The notes under the pieces are model-generated. The model searched no databases and was not told the origin of the DNA. It was given only the letters and a program-made list of their open reading frames with translations. Positions 1 through 64,000 of a DNA stretch of 64,000 nt are shown here, one piece after another (position 1 is the first letter of the stretch; the number at the start of each line of letters is the position of its first letter). The stretch is taken from assembly GCA_963514005.1 (NCBI GenBank), contig OY740798.1, positions 11,222,001 through 11,286,000 on the forward strand, in the 5' to 3' direction. A program made the translations under genes and the position numbers. Source of the stretch: Raja brachyura. Lineage: Eukaryota.

Positions 1-965
1 GCTTAGAAGAGTTCGCCCTCGACTCAAACTCGCAGCATGGTCGACACATGGTCCTAGGAGGTCCTATGAGGTCACTGGAACTCCCGTTGGTCTTACCCTG
101 CAACTGGTCCAAAACACCGCAGCGAGACTCTTGACGGGCACCCGAAAAAGGGACCACATCACCCCGATTCTGGCCTCTCCACTGGCTCCCTGTGCGGTTC
201 CGAATAAATTTCAAGATCCTTCTTTATGTCTACAAAGCCCTTAACGGGCTTGTCCCCACCTACATCAAAAGTCTGCTTACCCAGCACACCACCTCCAGGT
301 CCCTCAGATTGGCCGACTTGGGGTCATTGAACATCCCGCGGTCGAGGCATAAGCTCAGGGGCGACCACGCATTTACGATTGCAGCTCCTAGACTGTGTAA
401 CTTAAACTCGAGACTTAAGTCTTTCTTGACGTCCCCTGGGGGAGGGCTATAACTATGTATTTATGTATGTACTTAATCTATGAACCACTGTTGTATTACG
501 TTAGTACCTCCACCAATGTAAAGCACTTTGGTCAACGAGAGTTGTTTTTTAAATGTGCTATAGAAATAAAAGTGACTTGACTTGACTCGTTCATGCTCAA
601 GGGAAGTTCCCACATACTCGTGGCCTCAGTTTGGTCGAGGATAACTTTTCAGCATGTTGAAAAAATTTCCGCGAGTAAAAATTGGCTCAGCATGGTTCTT
701 TTGAACTCGTAGTGCAGTGGGGTCACTCTGTAGTTATAGGCAGTCGAGGGCAGCCGTAGGCAATCTCTTTTGCTGACCGGGCATTTTAATTGGCTCTTTG
801 GAGTTTTCAAGACCAAGGAAAACCGACCAGTAGGTTAAATGCCCGCTAAACTTTATTATATGTTGTCTGGCTTATTAAAAGTGTTGCCACTCCTTCTCCC
901 CCCCTTCCCCCGCTTTCTAAAGGACTTAACGTAACTGTGCCACCCATTTCCACTTTTTTCTACCT
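1..965. mobile_element. PIF/Harbinger-like MITE, partial, interrupted by an L2 fragment
   Basis: 1-83 and about 586-965 are the reverse complement of the interior of the TIR element at 11984-12689 (e.g. gccctcgactcaaactcgcagcatggtcgacac; ggcagtcgagggcagccgtaggcaatctc). Confidence 0.8.
84..587 (+). mobile_element. L2-clade LINE 3' fragment
   Basis: Encodes LQLVQNTAARLLTGTRKRDHITPIL..HWLPVRFRINFKILLYVYKALNGL, typical of the L2 RT C-terminus. Ends in AATAAA plus a (GACTT)n tail. Confidence 0.9.
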
Positions 966-1999
966 GTGGGAAAAAATTAATAAGTACATTTGTGTTTCCA
1001 AATGCAATACTTCCCTATTTCTAAACTCGAACCACTCTTGCAGTAAGTCAATATGCTTGTTGCAATTTCATGGTGAACCTTTTGTGATTTGTACACAAGA
1101 GATTCCCAGATTATCATGTGAATTAGCAAAATGATCAAAATATCTTGCATCCAAAGGTATGATTATGAAAAATATTCATTGTTTAAGTGAAGTTCCACAG
1201 CATTTCCATTAATAATTTATTACACCTGGAACACATAGTTGTTTTTATATTGGGGAAAGTGCTGTGCTGCTGTTCGGACGCAAAAGTCTTGCATAGTTGG
1301 CAGCAACCTGATAAAGCTATTCAAACTAGCATAGCCTGGCAAAGAATGAATATCATCATGGATATCATGACATTTAAAAGCAATTTCATTTGGAAGAAAA
1401 CCTGCAAGCTAGATTCACAAAAGAAATATTGATCACAAATGTAAAAATACCTTCATAATTATCGTTATTGTCATGCAAGGAAGCAGTGTCGGGGGATTGG
1501 CTCAACGTCTAAGTGGCTTCTAATCAACTGAGCTGATGTCAGTTCAACAATATTCTGGCTCCTGGGAGCCAATAGAAATGTTACTATTCAAGCTGAAATA
1601 ATCTCCCCATTCACTTAAACCACAATGGATATTTCTAGATATCACATCAACACATATCAAAAATTTATGTTGTTATAGCTTGCAAAGCTATGGTTCCAAC
1701 AAACCCCACATGTTAAAGCAAGAGAAAGAAAAGGTAGTACATCACTTACCTGCACTCACCTTTTCACTCAGGGTCGGCTACGCAATTCAAATGGATTTGA
1801 CTGCCTATTTATGCCAGCAAGACCAAAGTGCATAGGGCTATGCATGGGCTATGTGTTCTGTCCCTATACTCAGTGGCAAATCTGAAACTGGACCCCTAAC
1901 CTCCAACTCATCGCTGAATTTTGTTTTTCATCGCACTAGCTTTGAACATCGAAACAAGCTGAGAAAGAGATAGCTGATGGTTTCCAATGGGACCTCCAG

Positions 2000-2880
2000 C
2001 AAGGGATGAGCACCATTCTACCCAATACAAATGATGCTGGTGACTGACAAACACAAAACCTCAAGATATTTAAGTGACCCCAAAGAAAATAATCTAAGGT
2101 CCATTTTTGTTAGACTAATATAAAATGCATGTCCTCTTATATTCCCACTGGGAGAAAGTAACAACATAGGAAATAGTGCAAGAGTTGGCAATTTGGTCTT
2201 AAAGCCTTTAAATTCCAAATTTAACACGATCACTCCTGATCTTCTTAGACAACAGAATTTTGCTGCAGTGAGCATTTTGTAAATTTCAATGAGATCCCTC
2301 ATCGTTCCAAGTCTACACAAAGAATACATCAACAAAATTCAATGCTAGAATAACTCAGTGGGACAAGCAGCAGCAGCGAGGGAAGGGGCAGGTGACGTTT
2401 CAGATTAGGACCCTTCTTCAGACCCTTCTTCTTCAGGAGTCTGGAGAAGGGTCCAGACAAAAAACATCAGGTGTCCATTCCCTCCCCAGATTCTGACTGA
2501 CCCGCTTAGTCCCTCAACCATTGGTTTGCTCAAGTTTCCAGCATCTGCAGTTTCTTGTGCCTGTAGAGAATACATGACTAGTCTAATTGATGTCTCATAA
2601 TATGACAATACCATCATCCAGTAAACTCTGTCAATGCACTAGTTGTCCTTTTTTAGATAAGGAGACCAACGATGTACACATCATGATGCAGTCTCACAAA
2701 GGCTGAAATTTATATATTCTAGCACTCAAATCCTCTTTTAAAAAAAAGCCAACATACTATCTGTATTCCTGATTGCAAGCTGAAGCTACATGGTTTCTTT
2801 CAGTGTATACAACCGTATCAATCCCTCTGAACATCAAATTAACCAATAATTCGCCATTTAAAAAAAAACTCTACTTTCCT
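2000..2880 (-). mobile_element. Old CR1 LINE remnant split by an inverted Penelope pLTR fragment (about 2330-2560)
   Basis: Minus-strand peptide YSLCRLGTMRDLIEIYKML is CR1-like. 2330-2560 has gacccttcttcagac / tctggagaagggtc in inverted arrangement. Confidence 0.65.
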
Positions 2881-3844
2881 GTTCAAGCATCAAAATGGAT
2901 AACTGTAGATCTTCCACATTGTATTGCATCTGCATGTTCCTTTGTAATTAGTCAGCCTGGCTATTTTTCCTTGATGCCTCTCTACATCTTCTTCTGTACT
3001 CACAGGATGCCACTTCCTTAGGGACAAGTTGAGTGTACAGGAACTTTAATTGTTTGCATGGATACTCATGCTGTTTAACAAGCTAAAATCCATATTGCAA
3101 TCCACATCCATAATCCTAAAATTTCAGAACACTAGCAAACCTCTTAATGATTGTCCAGTTAGAATGCTACCACTTGTATGTCCAAACATCTGATCATAAG
3201 CACATATGAATCCCAAAACACTCTTGGCTTCAGTATTGAGGCAATTCTTCACATCTGTGTTCCTACATCTTCCTTATTAATGCATCATTTTGAGTTTTGT
3301 AGACAAATATGGGGTAATATATGTTCATATACAAAAATGTATATTCATAATTTTCCAGCCTCAATAAGGGATGCATCCATAAGTACATCATGGTGATCTG
3401 TCGGTGCAAGTGTCAGGGAAGTTTAGGCCCCAAGATGGCATTCGCACATCGGAGGAAGAATGTAATAGGATCAAGTGTATATTGATCCATATGCATATTG
3501 TTGGTTCCAGCTCCACATGAAACATGAAACTGGATTCCTGTCTTCTCAAGTGGACATAGCACTATTTGAGAAACAGAACAGCAATTCTCTATACGTCCCA
3601 GGAAAGCATTTCCTTTTAATCCTGTTTATGTGTTCTTACTTTGGTCAAATTGATTCGGGACATCAGAACAATGCCCACTTTCCAAGGAGAATTCAAGAGC
3701 CTTGATAATGTGTTGTTGCTATATCATTGCCAGTTCTTTCTTTCTCTATATCCTTACAACTAAAAGCAGTAACATTATTACTTATCTACCATCTGCTTAA
3801 TGAAAAACCATTCAGAGAATCCTCCCCATTTGGTTGAAGGTAGA

Positions 3845-3955
3845 ACCATCTTTGGAAGAAGGGTTCCAACCTAAAACGCCACCTATTCTTTTTCTCCAGA
3901 GATGCTGCCAAACACGAAGAGTTACTCCATCTTTTTGTATCTATCTTTGGTAATA
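3845..3955 (+). repeat. Penelope pLTR-derived short repeat
   Basis: gaagaagggttccaacctaaaacgccacctattcttttctccagagatgctgcc; same family as 11200-11335. Confidence 0.7.
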
Positions 3956-5449
3956 AAGGTGTTGATTTCAATTTCTGACATTTTCAAGATAACTACTAAA
4001 TCCAGGTCACAACCATTGGGATACATTTCATCATTAACAATTGTTTTACATTTTAGAAACTTGCCACTTCAGCATTGCTAATATGCATAACTATTTCTGT
4101 TCGTATGACTTCATTATATTGATCTCCACTGACTGAAAAGGAATGTAAAACATCCATTATGCTGATTGAGGAAAGAGTGCACATGGATTAGGATTAAAAC
4201 TGATTTTCTATTGGTTCAGTGATGCCTGAATCAGGTAGATCAACTAATAGCTCGAGGCTTGCAGAGCCAAATAAAAATCTACTTTTGGAAACAGGTTTCC
4301 TAAAACCAGGTTCCAAAAAGATAGCAATTGAGCCATTCTGCCTCCTTGACCTTATTCTACTATTTAATTATATACACTGCCTTGATCCATAGCTCTTAGC
4401 ATCCTTCACTTTACAAAAATAGATCAATCTCAGTCATGACAATTGTAATTTATCACTCTATGAAAAGGGAGGATAATGTTTGGAGAATAAAACGATAGGT
4501 TTTACCTTTGGTCCATCAGATATTGCTGACAGATGCGTGGATTTCACAACAAATACATTAATTGGACATTAAAATGTAAAAAGTTGCGAATGATGGAGAC
4601 GCAACAGACAACTGAAAATTCTACGTTTTCAGCAGACCAGGCAGCATCTGTGAAGAGAGAAATGTTGTCGATCTTTCCGGATGAAGACTTTCCATCACAA
4701 TGATTAAAATGTTGATAAAAGGTCATAAATCTGAATTGTTAGCACTGTTTCTCAACCTACAGATGCTGCGTAATCTGGTTATTGTTAATTTAGAGATCCT
4801 GCAGAGCACAAAATGACAGTTTTATTTTCTACTCTATACATGTGCATAATTATCATAGGTGAACGTGATACTAACAGTGAAAATAAAGAACGTTGCTCTT
4901 AGTTTCATGATGCTTCAACATGTGTGTTAACAACTGAGAAAACTATGCTTTGAGATATAATAGATAATTAAATTTCAAGCTCTCTATGGGATAATACACA
5001 GCAGTAGCATTCGAACCAATGTTAAAATAAAAGTCTCAATACATGTAAAACAAAGCATATTCATTTTATCAAGTAAATTAAAAACACAATGCACTTCCAG
5101 TCAAACTGCTGGCAGCATTTTGGTTGGTGCAAGCTTTCGCTTGTTATATCACTCTTTCATTAAAAATTATTCCTACAAGTGATCTAACCATTCTAGAGTT
5201 CATGTTACAATCGGCAGACTTGGATGAACATCTTTTTGTCACTTTCCTAAATATTTACTTTGCAAGCTTTTAAAACTGAATTATTCTTGCATGTTCTGTA
5301 TTGCAAACCTAAGACAGCACTTCACATTATATCTTCTGATATCGAACATGAAAGGTTTAATAGGCTAAAACTAATTTGGGTGATTTTCGTCACCTCCTTA
5401 AACATTCTGATTCAATAATCTGGAACCAGCTTTCAGAATTTATTTATGG

Positions 5450-6100
5450 CATTTTATAGTGACATGTGGGCAAGTGACTTTATTTAAAATATAAAGACAT
5501 GATGCACCACAAATGGGGCTGCTTTTTCTTCTTCTCTGCCTCTGTCGGCTAAAGGTCTCTTGATAAAAATAAAACGATCCCAGCATATGGAGTAGTTGCT
5601 ATGTCCTTCCGGGGATGGTCTGCAGCTATGCGCACCACAGGCACGCCAAGGAGAGGTGACTTGTCAAATGCAATTTCAATCATTGGGTGGGTTGGATGAA
5701 GCAGATTAGTTGTATGCAATCATGATAGATAGTTTATCCCAGCCTCAAACCGCCGCTTGGGAAATCTTGCACGCAAACGAACAGAAACTCAGTCATTATT
5801 AGTGTCAAGAAGCCATACGGAGACACAATTTGGTTGCCAGCCAGGCAACGTTGAATCATGCCGAAAAAGAAGTGACCAATTGCAGTTTTTAAAAGGAAAT
5901 GGATAGTGATGTTGTTATTTGGAATTGTTTCAAACAGAGGGAAAATAAAATCATAAATGTTGAATATTTTACTCATTACATTTTAATGCCCCTCACTGAT
6001 GTTAGACTGAGTGAATGTAAATTAAGTGCATTAGTGCCCTAATTCTTTTCCCCTTGATCCTAGAAGTTGCAAAGGGGCAGGATGGATGCAGTAAGCAGTG
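5450..6100. promoter_or_regulatory. Candidate conserved PAX6 enhancer (possible SIMO orthologue)
   Basis: Repeat-free non-coding block about 16 kb into ELP4 intron 9. Contains TGACA/TGTCA (MEIS-type) sites and a partial PAX6 paired-domain-like site (5851-5868, minus strand tttttcggcatgattcaa). Assignment is by position and motif only. Confidence 0.45.
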
Positions 6101-7469
6101 TGTACTATATTACTCATTCAAAAAAAAATCCTTCAATAAAGCAACTGCAGAATTTATCTGCCACTTTATAAATCATATTTCTTGCATGAGGTCAAAAAAT
6201 GCTTGTGCAGAATAATTGTTCTTTTCTCCATGCATTCTGTCTTCTAAAAATAAAACATATTAAAAATTAACAAAAGCAGAGAAGGCCTTAAGTCCAATGC
6301 CTGAAGCAAAATGCTTTGACAAACCTAGCAGCTCTTTCTGTGCTTTTCCAAATGCACTTGTCACTCAGTATTATCCATCCTCATTAATGACAATGGGAAA
6401 GTTTATCTTAGAAACAGGTTTTAAATCATCTACTGTTTACAAGGGGAGCATGAAATCTCCTACAAAACAGAAGGCGGGAACAACTTCCACAACAAAATCA
6501 CTTTTGGCAGATATAATGTCTAAATCACATTGCATGTTAAAATTTGAACTTCTTGGGTTTCATATTTTTTGATGAAAGATTCATTATTGATTTGTGACTG
6601 ACAGCAAAAATAATTTCTAATGTAGTAAAAGAAACACCCAGATCGAAGGTGTGGGAAAGTTATTTCTAGCCATAGTTTTTGTGCAGATGTAAACGCAGAC
6701 AAGCAGAGATAGCCTGTGGCTACAGTGTTGTAACAGAATGGATGAACATTCCTCCATGTATCAGCCCAGCCCAGATAATTAAACAGCCCTACAGTAATTG
6801 CACTTGTTTGAAATCATCTGCAAAGAACTGGGCTTTTGCTAGGCATGATAGAATTACTAGTTATTCATTTTGGTTGGGTGATGAATTTTCAAGCCTCAAA
6901 AAAATCTAACATGCTCACAATATGAAAATCTGTCAATGTAGACTTTTGCAAATAAATCGTAAGATTCAACATATAAAGCAGTAATCAACGGAAATATTTG
7001 AAACAGGTACCAAACATTATCTCAAACACGCAACCTACATTGCAATGGATCCTCGTCGCAAAGTTACTTGAATCTCAATCAACATGTGCAATAGGGAGTA
7101 AAGTTAATGCTTTTAACTCTACATTCTCATGACTCCTTCTAGTACGCTAATTCAGCATTCACGTCGCTGCACACTTCCCATTTTCCAGAAGGCATAAATT
7201 TCTATCAGAATCATGCCCCACAGCCTCCCGATATCTTGCAGTACTTCCTCCAAATGGTCTTTTTCATTCAACAGGCACCAAATATCAGCAGCTTCCATAG
7301 TAATGCTAACACTCAAATACATTTTCCACTTTGAAGTGCAAGCAAAAGGAAGGGGTAACAACAGCTCATTGTTTTCTCCCTGAGATCCACAGACTCCAAA
7401 ACCAGTAATATTTTTGCAGAGGCCATGCTATGTGGAATTAAAAAAATAGAACAATGGAAGATCTGAGTT

Positions 7470-7830
7470 GGTTTGGCTGTATCCATGGAAGCATGAGGTG
7501 TGAATTGACATTAAGGTGAAGATCATGCATCAGGACTGAATGAAAGAGAAAATATTGCCAGTAGGTAGCAGTATGAGAATGGAGGTTGGGACAGAGGCAA
7601 TGTAGGTGATAGATGGAACAAGATGGAGAAGGGATGACGGGTAGATGGAACCAGTCGGGTAGGAGAATGGGAGAGATGATCAAAGGTTGAAGAGAACTAC
7701 CGGTGACCTGAAATTGTAAAATTCAATATTCATACCATTGATTTATAGGCTGCACAAATGAACTGCACAAGACAGTTTTCTTCCAATTTGGCCTCTCGTT
7801 AGGTCAAAGTGGAAGTGGGAAGGAGTGTTA
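7470..7830 (-). mobile_element. Degenerate Penelope-like element fragment
   Basis: Purine-rich tract then cctgaaattgtaaaattcaatattcatacc...ttccaatt, homologous to 18710-18800. Confidence 0.6.
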
Positions 7831-9177
7831 AAATGAAATGCAATAAAAGCTCAAAATGCAAAGAACTTTAAAATTTCCTGAATTCTATGTACAATTATAA
7901 AATATTTTGTCCGTTTAGCATACTTTAATTACATTTATTTCTTAGCCAAGGGCGAGAGACAATTACATTTCTTAGACAATTTTGACAGCATCCCTACTGT
8001 AAATTAATTTTCCGAAAAACTATTGGTCCACTTTAGAATGCAAGACAGATTTTAAATTACATTAGCTTTTCTCTTCTTCAGTTGCATTCACTTCTTCCAA
8101 ATGTTGTGTTCTATCCATCAATCCATCATCCTTGCAGCATAACGGCTGAATCTGGTCACCAACTTCCTTGACATGAATGGTTCATTCAGGTTGACATTCA
8201 GGGTCCTTATATGGTTATCAAATATAAGAATCCAAGTTATATTTGATTACAATTATATCAGTTATATTCTCATTACAAAGATATTCTGGGACAAACTATG
8301 TCCTCTATCATTGCCAATAGACAGAAATCTCAGAACTGAACTGACAATGTTCCTGGCCTGCAAAAACATAAAGAATTTCAAATAACAATTGAGAAAATAA
8401 AAGAATGGATACAAGTTTGTATCCAAGTTCATCCAGAACCAGAATGGATAGATAATCCATATTGTCTTCCAATTGACCTCCTCACCTCCTACATGCTAGT
8501 CTCCAGCCAAGTTGATTTGCTCTATGGAATATTCAGAAATGTCTGAGCTGAAATGCTCATAAACTCCTGGATCAGTTTGTTTGCTCTATGTAATCTGTTG
8601 GTGCTGTACAACATTGTCCAAACAATAAAGATCCTGGAAACTGTGGATCACAGGACCCTCTGCTCAACAAATACGGACGGAGCTGATGAAGTTCATTGCA
8701 GCCAGCATTACAACTGTTCAGCCTTTAACCATCTGAGAAGGAGTAAATTGAAGGAGAAGTGTTGAGGATGGCACGGGGAAGAGCAAATCGCTCTGCAGGA
8801 ACTGATGGCATGGAACTAATAGCCTTCTTCTATGTTGTAATGAGTGTTTATCCAGTTGCAAATCCTCTATTAATGAAGCAAGATCCGGCCTGAAATGTGG
8901 CAGATAATGTCCTTACTTCATTAGTGCCAGGGGATGACCACCATCAGAAACACAGAGTTCCATCAGCTCCCCAACAATTTTCAAAGCTTGCAGTATGCGC
9001 TATTTGCATGCTTTTTGCTGAGGTACATGCTATATGGTACAGTATGTATTAACAGCACATCAGTGATGGATGATATCAAATTTTAGCCAGCGTTAGCTAA
9101 CTAACATAATGCTGAATATTAGACTCTTGATGTGCCAAACTGCTTTGACCTTGATATGCCAAGCTAGTACAGTCTGG

Positions 9178-9277
9178 TGGGTTACACAAAAAGCTGGAGA
9201 AACTCAGCGGGTGCAGCAGCATCTAAGGAGTGAAGGAGATAGGCGCGTTTCGGGTCGAGACCCTTCTTCAGACTGGT
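9178..9277 (-). repeat. Penelope pLTR fragment
   Basis: gggttacacaaaaagctggagaaactcagcgggtgcagcagcatc...gtttcgggtcgagacccttcttcagac; near-identical to the 57498-57584 subfamily. Confidence 0.8.
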
Positions 9278-10509
9278 GTAGTCTAAGCTTTGTACATGGT
9301 GAGACGGCAAAAGGGAGTTAGCTAAGCAACAGGTAATATTCACCAGGAAGTGGAGCACTCAACACAGAATGTTCCAGTAGTCATTCCAATTATTCAGTTT
9401 ATAGAGTCACATTTCTAATCATCACTAGGATGCCAAGCGCATGCTCTATACCAATCTGTGAGGAACACAGCTGTGGTATTGACCATCTGAACATTTCTGG
9501 TGCCCTCCTCTCTCTGACCTGCTTTCATCTAAATTAGCTATACTTCATATCCTTTCTGGTTCAATCTTGACACTGTTGTTAAAATTACAGACAAAGACAT
9601 TGATATTTATTGAGCAGATTTCTGTTGAGCAGGCTGGATACCAACTCCCAACACCACACACTAATATTCTCTGGTCATTGAACTGAAGCCACCGTTTTGT
9701 CAGACTTCACCTACTCTAGCAAATCTGGTTGCCAAGGCCTCAAACATCATTGTCCCTGCAACCACCCCTCTCCTTTCCCACCCCACAAACATTTGAAGTT
9801 TAATCTTTTTGATAATTCACCAAAAGAGTTGCTATGGAAAACACAATGTGTCAGCCTGCTTTTAAAATACAGAATTTAATTATTCACACCTTAACTATTT
9901 TTTCTCCTCTTGTTCAGTTCCTTCCAGCCTATGAAACTTTCTGATGCCTTCCATGTGCATAAAAAAAAGTTTCTGAGAAGTAATAATCTCCTCTAACAGG
10001 GCACATCAATTTCCCTCATCTAGAACAGGACAGTTTATGTGTTTTCCACAAACAAAGGCACGACCAGCTTACATCTATCACCACCCACTTCCAGTGCAGC
10101 CTGGTTGAATTTGATCCTTCGTTGAACAACTCGTGAGTTGACATCTCTCTTGACTACACCTGTCTTTTCATTGAATAAACAGAATAATACGTGGTCAACC
10201 ACAGACAACAAAAAAGAGCAGGCAGGTTGTTCAGGAGACCCTTGAGGGCATCTTGCTCTCTAATTAGTAATCAGTTATGAATAATGATGGGGGAGAAGAT
10301 TCCCCTGGGGAATGCAGCCAGGGCCAAGGCCATAATGCCATGGGTGGATCGGCTGTACAGGGAGTAAAATAAAAGGTCAAGAAAGCAATAGTTAACAAGA
10401 TTTTGTACAGGTGTAGCAAGGCATTTCTGCAATAGCTCATGTTATTCTCCAATGATGCATTTCTGCTTGATGCCAGGATCGGGATATCACAGCACATCTG
10501 TCGAACATT

Positions 10510-11460
10510 AGGGCTTTATGGCAAATAAATGGTAGGTGGGGGCAGAGAAATGGCAGATGGAGGTGGCGAAATGGCAGATGGAGTTTAATCCGAGCAAGTA
10601 TGAGGTATTGCAGTTCGGGAGGTCGAATGTAAGGGGAATGTATTAAAGATAATTAAAAGCATTGACATGCAGAAGTATCTTGGGGTTCAAGTCCATAGCT
10701 TCCTGAAAGTGACAACAGAAATAGATAGAGTGGTACAGAAGGTAAATGATATGCTTGCCTTGATCAGTCGAGATATTGAGTATGTCAGAATGTTGTGATG
10801 TAGCTCTATAAAACTGGTTTGGCTACTTCTGAAATATTGCGTGCTGTTCTGGTCACCCTATTACAGGATGAAGAGATGTTGGAGATTACAGAAGAGGTTT
10901 AGGGGGTATTAGCTACAAGGAGACGTTGGACAGACTTGGATTGTTTGTCCTTGAGCATTGGAAGATGAGGGGAGAACAGATAGAAATATATAAATTTACA
11001 AGAACCATAGATAGGAAGACAGTCAGAACATTTTTCTCCAGGGTGAAATGTCAAAAACTAGAGGGCATTGATTTAAGGCGGGAAGGATAAAGTTTAAAGG
11101 AGATGTGTGGGGCATCATACAGATTGGCGGGTGCCTGGGACATGGTGCCAGGGGTGAAGGCAGGTGATAGGGGCTTTTTAAATAAGCACAAAGTCATGCA
11201 GTCTGAAGAAGGGTCTCAACCCGAAACGTCACCCATTCCTTTTCTCCAGAGATGCTGCCTGTCCCGCTGAGTTATTCCAGCATTTTGTGTCTACCTTCGA
11301 TTTAAACAGGCATCTGCAGCTCTTTCCTACACATAGGGAATTGAGAGATATGGATCATGTGCAGGCAGATAAGATTAGTTTATCTTGGCATCATGTTTGG
11401 CACAGACATTGTGGGCAGATGGGTCTTCTTTTGTGTCATACCATTCTATATTTTACGTTC
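10510..11460 (+). mobile_element. Old CR1 LINE 3' fragment with a Penelope pLTR insertion at about 11200-11335
   Basis: aaatggcagatggagtttaatccgagcaag (KWQMEFNP) and a CR1-type 3' UTR. The inserted piece reads gtctgaagaagggtctcaacccgaaacgtcacc...gagatgctgcc. Confidence 0.85.
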
Positions 11461-11899
11461 ATTCTGGAGGAGAAGACTAAGCTGTGAGGGTTGTCATCAA
11501 TACTGAAAACAATGGTAGAAAAAAGAGTTTGTAAAGAGATTTAGAAGTTGCACTTTAAAGGTAGTTCTAGATCCATGCACCAGCCATGACCAAAAAAGGT
11601 GAATAACACAGATGAAAGCATAGCTAGAGAATTAATACAGGTGGGTGGGGTTTGCATTCCCAGAGCAATGGAACCAGTACTGTGGAACGTGGAATCTGTA
11701 CAGGCCAGTAAGAGCCAAGACCAATATCATCACGTCATTTTACCAGTACTGCTACATTGGATTTAGAGGGAAGGGAATTCGAAAGCTGAGCAAAGATTCA
11801 GAAGGGATGAATGGAAATGGAAGGTTGAAAACAAAAGCGATATTTTTTAAAGGAAAAGGGACAAAAAAGGTGTCTGATCTGCTTAATGCCAATATTTTA

Positions 11900-12925
11900 G
11901 TATTAGTTTAGTTTTAGAGATACGGTGCGGAAACAGGACCCGAGGTCCACCGACCGCACCAACCAGAGGTCTCCGCACATTAAAAGGCCTGTCCCAATGA
12001 CTCGGCTTTACAGCAACTGTCTTCGACCTTCAAGCTCGAGGGTACTCGCCTGGGAAACCTCGAGCTGGACACACACACACGCAGGGGCCAGGGAAAGCGG
12101 GGGAACGCTGTTTGAAATTCACACCCGCGATGAACAGGAAGGTAAAAGACGACAGCACAGTGTACGGTAAGTCTTTTAGAGAGCGCGGAGCGGGGGGGGG
12201 GGGAGGGGTGAGAAGGGGAAAGAAGGGGAAAGAAGGGGGAAGAAGGGTGGGAGAAGGGGGGGGAGATGGAGTGGAGACACTTTTAAGAAGCCAGACAACT
12301 TCTAATAAAGTTTACCGGTCATTTTTCCTTGTTCCTGAAAACTCCAATGAGTCAATTAAAATGCACGGTCAGCAAAGGAGATTGCCTACGGCTGCCCTCG
12401 ACTGCTTATAACCACATAGCGACCCTACTCCACTGCACTATGAGTTCAAAAGAACCATGCCGGCCAATTGTTGCTCACGGAAAATGTTTCAACATGTTTC
12501 AAATGTTTCAACATGTGCCCTCGACCAAACTGAGGCTGCGAGTATGCGGGAACTTCCCTCGAGCATGAACGAGAGTTCAAGTGACCTAAAATGACCTCCT
12601 AGGACCACGTGTCGACCATGCTGCGAGTTTGAGTCGAGGGCAAACTCTTCTAAACTCGCCGAATAGGTTGCCACAGTAGGACAGCCTCTTAACACTATCC
12701 TACATACACTACGGACAATTTACACTTATACCGAGCCAACTTACCTAAATACTTGTATATCTTTGTAGTGTGGGAGGAAACCGAAGATCTCGGAGAAAAC
12801 CCGCGCGGTCACGGGGAGAACATACAAATTCCATCGAGACAGCACCCGTAGTCGGGATTGAACCCGGGTCCGTGATGCAGCAAGCACTGGAAGGCAGCAA
12901 CTCTACCGCTGCGCCACCGTGCTGC
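11900..12925 (-). mobile_element. tRNA-derived HE1-type (V-SINE) element, interrupted by a MITE
   Basis: Minus-strand head gcacggtggcgcagcggtagagttgctgcc with a B-box-like ggttcaatcc, core ggttttctccgagatcttcggtttcctcccaca, and a CR1-like tail ending in (CTAAA)n. Confidence 0.85.
11984..12689. mobile_element. Full-length PIF/Harbinger-like MITE with TAA target-site duplication
   Basis: taa|aaggcctgtcccaat ... agtaggacagcctct|taa: imperfect 15-bp TIRs and a 3-bp TAA TSD. The host SINE sequence resumes exactly on both sides. Confidence 0.85.
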
Positions 12926-13640
12926 AGAAAGGCAAAAAGTATAGTGAATAAGGCAGATGAGTTGAGCGCACTAAATGTTGCTTAGAAGTATGACATCACA
13001 GCTATTATAGAGATGAGGCAGATGGAGGATTAGCACTGGAAGCTTTTGTAACTGGTTCCAGAGTTTTCAGATGTGACAGAGGAGAGCACAACAAAGGGCA
13101 GTCATGAGTAAGGCAGTGACAATATTTTTGTTTAATGCTTTTTTCCGGACCTATGTACCGTTGGCAAGGTCAGCATGTACTGCTCAATCTTAAATGTCCT
13201 CCAACAGAGTCGCTTGCTGGTTATTTCAAAGGACCTTTAAGAGTCAACCACATTGCTCCAGGTCAAGAGTGATCTATAGGCCAGGCTGCATAAAGAATCT
13301 CAAAATCTCAGGAATGTTACAACGATGAACAAGAAAAAGGGAACAAATAAAGATGTACTGCAGACCCCAAGCAGTCTGAAGGAGGTAGAAAAAAATTCTG
13401 ATAAATGCAAAAACATTAGGGCAGTAACATGTGGGAATTTAATTTATCGTAATATTAACTAGGATACTGTCTGTGTAAACAGTTTCAAGAAGCTGCAGTT
13501 TTCAGAAGAACCCTTTAAACTAATTACCAAGCAAGATTAACCAGCGGAGTAACGAGGGGAAATTCTGTATTAAGTTCTAGGAAATTAAGTTCGATACATG
13601 GAATAGGTTTTAGTTTAAGAGCATTTTTGACATCATTCAG
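12926..13640 (+). mobile_element. Highly degenerate CR1 fragment (endonuclease region)
   Basis: agtatagtgaataaggcagatgag..tatgacatcacagctatt resembles CR1 APE motif SIxNKxDEL..YDIxAI; many stops. Confidence 0.55.
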
Positions 13641-14769
13641 TCAGGTTTAAAATATTTATGGAAAAGGACCAAGATAAAATAAAAAATAAAGTGATTACAT
13701 TAGAATCAGCCCAATTGTTCAACATTGCAGCTTGCTTAAGGACCTTTTCCAGGGCAATTGGTGATAGGTAATAAATGATGATCCTTGGCAGCAAGGCCCA
13801 GATCCCAACAATAACAAAGTCCTTCTCTTCGTTCCTACCTTCCATGTTACAGTAGAAATCAGATAACCTGGCATCTGATTATCCGGAAGTCATAATGGTC
13901 CATCATCTGGTTCACTCATGGAACGTGAGCTAGGGTTCTGGAGTGCATATACATGCATAGGGTATATGGCCAAAGCGATAGAGTAGAATATGGCCAAAGT
14001 CAAAGCCTAGAATGCATATGGTCTATGGCCAAAGCCAAGGGTCTGGAGGGTAGCCAGGGCTGGGGATAAGGTGTGTGGGTGGAGCTGGGTTGATTCTGGA
14101 CTACCATGTTACAAAAGTGAACAAATGTGCAAATACAGCCAGGGATTCGAGTGCTTGTACATTTATCACTCCAATATCACTTCATTGGATTTATTGGAAA
14201 ATTTCTTGTGTGACTGTGTAAAATAGAGGGTATTATTTGGAGTAACATCCAATAATCCCGAAAGTTTGGTAGTCTAGAACCACCAATGTTGAGTTTTATT
14301 GCAATACAAATCTTAGGTTTTATTCTTACCCACTCCTTCATCACCACTTTCCCAGCATCTATAGTTGGTTGCTACTTCTTTAACATTTTCCAGTCCTAAC
14401 AATACATATTGGGCTGAGATCTTAACTGTTTTTCTCTCCAGTTTCTTTTATCCTTTCCTTTACTGGAAAAAAGTTATATTGATCATGATAATCACCACTC
14501 ACTTTGCTATCAACAACACATGCTAGAACATGTGTACATTTTTATGTACCTTAACCGTGGTTCTTTACAATCTACATACCATATTGATACCAAAATATAA
14601 TGCTGTGTAATTTCAACGCAGACTTATTATTGGAAATATCAAGAGGTGGTGATTCACATGTTTATTGGCTAGCAAATGCCACTGCATTTCAACTCATGCC
14701 ATTGACCTCAAACATAATAATGTCCACATTCATCTAGATGTTCAGTCTGTTCACTGTGCCCTATTTCAC

Positions 14770-14862
14770 ATCCAGGGTCTCGACCCGAAACTTCACCCAT
14801 TCCTTCTCTCCAGCGATGCTGCCTGCCCGGCTGAGTTACTCCAGCATTTTGTGTCTACCACT
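14770..14862 (+). repeat. Penelope pLTR fragment
   Basis: gggtctcgacccgaaacttcacccattccttctctccagcgatgctgcc. Confidence 0.75.
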
Positions 14863-14894
14863 TCTCATCCAATGCTGCTGCGTTTCTGCTCGAG

Positions 14895-15330
14895 TTAGCA
14901 TGCACCAAGATATAGTGAAAAGATTTGTTTGCATTCTATCCGGGCAAATCATATCATACATGAGTAAAATCAGGCTATACACATGTATCACAGGTATTAC
15001 GAAGAGCAAAATGCCAGATCACAGAGTATAGTGTTACAGAATTAAAGCATTACAGTTCCAAAGAAAAAGTGCAAGGTCCACACTCAGGTAGGTTGGAAGA
15101 TTAATTTATGGGAGGACCATTCAATAACAGGCAAGAAGCTGTTCCTGAATCTGGTGGTACTTGCTTTCAAGCGTTTGTATCTTCTGCCTGATGGGAGAGG
15201 GGAGAAGAAGAAATGACCAGATTGATAACAGTCCTTGATGGTGTCTGTTTTTTTCAAGTTGTGTGAAGTTCAGACGGAGTTTGGAAGATATTTCCATCTC
15301 CCATAACAATGTTTTGGTACACAGTGCATC
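14895..15330 (-). mobile_element. Old Rex1/Babar-type LINE 3' fragment
   Basis: aagaagctgttcctgaatctggtggtac...cttctgcctgatgggag is the reverse complement of the Rex1 motif PSGRRY..TTRFRNSF (compare 55930-55990). Confidence 0.65.
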
Positions 15331-15724
15331 CAAAGAGTAGGGTCTGAATATGTACTGTAACTAATTGGTGGTAAATGTGATGAAAGATTCTATATGAATT
15401 AAAATATTTCTTTCTTATTAAATGCAGTGGTTTTCCATGATAGAAATGCAAACTAGAATACTAAAGTGGGAAATACGGTAACATTTGGGGCTGTGAGAAC
15501 AGAGAAAAGCAGGAATGAATATGTGCATCTTCAGTGTATCTGGCCCGCAGCAGAGACAGAATTTTACAGGACTAGGAACAAGGGATAAGATCCTGCACAT
15601 GAGAAAAAGATGGCATGGGGTATGGCAAGTAATCTTTTTTTAGGATTTTTTTAAAATTTTATGATCTGCCATTTCAGATGTTTCCTCTGCAAATCAGTGA
15701 TGGAAGGTCAATATGTACCTGAGA

Positions 15725-16160
15725 GTATAGAAACATAGAAAATAGGTGCAGGAGTAGGCCATTCGGTCCTTCAAGCCTGCACCGCCATTCAATATGATCA
15801 TGGCTGATCATCCAACTCAGTATCCTGTACTTGCCTTCTCTCCATACCCCCTGATCCCCTTAGCCACAAGGGCCATATCTAACTCCCTCTTAAATATAGC
15901 CAATGAACTGGCCTCAACTACTTTTTGTGGCAGAGAATTCCACAGATTCACCACTCCTTGTGTGAATTATTTTTTTCTCATCTCGGTCTTAAAAGACTTC
16001 CCCCTTATCCTTAAACTGTGACCCCTTGTTCTGGACCTCCCCAACATCGGGAACAATCTTCCTGCATCTAGCCTGTCCAACCCCTTAAGAATTTTGTTAG
16101 CTTCTATAAGGTCCCCCCGCAATGTTCTAAATTCTAGCGAGTACAAGCCGAGTCTATCCA
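15725..16160 (-). mobile_element. Young CR1 LINE 3' end
   Basis: LDRLGLYSLEFRTLRGDLIEANKILKGLDRLDAGRLFPMLG..RTRGHSLRIRG; tail (TTTCTATG)n. Same subfamily as 37498-39735. Confidence 0.92.
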
Positions 16161-16379
16161 GTAATCCATATGTCACTCAAATTTATTTTTGGTTACAAAC
16201 TTTAAACCCTTGTTTCTTACTTCAATCCAACTATTTCTCTGCCTTCGTCTCTTTTGTTTGTTCACTTTCCTGCTCTTTGTTTATAGCTGTTTTCTTCAAA
16301 CTCTCCCATCATTTTCTGACTCATTCCGCTCCCTCGTTCTTTGTGTTCCGATGACTGTTTAAGCTTGGAACATTTATGC

Positions 16380-18450
16380 AGGCATACATATACTCTTGCT
16401 GTTAATGAATGACAGAAGATAAAATAACCAAAATACAGAAAAAGAAAAGTTACCTTATTAAGATGACTATTCTTTCCTTAATTATAGGTGAACGAGACTG
16501 AGAGAGGAGCTGCTATAAATTGGGACAATTCCACTACCCTCCCCCTTCTGCTTAAGGGTGCTGAGTTGTGGTACAGGCAGCTCAGCCTAAATTATATCAG
16601 GATCTCTGAAGATACTTGAATGATGCTAATGTGTTAACTATTCTGTAATTAGAAAACATACAATGGCATACGTCATAGCTAAACACTCCAGTTTATATTG
16701 AGGAGTTTAGAGGAAGGCAGGATTCTGTGGATATAATCCAACAAACATGTGCCACATTATCTTGGATACTTAGAATCTCAGTCAAAACCTCAATAACACG
16801 CCTGAGAATGTGGCATGTGTGCAAAGAAGAGTAAGCAAAGGAGTTAGGGAGCGAGTATGCACTTATGCAGGAAGGAGAGTGATATGCTTGTTTGCATTAT
16901 TTGCGGCATCATAAGTCCTTTGGTCCCTCAAATAACATGCATTATGTCAGGTAACTTACCAGCAAATACGCTAAGATAATGCATATCATCTGATAACACA
17001 AGAAACTTTAAATATAACTTCAATAAAGCTAACACGCTTGCTCTCTCTTTGTCTCAAACAAAACCACATTGGAGATTTTGAATAGAATTCTAAATATTAA
17101 AGGTAATGTCGCAAATATGCTGATTAATACAAGTAGCTAAATTACGAATCAGAACAAAGCTGTGGGTTAAGACCCAATTTTTTGAACAGTTTTCAGCTAA
17201 AATTCATTACCACCAAGAATTTGTACAGCTATATATTTACAATTAAATCTGTATTAGTAATATGGCAGTGACTACTTTGTCAAGTTGTGTCAGAAGCTTC
17301 CATGTTCTGCTCTGTTTTAAAGCCAGTTGGAATGTGTAAGAGACACAAGTTAGGGAAGCCTGCAGCAGCCTTAGGGAAAGTCATTGGGATGGCAGTTTTT
17401 CTTGTTCACATCAACACCAGTGCTGCTGTAGGCTGTTCTTAAAATGGAAACATTGTGACATTAGCAACCATCAACTAAATAGGAAACAAAATACAAAAGT
17501 GAGAGACATAGCAACCAAGGCAGGAGGAGTTCCAAAGGTATTCCATAACATTTTCAGAAGATCATAAGAAAAATATGGTAAGTCGGATCCTGATGATCTC
17601 ATCTCAGATGTCAAGTAAAACCTATTATCTTGGCCTTCATAATAAAAAAAAGCAAAAATGTTTTAGATAGCGTTCAGCTTACCTAATCAGGAAAGTTTGA
17701 GTATGTGTCTAGCTGTATAGGCATCCTTTGGTCAATCATCAGAAAATCAAAGGCAATTGGCATAACTCAACTGAAACTTTAATGCCGCATGATTGTGTCG
17801 TGTAAGCTCGTTTTGTGCGAGGGGCATTGCAGTTTAGCAGGGAGATTAACAGACGGACCAAAAGTTGGCCTCCAAACCTTGCCCTGCTGATGCCTCAAGC
17901 CCTTTGAAGTCTGACCATCATACCTGGCAAAGCAGCAGTGGGAACTAGGCTGGTGTCAGCTCTAATCACATTGCCTGCCTCAGCATGGCTAACTACAGGG
18001 TGCACTAATTGGCCCAATTGCGGATTATACCTTTTGCTACAGATTCAAGACAATAATTTAGTCAAATGATGGTTTTTATCTCCTCCTAATTAAGATTCCA
18101 AAGTGGAAAGAAATAGGATTAGACAGGCAGACTTTTTTTGTTGTTTTTCCCTCGGTCTTTTAATACTCTGTTCACTTATGTATGTTTAGTTCAACATTTC
18201 ATTCCCCTTTTTTAATAAACTTACAAAAACTTTACTCACATCATGCAAATGCACTACTTGCATAATCCCTTAATAACCTTATGTTTAGTAAAACAGCAGT
18301 CTGCAATAGAAACTTGTGAAATAAACTAGTTTGCAGTGATCTTATAACGTTATACAACAAAAGCTCATTAGTCACTAAATGGGCCCTTTAGTAACATGCC
18401 TTCAGTGTATGTGGTGGAATGTATGGAAAGAGGTAATGCATAGCTTTCTC
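16380..18450. promoter_or_regulatory. Candidate PAX6 downstream-region enhancer cluster in intron 9 (HS234/EI-like position)
   Basis: Repeat-free, 3.5-5.5 kb from exon 9. Contains homeodomain motifs (ctaatc, taattgg, ggatta, gattaa) and gccgcatgatt at about 17784. Positional inference only. Confidence 0.35.
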
Positions 18451-18516
18451 AAGTCAAACTGCACTTTTGTGTAGAATGTGCGAACATTTATAGGTTATTA
18501 AAGATATGTGTTAATG

Positions 18517-19272
18517 GAAGACAAAAATGCTGGAGAAACTCAGAGGGTGAGGCAGCATCTATGGAGCAAAGGAAATAGGCAACGTTTCGGGTCGAGACCC
18601 TTCTTCAGACTGATGGGGGGGGGGGCGGGAAGTAGAAAGGAAGAGGCGGAGACAGTGGGCTGTGGGAGAGCTGGGAAGGGGAGGGGAAAGAAGGAGAAAG
18701 CAGGGACTACCTAAAATTGGAGAAGTCAATGTTCATACCGCTGGGGTGTAAACTCGCCAAGCGAAATATCAGGTGCTGCTCCTCCAATTTACGGTGGGCC
18801 ACACTCTGGCCATGGAGGAGGCCCAGGACAGAAAGGTAGGATTCGGAATGGGAGGGGGAGTTGAAGTGCTGAGCCACCGGGAGATCTAGTTGGTTATTGC
18901 GAACCGAGCGGAGGTGTTGGGCGAAGCAATTGCCAAGCCTACGCTTGGTCTCACCGATGTAGAGCAGCTGACACCTAGAGCAGCGGATGCAACAGATGAG
19001 GTTGGATGAGGTGCAGGTGAACCTCTGCCACACCTGGAATGACTGCTTGGGTCCTTGGATGGAGTCAAGGGGGGAGGTAAAGCGACAAATGTAGCATTTC
19101 TTGCGGGTGCAAAGAAAGTGCCAGGAGAGGGGGTGGTTTGGGTGGGAAGGGACAAATTGACCAGGGAGTTACGGAGGGAGCAGTCTCTGTGGAAAGCCGA
19201 AAGGGGAGGAGATGGGAAGATGTGGCCAGTGGTGGGATCCCGTTGGAGGTGGGGAATATGTCGGAGGATTAT
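18517..19272 (-). mobile_element. Penelope-like retroelement 3' fragment (GIY-YIG endonuclease plus pLTR)
   Basis: ORF 18707..19033 FTCTSSNLICCIRCSRCQLLYIGETKRRLG..HLRSV..VAQHFN..RKLEEQHLIFRL..P.GMN is a Penelope GIY-YIG domain, followed by the pLTR with a hammerhead-like core. Confidence 0.92.
18581..18610 (-). ncRNA. Minimal hammerhead-ribozyme-like motif of the Penelope pLTR
   Basis: Minus strand gt-CTGAAGA-a-gggt-ctcg-accc-GAAA-cg-tt: CUGANGA and GAAA boxes around a short helix II. Helix I pairing is weak. Confidence 0.55.
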
Positions 19273-19799
19273 TTCTTGGGTGAAAATGTTGGAGGATTAT
19301 TTGTTAAAGGAGTGTTATTAATAGTGGCTATTTAAGTTGCTACCCAAAATATTTGTAATAAAAGCTCTATGCGTAGATAAAAATATATATGCTGGTTACA
19401 TTTGTATTATAGTCAGGGAGCTTGCTGAGCACAAACTGGTTGCCTCATTTTCTACATCACAAATTGATTCTGTAATGCGCTTTGGTTCCTGATATCGTAA
19501 ATGACAGGCATAAGATACATCTCTTATAATACATGATTTGTTTTGGCCTGTATGAGTCAACTCCCTTTTAGTACTTTGACATAGGTTTAAATCTACACGG
19601 ATAGAATAATAAGTACATTGGGAAACTGTATTTGTGAATTCTGAGGGACGCATTTTAGCCTTCAGTTTTATTTGATCTAGATTGCAGCTTGTGTGAAAGA
19701 AATGAATAAACACATTGCATTTGCAATTTTTGTAAAGGAATTCAGAAGAAATTAACACTTTCAAATATTTACCTTTTCCTCTGGAGAACACCAGCATGC

Positions 19800-21930
19800 T
19801 TCAACATTTTTATTGCTGAGCGTGAAATATCTCCATTGAAAGTAAGTTAGGGGAAGTGCAGCAGAGTAGCTGATTAACTTGCACTCAGCCACATTTGTGA
19901 TATATGCAGAAGGAGACTAATCACCTGTTTAACCGTTTGCTTTGATTTTGGTCCTACCAAAATTATTGAGGCAACCACATGATTTGGGGTGGGGGATCTT
20001 GTTTAAATAACTTTAACTGGAATTTAAACTGGCAATAAAGATTCAGCAATGTTCACAAATCTGAAAAAGTAGATTTAAAATCCTTCTTTAAGTGTCCTAA
20101 ATGCATTTTATCAATTTTGCAAGTAGGACATAAAGGTGGAAGCCAAATGTTTGATTTGAACTTTATAAATGAATTCAATACAGTACCTGAACTAAGCTGG
20201 GTGAATGCATGTTACGGTTTTTTTTAAATCCCATGCACGTTATTCAACACAAAACTCTTTAAGAATCTTAATTTTATGGAAAATTACATTCCATTACATT
20301 AATGTGTTAAGAAATTAAATAGTTATTTCTGGCAGACACTTAATTTTATGACTGCTACGTGAGTTGCTAAGTGGGTATAACAGGGAAGAATCCCAATCAA
20401 AACATCTTCAGCACTGCTCCCAAAGTGACCCAATCGGACACAATTGCCCACCCGATTAACTATTAACCATTCTCAATGCAATTAAATAATGAAAACCACT
20501 GATGACCATTAATTAAGAAAAGGGCATCCTAATTGTCAGTGGACTGAGTATTTAATGATTAATAGATTTTTTTTAAAGGGTAGATTGGGTGGTTGTAGAG
20601 GTGGGAGCATAGAAAGCAAAAAAGGATAGAAAAACTGAAAGAATAAGAGGGATGGTGACAACAGTTGCCTTATCAAGTGGTTAGTTAAGAGGCCAGAGGG
20701 TCATTGAAGGGCCACAGTGGTCACTCCAGGGTGAAGTACCAAACACCAAAGCGATGCCAACCCAAATTGACCAGCAGCTAGTGAATAAGACAAAATATGC
20801 TAATTTATTTGTGCTGCATTCCCTTGTATAAGCTGAAATAGCCAAGACAAGTGGCCTGCTTAAATGCTTTCCACTTGACAGGAGATTAAATAATATGGTT
20901 TGTCAGGGCTGCCCACTTATTTTATCTCCAGTGAAGACTCTACACAAGGACTAGAGAAGAAATAATTATCACATCACAAAAAGCCACTCCTCAAATACGC
21001 ACTCACCTTTTCATGCTTAGTTAATTAATACTTCAGCCTTAATTGGTTAACAGTTTAATGCATTTGCTATTTAGTAACAGAGGAAAGAGGGAATGGATTC
21101 ATTTCACTCCTAACACGTCAGGATTACAAACACTACAAATATCTTGGATCACTGCTGAAGTTTGAATCTGGTAGAACAGGAAAATTAACATCTATAATCA
21201 TTTCTTAAATATTCCCAGGCCAGCCACATTTTGCTTAATAAAATCGAGGAAAATAATTGTAGCGGCATTTACAGCAGAAAATATGTTCACAGTATATTAT
21301 GTCCGTTTTCACTCGGCTCACAATGCATGTTAAACTATTTTCTAAAAACTAATGTAGACATAAGGAATTGCAGATGCTGCTTTACAAAAAAAGACACAAT
21401 GTGCTGGTGTAATGCCCTAGTTAATTGAAGCCTGTGATCAGCAGTACGAATTTGTAACAATATTAACATTAAGTACTACATTGAGATTTCTATTATTTTC
21501 GTTCAATACAACATATGCTAGGAATTGCAAATGATGAATAGCAAAAATTATTAATGATGCCAGACTGTATTTTGTTGCAAAGATATTTTAATTCAGATCT
21601 ACAACAAAGAGATGGAATAAAGTACCAGCCAATCTAAGCATTTAATTTGACAAATGACCCGCAGACATATAATAGTGCACATCCTTGCCTTACAGTTTAT
21701 TCACAAGAGTTACAGAAAGAATTTTGACCCACAAACTGAAAGTGTATCAAAGAGTTCTTTGCCCTCCCCCACCCCAAACGCTTCTTCCTTTTGTGAAGAT
21801 AATAGCTTCTATGAAAAATAACTTTCTGAATAACAGTCAAATGTAAGACATAGCTCATTTTGTTATTAACTTGCAAAACAACTTATTCTTTTGTAGATTT
21901 ATTTTAAAAAAGTAAACCTCAGTGTTTCCT
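19800..21930. promoter_or_regulatory. Candidate conserved non-coding elements next to ELP4 exon 9
   Basis: Almost repeat-free and dense in TAAT/ATTA, TGACA and CAAT motifs (e.g. 20340-20560, 20780-21090). Confidence 0.35.
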
Positions 21931-21932
21931 AC

Positions 21933-22039
21933 CTCAATAGTGAACAATTTTCGTTTCAATTTGAATGCAAGATCCTTTGTATCAGGCACATCAGAGATTA
22001 AACAATTAAGCCGAGGAAGCTGACGAACATGGAATAAAC
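21933..22039 (-). CDS. ELP4: ELP4 internal coding exon (equivalent to human exon 9), 107 bp
   Basis: ttttccttaag|GT TTA TTC ... ATT GAG|gtagga; (G)[35 protein letters not shown]. Matches human [35 protein letters not shown]. Phase 1/0, in frame with the previous exon. Not in the ORF track. Confidence 0.97.
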
Positions 22040-23064
22040 CTTAAGGAAAATTTAAATTAAGAAAAAACATGCTATCATGCAGCTGCATAAATTAAACAAG
22101 CTGATAGCAGAACTCTCCACAATTACATTCCTCACTGTCCCTTTTTAAACCAGGGATCGCCATCAGAAGCAATGAAGCAAACAGTGTGATTATGCTCAAG
22201 TAATCAAGCAGAATAAGATAAACAAAAATCCTTGTTCAAGTAAAACTAATTATATTTAGGTACAGATATGACATCCACAAAAAGAATTCTGTCGGTTGTC
22301 AAAACGGAGGCCCATTTGTGATATTTTCTCTTATATTTACAGTAAGCAAATGTGGCTATCACCTTGCTTGCTGCCCAAAAGCAATGCTGAATGATCTTTA
22401 TTTTATTAAATGCACCAGTAAGCAGCCACGAAAACATGGCTTATGGGTTGGAAACCTTGACTGACTGCAGCTTTTATAAATTAAATGTATTTTGAGGCTT
22501 CAGCCATTGACAAATTGTCACATGCATTTGTGGTAAACAGCCCTTAAAAGGGGCACAACATTCAGAATGGATGTGTAAAATAAATGAATATTTGGAAATG
22601 AAGCTCATTTATGACCGTTAGGAACTGGTGTATACATGAGGTCTGCTTTTAGCTTCGAGCGGTGTGAGCTCAAATCTAAGCTGATCTTTTGTGACAGGAA
22701 CATTGGCTGAGTTGGTGCAGTCTAGTCATGGTTAAGGGAATTGGTAAGCTCACTGGCCGAGTGGCTGCCTGGCTTCCTCTGCGTGAGTATTCCCAAAAGC
22801 CTGCCTACAATGATGCACATCTGATTGAGCACTGTCTTGGTAATTTGGCTTGACAACATGCGAGTAGTTGCCATGTTACTTTCACAGTCCTAATGCACAG
22901 TAAAAGATAAACAGCCTGACCAATAGATTGCTACATTGGGAGACAGTCAAAATGCAGATTCTGAAATGAAATCAATTACTACCTTATGGCAGACAAACTA
23001 ATTAAAGAGCAAACTGTTAAATATCTATAAATCACTTGGGTACTTTGGTCACAATTAGACTTAC
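22040..23064 (-). other. ELP4: ELP4 intron 8 (1025 bp), repeat-free, candidate enhancer-bearing
   Basis: Bounded by the exon 8 donor and exon 9 acceptor. Motif cluster cattgacaaattgtcacatgcatttgtggtaaacag at about 22505-22540. Confidence 0.8.
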
Positions 23065-23173
23065 CATGATAGTCCTTGTAGATTGGATTGGTTTCTCTCT
23101 CAGAAGCATTAAATGATTCGAGACCAATCACAGTATCTGATAATTTTACCACACGGCCTATAACTGCTTTGTT
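23065..23173 (-). CDS. ELP4: ELP4 internal coding exon (equivalent to human exon 8), 109 bp
   Basis: tctgcag|AAC AAA GCA ... CAT G|gtaagt; [37 protein letters not shown] (inside ORF 22979..23281). Matches human [37 protein letters not shown]. Phase 0/1. Confidence 0.97.
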
Positions 23174-26100
23174 CTGCAGAGGATAGAAGAAAATAGATTT
23201 TAATATTTTTTTAAAAGGAAAAGAACAGAATAAGTTTAGGCTAACCCCATAAATAAATAAAGGTAACTTAAAGCTTATCAATGATTAGATAGTTCCCAAA
23301 TTCATCTTTGTTAAGATTAAAATTTTAGTGGAAAAAATATTTAGGTTACAAATACATACTACTTTGATTTATGTGAAGTAATGAAATTAAGTGAATACTT
23401 AGTTATTATTTTACATTTAAATATTTCAATTGCATTAAAAGTCACATTACTGCTGTTAGTTTTTTTTCACTGTTAGCTTCCATTGAGTAGATTTTATGGA
23501 CAGCATAATGCTTTCTTTCATGCCAATTCATCTGCTATACACCAATTGTAAATGGAAAACAGCTTCAAAGCTGCAAAGTCATTGCCCTTCAATGCATCGT
23601 TTCTTGGTGCATTTTAATAAAAGAAAACACAAAGCGTACAAAGTGTCCTGCATTAAATTATTACTGTTTAGGATGGATTGCTATTGCTAATCTATCTCTA
23701 AAGACCTTCATGTTCATGTAAAATTATCTCTCCTGTAATGCTAGGTATTAGGAAGAAAATGTACAAATAATTGCATGCTCTACGAAAGCTGACATCTTAA
23801 AACATAACAAAATTTTGCAGGATTCGTTTCTTGTTTTGTTTTTTACGATGTCCTTTTTGTTTTATGCCGTGCTTGCCTTTTATCTATTAAGACAGACCGC
23901 ATTTTAGGCTACTTTATATATTTTTGTTTTTTACGAAACGTTTCCCAATTTCTATGCTATTTCCATTTAAGTTGTTTGAGCCTTGGCTTCTATCTGTGTT
24001 TTTTATAATGTTTCAGCATGATTTGATTTTATACACTGGACTTTTGAGTTGCTGTTGGCTCAGGTTGGGGGAAGTAGGGAAATAAGAGAACTAACTGGAC
24101 ATGGTATTGCTGAGGCTGGGCTGGAGGCAGCAGTGCTGGCAACCAGTACTGAGGTGCCTCATGTGCAAAATATATTGGTAGGCAAGGCCCAGCTGAAGGG
24201 TGAGAGCTCCAGGAATACAGCAGAAGGCAAGCTTAAGGTCCCCGAGAGAGGGAAGGCCTGCACAGGAAAAAGCTGTTGGAGGTATTGAAAGATTATGCAT
24301 TGAGTTGATTAACAAAAAGACCAAGTCTATCATGGTTAAGGAAGGTAATTTAAAGTATAATTTAGGGTCATATTGTCAACAAGAGAACATTAAAAGGAGG
24401 TATGCACAAAACTTGAGATTTAATTTTTATAGGTGATCGAAGAAACTAAAAAAAAGGAAAATAACATCTGCTTTATTCAATATAATTAAATGTTTTGTGC
24501 TGATTCACAGAGGCAATAATTTTTCAAGGTTTTAAATTGTCTGCAGATAAATGATTCTTGGTTATAAAATGGGTTTAGCTAATTTTTCTGTTTTATAATC
24601 ATCTGGTACTTTGTAACAGAAATCACAATTGTTTTAATGCACATTCCTGATATAATATTGGCACATACAAAATTTTGTTAGTCATGAATTATAGTATTTG
24701 ACATAATCCAGTGCTGCAACTGCATTAAGCTGTAAAGCTGTACAAATGGACCTCATTTACAAAGATAGCTTAAAGCTGGATGTGCATTATGATGGGAGAT
24801 ACGACATGTACATTGATAAGTCCATTTGTTAAATAATCAACTTGGAATAACATGTAATTCTACTCACTTAATCACCATTTTGTATTACCAGAAAATACCT
24901 TACTATCCTTATTAATAAGTTCATGCCCAAAGGCAGTGTTACATCGCCTTTTAAGAGGACATAGTTTACCCCTTATTCTGGTCTATATTAGAGAGATCAA
25001 AAATTATTGAGGGATATCATATGTTCCAAAATAAATTAATTGTTTGGAAGGCTAGTCAAAATTATGCAGTTGTTTTTCTTTAGGGAAAAAAATTCTAATG
25101 TGTGCTAATGTACTTAGGTGAAAGCAGAGTAAGCAATAAATGACAATATTCAGGGTGTTGCACAAGCATTGAAAATAAATAAAACGTTATACTTCGGTGT
25201 TAAAAAAATCTATAGTTTACACAAATGATTCATAATTCAAAAGTCAATAGAGAAAAAAACCCATAATAAATCTGTGAATCCTATGACACTCTCCAGATAG
25301 TAGATACCCAGGTGATTTACAGTCTTACAATCGTAGTGCCAATATTATGGAACATCAACATTCTATTTATTCAGCAGAAGCATATTTGTCAACAATAAAT
25401 CTCTGACTTGATAACCAATTATGACAAAAGATACAATTCATGTTCTGCGTTTATATTGTAAAAATCTCCCAACTGAATTAATTGGTTGAGTCTGTTCACA
25501 TTTCCTACTTTTGCAACAATGATTAGCGATTGTTTTATTGTCAGTCTATGCTTGGGCTGTGGAAAAGTTCCTCCATAAACAATGTTATCAAACTACGTGA
25601 AATGACTTGACATGAAGATAGTCGATGATGCCATCTTCAATTTAATGTCATCAATTCCCCATGTTATCAAGATCTAAGTGAATGTAAAGAAAATTACCAT
25701 CAAGATGGTACCATCAGTGTATAACTCTAAATGGACCATGGGTCAACAAACAGACAAATCAATTATTTAAACCTTGTAAACTCAAGACTGTTAAAACAAA
25801 ACAGGGAAGAAAAGGGTGAGATGAAAATATTCAGACAAATGTCAGCAAGTAAATACACAAAAGCTGTTCAAAATTTAGGAGGCAATAAAAACAGCTGACT
25901 CCTGTAATGAAGGTGCTGGCTACAGATACTGAAACTTCCAAATGAGCTTATACTAATCCTGTACCAAGTGTTCGCACGTTGATGGGAGAAAAATTATAGC
26001 CTGTCATCAGAAGCAGACAGGCAGGCCTCGGTCCAGATGGGAGACTGGCTGGAAGAGGGGGCAGGTGGGAAGAATGATGGGAATGTGCTGGTATACAGAA

Positions 26101-29100
26101 GACTACTCCCTCTGCTGGCCAGATTGTCACCTGTTATGATTTGAGCAGCCTTGTGTATGTACACTGACATGAGTAATATTAGTATTTTATGATTCTTTAA
26201 ATAATATTCTGCATTGCCCAACCCCCTCCCAGTCTGAAGGAATTAAAAAATATATATTTCCTTTAGGCTTTCAGATAAAAACAGCCCTTTACAGTAGTGG
26301 AAACATCCACTTCAGTCCTTCAATCAAGCTCACATTTAAGTCAATGTTCTGTTTCTAGGGATTAATTACCAGCAATATGTGAAATGATAAAGTTGCTATT
26401 AATTAAGTTAAAAAGGGCATTAATACCACCGTGATGCTCATTCACTACTTTCTAAATAAATCATTTCATCTCTGCACAAGAATTCTTTAAGTAATATGTT
26501 ATTATCCACAATGATTTATACCAATTCAGTGATGAGCATGATAATTAAGACATCCAAGTCAGCCGAATGTGAAAACTAATAATACACAGATGTGACAGTA
26601 ATGCAAGTTTTCTGTATTTTGATGGATACAAAGAGCATATTGGACACAGGAAAAATACAAGTGAGTGCTCTTAATTACAGCTACAATGAAGCATTTCTTT
26701 GATTTTTGTTCCCAGAAGCAGCCTTTTTCTTTGCCCCCTCCTTTGCTTGCCAGGTTATTAGGGCTACCAGTGCCTTCTGTTACAGGATCTAACTGCACTT
26801 CTGTTTCATGAGATTTTGGCCTTAAACCAGCATCTCCCAGAGCAGGAGGGATCAGCTTTTTCCCCACTGTTTTCATATAAAGCCTGGCTTCAAAGTTACT
26901 CCAGCTCCTTGCTTTCCAGAAGGTTCCATCCCAGGAACTCTCGCCTGCCATTTGGTTTGCTTTCTCATCTCAAAGGAATTGGCTTGCAGTGTTTCCCGAT
27001 GTTGAACTGGCATTTGCTCTATGGAGTGAGTTATTATTAAACTTTTAGGTCAATTGTGGCACTAACAACTCTTCAGAAGCTTTCAGACACACAGTACAAT
27101 TTGCCTGCTAATTAAATATTAATATAAAGTGGTGCATTTGTAGATAAGAGCTTTCATGCTCTTTCTTTTCTTTCAGATGGGGGAGAAACGTTCTAAAGCA
27201 CATTTCAAAAGCTATATTGCAATACACACTTCAGCCTGTGAAAAAAAGCCACATGCTTGTGCAGTAAAAATACTAAAATGAAAGTTAAAAATGGAAACAC
27301 GCAAAACAAAGAAAATATAATTTTCAACCTGCGCCTATCCATCAGGTCTTTCAATTCATGGTTAAGCAAATATCCAGTGGAAACAAAATTTGTATGTCCA
27401 CATTATGTTGTATAATGATGACATGGACAAGACACAATCAACAAACCTAATACTTGAAAGTCAGTGCCATATGTATACAATTTCATATACATGCATTGTG
27501 TCTGCGTCTCTAAATGGGGCAAATCCAGAGGTTGTTTTGTCCCCTTTGTTCTGAATAGTTTACCAATGACCGAGATTCTGTGTAATTACTGACTGTAGAG
27601 TATGGAAGCCAAAGATCCCATATGCCTGAACAGATTACTATTCCCACACCATGATGAGAAGTTGACTGACTCAGGCTTACATCATTTAGTTGTGGACCTA
27701 AAAACACCAGGCCTTGTTCCCAGATATGTTTTGTCCAACTCTATTTCACTTATGTATATTTAGACAAATTAATTGGATGATGTTGCACAACTAAGTTTAA
27801 TCCCGGGGAATTTTTTACAGGTGCTTCTAAAATGTTCTGCACTTTTAACAATGTGGAAATTTCTAAGAATTAATAAATGACTGAATAATAGTAACTCAAT
27901 ATCTAGTGAGCATAATATTGTTGCATTTACTTGATCCATATGCTACTTCAGAATAAATAATATTAAATAAACATGGGTTGTAATCAGTCCTAGACACTGG
28001 CAATCTGACTCTGACCCCATTCGGATAAGCAATTCTATTTAAAACTGCTGCTGTTAGTTCTATGGGCATCCATCAGGTTCCAAAAGAGAGTTGAATATGG
28101 AATCTATATCTCTCTCAACATTTTGAAGTACTTGAATGAACAATCCTATACTTCATGTTATGCGAATTCTTTTTGTGTACCAGATATAGATGCTTAGTCT
28201 TGTAACCAGCAATAAAGAAAGCTATCTGTTGAAAGGGTATACTTATTTTAACTAATTTCCCATTTATATTCAAGTAACGTTCCATGACAAATAATGTTGA
28301 CACTGATAGCGCCTTCCCTACATGTTTTCTTTTTTCTGTCATAATCATTGCAAAGGAAATAAAACAGTATGCTAGATGTACGGTTATGAGATCCCACACT
28401 GTCTCCAATGATTGGAGAATTAGCAGCACGTGATGTTGTTTGAAGCTGTGGCAGAGCAGGAGCAGCAGGGGAGCTCTCTACTTTCCAATAAAAAGGCAAG
28501 TTTCTGAGGAATCGTTCTTCTTTTCATCATTTGTGGAACTGAAGAAAACAAAGTTGTTCAACAATGTGAACAGCTGCTATTATTAAACTAAAAGTCCACC
28601 AGTGCTTGAGACTGAGAGGCCCACATGTTCAGCTGTCCTCTCATCTTGCCATCCTATCCAATTAACTATTAACATGGAGGGCTTTACACATGCTCTCAGG
28701 GACTCTTTAACAGGCTTCTTGGAGAGTTAAACAACTGCACAGCAGGGACTCTGGGAACTGAGTAGCACTGACTGCATGAAAATTCTTGCCAGCTTCACTC
28801 CACTTAATGACAGCTCACTCTGCAGTTTAGTGTTTGATTGAGACGGTCAGAAAATTTAACCATTTTTTACAAAATAGATCTGCCTATCAGAAACTTCTGC
28901 TTGTAAAACTAAACACAGTCATTCTTAACAAATACATCTGCCCCTTCAAAACATTGATACAACAGTGGAATGCAGAAATAGTTATTTTTACTGAGGCTAA
29001 TAATGTATCTACATTTACAGCAACATTAACAGCTGTCCATGCAACCAATAGTGAGCACAGCTGGAGTCTGAAGTATTCAATTTTTGGTGCAACTTAAATT

Positions 29101-30179
29101 AGCTTAACGTTTATGGATTATTCGATTTAGAATGTTCCTGCAACCATCGTATTTCCAAAAGTAAATTTGAATGCCCATCAACAGAGTCCCTTTATAAAGA
29201 TTTTATTTGGTTATTCACTCTTGTAGTTTCTTGATTAGTTACAGATTTCTCCAAGTAACCAGGACATCAGTTCCTCACTGACTTTGCCAATAGTCACTTT
29301 GACAACACTTTGAATTCTTGTCTTTTTTTTTAAAAAGGAACTTGATAATTTGCAGATAGAATAAAACTCCTTAAAGAACTCATTAAATGTTCACAATATT
29401 TGCTTGGCATGTCTCCAATATGTCTTTTCCCTTCATAAGGAACATTAGAGCACTTCCTCTGAATTTCTAAGAAACCCCATGAGAACCAAAACAGTTCAAC
29501 GTCTTAGGATTAGTGCAGTCACTGCCACTCAAACAGAAGTATCAACTGAATCTTAAGTGAATCTAAGTTAATTTTAGAGAGGATTGGAACACAATTTAGA
29601 AACTACCAAATAACACCGTCCAATTCTGATGTACTTTATTTGTATATATATATATTAAGCTAATCAGCCATCAAGTTAAGGCGTTTTTTACTTTAATTAT
29701 TAATTATTTTGTACAGGTTTTGAGCATACAACATAATGTTAGGCCAGGGCAGGTTGTAAAATATTACAAAGTGTAATGCCAAAATAGTTGGCAATTAGCC
29801 TTGTAAGTCATTGAAGGCTTCCAGTCTGTGCTGAGGTTTCTCTTGACTGCACTATTGACATTGGCCACACGGTCCAGCAGTGGAGCGTAACCTTGATGCT
29901 ATAACCCAGGGGCGATGCTGGGAAATCTGCTAAATAAACCTGAAGCAGGAACAGCCCATTAATTCCAATGAAGAAGAAGAATGGCCGATGAGAACCAGGA
30001 CTTTAATACATTTTTCTACTTCTTATTAATTGGATTTTCGTGCTCTGGTTAATTGTATTTTATTGTTTTTTCCCCAGTGTTTGAGGGTGTTTAGATTATT
30101 TAAAGCTCTTGACATGTTTCATAGTCATCAAAGACTTGGGACATCGTTTAGCTGACTTGCAATGTTTTTCAATTATGTT

Positions 30180-30325
30180 GAGAGCATCTCTGGAGAAAAT
30201 GGATAGGTGATGTTTTGGGTCAGAGTCTGAAGAAGGATCCCAACCTGAAACGTCACCTATACCCCAGTATTTTGTGTCTATCTTTGGTATGAACCAGCAC
30301 CTGCAGTTCCTTTTTATTACAGAAC
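30180..30325. repeat. Inverted pair of Penelope pLTR fragments
   Basis: ggataggtgatgttttgggtc followed by tctgaagaaggatcccaacctgaaacgtcacctat. Confidence 0.7.
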
Positions 30326-31272
30326 CATTTTCTTGGAATGCACAAGAATAGACAACAGTGAATGAAAATCAAATTCCAAATTTGTGGTGCAATTTAGATG
30401 GAACTAAAAGAGAAAAGGCTGGAATTACTCGACAAGTCCAATTGCATGTTAGAGTGGATTTAATATTTTGCCTTTCATCAGAAATGATCTGCTGAATATT
30501 TTGAAAGTTTTGTTTTTATTTCAGATTCCTAACATCCGCAATGTTTTGCTTTTGGATTACAGAATAGGCAGAAATTGTTCACAGATCATTCTGTCTATCC
30601 AAGAAAATAATTGTTGCATTGTTGCTGGAAAAAATAGCTCTGAGAAGTGGCCTACATTTATATACACTATTTTATTAAAAGAAAATAATATTTAATGATT
30701 TCGGGTAGAGTTAACCCAGCCATTTAAAAATGTAGCAAATGACTTGTAAAAGTAACAACTTGGTCAAATACCTTGACCATTTCAATGAACTTGAATATAA
30801 CTTGATCTTCAATAGAACTTGAAATTTCAACAATATGTAAAAAAACAAACAAAAGGGAACCCTGCAGATGCTGAAAATACTCAGGTGGTCAGGCAGCATC
30901 TGTAGAAAGGGAAACAAGATGAATGTTTCAGATTGAAGACCCTTAGTTGGATCTACCGGGAATGAGAGAAACATTTATGAAGGATCTTTCACTGGTAACA
31001 TTAATTCTGTTTCTCTTTCAATGGGCTGATCTGTTGAGTTTCCAGCATTTTCTATTTTTATTGCAGCATTCCAAAATCAGCATTTAAAAATGTTCAATGG
31101 TGGAAGATTGATAAATATAGATGTCGATCATCAAAAAATAAAACCAATTTGATTGAAAATGCCAAATTCGTCCTTTATGGAGGCGCAAGAAAATGATCAA
31201 ATAAGGCCAAATCAGACTGCATTACAATGTAAATTCCATTGAAAAGTCATCCATCCCAATAAATTTCCAAAT

Positions 31273-31670
31273 TCTCCCCTACTTGCGCAAAAGGCAACTT
31301 GTGTAAACTTGCACTTGCGTAAACAATTCTGTACTCAGTCCATTGTGCAATCAAGGCAATTTGTAATTTCCACAACAGGATCATTCAAGTTTATATCGTA
31401 AACAAGCCGGTAATGGTGGCGGTGCTTACCTAGAAGGCCGCACGCCACAGAAAGTGCCCCGAAGGTGAGATGGAACTCAAGCCTGCAATGGCGGTGCTTA
31501 TCCAAAAGGCCACGTTCTGGAGAAAGTGCCCCAGACGCAACCAAACGTGCTGAGACGGTTCTCACTGAGTTATTTCGGAAGGAATGGGGATGGCGATTCC
31601 AACTTATGCAAAATTTGACTTATGTAACTATTCACAGAACATAACCCTTACATAGGTCAGGGAGAGCCTG
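31273..31670. mobile_element. Tc1/mariner (Tigger/pogo-like) MITE
   Basis: Right end ...ccttacataggtcagggagagcctg|ta; left end ctcccctacttgcgcaa is a truncated, imperfect inverted copy. The paralogous empty site is at about 32155-32165. Confidence 0.65.
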
Positions 31671-32399
31671 TATCAAAACTTCTTTAAAAAACAAAGTGAA
31701 ACAATAGAAAAAATAAAACAAAATAAAGGCATAAAATGAAAATGTGCTTTCTTGAACAAGAAACAAAATAAATTGGTATGGGGCATTTGGGTCCTGTTTC
31801 CTGCTTCACCATTCAATAAATTAGGGTTGATCTTTTATGACATTGAAATTTTCCCATACTAAATCTGTATCTCTTGATTCCTTTAATGTTAAACAAATAT
31901 ACCAATCTTTTCCCAGGGTATATTGGACTACTGAGCCTCCACAATCCTCATGGGTTTTTTTTTCCTTTGAAGAAATGTCTCATCCATGTTCTGACTGGCT
32001 TGTTAATTTGAAACCTTGGCCATTCCATCTGCCCTAACCAAGGAAATGTAATTCCAACATTGCAGTCCAAATTCCTCCTCAAGCCTTTTATCCCGATACA
32101 GACTGCACTTCAATGTAAATTCCATTCAAAAATCATCCATCCTAATACATTTTCAAATATATAAACTTCTTTAAAAAAATACCAGTGAAACAATGGAAAT
32201 ATAACAAAATAACGGCAGAAACAGAAAATGTGCTTTTTTGAACAAATCTAAAACTGTCACCTCTAGATAATGTTAGAAGATTGTGAGATAAAATCACTAA
32301 TTTGCCAAGTTATTTCCTAGAGTGGCAGACGTAAAATATTTAGAGTTCTATTTGATGAAGAGTAGAAAATAATACATCACAAAGTATTTCTCCTTAACT

Positions 32400-32995
32400 G
32401 GGTGTATGATTACTGCTTAAATGGGTTAGTTTGCTTGTTTGCAGATGACACAAAAATTGGAGTTGTGGATAATGAAGAAGGCTGTCAAGGGATACAGCAG
32501 AATATAGAGCAGTTAAAGATATGGGGGGGGGGGGGGGGGAGAAGAGTGGTAGATATAGTTCATGTACGGGCAAGTATGAGATGTTGCACTTTGTGAGGTA
32601 AGATGCAAAAGTATACAGTTGATAGCAGGACCCTTAACAGCACTGACTGTGACAGGGATCTTTGGGTCTAAGTCCATAGTAGCTTCCTAAATGTAGCAAC
32701 ACAAGTAGATGGAGTGGAAAAGAAGGCATACAGTATCATCGGTTGGGGCATTGAGTATAAAGTCAGGAAGTCATAATGCAATGAGAACTTTATAAATCTA
32801 TGGTTAAGCTGTATTTGGATTGTCTGCAGTTTTGGTCGCCCCTTTACAGGAAGGATGTGGAGGCTTTGGAGAGGGTGCAGGAGAAGTTTACCAGAATGCT
32901 GCCTGGATTTGAAGGTATGAGCTATAAGGAGGGATGGAACATCAGAGGCTGAACGGAGACCTAATATAAATGTATAAAATTATGAGAGCCAAAAG
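32400..32995 (+). mobile_element. Degenerate CR1 RT fragment
   Basis: LFADDTKIGVVDNEEGCQGIQQNIEQL; later tttaccagaatgctgcctgga (FTRMLPG). Confidence 0.85.
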
Positions 32996-35900
32996 ACAAG
33001 GTAATCTTATATGTAATTATCTCATGCAAAACATTGTTTCATAAAAATTCTGGTGGGTAACTGGAAAGTGATGATAATGAAACTTCCATTGAATGTCAAA
33101 GAGTAACACATTAGCCCTATTATAAATTCCAGTAAATTCTGCAATTGAACAAAGACTCAGTCATTGCTCAGAAATAGTTTATGAACATTGGTAATTGATA
33201 ATGCAAAAAATAGAAAACCATGTCAAGCAATCTCCCAAGTCATAGTTGTTGTTTTACAGTGAAAGAAATGTGAACCCAGAGGCTAACTTGAAGACTGTTG
33301 TGAAGTGCAGTGCCGCAAGGAAATACATCACCTTATTGCTAATGTCACATTGATAGATGGCATGTTATTTTACGGAAAATACTTCAATCTGAAGTCTTGT
33401 CCTTTACAAATGCGCCGCTGATTTAATACATTCAGAAGCAGACATGAATTGAAAATGACATTCTTAAAAATTATTGGAGAATATTCTCAGAACCGCATTT
33501 TAATTCAGACGTGTTTTGAATAATCTTCATATTAGTGTTGCTATGGAGGCAAGCATCTATGGGGGAAAAAGTAGATTATCCCATAAAGTTACAGAACGTA
33601 GCTGCTTATAAAGGGCGAAGATTGTAACTGCACCGAGGCAAAGCAACAATAGCATTCCGAAATAAGTGTGGAAGGAACATGAACTGTATAAATATTTACA
33701 TTCATATGTGGTATTTGCCAAATGATTCCTTGAGCACCAATCAGCATCTGGGATGTCAGCATTAATTTTTGATCAGTAAGGGTGTCAGGGGTTGTGGGGC
33801 AAAGGCAGGAGAACGGGGTTGTGAGGGAAAGATTGAATGGTGGAGTAGACTTGATTGGCCGAATAGCCTAATTCTGCTCCTATAACTTATGAACATTGGT
33901 AAAAAGGATGAAATGGTAAACCGCAAAACAGGCCAAACATGATGCCAAGTTAAACTAATCTCATCTGCCTACATGCGATCCATATTGCTATATTCCCTGC
34001 ATATCCTTGTGTTAATCCAAAAGCACAGAAGACCTGGTGGTTTACCCCTTTTAGTTATTAATAAGTTTTTGCACGAAATGATGAGATACATCATTTGTAT
34101 ATCACAGTTTGACTACTGAGGTTCAAATGACCATGGTACTGGAATGCAGTTGCTATTGGTTGAACAGTTTCCAATAGTTCTGAAAAATCAGCGCAAATCC
34201 TAAGGAGAAGTTGTTGGAGGTAAGATGCAACACTGAGGTGAAAAAATGAGGAAAAACCGCACCAATTATTAATTAAAGCATCTGAGGCGATGGGCCTTAC
34301 ACCCAACAGCTGTGAGAGCAGGATCCTCCATCAACCGATCCCCGCTCTACCACACTGCCCTCTGATAATAACAAAAAATCACACCTAGATCTTGGAAAAT
34401 ATGAACCATTATCCATATGGTTACAATATGAACCATCAAATATGAACCATTGATGATACATAATCAAATTAAATCACTATCTTCTCCTTGGTCAACATCC
34501 CTAGAACTAAAAACCTTAATTATTCTTTGTCGGCAATGTTGGGCTGGCTGTGTAATTGGACTCCTGAAACAGACAATCTATTGCACGCCCTGTTATGGCA
34601 AATTACCCAGTTGGACCCTTGGTTTATCGAAAAGGAACATTTGAGATGTAAAAGTAACAATCTCAAACATTGTATTGGTCAGTAGGAGGATGAAATACCA
34701 AATATTGATTAAAAGCAGAAGTTACATGTGGTAATACTCAGCAAACCATCCCAATCTGTCAAACAAGGTATATTGAACAGCTCCGTCAAGAGTCAAGAGT
34801 GTTTTATTGTCATATGTCCCAGATAGACCAATGAAATCCAATCCAATCCTGAATGTTCTTTCAGACCATATACCAATCTGACTCAGTCTATCACCTCGGA
34901 TCATGTCCAACATGTCTCAAATTGGATGGTCAGATTCTATACTAAAAAAGTGACAACATTTTTGCATGCTGAACAACAATGCTATTGATGGAGGCATCTG
35001 CTTGCAATTATGTAAAAGAGTGCCCGAGGATGTTCGTAGATGCTTAACCCTCCTTTTATAGTAGATCCCAGTCCCATCTCCCACCAAGAATGACAATAAT
35101 CCCAATTTCACTGGATTGCTATCAATTATGAAACATACACATCATGCCTTGAAACTTCTTAACTAATACCATCAAGGAGTCATCATCATCATCATCAGAA
35201 GCATTGAAACAGCAGCAACGATAATGTGGATGTACATAGCAGTTAGCATGATGCAGAAAGTTAACAAGGCACCAAAACAATTCATGAAAGATTTATCAGA
35301 ACAAATTTGACACAAAGCTCAAAAACCTTTGTTAAAGAGGTGGGTTTTAAGGAGACAATTACAGAAATGTCTGAAGATTTCAGCATCTGTGGAAAGAGAA
35401 AAAAAAAGTAATTCGAGCAAGGGAGACATCTTCGTTAAGGGAGACATGCCTGGAAGAGAAGTCACAGTGAATTTAACAGCGATAGAAAAAATGAAACTGG
35501 AATTTGAAAGAGAAGTTCTGGATAAACACAGCCAGTTAAGCAGCATTTCAGCCATACTGCACAAAACAGGCCCTTTGGCTCAACTCATCAATGACAATCA
35601 AGATGCCCTACCCATGCTAGTCCTGAGAAAAGAGAACCCAGGTAAAGCTTTAGGTTGAAGAGTCTTCGTCTTAACTGAGGAAGAGAAGGTTTTAAGGAGA
35701 ACAGGAACTATGGAGACGCTGCTCAGAAAGGGGCAATTTAGACCATTGTAACTATGCTGACTGAAAATTAAATTAGATTTGCTCATTAGTTTCTGACACC
35801 AGCCCTATAAGCACATCAAGAATGGGGAATGGGGTTCGGAGGGAGAGATATTTCCGCCATGAATGGCAGAGTAGACTTGATGGGCTGAATGTCCTAATTC

Positions 35901-36429
35901 CGCTCCTATTACTCATGACCTAATGTGCTCATACACATACTTTTGAAAATGTGATAAGGGTTTCTGCCTTCAGGTATTGAAAGTTAGAAATCCCTTCCTT
36001 AAACATCTGCATGTCTAATTTAGCTAGGCAGCCAAAGGCATTAGGAATGCACTAGGAATCAACCTGGAGGATCAAACAAAATTAGAAAGATTTGTGGGAG
36101 TGGATGTGGTTACAGAGAAAGGATAACAGGACAACAGAGTAATTTGAAAATCAACATGTTGATTTTACAGTGAACACAATGATTTGGTGTACTGTACATG
36201 GGCAGAGTTTGCTAACAGCTCAGGTTTACTTGTATGCATGTTGAAAGGCCAGCAAAGTGCATTTTAAAAGGACAGGCAAGATGAAATAGCCCATATATTT
36301 ATGAAAGAGATAAAGGCATTCAAGAGGAAGGATCACTTTGCAGGTAGCCAAGAAGAAGCAAGAGGAGTTGTATATGGCCCTGAAGAAAGTGTAAATGCAG
36401 AGTATACCATAAATCAAGAAGCTAAAGGT

Positions 36430-37270
36430 GCATATAACACAACACGATAATCAGAGGGGGACTTTAATTAAGATCGGGCAAACCAAACGAACAGTAAAAT
36501 TGTGAAGGATAATTTCCTGCATTTTTAAAGAGCTGATTTTCTAGATCAGTACAGTTAGGTACCAATGCAGGAAAGGGCTATTTCAAATCTAGCAGAATCA
36601 TGAGCAAGGATTTACTAGTATTCATGGATTTAAGGAGCCTTTAGAGCGCCGTGATCATAAAATGATCAGAATTTTCTACAAAAATTGAAAGTGATTTTGT
36701 TCAGTCTATTGGGGAACAAGTAAATGGTTGAGAAATAAAACAAATATTTTGTGCCTGGTTTTAAATGCTGCATTACAAATGTCCGGCAAATACTGGAGAA
36801 CAGCAGTTCTGGAGTGAATGAGGAAATGAAATAAATTCAAAATTTATTAATAAGGAAAATTAATGCCATTCAATGATATTAAAACCCGACGCATTTATCC
36901 TCGGATTTTGAAGGAGATGGTGTTTAAGGAGATAGTAAATGCATTAGGTGTCATCTTCAAAGGATCCAGCATGGCTAATGAAAGAATCTAGAATGGTTCC
37001 TGCAGCTTGCAAGACAGCAAATGTAACTCCACAATTTAAGGAAGGATGTAGATTAAAAACAAGATTCTATACACATGTTCACTTGATATTAGTTGTATGG
37101 TAAATGTTGTAGTCTACACTGAAATGAGTAGCCAAAGCATACTATAGAGTTGGAACTGAGTTTGAATTCAGGGGACATAGGTATTTTTGTACAAAAATGT
37201 GTGAACATTCACATGTATAGCAGCGAATCAAGGTCAAAATGAATGCTGGGCTATACATAAAAGGATTTTA
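36430..37270 (+). mobile_element. Very old CR1 fragment
   Basis: gggggactttaa (GDFN), gtgatcataa (DH) and gcaaatgtaactccacaatttaag (ANVTPxFK) occur in the expected order; many stops. Confidence 0.65.
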
Positions 37271-37304
37271 GTACAAACAAATATTGTTCCTATTGGATAT
37301 TCAA

Positions 37305-37482
37305 AGATAGACACAAAATGCTGGAGTAATTCAGCAGGACAGGCAGTGCCTATGGAGAGTCTCTGGTGATGTTTCAGGTCGAATTCCTTCTCTCCAGAGA
37401 TGCTGCCTGTCCTGCTGAGTTACTCCAGCATTTTGTGTCTATCTTCGAATTTAACCAGCACCTGCAGTTCTTTCCTACACAC
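37305..37482. repeat. Fold-back (inverted) Penelope pLTR insertion
   Basis: agatagacacaaaatgctggagtaattcagcaggacaggcag ... ctgcctgtcctgctgagttactccagcattttgtgtctatct: about 40-bp near-perfect inverted repeat. Confidence 0.8.
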
Positions 37483-37497
37483 AGGACTGGATTTGGC

Positions 37498-39735
37498 TAA
37501 CATAGAAACATAGAAAAATAGGTGCAGGAGTAGGCCATTCAGCCCTTCAAGCCTGCACCGCCATTCAATATGATCATGGCTGATCATCCAACTCAGTATC
37601 CCGTACCTGCCTTCTCTCCATACCCCCTGATCCCTTTAGCCACAACAGCCACATCCAACTCCCTCTTGAATATTGCCAATGAACTGGCCTCAACGACCTT
37701 CTGTGGCAGAGAATTCCAGAGACTCACCACTCTCTGTGTGAAGAATGTTTTCCTCATCTCGTTCCTAAAGGAATTCCCCCTTATCCTTAGACTGTGACCC
37801 CTTGTTAGGACTCCCCCAGCATCGGGAACAATCTTCCTGCATCTAGCTTGTCCAACCCCTTAAGAATTTTGTAACTTTCTATAAGATTCCCCCCTCAATC
37901 TTCTAAATTCCAGTGAGTACAAGCCGAGTCTTTCCAGTCTTTCTTCATATGAAAGTCCCGACATCCCAGGAATCAGTCTGGTGAACCTTCTCTGAACCCC
38001 TTCTATGGCAAGAATGTCTTTCCTCAAATTTGGAGACCAAAAACTGTACGCAATACTCCAGGTGTGGTCTCACCAAAACCCTGTACAACTGCAATAGAAC
38101 CTCCCTGCTCCTGTACTCAAATCCTTTCGCTATGAATGCTAACATACCATTTGCTTTCTTCACTGCCTGCTGCACCTGCATGCCTACTTTCAATGACTGG
38201 TGCACCATGACACCCAGGTCTCGTTGCATCTCCCCTTTTCCTAATCTGCCACCATTCAGATAATAGTCTACCCTCATGTTTTTGCCACCAAAGTGGATAA
38301 CCTCACATTTATCCACATTATACTGCATCTGCCATGCATCTGCCCATTCACTCAGCCTATCCAAATCACCCTGCAGCCTCCTAGCATCCTCCTCACACCT
38401 AACTATACCCCCCAGCTTGGTGTCATCTGCAAATTTGGAGATGTTGCATTCAATTCCCTCGTCCAAATCATTAATGTATATTGTAAATAGCTGGGGTCCA
38501 GCACTGAGTATTGTGGTACCCTTGGTGAAGACAGGACCAAAGTAGTTATTCAATTGGTCTGTCATGTCCTTTTCCCCACAGATCAATTCACCTGCTTCTG
38601 ACTGCAAGGGACCAACATTTGTTCTAACTAGTCTCTTTCTCTTCACATATCTATAAAAACGTCTGCAGTCAGTTTTTGCACTCACTGCCTGCCATTCTGA
38701 AAAGGACCCGTTTACTCCTACCCTTTGCTTCCTGTCTGCCAGCCAGTTGTCTATCCACATCAATATTGAACCACCAATACTGTGTGCTTTAAGATTATAT
38801 ACTAATCTCTTATGTGGGACCTTGTCGAAAGCCTTCTGAAAGTCCAGATATAACACATCCACTGGTTCTCCCTTATCCACTCTACTAGTTACATCCTTGA
38901 AAAATTCTATAAGATTCGTCAGACATGATTTACCTCTTGTAAATCCATGCTGACTTTGCCCAATGATTTCACCACTTTCCAAATGCGCTGCTATCCCATC
39001 TTTAATAACTGACTCTAGCAGTTTCCCCACTACCGATGTTAGACTAACTGGTCTGTAATTCCCCGCTTTCTCTCTCCCTCCTTTTTTAAAAAGTGGGGTT
39101 ACATTAGCTATCCTCCAATCCTCAGGAACTACTCCAGAATCTAAGGTGTTTTGAAAAAATATCACTAATGCATCCACTATTTCCGTGGCTACTTCCTTGA
39201 GCACTCTGGGACGCAGACTATCTTGCCCTGGGGATTTATCGGCCTTTAATCCATTCAATTTACCCAATACCACTTCCCGGCTAACCTGGATTTCACTCAG
39301 TTCCGCCATCTTATTTGACCTCTGGTCCACTGCTATTTCCGGCAGATTATTTATGTCTTCCTTAGTGAAGACAGAACCAAAGTAGTTATTCAATTGGTCG
39401 GCCATGTCCTTGTTCCCCATGATTCTGACTGCAAGGGACCAACATTTGTTCTAACTAGTCTCTTTCTCTTCACATATCTATAAAATGTTGCAGTCAGTTT
39501 TTATGTTCCCTATCAGTTTCCTTTCGTAATCTATTTTCCCTTCCCTAATTAAGCCCTTTGTCCTCCTCTGCTGGATTCTGAATTTCTCCCAGTCCTCTGG
39601 TAGGCTGCTTTTTTTGGCCAATTTGTATGCCTCATCTTTAGTTTTTATACTATCCCTGATTTCCCTCGTTATCCACGGATGCACCACCTTCCCCGATTTA
39701 TTCTTTTGCCAAACTAGTATGAACAATTTTTGTAC
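37498..39735 (-). mobile_element. 5'-truncated young CR1 LINE (RT domain) with an internal insertion
   Basis: ORF 37945..39420 has NYRPVSLTSVVGKLLE, QHGF, YLDFQKAFDKV, FADDTKL, RPHLEYCVQF; 3' tail (TTTCTATG)n; frameshifts present. Confidence 0.95.
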
Positions 39736-39967
39736 TTCATTGTTTTCTAATTATGCTATACTTTATCTCAGAGCTCTGTATCTTTCCTCAATTTGAATAT
39801 GTCTATTTTTCTAATAATTCATGTCAAAATTGGCAATTTACTATGCTCAGATTATAGTAATTTTTTCAGATTTTAGCTTACTTAACTATATTCTTCCACA
39901 GCTTCCTTATGTCCCAGCTTACTTCTTCGTATCATGGCAGCTTCGACGTTAGACGTTTGGTGCCATT

Positions 39968-40822
39968 ATGATGATGATACAAACGTTAGTGGTTTTACAG
40001 ATAGTGAAGAAGGTTGTGAACAATTGTAGAAGGATCTGGATCGATTGGCCAGGTGGGCAGAGGGATGGTTGGTGGAATTTAATACAGAGAAGTGTGAGGG
40101 GTTGCATTTTGGGATATCGAACAAGGGCAGGACCTACACAGTAAATGGTAGGCCTCTGGGTAGTGTGGTAGAGCAGAGGGATCTAGGAGTACAAGTGCAT
40201 GGTTCCTTGAAGGTCAAGTCACATGCAGATAAGGTGGTTAAAAAGGCTTTTAACACTTTGACCTTCATCAGTCAGAGTAAGATGTCGGTGAGACCGCATT
40301 TAGAATATTGTGTTCAGTCCTGGGCACCATGTTATAGGAAAGATATTGTCAAGCTTGAAAGAGTTCAGAAATGATTTACGAGGATGTTGCCAGGACTAGA
40401 GGTTGTGAGCTATAGGGAGAGGTTAAGTAGGCTGGGTCTCTATTCCATGGATCGTAGGAGGATGAACGGAGATTGTATAGACGTATACAAAATCATGAGA
40501 GGAATAGATTGGGTAGATGCACAGAGTCTTTTACCCAGAGCAAGGGAATCGTGGTCCAGAGGACATAGGTTCAAAGTGAAGGGGAAAAGATTTAACAGGA
40601 ATCCGAGGGGTAACCTTTTCACACAGAGGATGGTTGGTGTATGGAACAAGCTGCCAGAGGAGGTTGTTGAGGGTGGGACTATCACTTCATTTAAGAAACA
40701 GCTGGACAGGTAAATGGATCAAGCTTAGGCAAGTGGGACGTGTAGCTGGGACATTGTTGGCCGGTGTGGGCGAGTTGGGCCGAAGGGCCTGTTTCCACAC
40801 TGTATCACTCGATGACTCTATG
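39968..40822 (+). mobile_element. CR1 LINE 3' fragment, second subfamily
   Basis: ORFs 40045..40374 and 40384..40713 (RDLGV, RPHLEYCVQ, RGHRFKV, WNKLP). 3' UTR matches the reverse complement of 58403-58520. Confidence 0.93.
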
Positions 40823-41464
40823 CATGTTAGTTATAAAAGGGAGCTTGACTGGCAATGATATTTACACTGATCAAGGCATCTAAACCTAGGATTACTCATT
40901 TATTTATCAGTAATAGAAATGTCTTTATCCCGGGAGAAATAAATCTTTAGAAATCTCTGGATGAGGTGACTGAGGAGGCCAAGTTGCTGCATAAACTCAT
41001 GGACGAGATTGATACATTTTTAGATATTAAAGAAACCAAGAGATAATTTAGGAGAATGGTGTCACAATCTCATTGAATATCAAAGCAGGCATAAAGAGTG
41101 AATGGCATACACTTTCTGGGCCAGTTCCTCATCTGCTGGAATTCCCTGAAATTGATTTATTTCCTCTTTGAAAATCGCCAATGAGCTTTCCTCCACAATA
41201 CTCTAGCATAGATAATTCCAGCAATTTACTGCATACAACGGCATTTAAAAGATTCTTGGACCATTACATGGATAGGAAAGGTTTAGAGGGAAATGGGCCA
41301 CATGTGGGCAAATGAGACTAGTTTAGATAAGGCATCTTGGCTGGTATGATTAGTTCGGCCAAAGGACCTGTTTCCACACTCAATTACTCTAAGATATTCC
41401 TATATGCCAGTAAATGCCCATCTGCCCCACCCCACCACTACCTCCTTATATTTTAACCATGGAA

Positions 41465-41760
41465 ACTGGTACAGTGCGGAAACAGGCCCTTCAGCTCATC
41501 GAGTCCGTGCCAGCCAGTAATCCCCTCACACTAACGTTATCCCACACTCACTGGGGACACTTTACAATTATATCAAGCCAATTAAACTACACACCTGTAC
41601 GTCTTTGGAGTGTGGGAGGAAACTGGAGTACCCGGAGAAAACCCATGCAGGTCATGGGGAGAATGTACAAACTCCATACAGACAGCACCTGTAGTCAGGA
41701 TCGAACCTGGGTCTTTGGTATTGTTAGGCAGTAATTTTACCACTGCGCCACTGAGCCATC
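41465..41760 (-). mobile_element. HE1-type SINE
   Basis: Homologous to 12693-12925 plus 11915-11983 (tgtgggaggaaac..ggagaaaaccc..gtc..ggggagaa..tacaaa.tcca) and uninterrupted at the MITE site. Confidence 0.85.
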
Positions 41761-42406
41761 CTGTCGTATTATTGTTGGATGATGTTGTTCAGGGGCAGCA
41801 TGTAATTGAGAACCAAGAGGAATCGGTGTATACACCGATTCCTTTGAGGCTCCAGAGGTGGCTCTTTCTCAGAGAACTAGGGATGAGCAGCAAGTGAGAG
41901 TTTATCAGCATTGTCTATATTTTGAACAAATTGTTTCAATGCTAAACGGACAAAATAAATTGCTATTAATCAAAGTAATGACATTGTTGTGTTTTTCAAA
42001 GTATTTAAAGTGAATGATTTTTTTAATTCACCTCAAAAATGATCAGGTGGTGCTCCACTTTCTGAACAGTTCATTTACCTTAAAAGACAGCTGAAAACAT
42101 TTACTGCCAGAACATACTGGACTTTAAATAAATGAATATACTCAATAATTATCTGCTACATTAAGCCTTTGTAACAATTAAATGTGGTAGCTATAAGTGC
42201 ATATCCCCTTATTAATGCGTTAATAGAATTCATAAAAAAAGTTATTCCATTCTGAAGCCATTGCCAAGCCAAGTTATCCACCACAGAAAATGTAAAATTA
42301 TAGCCACCTTATTTGTATGTTCTTTTTAAAAGATATTTTCATACGCTGATTTATTATTATTGCAAGAAAGTCAGGGAAATTGTGCCATTCCTGGTTGAGA
42401 ACATAA

Positions 42407-42677
42407 ATGTTGAAAATTCAGCGGCGACCAGAAAGACGCTACGACTCTTTGGAGACCTCACACGACCATACAGGTGACCCCTGCCGACATGTTGCGGGTG
42501 ACCTCTCACGACCATAGGAGACCTCTCATGACCATACAGCCTATGGTCGTGAGAGGTCTCCAAAGAGTTGTAGCATCTCTCTGGTCGCCGCTGAATTTTC
42601 AACATGTTGAAAATTTCAGCGACCTATGACGTGTGCCGGCAGCCGCCTGTAAAGGTCACGTAAGTGGGAGAGGCCCT
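42407..42677. mobile_element. Palindromic Harbinger-like MITE with one end missing
   Basis: Right TIR agtgggagaggccct|taa resembles that of 11984-12689. An internal inverted repeat of about 60 bp pairs 42407-42470 with 42543-42605. Confidence 0.75.
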
Positions 42678-43420
42678 TAAGAAATCACTTGTCCTTAATG
42701 TCAATTTAAATCTGGGTTTGTTATCGGACATCCACCGAACTTCACTAAATCATCACAAAAACAGTTTTGGGACAGTGTAAACAAACCTCCAATTCCAAAG
42801 TGAAAATTTAAAAAAACTGTAGATCCTGGAAAAATGATAAAGTTCTGACAAAGGGTCTTAGACCTGAAACTGTAACTTTGTGTTTCTCCCGACAGATGTG
42901 ACCTGGCACTCTAAGTGCTTCCAGCATTTTGTGTTTTTATTTTATCACCCTAATTTCAAAGTTCATTTAAGAACAATTTACAGCTACTCCACTGTATCAA
43001 ATGTAAAGTGCATACTTTGTTGCTCGACCAATGTCCATGCAGGACATGGCTTATTCTGGTTTATTCTGACCAGAAGTTCACTACTCTGGTTCATACTACC
43101 CTTTTTTTCAGACACGACTCATCTCATCCCACCATCATCCTGTGCAGCAACAGTGACATTCAGTCTTTGCACTGTACCCTGCTGAGAAACATATTCAGTA
43201 TATGAAATGGTGACAACATTTTTTGCAGTTTGAAACGGCAGGGAATAAACTTTAAAAAAACCTAGAATTAATCAGCCTTTTCTTAGGCATTGTTGCTAGA
43301 AAACCATGTTGAGAAATCTCAAAATGAAATAAGCAAGTTTGCTCTAAGGAAATATGGTGTTATCACTCCTATTAAACAGAAAAGATAATTCGAATAACTA
43401 TTCCACTTAAGGAGTCTAAC

Positions 43421-43609
43421 CTGGATAAGGTATGCTGGCACAGTAATCATACAGGCAGAGAGAGATGTTCTGAGAAGTCCACGGAGTGCATAGAGAAATC
43501 TAGTGAGACTGTATGCAGATTCTGGGTTTTCATTAAGGCCAACATCGTCTCCCCATAACACTGAGCCAAGTGAGTGGATTCCTATTCGCAGGATGTTCCT
43601 CTGTTTAGT
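43421..43609 (-). CDS. ELP4: ELP4 internal coding exon (equivalent to human exon 7), 189 bp
   Basis: cctgcag|ACT AAA CAG ... ATC CAG|gttaga; [63 protein letters not shown] (inside ORF 43319..43642). Matches human [22 protein letters not shown]...[29 protein letters not shown]. Phase 0/0. Confidence 0.97.
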
Positions 43610-44181
43610 CTGCAGGAAGAGAGGTGCAAATGAATGTGACAAAACAGCAGGGGTTTGCTTACAAATGACACCCTTCCTACCCAGTTTGCATTCTAACTTA
43701 CAAGATCTACAACAGCTACTGGACAGGTGACGAGTCTTTGAAATTTCTGTCTGGACTTGCTTTCCAGCTGCCTAACGGCTCATAAAACAGCTTGTTTCCT
43801 TGGCATATCAACAGGGAAGGATACCAGTAGAACCTTAATAAGAGCTGCACTTTTGCAAAAGCCTACATAGCTGCTAGCAAAGTGCCAAGAAAGGATCAGC
43901 GTATGCTAGACTTCCAGCTGGTTTGGGCTAGGATTCTGTTAACAAAAGCTGCCTGTGGTATCACAAACGATTCATGCTACCAAAAAGGATAGCTTATTCT
44001 ACACTTTTACTTACATGGAGAGACCAGTTGCCTAGACACACAAAAAGCATTGTGTAAATTTTTGTTTGATCATAAGCGACTGGTTGTGACAAAGAGTCAA
44101 ACTGAGATAGAAATCAGAAGGAAATGTGCACAAATTAATTGCTGAAAAGGATATCCAATAAAATACACATAATTGAGCAAA

Positions 44182-44313
44182 NNNNNNNNNNNNNNNNNNN
44201 NNNNNNNNNNNNNNNNNNNNNNNNNNNNNNNNNNNNNNNNNNNNNNNNNNNNNNNNNNNNNNNNNNNNNNNNNNNNNNNNNNNNNNNNNNNNNNNNNNNN
44301 NNNNNNNNNNNNN
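44182..44313. other. Assembly gap (132 N) in ELP4 intron 6
   Basis: Run of N. Confidence 1.
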
Positions 44314-45127
44314 CTGTCTGTTTTTGACATTCCCTGCTTTGGAAAACCTGTCATCTTGCTACAGAAACAGCTAGGCACACTGTACTGTGGGAACTGTTAA
44401 GACATGCCTGTTGCCATGGTTACTACTGGGAAGGGGAGAGATGTCTGTCAGGGACCAATTTACTTCCCCAAAGGGGTTTTGCCTCCACAGGGAAAGACAG
44501 CCTGTCCAGATCTGTGTAGAAATCTCAGTAGAGATTGTGAGCTGAGCAATAACAAGCTAAATTAAGACACAAGTATTAGTAAAGCTAAAGTTGCTCTGAA
44601 GTTTTTCTTCAGTCAGAGGCTTGGACTCAGCCAATTTAGTTAACATTTTGATGAAATGGTGACTGAACAGCCTCCTACAAACTTAAATTATCAGATTTTT
44701 CTCTGTAACAAAACAAAGATTTTCTTGGTCATGGTTTTGTCAAGGCTACAAGTTTTACAACAAGGATATTTTCATTACATCAATGAAAAACGCCCAATGT
44801 AGCTTAATGTGGAGTCAGGCTAAGCCACTTTCTCGAATGGACAGCTCCTTTTTAGGTGCTCAGTGACTAATGATGCCAGAGCACACTGCTTATGCACATC
44901 AATGCTTGTACCCAATAGAGTTGAGGAAAGCTCAAAACGTGAGGCAAATGCATATTAACATACGACCCATACTCTGTCTTTGCAATGCTTGTTTACTTCA
45001 TCTATGCTTAGAAACAGCTTGTTCATTGTTGATTATTCCAAGCCCTTCCGGCTGCACCCTGGAGAGCGCTATGAAAACAACATTAGTTACTTGATTACAG
45101 AAGACACGAAGGGCTTGTGCACCATAC

Positions 45128-45212
45128 CTGGGGACTGGATCCATCAAATCCTTCCTCACGGATGACTCTCTGTATGGCTCGAAGCAGCTTGACGTAACCA
45201 AAGTTCATGTTA
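45128..45212 (-). CDS. ELP4: ELP4 internal coding exon (equivalent to human exon 6), 85 bp
   Basis: Minus strand reads tttttcatag|T AAC ATG ... CCC CAG|gtatgg, translating to NMNFGYVKLLRAIQRVIREEGFDGSSPQ. This resembles human ELP4 [24 protein letters not shown] (recalled). Starts in phase 2, ends in phase 0. Not in the ORF track. Confidence 0.95.
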
Positions 45213-45379
45213 CTATGAAAAAAAAGTGTGAAAAGGAAGTCACAAATTTAAAACATCACTTTAGCACCCTGTTGGTAGTTTTATGCTGATGAAAGATGGG
45301 ACTCAATCCACAACTTTGTACATGGCCATTCTCTATTGACAGAATCAAGGGGGAAGTTGATGAGAATGTGGGAGAAAAA

Positions 45380-45475
45380 AAAAAGAGATTCATGTAGAAT
45401 TAGTGCGTTTGGGTGATTGACGGTTGGCGCGGATTCAATGGGCTGAAGGGCCTGTTTTTGTTCCATATCTCTCTA
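45380..45475 (+). repeat. HE1-SINE / CR1 3' tail fragment
   Basis: gtagaattagtgcg..gggtgattgacggttggcgcggattcaatgggctgaagggcctgttt. Confidence 0.65.
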
Positions 45476-48399
45476 GGATTCTAATATTAAAATGCACGTC
45501 TTTTTTCCAAAACAACCCGAAGTAAAATTGTGATCTTTACCCTGTCTACATTAGTGCAGTAGAATTTCATTTATCCAAACTGAGAAACTTTCAGTTCAAT
45601 GCCAATATAGCTGACTTATGATGAGCACATAACTTATTATTAATATTTTATTAATTAATATTTTGCTTTGGGTTACAATTAGAAATGGAAAACCACCAAT
45701 CCATTAGATGAAAATGAGGGTATACTTTGTATGGACCCAATATGAATCTATTACAGATTTGTTATAAACAAATTAAAAACTAGCCAAAGTGTTTTTAATA
45801 TAACTTGTGGACTAATTACGAAGATTTGCCTAAATTGGCAGTGCTCAGATTTTAGTGCAATACAAAATACATGTATTTTGCCTTCCATCGGGTTTCTGCA
45901 GTACTAGTTCTATTTATAATCAGTGGTCCCAAGCCAGAGCAAAATCTTAATTTCATTCTAAACTGCTTAAGTGAAAAATAAACCAAACTAATAAATTGAG
46001 TTCACAGCACAGCCGTATAAATAAAATGCACCCTGGGAGGCAGCATTCATTCGCTTGTATTAACTACCTCAGTGACCTGACACCATATGAAAGGGATATT
46101 CTGCAGAGACAAGGATGCCTTAATTATGTCAGGCTCACTTACCTCCTAGAAAATTAATGATTTAATGAAGCAACTTAAAAGATGAAACCACTACAGCATT
46201 TCTGTGTTAAATCATAGATTAATTAACATATCGTTAATGAACTGCCACAGCAAGCACACCTGATCAAAGTCCTAGTCACCTGAGCTTGTCTTGTTGAAAA
46301 TTTGCAATTTTAATAAAAACATTTTGCAAAATGTTTTTTCCGCATCAATAATAAACTTGTTTGTGCCAAAATATGTTATTGTTCTAGTCAAGAAAATAAA
46401 AATAGAGTGACATGCAAATATCCATTTTAAACCACATCCAGGTGAAGGTCAGTGGAACAAAAATGAACATTAATGGAGAAAGATTTGCTCCAAAATTTTA
46501 GATGTATAAAGTTAAACAACTTACATATTATAACCTGATGTATAAAGTAAACAACAGATGTCATATAACACTTTTTTTAAAGTGTAAAACAAAGAATCTA
46601 TGCTAAATAGAACACAGTAAATGAAGTGAAAAAAAATATTTCATAACTAAATGATTAAATAGCTCAGACAAAAAGCACAAATTAATTTCTGCCATCTTGC
46701 ATGTGTAAACATATAGCAGGCTATGTCATTCAGTATTTATTGTTCTATTTAACGTGACATTTCATTAGTTTAAAATATATTTTTGTCAGTTCCATGCCCC
46801 AAGAACTATCCATTACTTTTGAAGTGAGGAGAAACTTAAAACCTTCAAATGTGTGTACAGAGAAAATAGTGAACATGATTAGGCTAAGATAGTAACATGT
46901 AACATGTGGAAATAGCAGAAATATTTGCTTAGTTCTTATCATTCTTGCAAAATAAATCTGCCCTTTCGTTCGCTTGACAATGATGTTCTCCCCCAATCTT
47001 CTTCACACTCATCAAGCAGATATCAAAAGTTGATGGTGTTACTTAGATTAACAGACCCAAGGTGAACATAAAGGACACGATAATGTTTCAAACGGATTTA
47101 CAAGAAAAAAACGTCAATCATTGAGAAGCTTATGTTTTCACCTCCATTTGCCCAAACGATAACATTCCAATTACCTGTGAAAGAATTTCATTGAGATGAG
47201 GTCTGATCAGAAATGAACAGCCACTGCAGTTTGGTTATGAAAACTAAAGAGCCAATTCAAATTGATCTAAAAATACCGTGCCAAAAGTCTTGGTTTGCAC
47301 TGTACAATAAGCCTGTGCTAAGTAATAAATCATGCAAGTTAGGAATCCTGAGGTTCTTTAGATTAGATAATCATTATTTAAAAACTGTTAACCAATTAGA
47401 AAATCAAATCAAGAGATCAAGTGGAGTTGAGCCTGCGTACTAATTATCTAGAAATTACAATATTAAGGTGGGCGTAGGTGTGTGAAGGGAATCAACCCAT
47501 TTAGAGGAGGACTAGCATGAAACTATTCACCTTGCAACACGGATCCTCCGGAAACATGGTCACTCCAACTTCAATCACTGAAGTGCAGCGAGTAAGTAAA
47601 GCAGGATTATGCACAAACTTCAAGTTATTGTCAACTGGATCACTGAAACATACAGAAGAATAAGTCCTATACTTAACATATGTAAAACAAAGATCTTCTA
47701 CTAAACTGCTTCTTTGTATAACATTACCCTTCAATAATAAAGGTGCATACTAAAACCCTGAAAATACACCTTCCCCATATCGTAGGAGTCATTTCCCAAT
47801 GAATTCAGACACTGATGACAAACTGCACTCGCATTGTTTTTGGACAAATAAGGAAAGGAGTGTTTGAGGTTTAAGACCTCTAAGCAAGCACAAAATATAT
47901 AGCCTAGAAGACAGCAGTGATCTGACCTCCTGCGTGCTTTTAAGATATGGATACCTATAGTAGGTACCAAAGATACCATCAATGCTGTCTTGTGAAACTT
48001 CACTGGCATGTGAAGCAATCCAATGTCAGCATCCTATCCCTGATCAACATCCCCAGCATTGAGGTCCTAACTGCATTTGATTCTGAAGGGAAGGTCCCAT
48101 TGTTCTATACCCGGCACCACGCTTCTGAAACAGTCTACACTAAACATGATCATGGAATGAGATTACTAGCTGGATGAAGAAAAAAAAAAACAAGAATAAT
48201 TATCTTTGAAAAATACGGTGTATATTAATCTTAGTATTTTCTGTTATATAACATAATTAATCAAAAATGCAATAGCATCCCCACCAACCTTTGTGAATCC
48301 CTGTCCTATGGTTATTGAAAATGGAAAAACATTTATTATAATACTGAAAACCATTGCATAAATGTGGTGTATGCAAGTAGGGTACTAGTTCTCATCACC

Positions 48400-48935
48400 T
48401 CTGCCTGGATAGTCTGCAATCAAAAGGCATGAAGAACGTATTCTTCAACTTCAGGTAACCCACTTCCTCTCAGTCTCTTTCTGTCTTTCGTATCGATCAA
48501 TTTAGCCCTTTCCAATCACCCAGTCAGCCTCCATTTACTTTATTTCCCCTCCCCCAAACTTATCACCTACACATTGTTCCCACTAGATCCCCTTCTCTCC
48601 ATCCATTGTTCCAATCTGCCCATCTCTCCCTTATTAAATTTAACTCTTCCTTTCTAAAACACCATAATCTGCAGCTCTTCGTTACCTTCACTTATCCACT
48701 CCCAGCCTCTGTCAATGTCTCCACTTTTCCCTCCCCACTTGACTCCATATGCCAATTAGCCTCTCTTCATTAGGAACCACCAATCGTTTGCCAGCTCTTG
48801 CAAAATCCTCCACCTCACCTCTTTATACTGTTCATCTTCCCCCTACTCTTTCAGTCCAGATGAAGGGTTTTGACTGTCCATTTCCCTCCACAGATGCTGC
48901 CTGACTTGTGTTCCACCAGCAATTTGTTTTTTTCC
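48400..48935 (+). mobile_element. Old Penelope-like 3' fragment
   Basis: Pyrimidine-rich tract ending in ttcagtccagatgaaggg...cacagatgctgcctgac. Confidence 0.6.
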
Positions 48936-49565
48936 TCACACACTGCATGCATCTCCTAAACCAAATGCGGCATAGATTAAGGGTTCCACAATGGCTTCAT
49001 CAGCATCTCAGAACCGGTGTGGAAGCAAGTTAATCTCAGTCTTGGGGGACTGTTTAAATTAATGACCATCGGGTCTTCTGATTAAAAAAACTGTTAAGAA
49101 AACTGCATGTTATATGTACCTATGTTTGTTGAATGTTTTTTTTTTCAATCCTTGTTCTGAGAATAGTTACCTTCATCACAGATATCCAATTTGTTAATAC
49201 CCATTGCATCACCTACAAAACAAGACTATATCTACTTAAAATCACTTATGTGAATTTAGTGCATCCTTAAATGGATGCCTTGGAGTGGGTTAACAAAGAA
49301 TATCAGTTGCACAATTGTTGTAAACAAAATTGAATTTGTTTGAAATCAAATGAAATTGGAAGTAATTGTTCAAAAACAAAACTCCATCAAAAGTTTAATT
49401 ATATCAAAAGTTATGCTTAAAAAAATAATGGCAGCAATAGCCTTATGTCGACTGGATACCAATAGCTCTGATTTCCAAAAAATCAACTGATGAACATGAA
49501 GACAGAATAGCAATAAATGTTTTTTATTTTTTATTGCTGGTGATTCAGAATAATTATGCTATGTA

Positions 49566-49980
49566 TCAAAAAGGCTTTTGGCACATTGGCCTTCATGAGT
49601 ATTGAGTATAGAAGTTGGGAGGTCATGTTGCAGTTGTTTAAGATGTTGGAGAGACTGCACTTAGAGTATTGTCTTCAGTTCTGGGTACAATGTTATAGGG
49701 AAGATATTGTCAAGATTGAAAGGGTTAAGAGAAGATTTACGAGGGTGTTGCCAGGACTAGAGGGTCTGAGTTATCGGGAGAGGTTGAGTAGGCTGTGTCC
49801 CTATTCCTTGGAGCGCAGGAGCATGAGGGGTAATCTTAAAGAGGTGCATAAGATCATAAGAGGAATAGATCGGGTAGATGCACAGAGTCTCTTGCCCAGA
49901 GTAGGGGAATCGAGGATCAGAGTACATACTGTAAAGGTGAAAAGGAATAGTGTTCAAGGTGAAAAGGAAAAGATTGAATT
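49566..49980 (+). mobile_element. CR1 LINE fragment
   Basis: KKAFGTLAFMSIEYRSWEVMLQL..HLEYCLQFW..FTRVLPGLEGLSYRERL, the first half of ORF 49556..50269. Confidence 0.9.
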
Positions 49981-49984
49981 GGAA

Positions 49985-51265
49985 CTAGACTATGTGGGAC
50001 CCGTTGGGTCCCTGTCACACGGAAGGCCTGGTCCCCCAACGCAACCTGTTCCCCAATGCAATATTCCACCGCTCACCCGTTCCCCAATGCCACTCGTTCC
50101 CCCAACGCAGTATTCCACCACTCACGCCTATCCTCCTCCCAGCAAATTCACCCCTCCCTGTCCTCCTCTCCTTCTATTCCCCCCCCCCATCCCACCATGC
50201 CGATCACCCCGGACCCCTTCTACCCCCCTCCATTCTAGTACCTCTCTACCGCACTCCCTCCCTCCCTAATGCACGGGTGCAGTGCATTAGGGCCGCTCCT
50301 GGTGTCCGCACCCACAGGCAGGAGCCGCTGGAGCGCTGCCCGTCCCGGGACCCGCGGTGTCCCTCGCCAGCGGGTAGACAGCGGGGTGTGGCGCTGCCGG
50401 CCCCCATCTCCCTCCTCCGCATTTCCCTCATACTCCTACCCTCACTCCCATTCCCTGCCCCAGCACCTACCCAGGTCGTAGAGCAGTAGCAGGGTCTGGA
50501 ACTCGGCCTGGTTCTCGTACTCGGCCCGGCCCTGGCTGTAGTTGGCCGAAGCACATGCGGACCTGGGCCTTGATGGAGCCGGGTTCGCTGTGCCGGGGGC
50601 TGGGTGAGGGTGGCTGCCCGCAGAGCAGGAAGCGAAGGCTGTGCTGCAGGATGATGGCGGCTGGGCGGCCCCCGATGCGCTGGTATACCTTGAACCAGGC
50701 CCCGGGCTTGGGCACGACTCCAGCCCTCAGCTCGGCCGCCGCCTGGGCTCTAATCCAGGCCCCGACTTCATCTCCGGGCTCATCCCTGACCCCGGACCCA
50801 GGCTCTTTCTTGCTTCCTGCCTCGGCCCAGTCCCCGGGCTTGTCCTTGGCTCCAGTTCGGGCCCAGTCACCAGGCTCAGCCTGCTGCGCCACCCACCCCA
50901 CCAGGTACTGCACGGCCGCTGCTCCTCGGGCGTCAGCGCCACTCTTTCATGGCGAACTCCAGACGATTGACAGTGGACGCGGCCAATCAGTGCGGCGACG
51001 CCCCTGCCTGATTGACAGGAGAGGAGACCAATCTGCATGGCGGTGACGAAAAGCAATCTGCGCATACACAGTTTTTACTATTTTTAAACCTTAATAACTT
51101 TTACAATATACCATCGATCAGAACTAAACTTGTTGCACTCGCAGCACAGAGGAACGGTGAGTAAGCTGGCGAAAAATCATAGCGCTATTGCGTACCGTTT
51201 TTGCACAAATAGAAAAACCATACATACCGGAACAGCACAAAATCATAGTTTTATTTATGTATAGA
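49985..51265 (-). mobile_element. Non-autonomous Helitron, 1281 bp
   Basis: Minus strand: host A|TCTATACATAAATAAAA (5' TC) ... hairpin gggaccc-aac-gggtccc (50012-49996), 7 nt, CTAG|T host. A|T insertion site, no TSD, no TIR, no RepHel ORF. Confidence 0.9.
50471..50962 (-). pseudogene. SAC3D1: Captured, internally deleted SAC3D1-like exon fragment inside the Helitron
   Basis: Colinear peptides across frameshifts: AMKE, AAVQYLVGWVAQ, WFKVY/QRIGGRPAAIILQHSLRFLL/CGQP, KAQVRMCFGQL, YSQGRAEYENQAEFQTLLLLYDLG, then gtaggt. Compare recalled human SAC3D1: AVKEY, [45 protein letters not shown]. Confidence 0.8.
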
Positions 51266-51427
51266 TATTTTTCAAGGTACATTATTTTGAATAATTTTGT
51301 ACAAATAAGTATTTCAACAGAGGAAATACCAAAAGTATTATATGTTTCTCACAGATTAAGATAAAATCTCTCAAAATATGACTGCTTTCCAGCAACCAAC
51401 TAGTAATTAATTCTGCACAACCCTGCG

Positions 51428-51700
51428 TTAGAACATAGAACAATACAGCAGAGAAACTGGCCCTTCGGCCCACAATGTCCTTGTCAAACATGATTTCAAG
51501 ATAGACTAATCACATCTGCTTGCACATGGTCCATATCCCAGAATACTCTACATATCCATGTGGCTATCTAAAAGCCTCTTAAACCTTTTATATCTGCCTC
51601 CACTATCACTTCTGACAGCATGTTCCAGGTACCCACCACCCTAGTGTAAAAAAACAGCCCTGCACATCTCCTTTAAACATGGCCCTCTCATCTTTAACCT
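51428..51700 (-). mobile_element. Old CR1 3' tail
   Basis: tagaacatagaacaatacagcagagaaactggcccttcggccc...ttccaggtacccaccaccct. Confidence 0.8.
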
Positions 51701-51804
51701 TTCAGTACTGATTCCACTATGCATCTAAGGTACAAAACCTGCCTTATAATATGCATAATAGTACCATCTTGGTAATTCACCTTCTAATAACGACTGGCTC
51801 GTTA

Positions 51805-52143
51805 TTAGAAAATACCGTTTGACCTGTTTTTACAAAATGTTAAATGGCCAGCTCGACATAGATTACAAAACCTACAACAAACCCAAACCAGGAGCAGACG
51901 AGGGCATTCGATCCAATTGAGGTACCAGCTACCAAGACAGATGTGTACAGCAATTCATTCTTCCCCCGCACAATTAAAGCATGGAATAGTCTTCATCCTA
52001 CCATAGTTACCCAACCAGATGCAACTAAATTTAAGGTAGCTCTTTCTTCCCAAGAACCCTTTCTGGCTTAAGTCATCCCTCCACCACCTCCAGTTTAAAA
52101 TCCATTTGGAATATTTTGGAGGACCAGGAAACCAAGAACCAAG
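51805..52143 (+). mobile_element. L2/CR1-group (Daphne/Crack-like) LINE 3' fragment
   Basis: RLTCFYKMLNGQLDID..SRRGHS..TKTDVYSNSFFPRTIKAWNSL..FKVAL with frameshifts; tail (AACCAAG)n. Confidence 0.75.
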
Positions 52144-55019
52144 GCTCCTCACTATCCATATCGATTCCTATTTTACAAAGCTGATCACCTAGTGATCATA
52201 ATTAACTGAAACATAATTTATTTAAAAATAAAAGTCTGAGGAGTGAGAAATCTTTTTAACCAGCAATTGCTTACAATATTAAACTGACAAATACAAACAG
52301 TAATTGAGGTGATTATCAATGGCACGTTGCGAGAAAGCAGATGTACACAGGAGGTAAACGATGAAAAGGATGTTTCTTAGAATTAGTTTATGATGGCAAA
52401 TGTATTGGTTTAGGCCAGTTGGACAGAAAGTAATTTCTGGGTATACATTTTATGTAATGTCAATAAATTATAACAAAAGAAATGTACACATTGCACAAGA
52501 CTCTATACATAGATACAGTTAGAAGAGTTAACTTGCAAACCTTTGTGAAAAAGAAAAATTTTAAGAAATTAATTTACAGGTAGGATTAATGTTGCCAATA
52601 ATGTAAAATTTACTCTTTCAGCTGCTCAGTTCATTTTAATTATAACTGAAATTTTTGTTATAAAATTACAGTCACACTTTATTTTGAGTAAACTGTCAAC
52701 TGATAAAACGACAGCAAGCAGCTTGGTATCCTGGTAACAAACAAGTCTTATGCTGTTCCACTATGCTGTTTCCAAGCAGTTCCCCAAAGCAGAGCATCAA
52801 GAACATGACAAATAGAGTCATTATCTTTTTGTAGATCACATTAGAAAGATTTTTAGCTGATTTAACTGTTTTTGGTTTAAGATGGAGCCATAATGATAAT
52901 CTATGTCCATACCAATCTGAGGTGTAATCAAGACACTTTTTAGTTACCTTTACACAGCTTATAAATAAAATGGTTCCAATATTTTCAGAGCCCAAATCAT
53001 GTCATAGAAAACAATCTGTATTACAAACTCAATTTAAGGGGCAGAATAGTCAACAATCATGCAGATGGTTGCAAATCCAGTGCAAAAGGACCAGTCGTCA
53101 AGGGGCAATGATCAATGTAATTGCCAAAAGAAAAGAAAATTAATTGTTTTTAATGCATGAGATCCCATTATGTTAGAACCAGATCACTGCAAGGCATTAT
53201 GATTGTATTATGAATGCATTATGTATCAAGTAGCATTGGTCATTTGTGTAACATTAAACCACTGGCAGGTAAAACAAAGAGCACTGCAATTTATGGCTAA
53301 ACATTTGCTTGTATGGTATGATTTCTCTCGATAGAATACAAAACAAAGTTTTGCAAATTGTCTGTACTTGTACAAGGTTGACCTATCTGTACTTGTACAA
53401 TGTGTCAACCATTCCAAGAAATTTAGGATGTTCAGTAGTACTGATTTAACTAATCTCAGCTGGGACACCACAATTAGCCTCAGCGTCTTCAGGTTAGGCA
53501 CATGCTTTATCACTATTCAATGACTCAATGCTGCAGGTTCGTAAGGGTGAAACTTGGCTGAGGTCAGGGCTCCACTGTAGAGGCCTCTATGGTCAAAATT
53601 CCTGTAAGATTTCTGTGCAGGGGCCACACATATAAAAAGAAAACTTGGAAAAGGAGTGCAAAGAGACAGAAATTTGTAGAGTAATGCTCCACCAGGGAAT
53701 TAGCAGTTTCTGGCGAATTATAGAAAAAATAGCAAGAAAAAAGCTCTCAAGTAGAAATTGAAATTAATTTTAATACAAGATTTCTTCCTGAAAATACTTG
53801 TTTCAATGAGAAAGTACTTATGACATTTAAGACCAAATGGCTTGGAGGAGTCACTGTTTTCAACAATACAAGAAAGCTCAAACAAGAGAGTTAAAATGAC
53901 AGGGTTACTGAAGCATCGTGAATTAATTACTGCATTTCTACAGATTTAATTCAGCTATCTCGCTGTTTGGCATGGTAGCTCCTCCCATCTAATTCTCCCA
54001 ATTATGTTCTTAACATTCTTTAAATAAAACTTACAAAAACAGCACAAAAAAAGTCAAATTTAATGAAGTTAATCAGAGTTCACATATGCTTTGACCTTTA
54101 AATGGTGACAAGATTACGCTTTTATGATCCAACCATTAACATGAATGTATAAGCCACCATTACAAAATTGTAAATCTTTCTCCATCTACAGTCCAACTTT
54201 TAATTACTGATTAGATGAATAATTTCAATGCAAACTGAAACATATGTACTCTTTCTTTCTTCACAGATGATGCCTGCCTTGATGTGCCTCTTCCAGTTTT
54301 TTTTCTCCGTTTAAACTCATCAAGCAGGACTTTGTTTATGATAGAAAAATATCCTTATCTGCTTTTTTACAGATAACTGCAGCAAAATTCTATGTTTTAA
54401 TGACAGTCAAGGTCAGAAAGTTTGGTAAATATCATTGCATGTAATGCAATCTGAGGAAGTTTGGGTGGCTGAATACAGAAAGTTCTTGATATTATTAATG
54501 CTGTAGGGAGACCGGAAATTTTGTTGGCAAGAATATATTGGAAATTGATAAAAGAGATGAGAAAGAATGAAACAGATTGCAATCAGTCATACCAGTTACT
54601 TAAAGCTGTGCTATACCTTATCAATTTGATTTCATCCAGTTGCCAGATGTTTTGAACCATGCTCAGAAAAGTTAGCAATGAACTCCATGAACATTTGAGA
54701 ATCAACCCAATTAAAATTTTAAACCTATCTCCATAAAGGTGGTTGGCCACTGCCACCAATTCCATGAGGATCTTCTTTATATACATTGCTAAGAAATATT
54801 GGGGCTATACACGTAAGGCATTTGCACGTAAGGCACGTCAAGATTTTTTATTTTGAAATGTCAGCAACCATTCCCTGTATTTGAAGAGAAGGGAGTGGAC
54901 ATTAAAATGTTTCTTTAGGTTAGTCTGATGTTCCAACATGATGAATGATGTTCAAAAATATGCCAAGTTGAACAGCAGAATAGAAAATAGCATCTAATGT
55001 TTAAAACTGTACTTGATAA

Positions 55020-55165
55020 ATTCATAAGTTCTCGGAGTAGAATTAGGCCATTCGGCCCATCAAGTCTACTCCACCATTCAATCATGGCTAACTTGTCCTC
55101 TCAACCCCATTCTCCTGCCTTCTCCCCATAATCATTGACACCCGTACTAATCAAGAATCTGTCAC
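55020..55165 (-). repeat. CR1 3' UTR fragment
   Basis: cataagttctcggagtagaattaggccattcggcccatcaagtctactccaccattcaatcatggct; related pieces at 33775-33895 and 35820-35920 (+). Confidence 0.75.
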
Positions 55166-55664
55166 TCAATGGTGATTAATTAATGGGTAATTTCTTGAAG
55201 ATAATTTTAAAAATCCCCTTCCCATCAGTGCCATCAAAAATACAGAGAAATATTCTTATTACACATTCTTATTTTGTTTACATTCTCTTTTCCAAATTCG
55301 TCAGGTCGTCCAGCACAGATTTTGTTTTTTGCACAATAACCTCATCACTGTTGCTTGTTTGGCATCCAAGTTTTGGACTAGTCACAATTCCTACACTTAA
55401 ACAGTTTATGGCTGAAATCTCTCATAAAACTTTGAGTCTCCTTTGAACCCATTCCCCTCCATGTCCTGCCTCAGGGTGAACCAGACTATTTGCAAATGAG
55501 TGGAGTTCAGCACCAACACCACAGTTCTCCATTTGCAAAGGCCACTGTTTCTATCACTGTAATATGCCTGCATCTTTTTTGTGGAGAAGAGCACAGTTGA
55601 GGCCAATTTTACATTGCCATTAAGTAATCAAAGGGAATGCAGAAGAAATGTGTTTGTTCAGTAG

Positions 55665-56217
55665 TGTGTCGGTATGTCAAGGAGGACTCTCTCGAACTTC
55701 TACAGGTGCACAGTAGAGAGCATGTTGACCAGTTGCATCGTGGCTTGGTTCGGCAACTTGAGTGCCCAGGAGCGGAAAAGACTGCAAAAAGTTGTCAACA
55801 CTGCCCAGTCCATCATCGGCTCTGACCTCCCGACCATCGAGGGGATCCATCGCAGTTGCTGCCTCAAAAAGGCTACCAGCATCATCAAGGATCCACACCA
55901 TCCTGGCCACTCACTCATCTCCCCACTGCCTACGGGTAGAAGGTACAGGAGCCTGAAATCTGCAACATCCAGGTTCAGGAATAGCTACTTTCCCACAGCC
56001 ATCAGGCTAGTAAATGCAACTCAAAACACATCTGATCATTAATAGCCCATTGCACTTTATCTGTTTATTTATGTGTATATATATATATATATTCATTGGT
56101 ATATGGTCACACTGATCTGTTCTGTTGTGTATTTATTTATGCCTACTATATTCTGTTGTGTTGAATTGCATTGTCCTATCTGGGACACATGACAATAAAC
56201 TCTCTTGAATCTTGAAT
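55665..56217 (+). mobile_element. Rex1/Babar LINE 3' fragment
   Basis: ORF 55674..56042 LSNFYRCTVESMLTSCIVAWFGN..RLQKVVNTAQSIIG..DPHHPGH..GRRYRSL..RFRNSYFPTAIRL; AATAAA plus (TCTTGAA)n tail. Confidence 0.92.
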
Positions 56218-57442
56218 ATTACTACTCGAGAAAGTAGTTGAGAGAAACAGCCTGGTGTGTTTAAGGAGAAACTAAATTAAGAAGATACAAATAGATGTTG
56301 GGAGAGGAAGGGCGTATGAGTGGGCATGACTACAAGCTTGAACTTGTTGAGCAGAATTGGATATTTCTGTACACACTACACAAACATGTTTAAAACTAAT
56401 ATTGACAAAATAATATTAGCAGGTTATGAAGGGGTTAGGTGAAGTAATTCCCAAATTAGCAGTACTGATCTAGGAAATACCAGCAATGTTTAAAACATAA
56501 AAGTTATTTATTCACAGATTTCTTTGATATTTTGTGCTAATAATGGATACTATGTGAGATTTACACCACTTCGGGATTAAAGAAATTCTGAGCCCTTTCA
56601 CTTTTTTAATATCCAGCCTAAAAGTAGAAGTGTTAGAGTTGATTTAATCTCATTGGCAAATGCTTTTGGAGTTTGGATGAAATAGCCAATATGAGTATTA
56701 CCAACTTCATGCTACGAAGCAATCTTTTGGATGGCTATGCAATGTAAATGGAACAATTTTAAAAGCCTGTCGGTAGTACAAAGTCAAATTACACCGACGG
56801 CATGTGAGAGAGGGAAATGTGTTTCAAATTTCATAAAAATACATAGTTCATAAAAATATATATCTCAGTTCAAAATGACTTGCATAATTAAAAATATTTA
56901 ATATTTTCCATTACATATCTGCCTTACCTTTCAACAAAGATATTCAGCAATACCACCATAATAAATAATTAACAGTTGTTTAACAAAATCTTCATATTGC
57001 TGTTACAAATAATTAACTAACGTTTAATAAAAGCTGCTGTAACACTGCAATAATCAGTTAACAATATTCCTTAAATACAAACAACTGCAACATTTGCTAA
57101 TTGTTCATAGGTCAACAGTTTTGCTGAAAATTGATCATGGAAGCTCCTTTATAAATATTTAATAACCAACAATTAAGCTGTTAATCACTTGTAGCTACAG
57201 TGCAATTAAATGTATAATGCTAGCTCAGAGTTTCGCACTTAAAATTGAAGTGTTTCTACTTGGAGCTACCCTGAGGTTAGAAATATTAGAGGTTACTGAC
57301 CAGTTTCGAGATTGCAATGGCAAAGATCTGATGCCATAAAATCGTTATGCCCTTACATTGCCAGAAAGCTTTGGCAGATACATTTTATAAAAATTTACTG
57401 GTATAATTGACATTTTGTAAGCCTGGCCATCTCCAAAGAATT

Positions 57443-57584
57443 ACAGAAGGAACTGCAGATGCTGGAGAATCGAGGGTTACACAAAAAGCTGGAGAAAGGT
57501 CTCGACCCGAAACGTCGCCTATCTCCTTCGCTCCTTAGATGCTGCTGCACCCGCTGAGTTTCTCCAGCTTTTTGTGTAACCCTC
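57443..57584. mobile_element. Penelope-derived inverted insertion flanked by a 12-bp direct repeat
   Basis: ctccaaagaatt at 57431-57442 and 57582-57593; perfect 26-bp inverted repeat 57472-57497 / 57559-57584. Confidence 0.85.
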
Positions 57585-57879
57585 CAAAGAATTTCATCTG
57601 GCTACCAGGTAAGAGGATCGGAAAGGGAAGGTGTTGGATTGGAGATATAATTCACAACTAAAGTTTTAGATTTTTTGCCCTCGTTTCAATGCGAGTCGCC
57701 TGCAATGGAAACACACTTGTAGATTGCATGTGAAAAAATTATTTGGCCATAACTCCCAAAGAAAACCATTGTCACATTAACTTGAAATGGAGATAAAAAC
57801 ACTCAAAAATCACACCTATAAAAGTTCGGAGAAAATTTCTAAAACTATTCTTCAGGACGTGGGCATGGGGCATTTTGAA

Positions 57880-60800
57880 AATATTAACAGGATTAGACAA
57901 AATCAACATGGATTAATGAAAGATAAATTTGATTTGAAAATCTACTAGATATTTTGTGGATGCATCAGGAACAATAGATAAGGGAGAACTGCTGGATGTG
58001 ATGTGTTTGTATTTTCATGAGATTCTTTTCTAAAATTCCAAATTAGAAGTTAAGAGTGCAAAATGCAAACACAGGGAATTGAGGAGCGAAATACCAGCAT
58101 GGATTGCTAACAGACAATATTGATGGATGGGTCTTTCTCAGGGTGGCAGGCGTGGCCAATTGGTACCGCTTAAGCTGTATCTATTCATACAATGCATCAA
58201 TGATTTAGTTGAGGGAACGGAACATAATATTTTGAAGTTTGCTGATGACATGAAATTGACTAGGATTGTGAGATGTCAGAAGGATGCAGAGGCTTGAAGG
58301 TGATGCACACAAGTTAATTGAATGGGCAAATACATGGCAGAGGCAGTATAACATGGAAAAATGTGAAATTATCCACTTCCGTAAGGCAGACAAGCAGAGA
58401 ATTAGAGTCATAGAGTGATACAGTGTGGCAAAACAGGCCCTTTGGCCCAACTCGCCCATACCAGCCAACAATGTCCCAGCTACATTAGTCTCACTTGCCT
58501 GCGCTTGGTCCATATCCCTCCAAACCTGTCCTATCCATGTACCTGTCTAAATGTTTCTTAAATGATGGGCTAGTCCCAGCCTCAACTACCTCCTCTGGCA
58601 GCTTGTTCCATACACCCACCACCCTTTGTGTGAAATAATTACCCCTCGGATTCCTATTAAATCTTTTCACTGTCAATTTGAACCTATGTCCTCTGGTCCT
58701 CGATTCCCTTACTCTGGGCAAAATACTCTCTGCATATACCCGATCTATTTCTCTCATAACTTATGTATACCTCTATAAGATCTCCCCTAATCGTCCTGCG
58801 AACAATGGAATAGAGACCCAGGCTACTCAACCACTCCCTATAGCTCACACCCTGTAATCCTGGCAACATCCTCGTAAATCTTTTCTGAACCCTTTCAAGC
58901 TTGACAATATCTTTCCAAAATGGTGCCCAGAACTGAACACAATATTCTAAATGCGGTCTCACCAATGTCTTATACAACTGCAAAATGACCTCCCAACTTC
59001 TATACTCAATACTGACTGATGAAGGCCAAAATGCCAAAAGCCTTTTCGACCACCTTAACGACCTGCGACTCGAGCTTCAAGGAGCCCGATGTACTCCTAG
59101 ATCCCTCTGCTCTACAACATTACCCAGAGGCCTACCATTTACTGTGTAGGTCCTGCCCTATTCGACGTCGCAAATGCAACACCTCACAATTTTCTGTATT
59201 AAATTTCATCAACCCTTCCTCTGTCCACCTGGCCAATCGATCCAGATCCTGCTGCAATCTTTCACAACCATCTTCACTATCTGCAAAACCACTAACTTTG
59301 TATGTTCTCATCCAATGATGTAGATGTAGATGACAAACAGTAACGGGCTCAGAACCGAACGCTGAGGCACACCACTAGTCACAGGCCTCCAGTCTGAGAA
59401 GCAACCTTCCACCATCACCCTCTGCTTCCTTCCATTGAGCCAATTTGCTATCCATTCAGCTATCTCTCCTTGGATCCCATGTGATCTAACCTTCCAGAGC
59501 AGCCTCATGCGGAACCTTGTCGAACGCCTCACTGAAGTCCATGTACAGAACATCTACAGCTCTGCCCTTGTCAACCTTTTTGATCACGTCTTCAAAAAAA
59601 TCAATTAGATTTGTGAGACACGACCTCCCATGTACAAAACCATGCTGACTATCCCTAATCAACCCTTGCCCATCTAAATGGCTGTATAACCTATCGCTCA
59701 GAATACTCTCCAGTACCAACTACATATTTTTAAGCTCACCGGCCTATAGTTCCCAGCATTTTCCCTGCAGCCCTTCTTGAAAAGAGGTACAACATTTGCC
59801 ACCCTCCAGTCTTTCGGCTCCTTTCCTGTATTTAAGGACGACTCGTAAAATTCAACCAGGGCTCCCGCAATTTGTTCTCTAGTTTACCACAATGTCCTCG
59901 GATTTTTCTACCTTCAAATACGACAGTACCTTCAGTACTTCTTCGACAGTAACCCTGACTGCTCTCAAGACACTTCCAGTGACTGCTCCAATTTCCTCCA
60001 TCCTACTGTCTTTCTCCTCAGTAAATACAGAGGAGAAATATTCATTTAGGACCTTACCCATCTGCTGTGGCTCCACACAGAGGTGACTGCTTTGATTCCT
60101 GAGAGGTCCCACTTTGTCTCTGGTAACCCTTTTCCCCCTTATATATTTATAAAATCTTTTGGGATTGTCCTTAATGCTCCCCCGCCACAGATATCTCCTG
60201 GCCCCTTTTTGCCCTTCTGAGTTCCTTTTCTAGTTTACTCCTTAGTTTCCAAAACTCCTCCAGTGATGCACTTGAACCCAGCTGTCTATACGTCCCATGC
60301 ATCTTCTTGTTTTTGACTAACTTCTCAATTTCCCTCGTCAGCCAAGCTTCCTTACTTTTGCCTGTTTTGCTCTTCACTCTAACAGGGACGTACACATCCT
60401 GAACTTTCTTCAGTACACTTTTAAAAAATTCCCACTTGGCCGATGTTCCTTTCCCCTCAAATAACCTGCTCCAGTCAACTTGAGCGAGACTTTCTTTCAT
60501 ACCTTCAAAGTTGGTCTTACTCCAGTTGAGCATTTAAACTCGTGGACCATCTCCATTCCTATCCGTAACTTTCTTAAACCTAATCGAACTGTGGTCACTG
60601 GTCGCAAAAGGCTCCTCCACACACACTTCATTAATTTGCCCGTCCCAATTTCCCAATACTAGATCCAGCATTGCTCTCTCACGTGTGGGGGCCTCCACAT
60701 ACTGCTTAAGAAAACTCTCCTGAACACCTTTGAGGAATTGTACCCCATCTAAACCTTTCATGCTATGATTTCCCCAGTCTATATTGGGAAAGTTAAAATC

Positions 60801-61750
60801 CACTACTATAACAATCTTATTTGACCTGCAGCTGTCTGCAATCACCCGATACATTCGTTCTTCTAATTCCCGTTGACTATTCGGGAGTAGTACACCCCGA
60901 ACAAGGTGATCATCCCTTTCTTGTTCCTTAGCTCCACCCATACAGCCTCACTAGACCAACCATCCGTAATGTCACTTCTGAACACAACCGTGTCCTCCTT
61001 AACCTTCAATGCAACCCCCCCCCTCCTCTTTTTCCCTCACCCCTGTCTCTCCTGAAGCTCCTGTATTCTGTTTAAATAGTGAAAGAATGAGAACCTCAAA
61101 TGAGAAATACTTAATATGTCCTTGTATATCAGTCACTGAATGCAAACATGCAGATGAAGCAGACATTTAAGATAGCAAATGGAACTTAAGCCTTTAGAGA
61201 AAAGCAGCTTTGATTCCAGGATCAAGGATAATTTACTGCAAATATACAAGTCAAAGGTGAGAACACACATGGACTATTTGGCACATTTCTGGTCTCCATA
61301 CAGGTAGTTTACTAGAATGATTCCTGCAATGTCAGGACTCTCTTAAGAGGTGGGGCTATCTTGTGAGGTGGGATTAGCCGATTAGTTATGTATTCGCTGA
61401 AAATTAGAAAAATGAGAGGGGATCTCATTGAAAAGTTCAAATTCCTGACATGACTTGACAGTCTTGATTCAAGGAGGATGTTTTCCCCAACAGAAAGTGT
61501 CGCACCAAGGCTCACAGGATATGGGGCAAGACATTAAAGAATGAGATGGAGAAATTATTTATTCACAAGATGAGCCACCTGTTGAATTCTGAACCAATGA
61601 GGGCTGAATATATTTACGATGATGATAAATAATTTTCTGGGCTCAAAAGGTGTCAAGCAATATGGTGAAAGAGCAGGAATGTGGCACTGAGAAAGAGGAT
61701 GAAGCATGATCGTGCTGAATGGTAAAGCATGTTGTTCAAAGGGCTTACTC
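57880..61750 (+). mobile_element. Old CR1 (57880-58402 and 61068-61750) split by a younger antisense CR1
   Basis: Left part has caacatgga (QHG), tttgctgatgac (FADD), tggcag..tataac..aaatgtgaa. Right part resumes at tttaaatagtgaa.. and runs through atgagaggggatctcattgaa (MRGDLIE) to a 3' UTR. Confidence 0.8.
58403..61067 (-). mobile_element. CR1 LINE of about 2.7 kb (APE endonuclease plus RT, frameshifted)
   Basis: ORFs 60534..60941 (DFNFPNIDW, PTRERAMLDLVL, SDH), 59486..59719 (QHGF, YMDFSEAFDKVPH), 58684..59037 and 58491..58757; (ACTCTATG)n-like tail. Confidence 0.95.
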
Positions 61751-62924
61751 CAGTGCGTAGGATTCAGCTTAATTTATCTTGGGTATTATGAAAGGGACAA
61801 AAGTGTTGACCATCACTACTTCATCTTATCATGGTTTTCATATAATTATTTAAACTATGTGTGATCAGAATTAAATTCACTTATGTTTGAGTCTTATTCC
61901 TAGATAGGAACGACTTTCCATTGTTCAGGGCTATAAACCCCCCCCCCCCCCCCCCAGAAACAATAATTTATTTGTGTTACTTGCAATTTTAATAAGATAT
62001 ATTTTGCTTATGATGCAGCTTTCTTGACACCAGAGAGCCTAAACACACATTGAAGGACACCTTGACTTAATGTTTCAGACATGATATGAGATATCCCACT
62101 CCCAGCATGATCTTTCAGACATTGAAAGAACTTGTACCTTTTGTATTGTTCGTGCGACTCAATCTATTGCTATTTGGCCTCCCAAATCATTTTAATACAG
62201 CTCAAGGAATCTCACTAAACAGCACTTCATCTTTTGTTAAAGGAGTGCACGGCTGCCTAAAAATGAGAGGAATATTTTAAGATGACTGTCATATTTAGCT
62301 TTCTCTTTATTGGGCTCAAATTATATTTAAACCTCCCATTCTCACATTGTCCTTTGCCTTGCCAGATTATCCTCTTATTGCATTCCACTCTCTCAGAGAT
62401 CATCCCTTTTGGTTTTACCTCACTTTCTACGGCTACATTTCCATTTTTTAAGTTTTATACATTTCTATAATCCCCCTATTCTCTGGGGGATTATAAAACA
62501 AAGTCCAATTCACCTGTAATAAGATATAAAGCAATTTTGCATTTACTTGAAGTCAAATGTTCCCTGCCTCTGATTTGAAGTTGACGGCTTTGAGACGGAC
62601 TTTAGGGACAGAAAGTTTCATTGTCCTGTCCAATTTCACTTTCAACTCGCACTACAAAAAACTATTAATTGGACATTCCTGTTATTTGCAACCAGCACAG
62701 AAGCAAGTTGATTGCTCTCTTCCTATACATAAAGAATCACAGCAATAGTCACGTGGCTGTAAAATGATTTGGGTCACGTGGACATTGCAAAAGGTACAAG
62801 TTCTTTGTTTTTTAATATATTCCTCATTGTTGTGGTGCAAAGATCAATGGCAAATTCAATTACGTCCTTTTTTTAAGAAATTGGATCTGAAGCCCTGAGC
62901 CTTGCACCTGGTTAGATGTAGATG

Positions 62925-63024
62925 TGTGTGTGCATATATATATATATATATATGTGTATATATATGTGTATATATATGTATGTAGATATATATGTATCTA
63001 GATATATATATGTATGTAGATATA
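62925..63024. repeat. Compound (TA)n/(TG)n microsatellite
   Basis: gtgtgtgcatatatatatata...tgtgtatatatatg... Confidence 0.9.
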
Positions 63025-63319
63025 AATGCTCCACAACTAAATGCAAACACAAAAAAATAGCATTAGCCATGCAACCTCTCACCCGGCTCTACTAGTCACT
63101 GATGAACTACTATATCAACTTCAATTTACTGCCCTAATCCCATCTGTACCGTTAATATTAAGGCTTATGTATACTAATCAACTGAGTAAGTTCTACTTGA
63201 AGAACCAGAGCCACATGAGACAAAAACACCTTCAGAAAATTAGAGGGAATGGTGCATAGGGTGAAAGATGAAAGTGGGCCAAAGTTTCCATGCTGTATAT
63301 TTATATTTCACATGCAACT

Positions 63320-63462
63320 GCACAAGATGGGTGCTGGAGAAACTCAGTGAGTCACGCAACATCTGTGGTGGGAATACCTAGATGTTTCAGGTGAAGAAGG
63401 GTCCCGACCTGCCCATTTCCTAATATTCCCACAGATGCTGCCTCCAGCTCTTTGTGTTTAGC
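63320..63462. repeat. Degenerate inverted Penelope pLTR pair
   Basis: gtgctggagaaactcag..catctgtgg / gaagaagggtcccgacc..ccacagatgctgcc. Confidence 0.65.
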
Positions 63463-64000
63463 TCTTTCTTCCTTGTACTGCTTTGGTAAATTCCATCTAC
63501 ACCCTTTAGAAAATCATAATAGTCTTCCATAGCATCCTTTGTTTGATGCTTATAATTTAATGCACCTCTAGCTGAGGTTCTTCTAATCACTGTTTTATAA
63601 AGCCTTGGCTTCCTTGCTTTTTCATTGTCTCTCTACATTAAAAATGATTTGCACTTCACATGTTTTTTTTAAAAAAAGCCTTTACAAAAAATTCTACACA
63701 AATGTTCCCGGCTCTCTCTGTTTCTGCACTCAATTTAAAATTGTATCATTTTCATAAAATTGTGTTTTCATATTCATTTTAACAATAAATCTCTCTTTAA
63801 AGTATTGGTGAATTTCATTTGACATATGTTTATCCATTTCATCAGTCTATATCCATGTCTTTCTAATGGCAATTATTATTGTCCTCATTGTTTATTGCAT
63901 GCCCAAATTTAGTCTCAATTATTTCCAGATCATTAAAATGAATCAAAAACAACAGTGTCCCCGTTACTGACCCAGAGGGAACATCAAAGCACACCTATTT

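Follow-up and report, generated by a model that had tools for sequence, protein, structure and literature searches.

Overall Structure of the Element

The 64,000-nucleotide window of the Raja brachyura genome analyzed here contains a 1281-bp segment with transposon-like ends and an exon-like interior. This locus raises the question of whether a mobile element has taken up part of a host gene and, if so, from which gene, by what route and with what consequence. The segment is a non-autonomous Helitron on the minus strand. It very probably carries a broken genomic fragment of SAC3D1, i.e., exon 1 from codon 26 onward together with intron 1, which has spread as passive cargo. The parts of the element, in its own 5′ to 3′ order, are listed below.

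49985..51265 (−): non-autonomous Helitron, whole element, 1281 bp; ends recurrent at many loci, with A|T targets
51036..51265 (−): Helitron left end, common to subfamilies with differing interiors
50471..50965 (−): captured part of SAC3D1 exon 1, running from codon 26 to the end of the exon; interrupted by deletions and containing a shortened skate repeat insert
50400..50470 (−): GT donor, intact, followed by the beginning of SAC3D1 intron 1, which aligns to the parent intron
50270..50396 (−): GC-rich segment typical of the window subfamily (22/30 copies), absent from the SAC3D1 locus
50126..50269 (−): purine-rich low-complexity tract, differing in length from copy to copy
49985..50125 (−): Helitron right end, with a 49-bp subterminal direct repeat (50027–50124), a hairpin (50012–49996) and a terminal CTRR (49988–49985)

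The Helitron hallmarks claimed for the minus strand in the initial annotation were all located: a 5′ TC at 51265, a hairpin with a 7-bp stem and a 3-nt loop lying 7 nt ahead of the terminal CTRR, and an insertion between A and T. The hairpin is kept across copies. By itself, it could arise by chance (z −1.47; 17 of 200 shuffles equally good), and the evidence for a Helitron is therefore the recurrence of the ends. A genome search with the element returned 94 matches from 40 scored of 8,963 first-look candidates, with similarity ending at both element ends. In a first sample of 30 loci, the base ahead of the 5′ end is A in 19 of the 21 copies where that end was located (window copy left out), and a T follows the 3′ end in all 17 (window copy counted). 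A second sample of 30 loci, which overlaps the first by at least two, gave A|T targets at 12/13 left ends and 24/26 right ends. An exact-pattern scan of the genome yielded 609 matches for the left end and 4,811 for the right, against 0 for reversed-pattern controls. Both termini recur as a repeat family at many loci. Flank matches in the ten two-ended copies of the first sample span 0–4 nt, with 0 in six of them, i.e., no consistent duplication, as had been claimed for the target site. At one locus (L007:1400–1530), the right end of one Helitron abuts the left end of the next, head to tail.

The genome contains 96 matches to the RepHel domain (PF14214). Ten of these loci were fetched, and three bear related ends in the right orientation, all three degenerate. 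The left end of L109 is 68.6% alike over 185 nt and is accompanied by a partial right end, while the right ends behind RepHel in L097 and L105 are 88.7% and 82.3% alike over ~60 nt. Among the ten fetched loci of the 96, none holds an intact autonomous partner whose ends match, the nearest left end being that of L109. The RepHel element at this locus (L109:6904–13735) is degenerate and ~6.8 kb long, and its left end contains a DECA-CCAAT site together with GC-box-like and TATA-like ones.

SAC3D1 Cargo and Its Parent Gene

The frames of the window gave no Pfam match (0/4 frames) and nothing significant in the PDB, and the name SAC3D1 therefore came through the parent gene. A search of the genome with PF03399 led to a single intact gene of two exons at C32:6,960,580–6,964,492. 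In the PDB, SAC3D1 is the top match for each exon (E values of 3e-22 and 4e-22; 1e-9 and 5e-8 for GANP), and all six sequence-database matches to its protein, from skates and rays, are named SAC3D1. Compared pairwise with skate SAC3D1, the window frames are 54% identical over 136 aa (E 7e-30) and 80% identical over 25 aa (E 1e-10). Within the best core, identity to the parent is 94.8% for the family majority (231 aligned nt) and 87.3% for the window copy (213 nt). The SAC3D1 identity first proposed from the letters alone is thus borne out by an intact parent in the same genome.

The alignment of the element to this parent runs from codon 26 across the GT donor into intron 1. Since similarity continues past the donor, the capture took place at the DNA level, as had been suggested. 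The donor hexamer is unchanged in 17 of the 23 copies where it was located, among 30 examined. The earlier description of the cargo as a captured CpG-island first exon holds for the 3′ part of exon 1 and the intron; the cargo starts at codon 26 and is devoid of the first 25 codons, 5′ UTR, promoter and host start codon of SAC3D1. The motifs first described are present in the frames stated, but two of them do not come from the host, as WFKVY and the M of AMKE fall on deletion junctions.

The claimed CpG-rich interior corresponds to the 50001–51000 bin, which has 66% GC, 66 CpG and an observed/expected ratio of 0.64, against 0.15–0.5 in most bins of the window. Two other bins are CpG-richer, namely 12001–13000 (0.80) and 1–1000 (0.68). 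The CpG richness of the cargo is inherited and is now decaying: median divergence of copies from their own majority is 18.9% at CpG sites and 5.75% at non-CpG sites. This decay rules out a protected CpG island, and the pattern is what would be expected of methylated, unconstrained DNA. To judge from its sequence, the window cargo encodes no protein and its frame is dead. Neutral decay was judged from CpG loss together with the frameshifts, and the cargo most likely has no function.

Capture History

Exon 1 of SAC3D1 contains a repeat insert that is present in both skate proteins compared (446 and 444 aa) and absent in four other rays (309–346 aa). In the parent gene (L034:1504–2553, minus; C32:6.96 Mb), this tandem-repeat insert amounts to ~175 aa, compared with ~110 aa in two other skates. 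The cargo holds a short form of the skate-only insert, which would place the capture in the skate lineage, where the cargo was likely taken up once.

A pattern for the undeleted exon matched, genome-wide, the parent and two copies. One of these two copies, the early form L177 (C8, 2.6 kb), has the same cargo 5′ junction as the window type and is free of an 11-bp deletion found in most window-type copies. It retains intron 1 up to the acceptor region in blocks 75–84% identical to the parent intron, without the two LINE inserts found in the present parent intron, and is bounded by a Helitron end on each side, with the family right end following the acceptor region. L177 is thus an early form holding the whole ancestral intron 1. 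Another copy, L037, carries the 11-bp deletion yet retains a stretch lost in later forms, and the window type has both losses. The 11-bp deletion, which shifts the frame, is present in 26 of 30 window-type copies, and the parent form in none of the 30. These slowly decaying copies preserve a datable series, from the whole intron through the frameshift to remnants in other subfamilies. Capture mechanism and the exchange of cargo between subfamilies are therefore testable across skate genomes.

The window copy itself was already in place when at least one related species diverged. In species B, a contig spans the 5′ junction (51193–51488) with 73 bases inside the element at flank-like depth, and the insertion is therefore common to both species. 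A contig of species E has 28 bases inside the element, below the 31-base threshold. In the contigs of four organisms, the cargo is covered far deeper than the flanks, a depth that is not a copy number.

Copy Number and Subfamilies

The exon–intron junction has 463 exact matches in the genome, the parent included, against 0 for the control. The cargo has thus been amplified with the element. For the 41 matches on C1, 40 stretches were fetched (L209–L248), two matches lying only 318 bp apart. A window-type left end lies beside the cargo in 1/40 and a right end was matched in 27/40. Where a left end was found in these remnants, it was mostly that of another Helitron. Sorted by size, with subfamily classes assigned by eye, the 40 loci comprise 27 mid-sized remnants (including the window-type copy), 11 minimal ones and 2 of another form. 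Conversely, among 30 loci chosen by their window-type left end, SAC3D1 is present in two. These counts (1/40 and 2/30) rule out that all junction matches are of the window type, which is therefore a minority.

The shorter SAC3D1 remnants on C1 belong to subfamilies that differ from the window type at both the left and the right end, and cargo exchange or end replacement is therefore implied. Window-type copies probably number in the low hundreds; the segment of their own at 50270–50396 has 156 candidates. The junction pattern matches 8/30 and 5/25 window-type copies in two samples. If the other subfamilies decayed alike, all SAC3D1 remnants would come to ~2,000, a rough figure because classing was by eye and there is no independent match rate. 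This Helitron family has made at least two captures, and that of SAC3D1 has passed through several subfamilies.

Other Captured and Possibly Captured Interiors

A sister subfamily (L080, L113–L124; 497 first-look candidates) carries, as its sequence indicates, upstream DNA, exon 1 and the intron start of ALG13, antisense to the element. This cargo combines ~330 bp from upstream of the gene with its first coding exon (81 nt) and ~100 bp of intron, and is 74% identical to the parent L169:2732–3236 (C13:8.80 Mb) over 543 columns. Exons 1 and 2 alone gave nothing significant in the PDB. The gene is named from its second exon, which matches proteins named ALG13, its third exon, which matches yeast ALG13, and the Helitron copy, which is identical to skate ALG13 at 24 of residues 1–27.

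The commonest other interior behind window-type left ends, with 1,953 candidates, is that of subfamily B (L063, L082, L086, L089, L125–L149). It is GC-rich and exon-like and closes with a donor-like site. No source gene emerged for it: each of the 24 other loci fetched bears a Helitron end, and a protein search with the interior found nothing, which is weak evidence. The segment 50270–50396 is possibly a further capture. No source for it appeared in 30 loci fetched from its 156 candidates, of which 25 contain SAC3D1 cargo and 5 element ends only. Another GC-rich interior behind the same left end, at L090:1082–1202 (minus), may also be a further capture.

Insertion Site

The element lies within an intron of ELP4 and is sense to that gene. 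Three ELP4 exons were recognized on the minus strand of the window (21933–22046, 43403–43612 and 45128–45212), the second of which matches PF05625 (E 3e-12), and the whole window appears to lie within ELP4. ELP4 introns hold PAX6 enhancers. Two features lie downstream of the element.

49544..49984 (+): LINE fragment, presumably CR1-like; flanking sequence that stops exactly at the element 3′ end
45128..45212 (−): next ELP4 exon downstream, on the same strand; acceptor 4,773 bp past the element 3′ end

As judged against one comparison locus, the LINE does not resume beyond the element, from 51266 onward, and loose contig ends agree. Because it halts at the element 3′ end with no continuation opposite, a simple empty site is doubtful, and so is the simple join first proposed for the sequence before insertion. 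The LINE may have been cut by flank deletion or by recombination between copies. In four runs, none of the 15 joints inspected of 516 skips the element, and no empty site was seen among them.

Mechanism of Capture

Helitron capture has been modelled as template switching or gap repair. For the SAC3D1 cargo, this route, by which host DNA would enter between two family ends, is judged somewhat better than an even prospect. Stepwise deletion and spread followed the uptake, with remnants left in subfamilies that have other ends. Movement would depend on a RepHel protein supplied in trans, with rolling-circle copying that starts at the left end and stops at the hairpin; the available part of PMC4778049 describes RepHel acting in trans from the left end and the hairpin terminating copying.

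A second route is plausible at a lower level, about one chance in three: copying would have read through a missed terminator or used the end of a second element. Specifically, a left end inserted in exon 1 would have read to the right end of a second element at the intron 1/exon 2 boundary, in an allele later lost. The earliest form, L177, accords with this end bypass or chimeric transposition, as it stops at the intron 1 acceptor region and then passes into a family right end. Furthermore, read-through has been demonstrated experimentally (PMC4778049, partial text), and bats provide one composite case (PMC4224331, partial text). Such an event, however, needs two insertions in one gene, one of them within coding sequence. 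Moreover, the distance between the left end and the start of the cargo is similar for different cargos (250–310 nt), and that of ALG13 is antisense. No end of the window type, the only type searched for, was found in 30 kb around the SAC3D1 and ALG13 parents. In bats, Thomas et al. found no ends at the parent in 26 cases and ends beside it in 3 (PMC4224331, in the part seen). Because both outcomes occur there, a parent gene free of such ends is compatible with either route. Template switching or gap repair is retained as the preferred route.

Promoter-Like Sites and Alternative Readings

Two composite sites lie between the left end and the cargo.

51011..51032 (+): first DECA-CCAAT site, 11-bp spacing; also present in the L109 left end
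50966..50987 (+): second DECA-CCAAT site, directly ahead of the cargo

The geometry, DECA and CCAAT separated by 11 bp, is taken from bioRxiv 10.64898/2026.02.16.706105, of which part was available. In L109, the DECA-CCAAT site lies ahead of a TATA-like box, which is not retained in the window type. Since the site occurs in the left end of a RepHel locus, it is likely part of the Helitron's own promoter.

These sites permit a reading in which the element is a portable exon trap, its DECA-CCAAT promoter firing through the captured exon, with splicing from the captured donor to host exons further downstream, here those of ELP4. This is considered unlikely. The two sites are canonical in spacing, at least one is present in 19 of 30 copies, and none occurs elsewhere in the window; moreover, the donor is intact, the element is sense to ELP4, and HelibatN3 acts in this way (PMC4778049, partial text). 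Nevertheless, the TATA-like box of L109 has not been kept, CpG decay points to methylation, and the retention of the motif is probably about what neutral decay would leave. In addition, the ATG at 50950, which was made by a deletion junction, meets a stop after five codons. Similarly improbable is a broader proposal that skate Helitrons repeatedly couple a TALE/NF-Y (DECA-CCAAT) left-end module to captured housekeeping first exons with live donors (SAC3D1, ALG13 and at least one unidentified). Hundreds to thousands of alternative first exons would thereby be scattered, some of which, such as the one sense in the ELP4 intron, might drive skate-specific transcripts or early-embryo regulation. 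Spread of the SAC3D1 fragment as passive cargo remains the preferred reading.

Finally, a processed SAC3D1 pseudogene or segmental duplicate lying by chance between Helitron-like ends is exceedingly improbable, its one favorable point being the lack of a Pfam match for the window frames, while the intron is retained, exon 2 is present in 0/40 junction loci, and ends and cargo occur as a unit at dozens of loci that are unlinked and whose flanks are unrelated. A retrocopy was likewise rejected on the kept intron, the absence of exon 2 in 40/40 and the lack of a target duplication.

Comparison with Known Systems

The closest known system is HelibatN3 of Myotis, which carries, in ~1000 copies, NUBPL sequence reaching from the promoter through the 5′ UTR and first exon into part of intron 1 (PMC4224331, PMC4778049; both in part). 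As far as these texts go, the two systems are alike in being non-autonomous, in carrying the 5′ part of a host gene with its donor, in their high copy number and in their potential for exon trapping, and the anatomy of the ALG13 subfamily (upstream DNA, exon 1, intron start) is nearly identical. However, the SAC3D1 cargo has neither host promoter nor start codon, and a promoter, if there is one, would have to come from the Helitron itself. The cargo therefore does not qualify as a captured promoter, whereas its ALG13 sister does in anatomy. The ALG13 cargo is antisense, and chimeric transcripts are known for HelibatN3 in these texts, whereas the skate case is one of sequence only.

Bat Helitrons as a whole are reported, in the available text of PMC4224331, to have captured 54 genes, counted over 12,382 copies, and to show a bias toward 5′ ends. 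In Xenopus laevis, Heli1Xen1 carries 19 gene fragments in 64 insertions, at most 17 per gene, and 17 of the 19 are 5′ ends (PMC12001565, partial text). Like the skate family, it is thus one family with several host genes, mostly represented by 5′ ends. On this partial account, the Xenopus captures are young and low-copy, whereas the skate SAC3D1 cargo has at least 462 remnants, is older (~6% non-CpG divergence) and has crossed subfamilies. The 5′ bias is called unexplained in the parts seen of PMC4224331 and PMC12001565; the skate captures repeat it, toward the 5′ ends of housekeeping genes.

Stepwise gene capture in non-autonomous elements has reportedly been found in maize Helitrons, which share serial cargo remodelling with the skate family but belong to a plant system. 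No report of Helitron gene capture in cartilaginous fishes, or of a Helitron with SAC3D1, appeared in the titles or abstract openings searched, and a prior entry in a repeat library such as Repbase or Dfam is possible. The same kind of capture is already known from bats and frogs, and the cartilaginous-fish case seems new as far as the literature found extends. High-copy Helitron gene capture in vertebrates, known from bats and Xenopus, thus reaches cartilaginous fishes, and in skates its remnants will confound the annotation of SAC3D1 and ALG13 as well as read mapping and the calling of CpG islands.

Other Features of the Window

An Rfam search of the window gave 0 matches. Shorter frames on the minus strand at 18707–19296, 58684–59076 and 60534–60947 are retroelement remnants, presumably LINE- or Penelope-like, and the frame at 18710–19168 is without a Pfam match. 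The longest such frame, at 37945–39450 (minus), encodes 501 aa that we take to be reverse-transcriptase-like.
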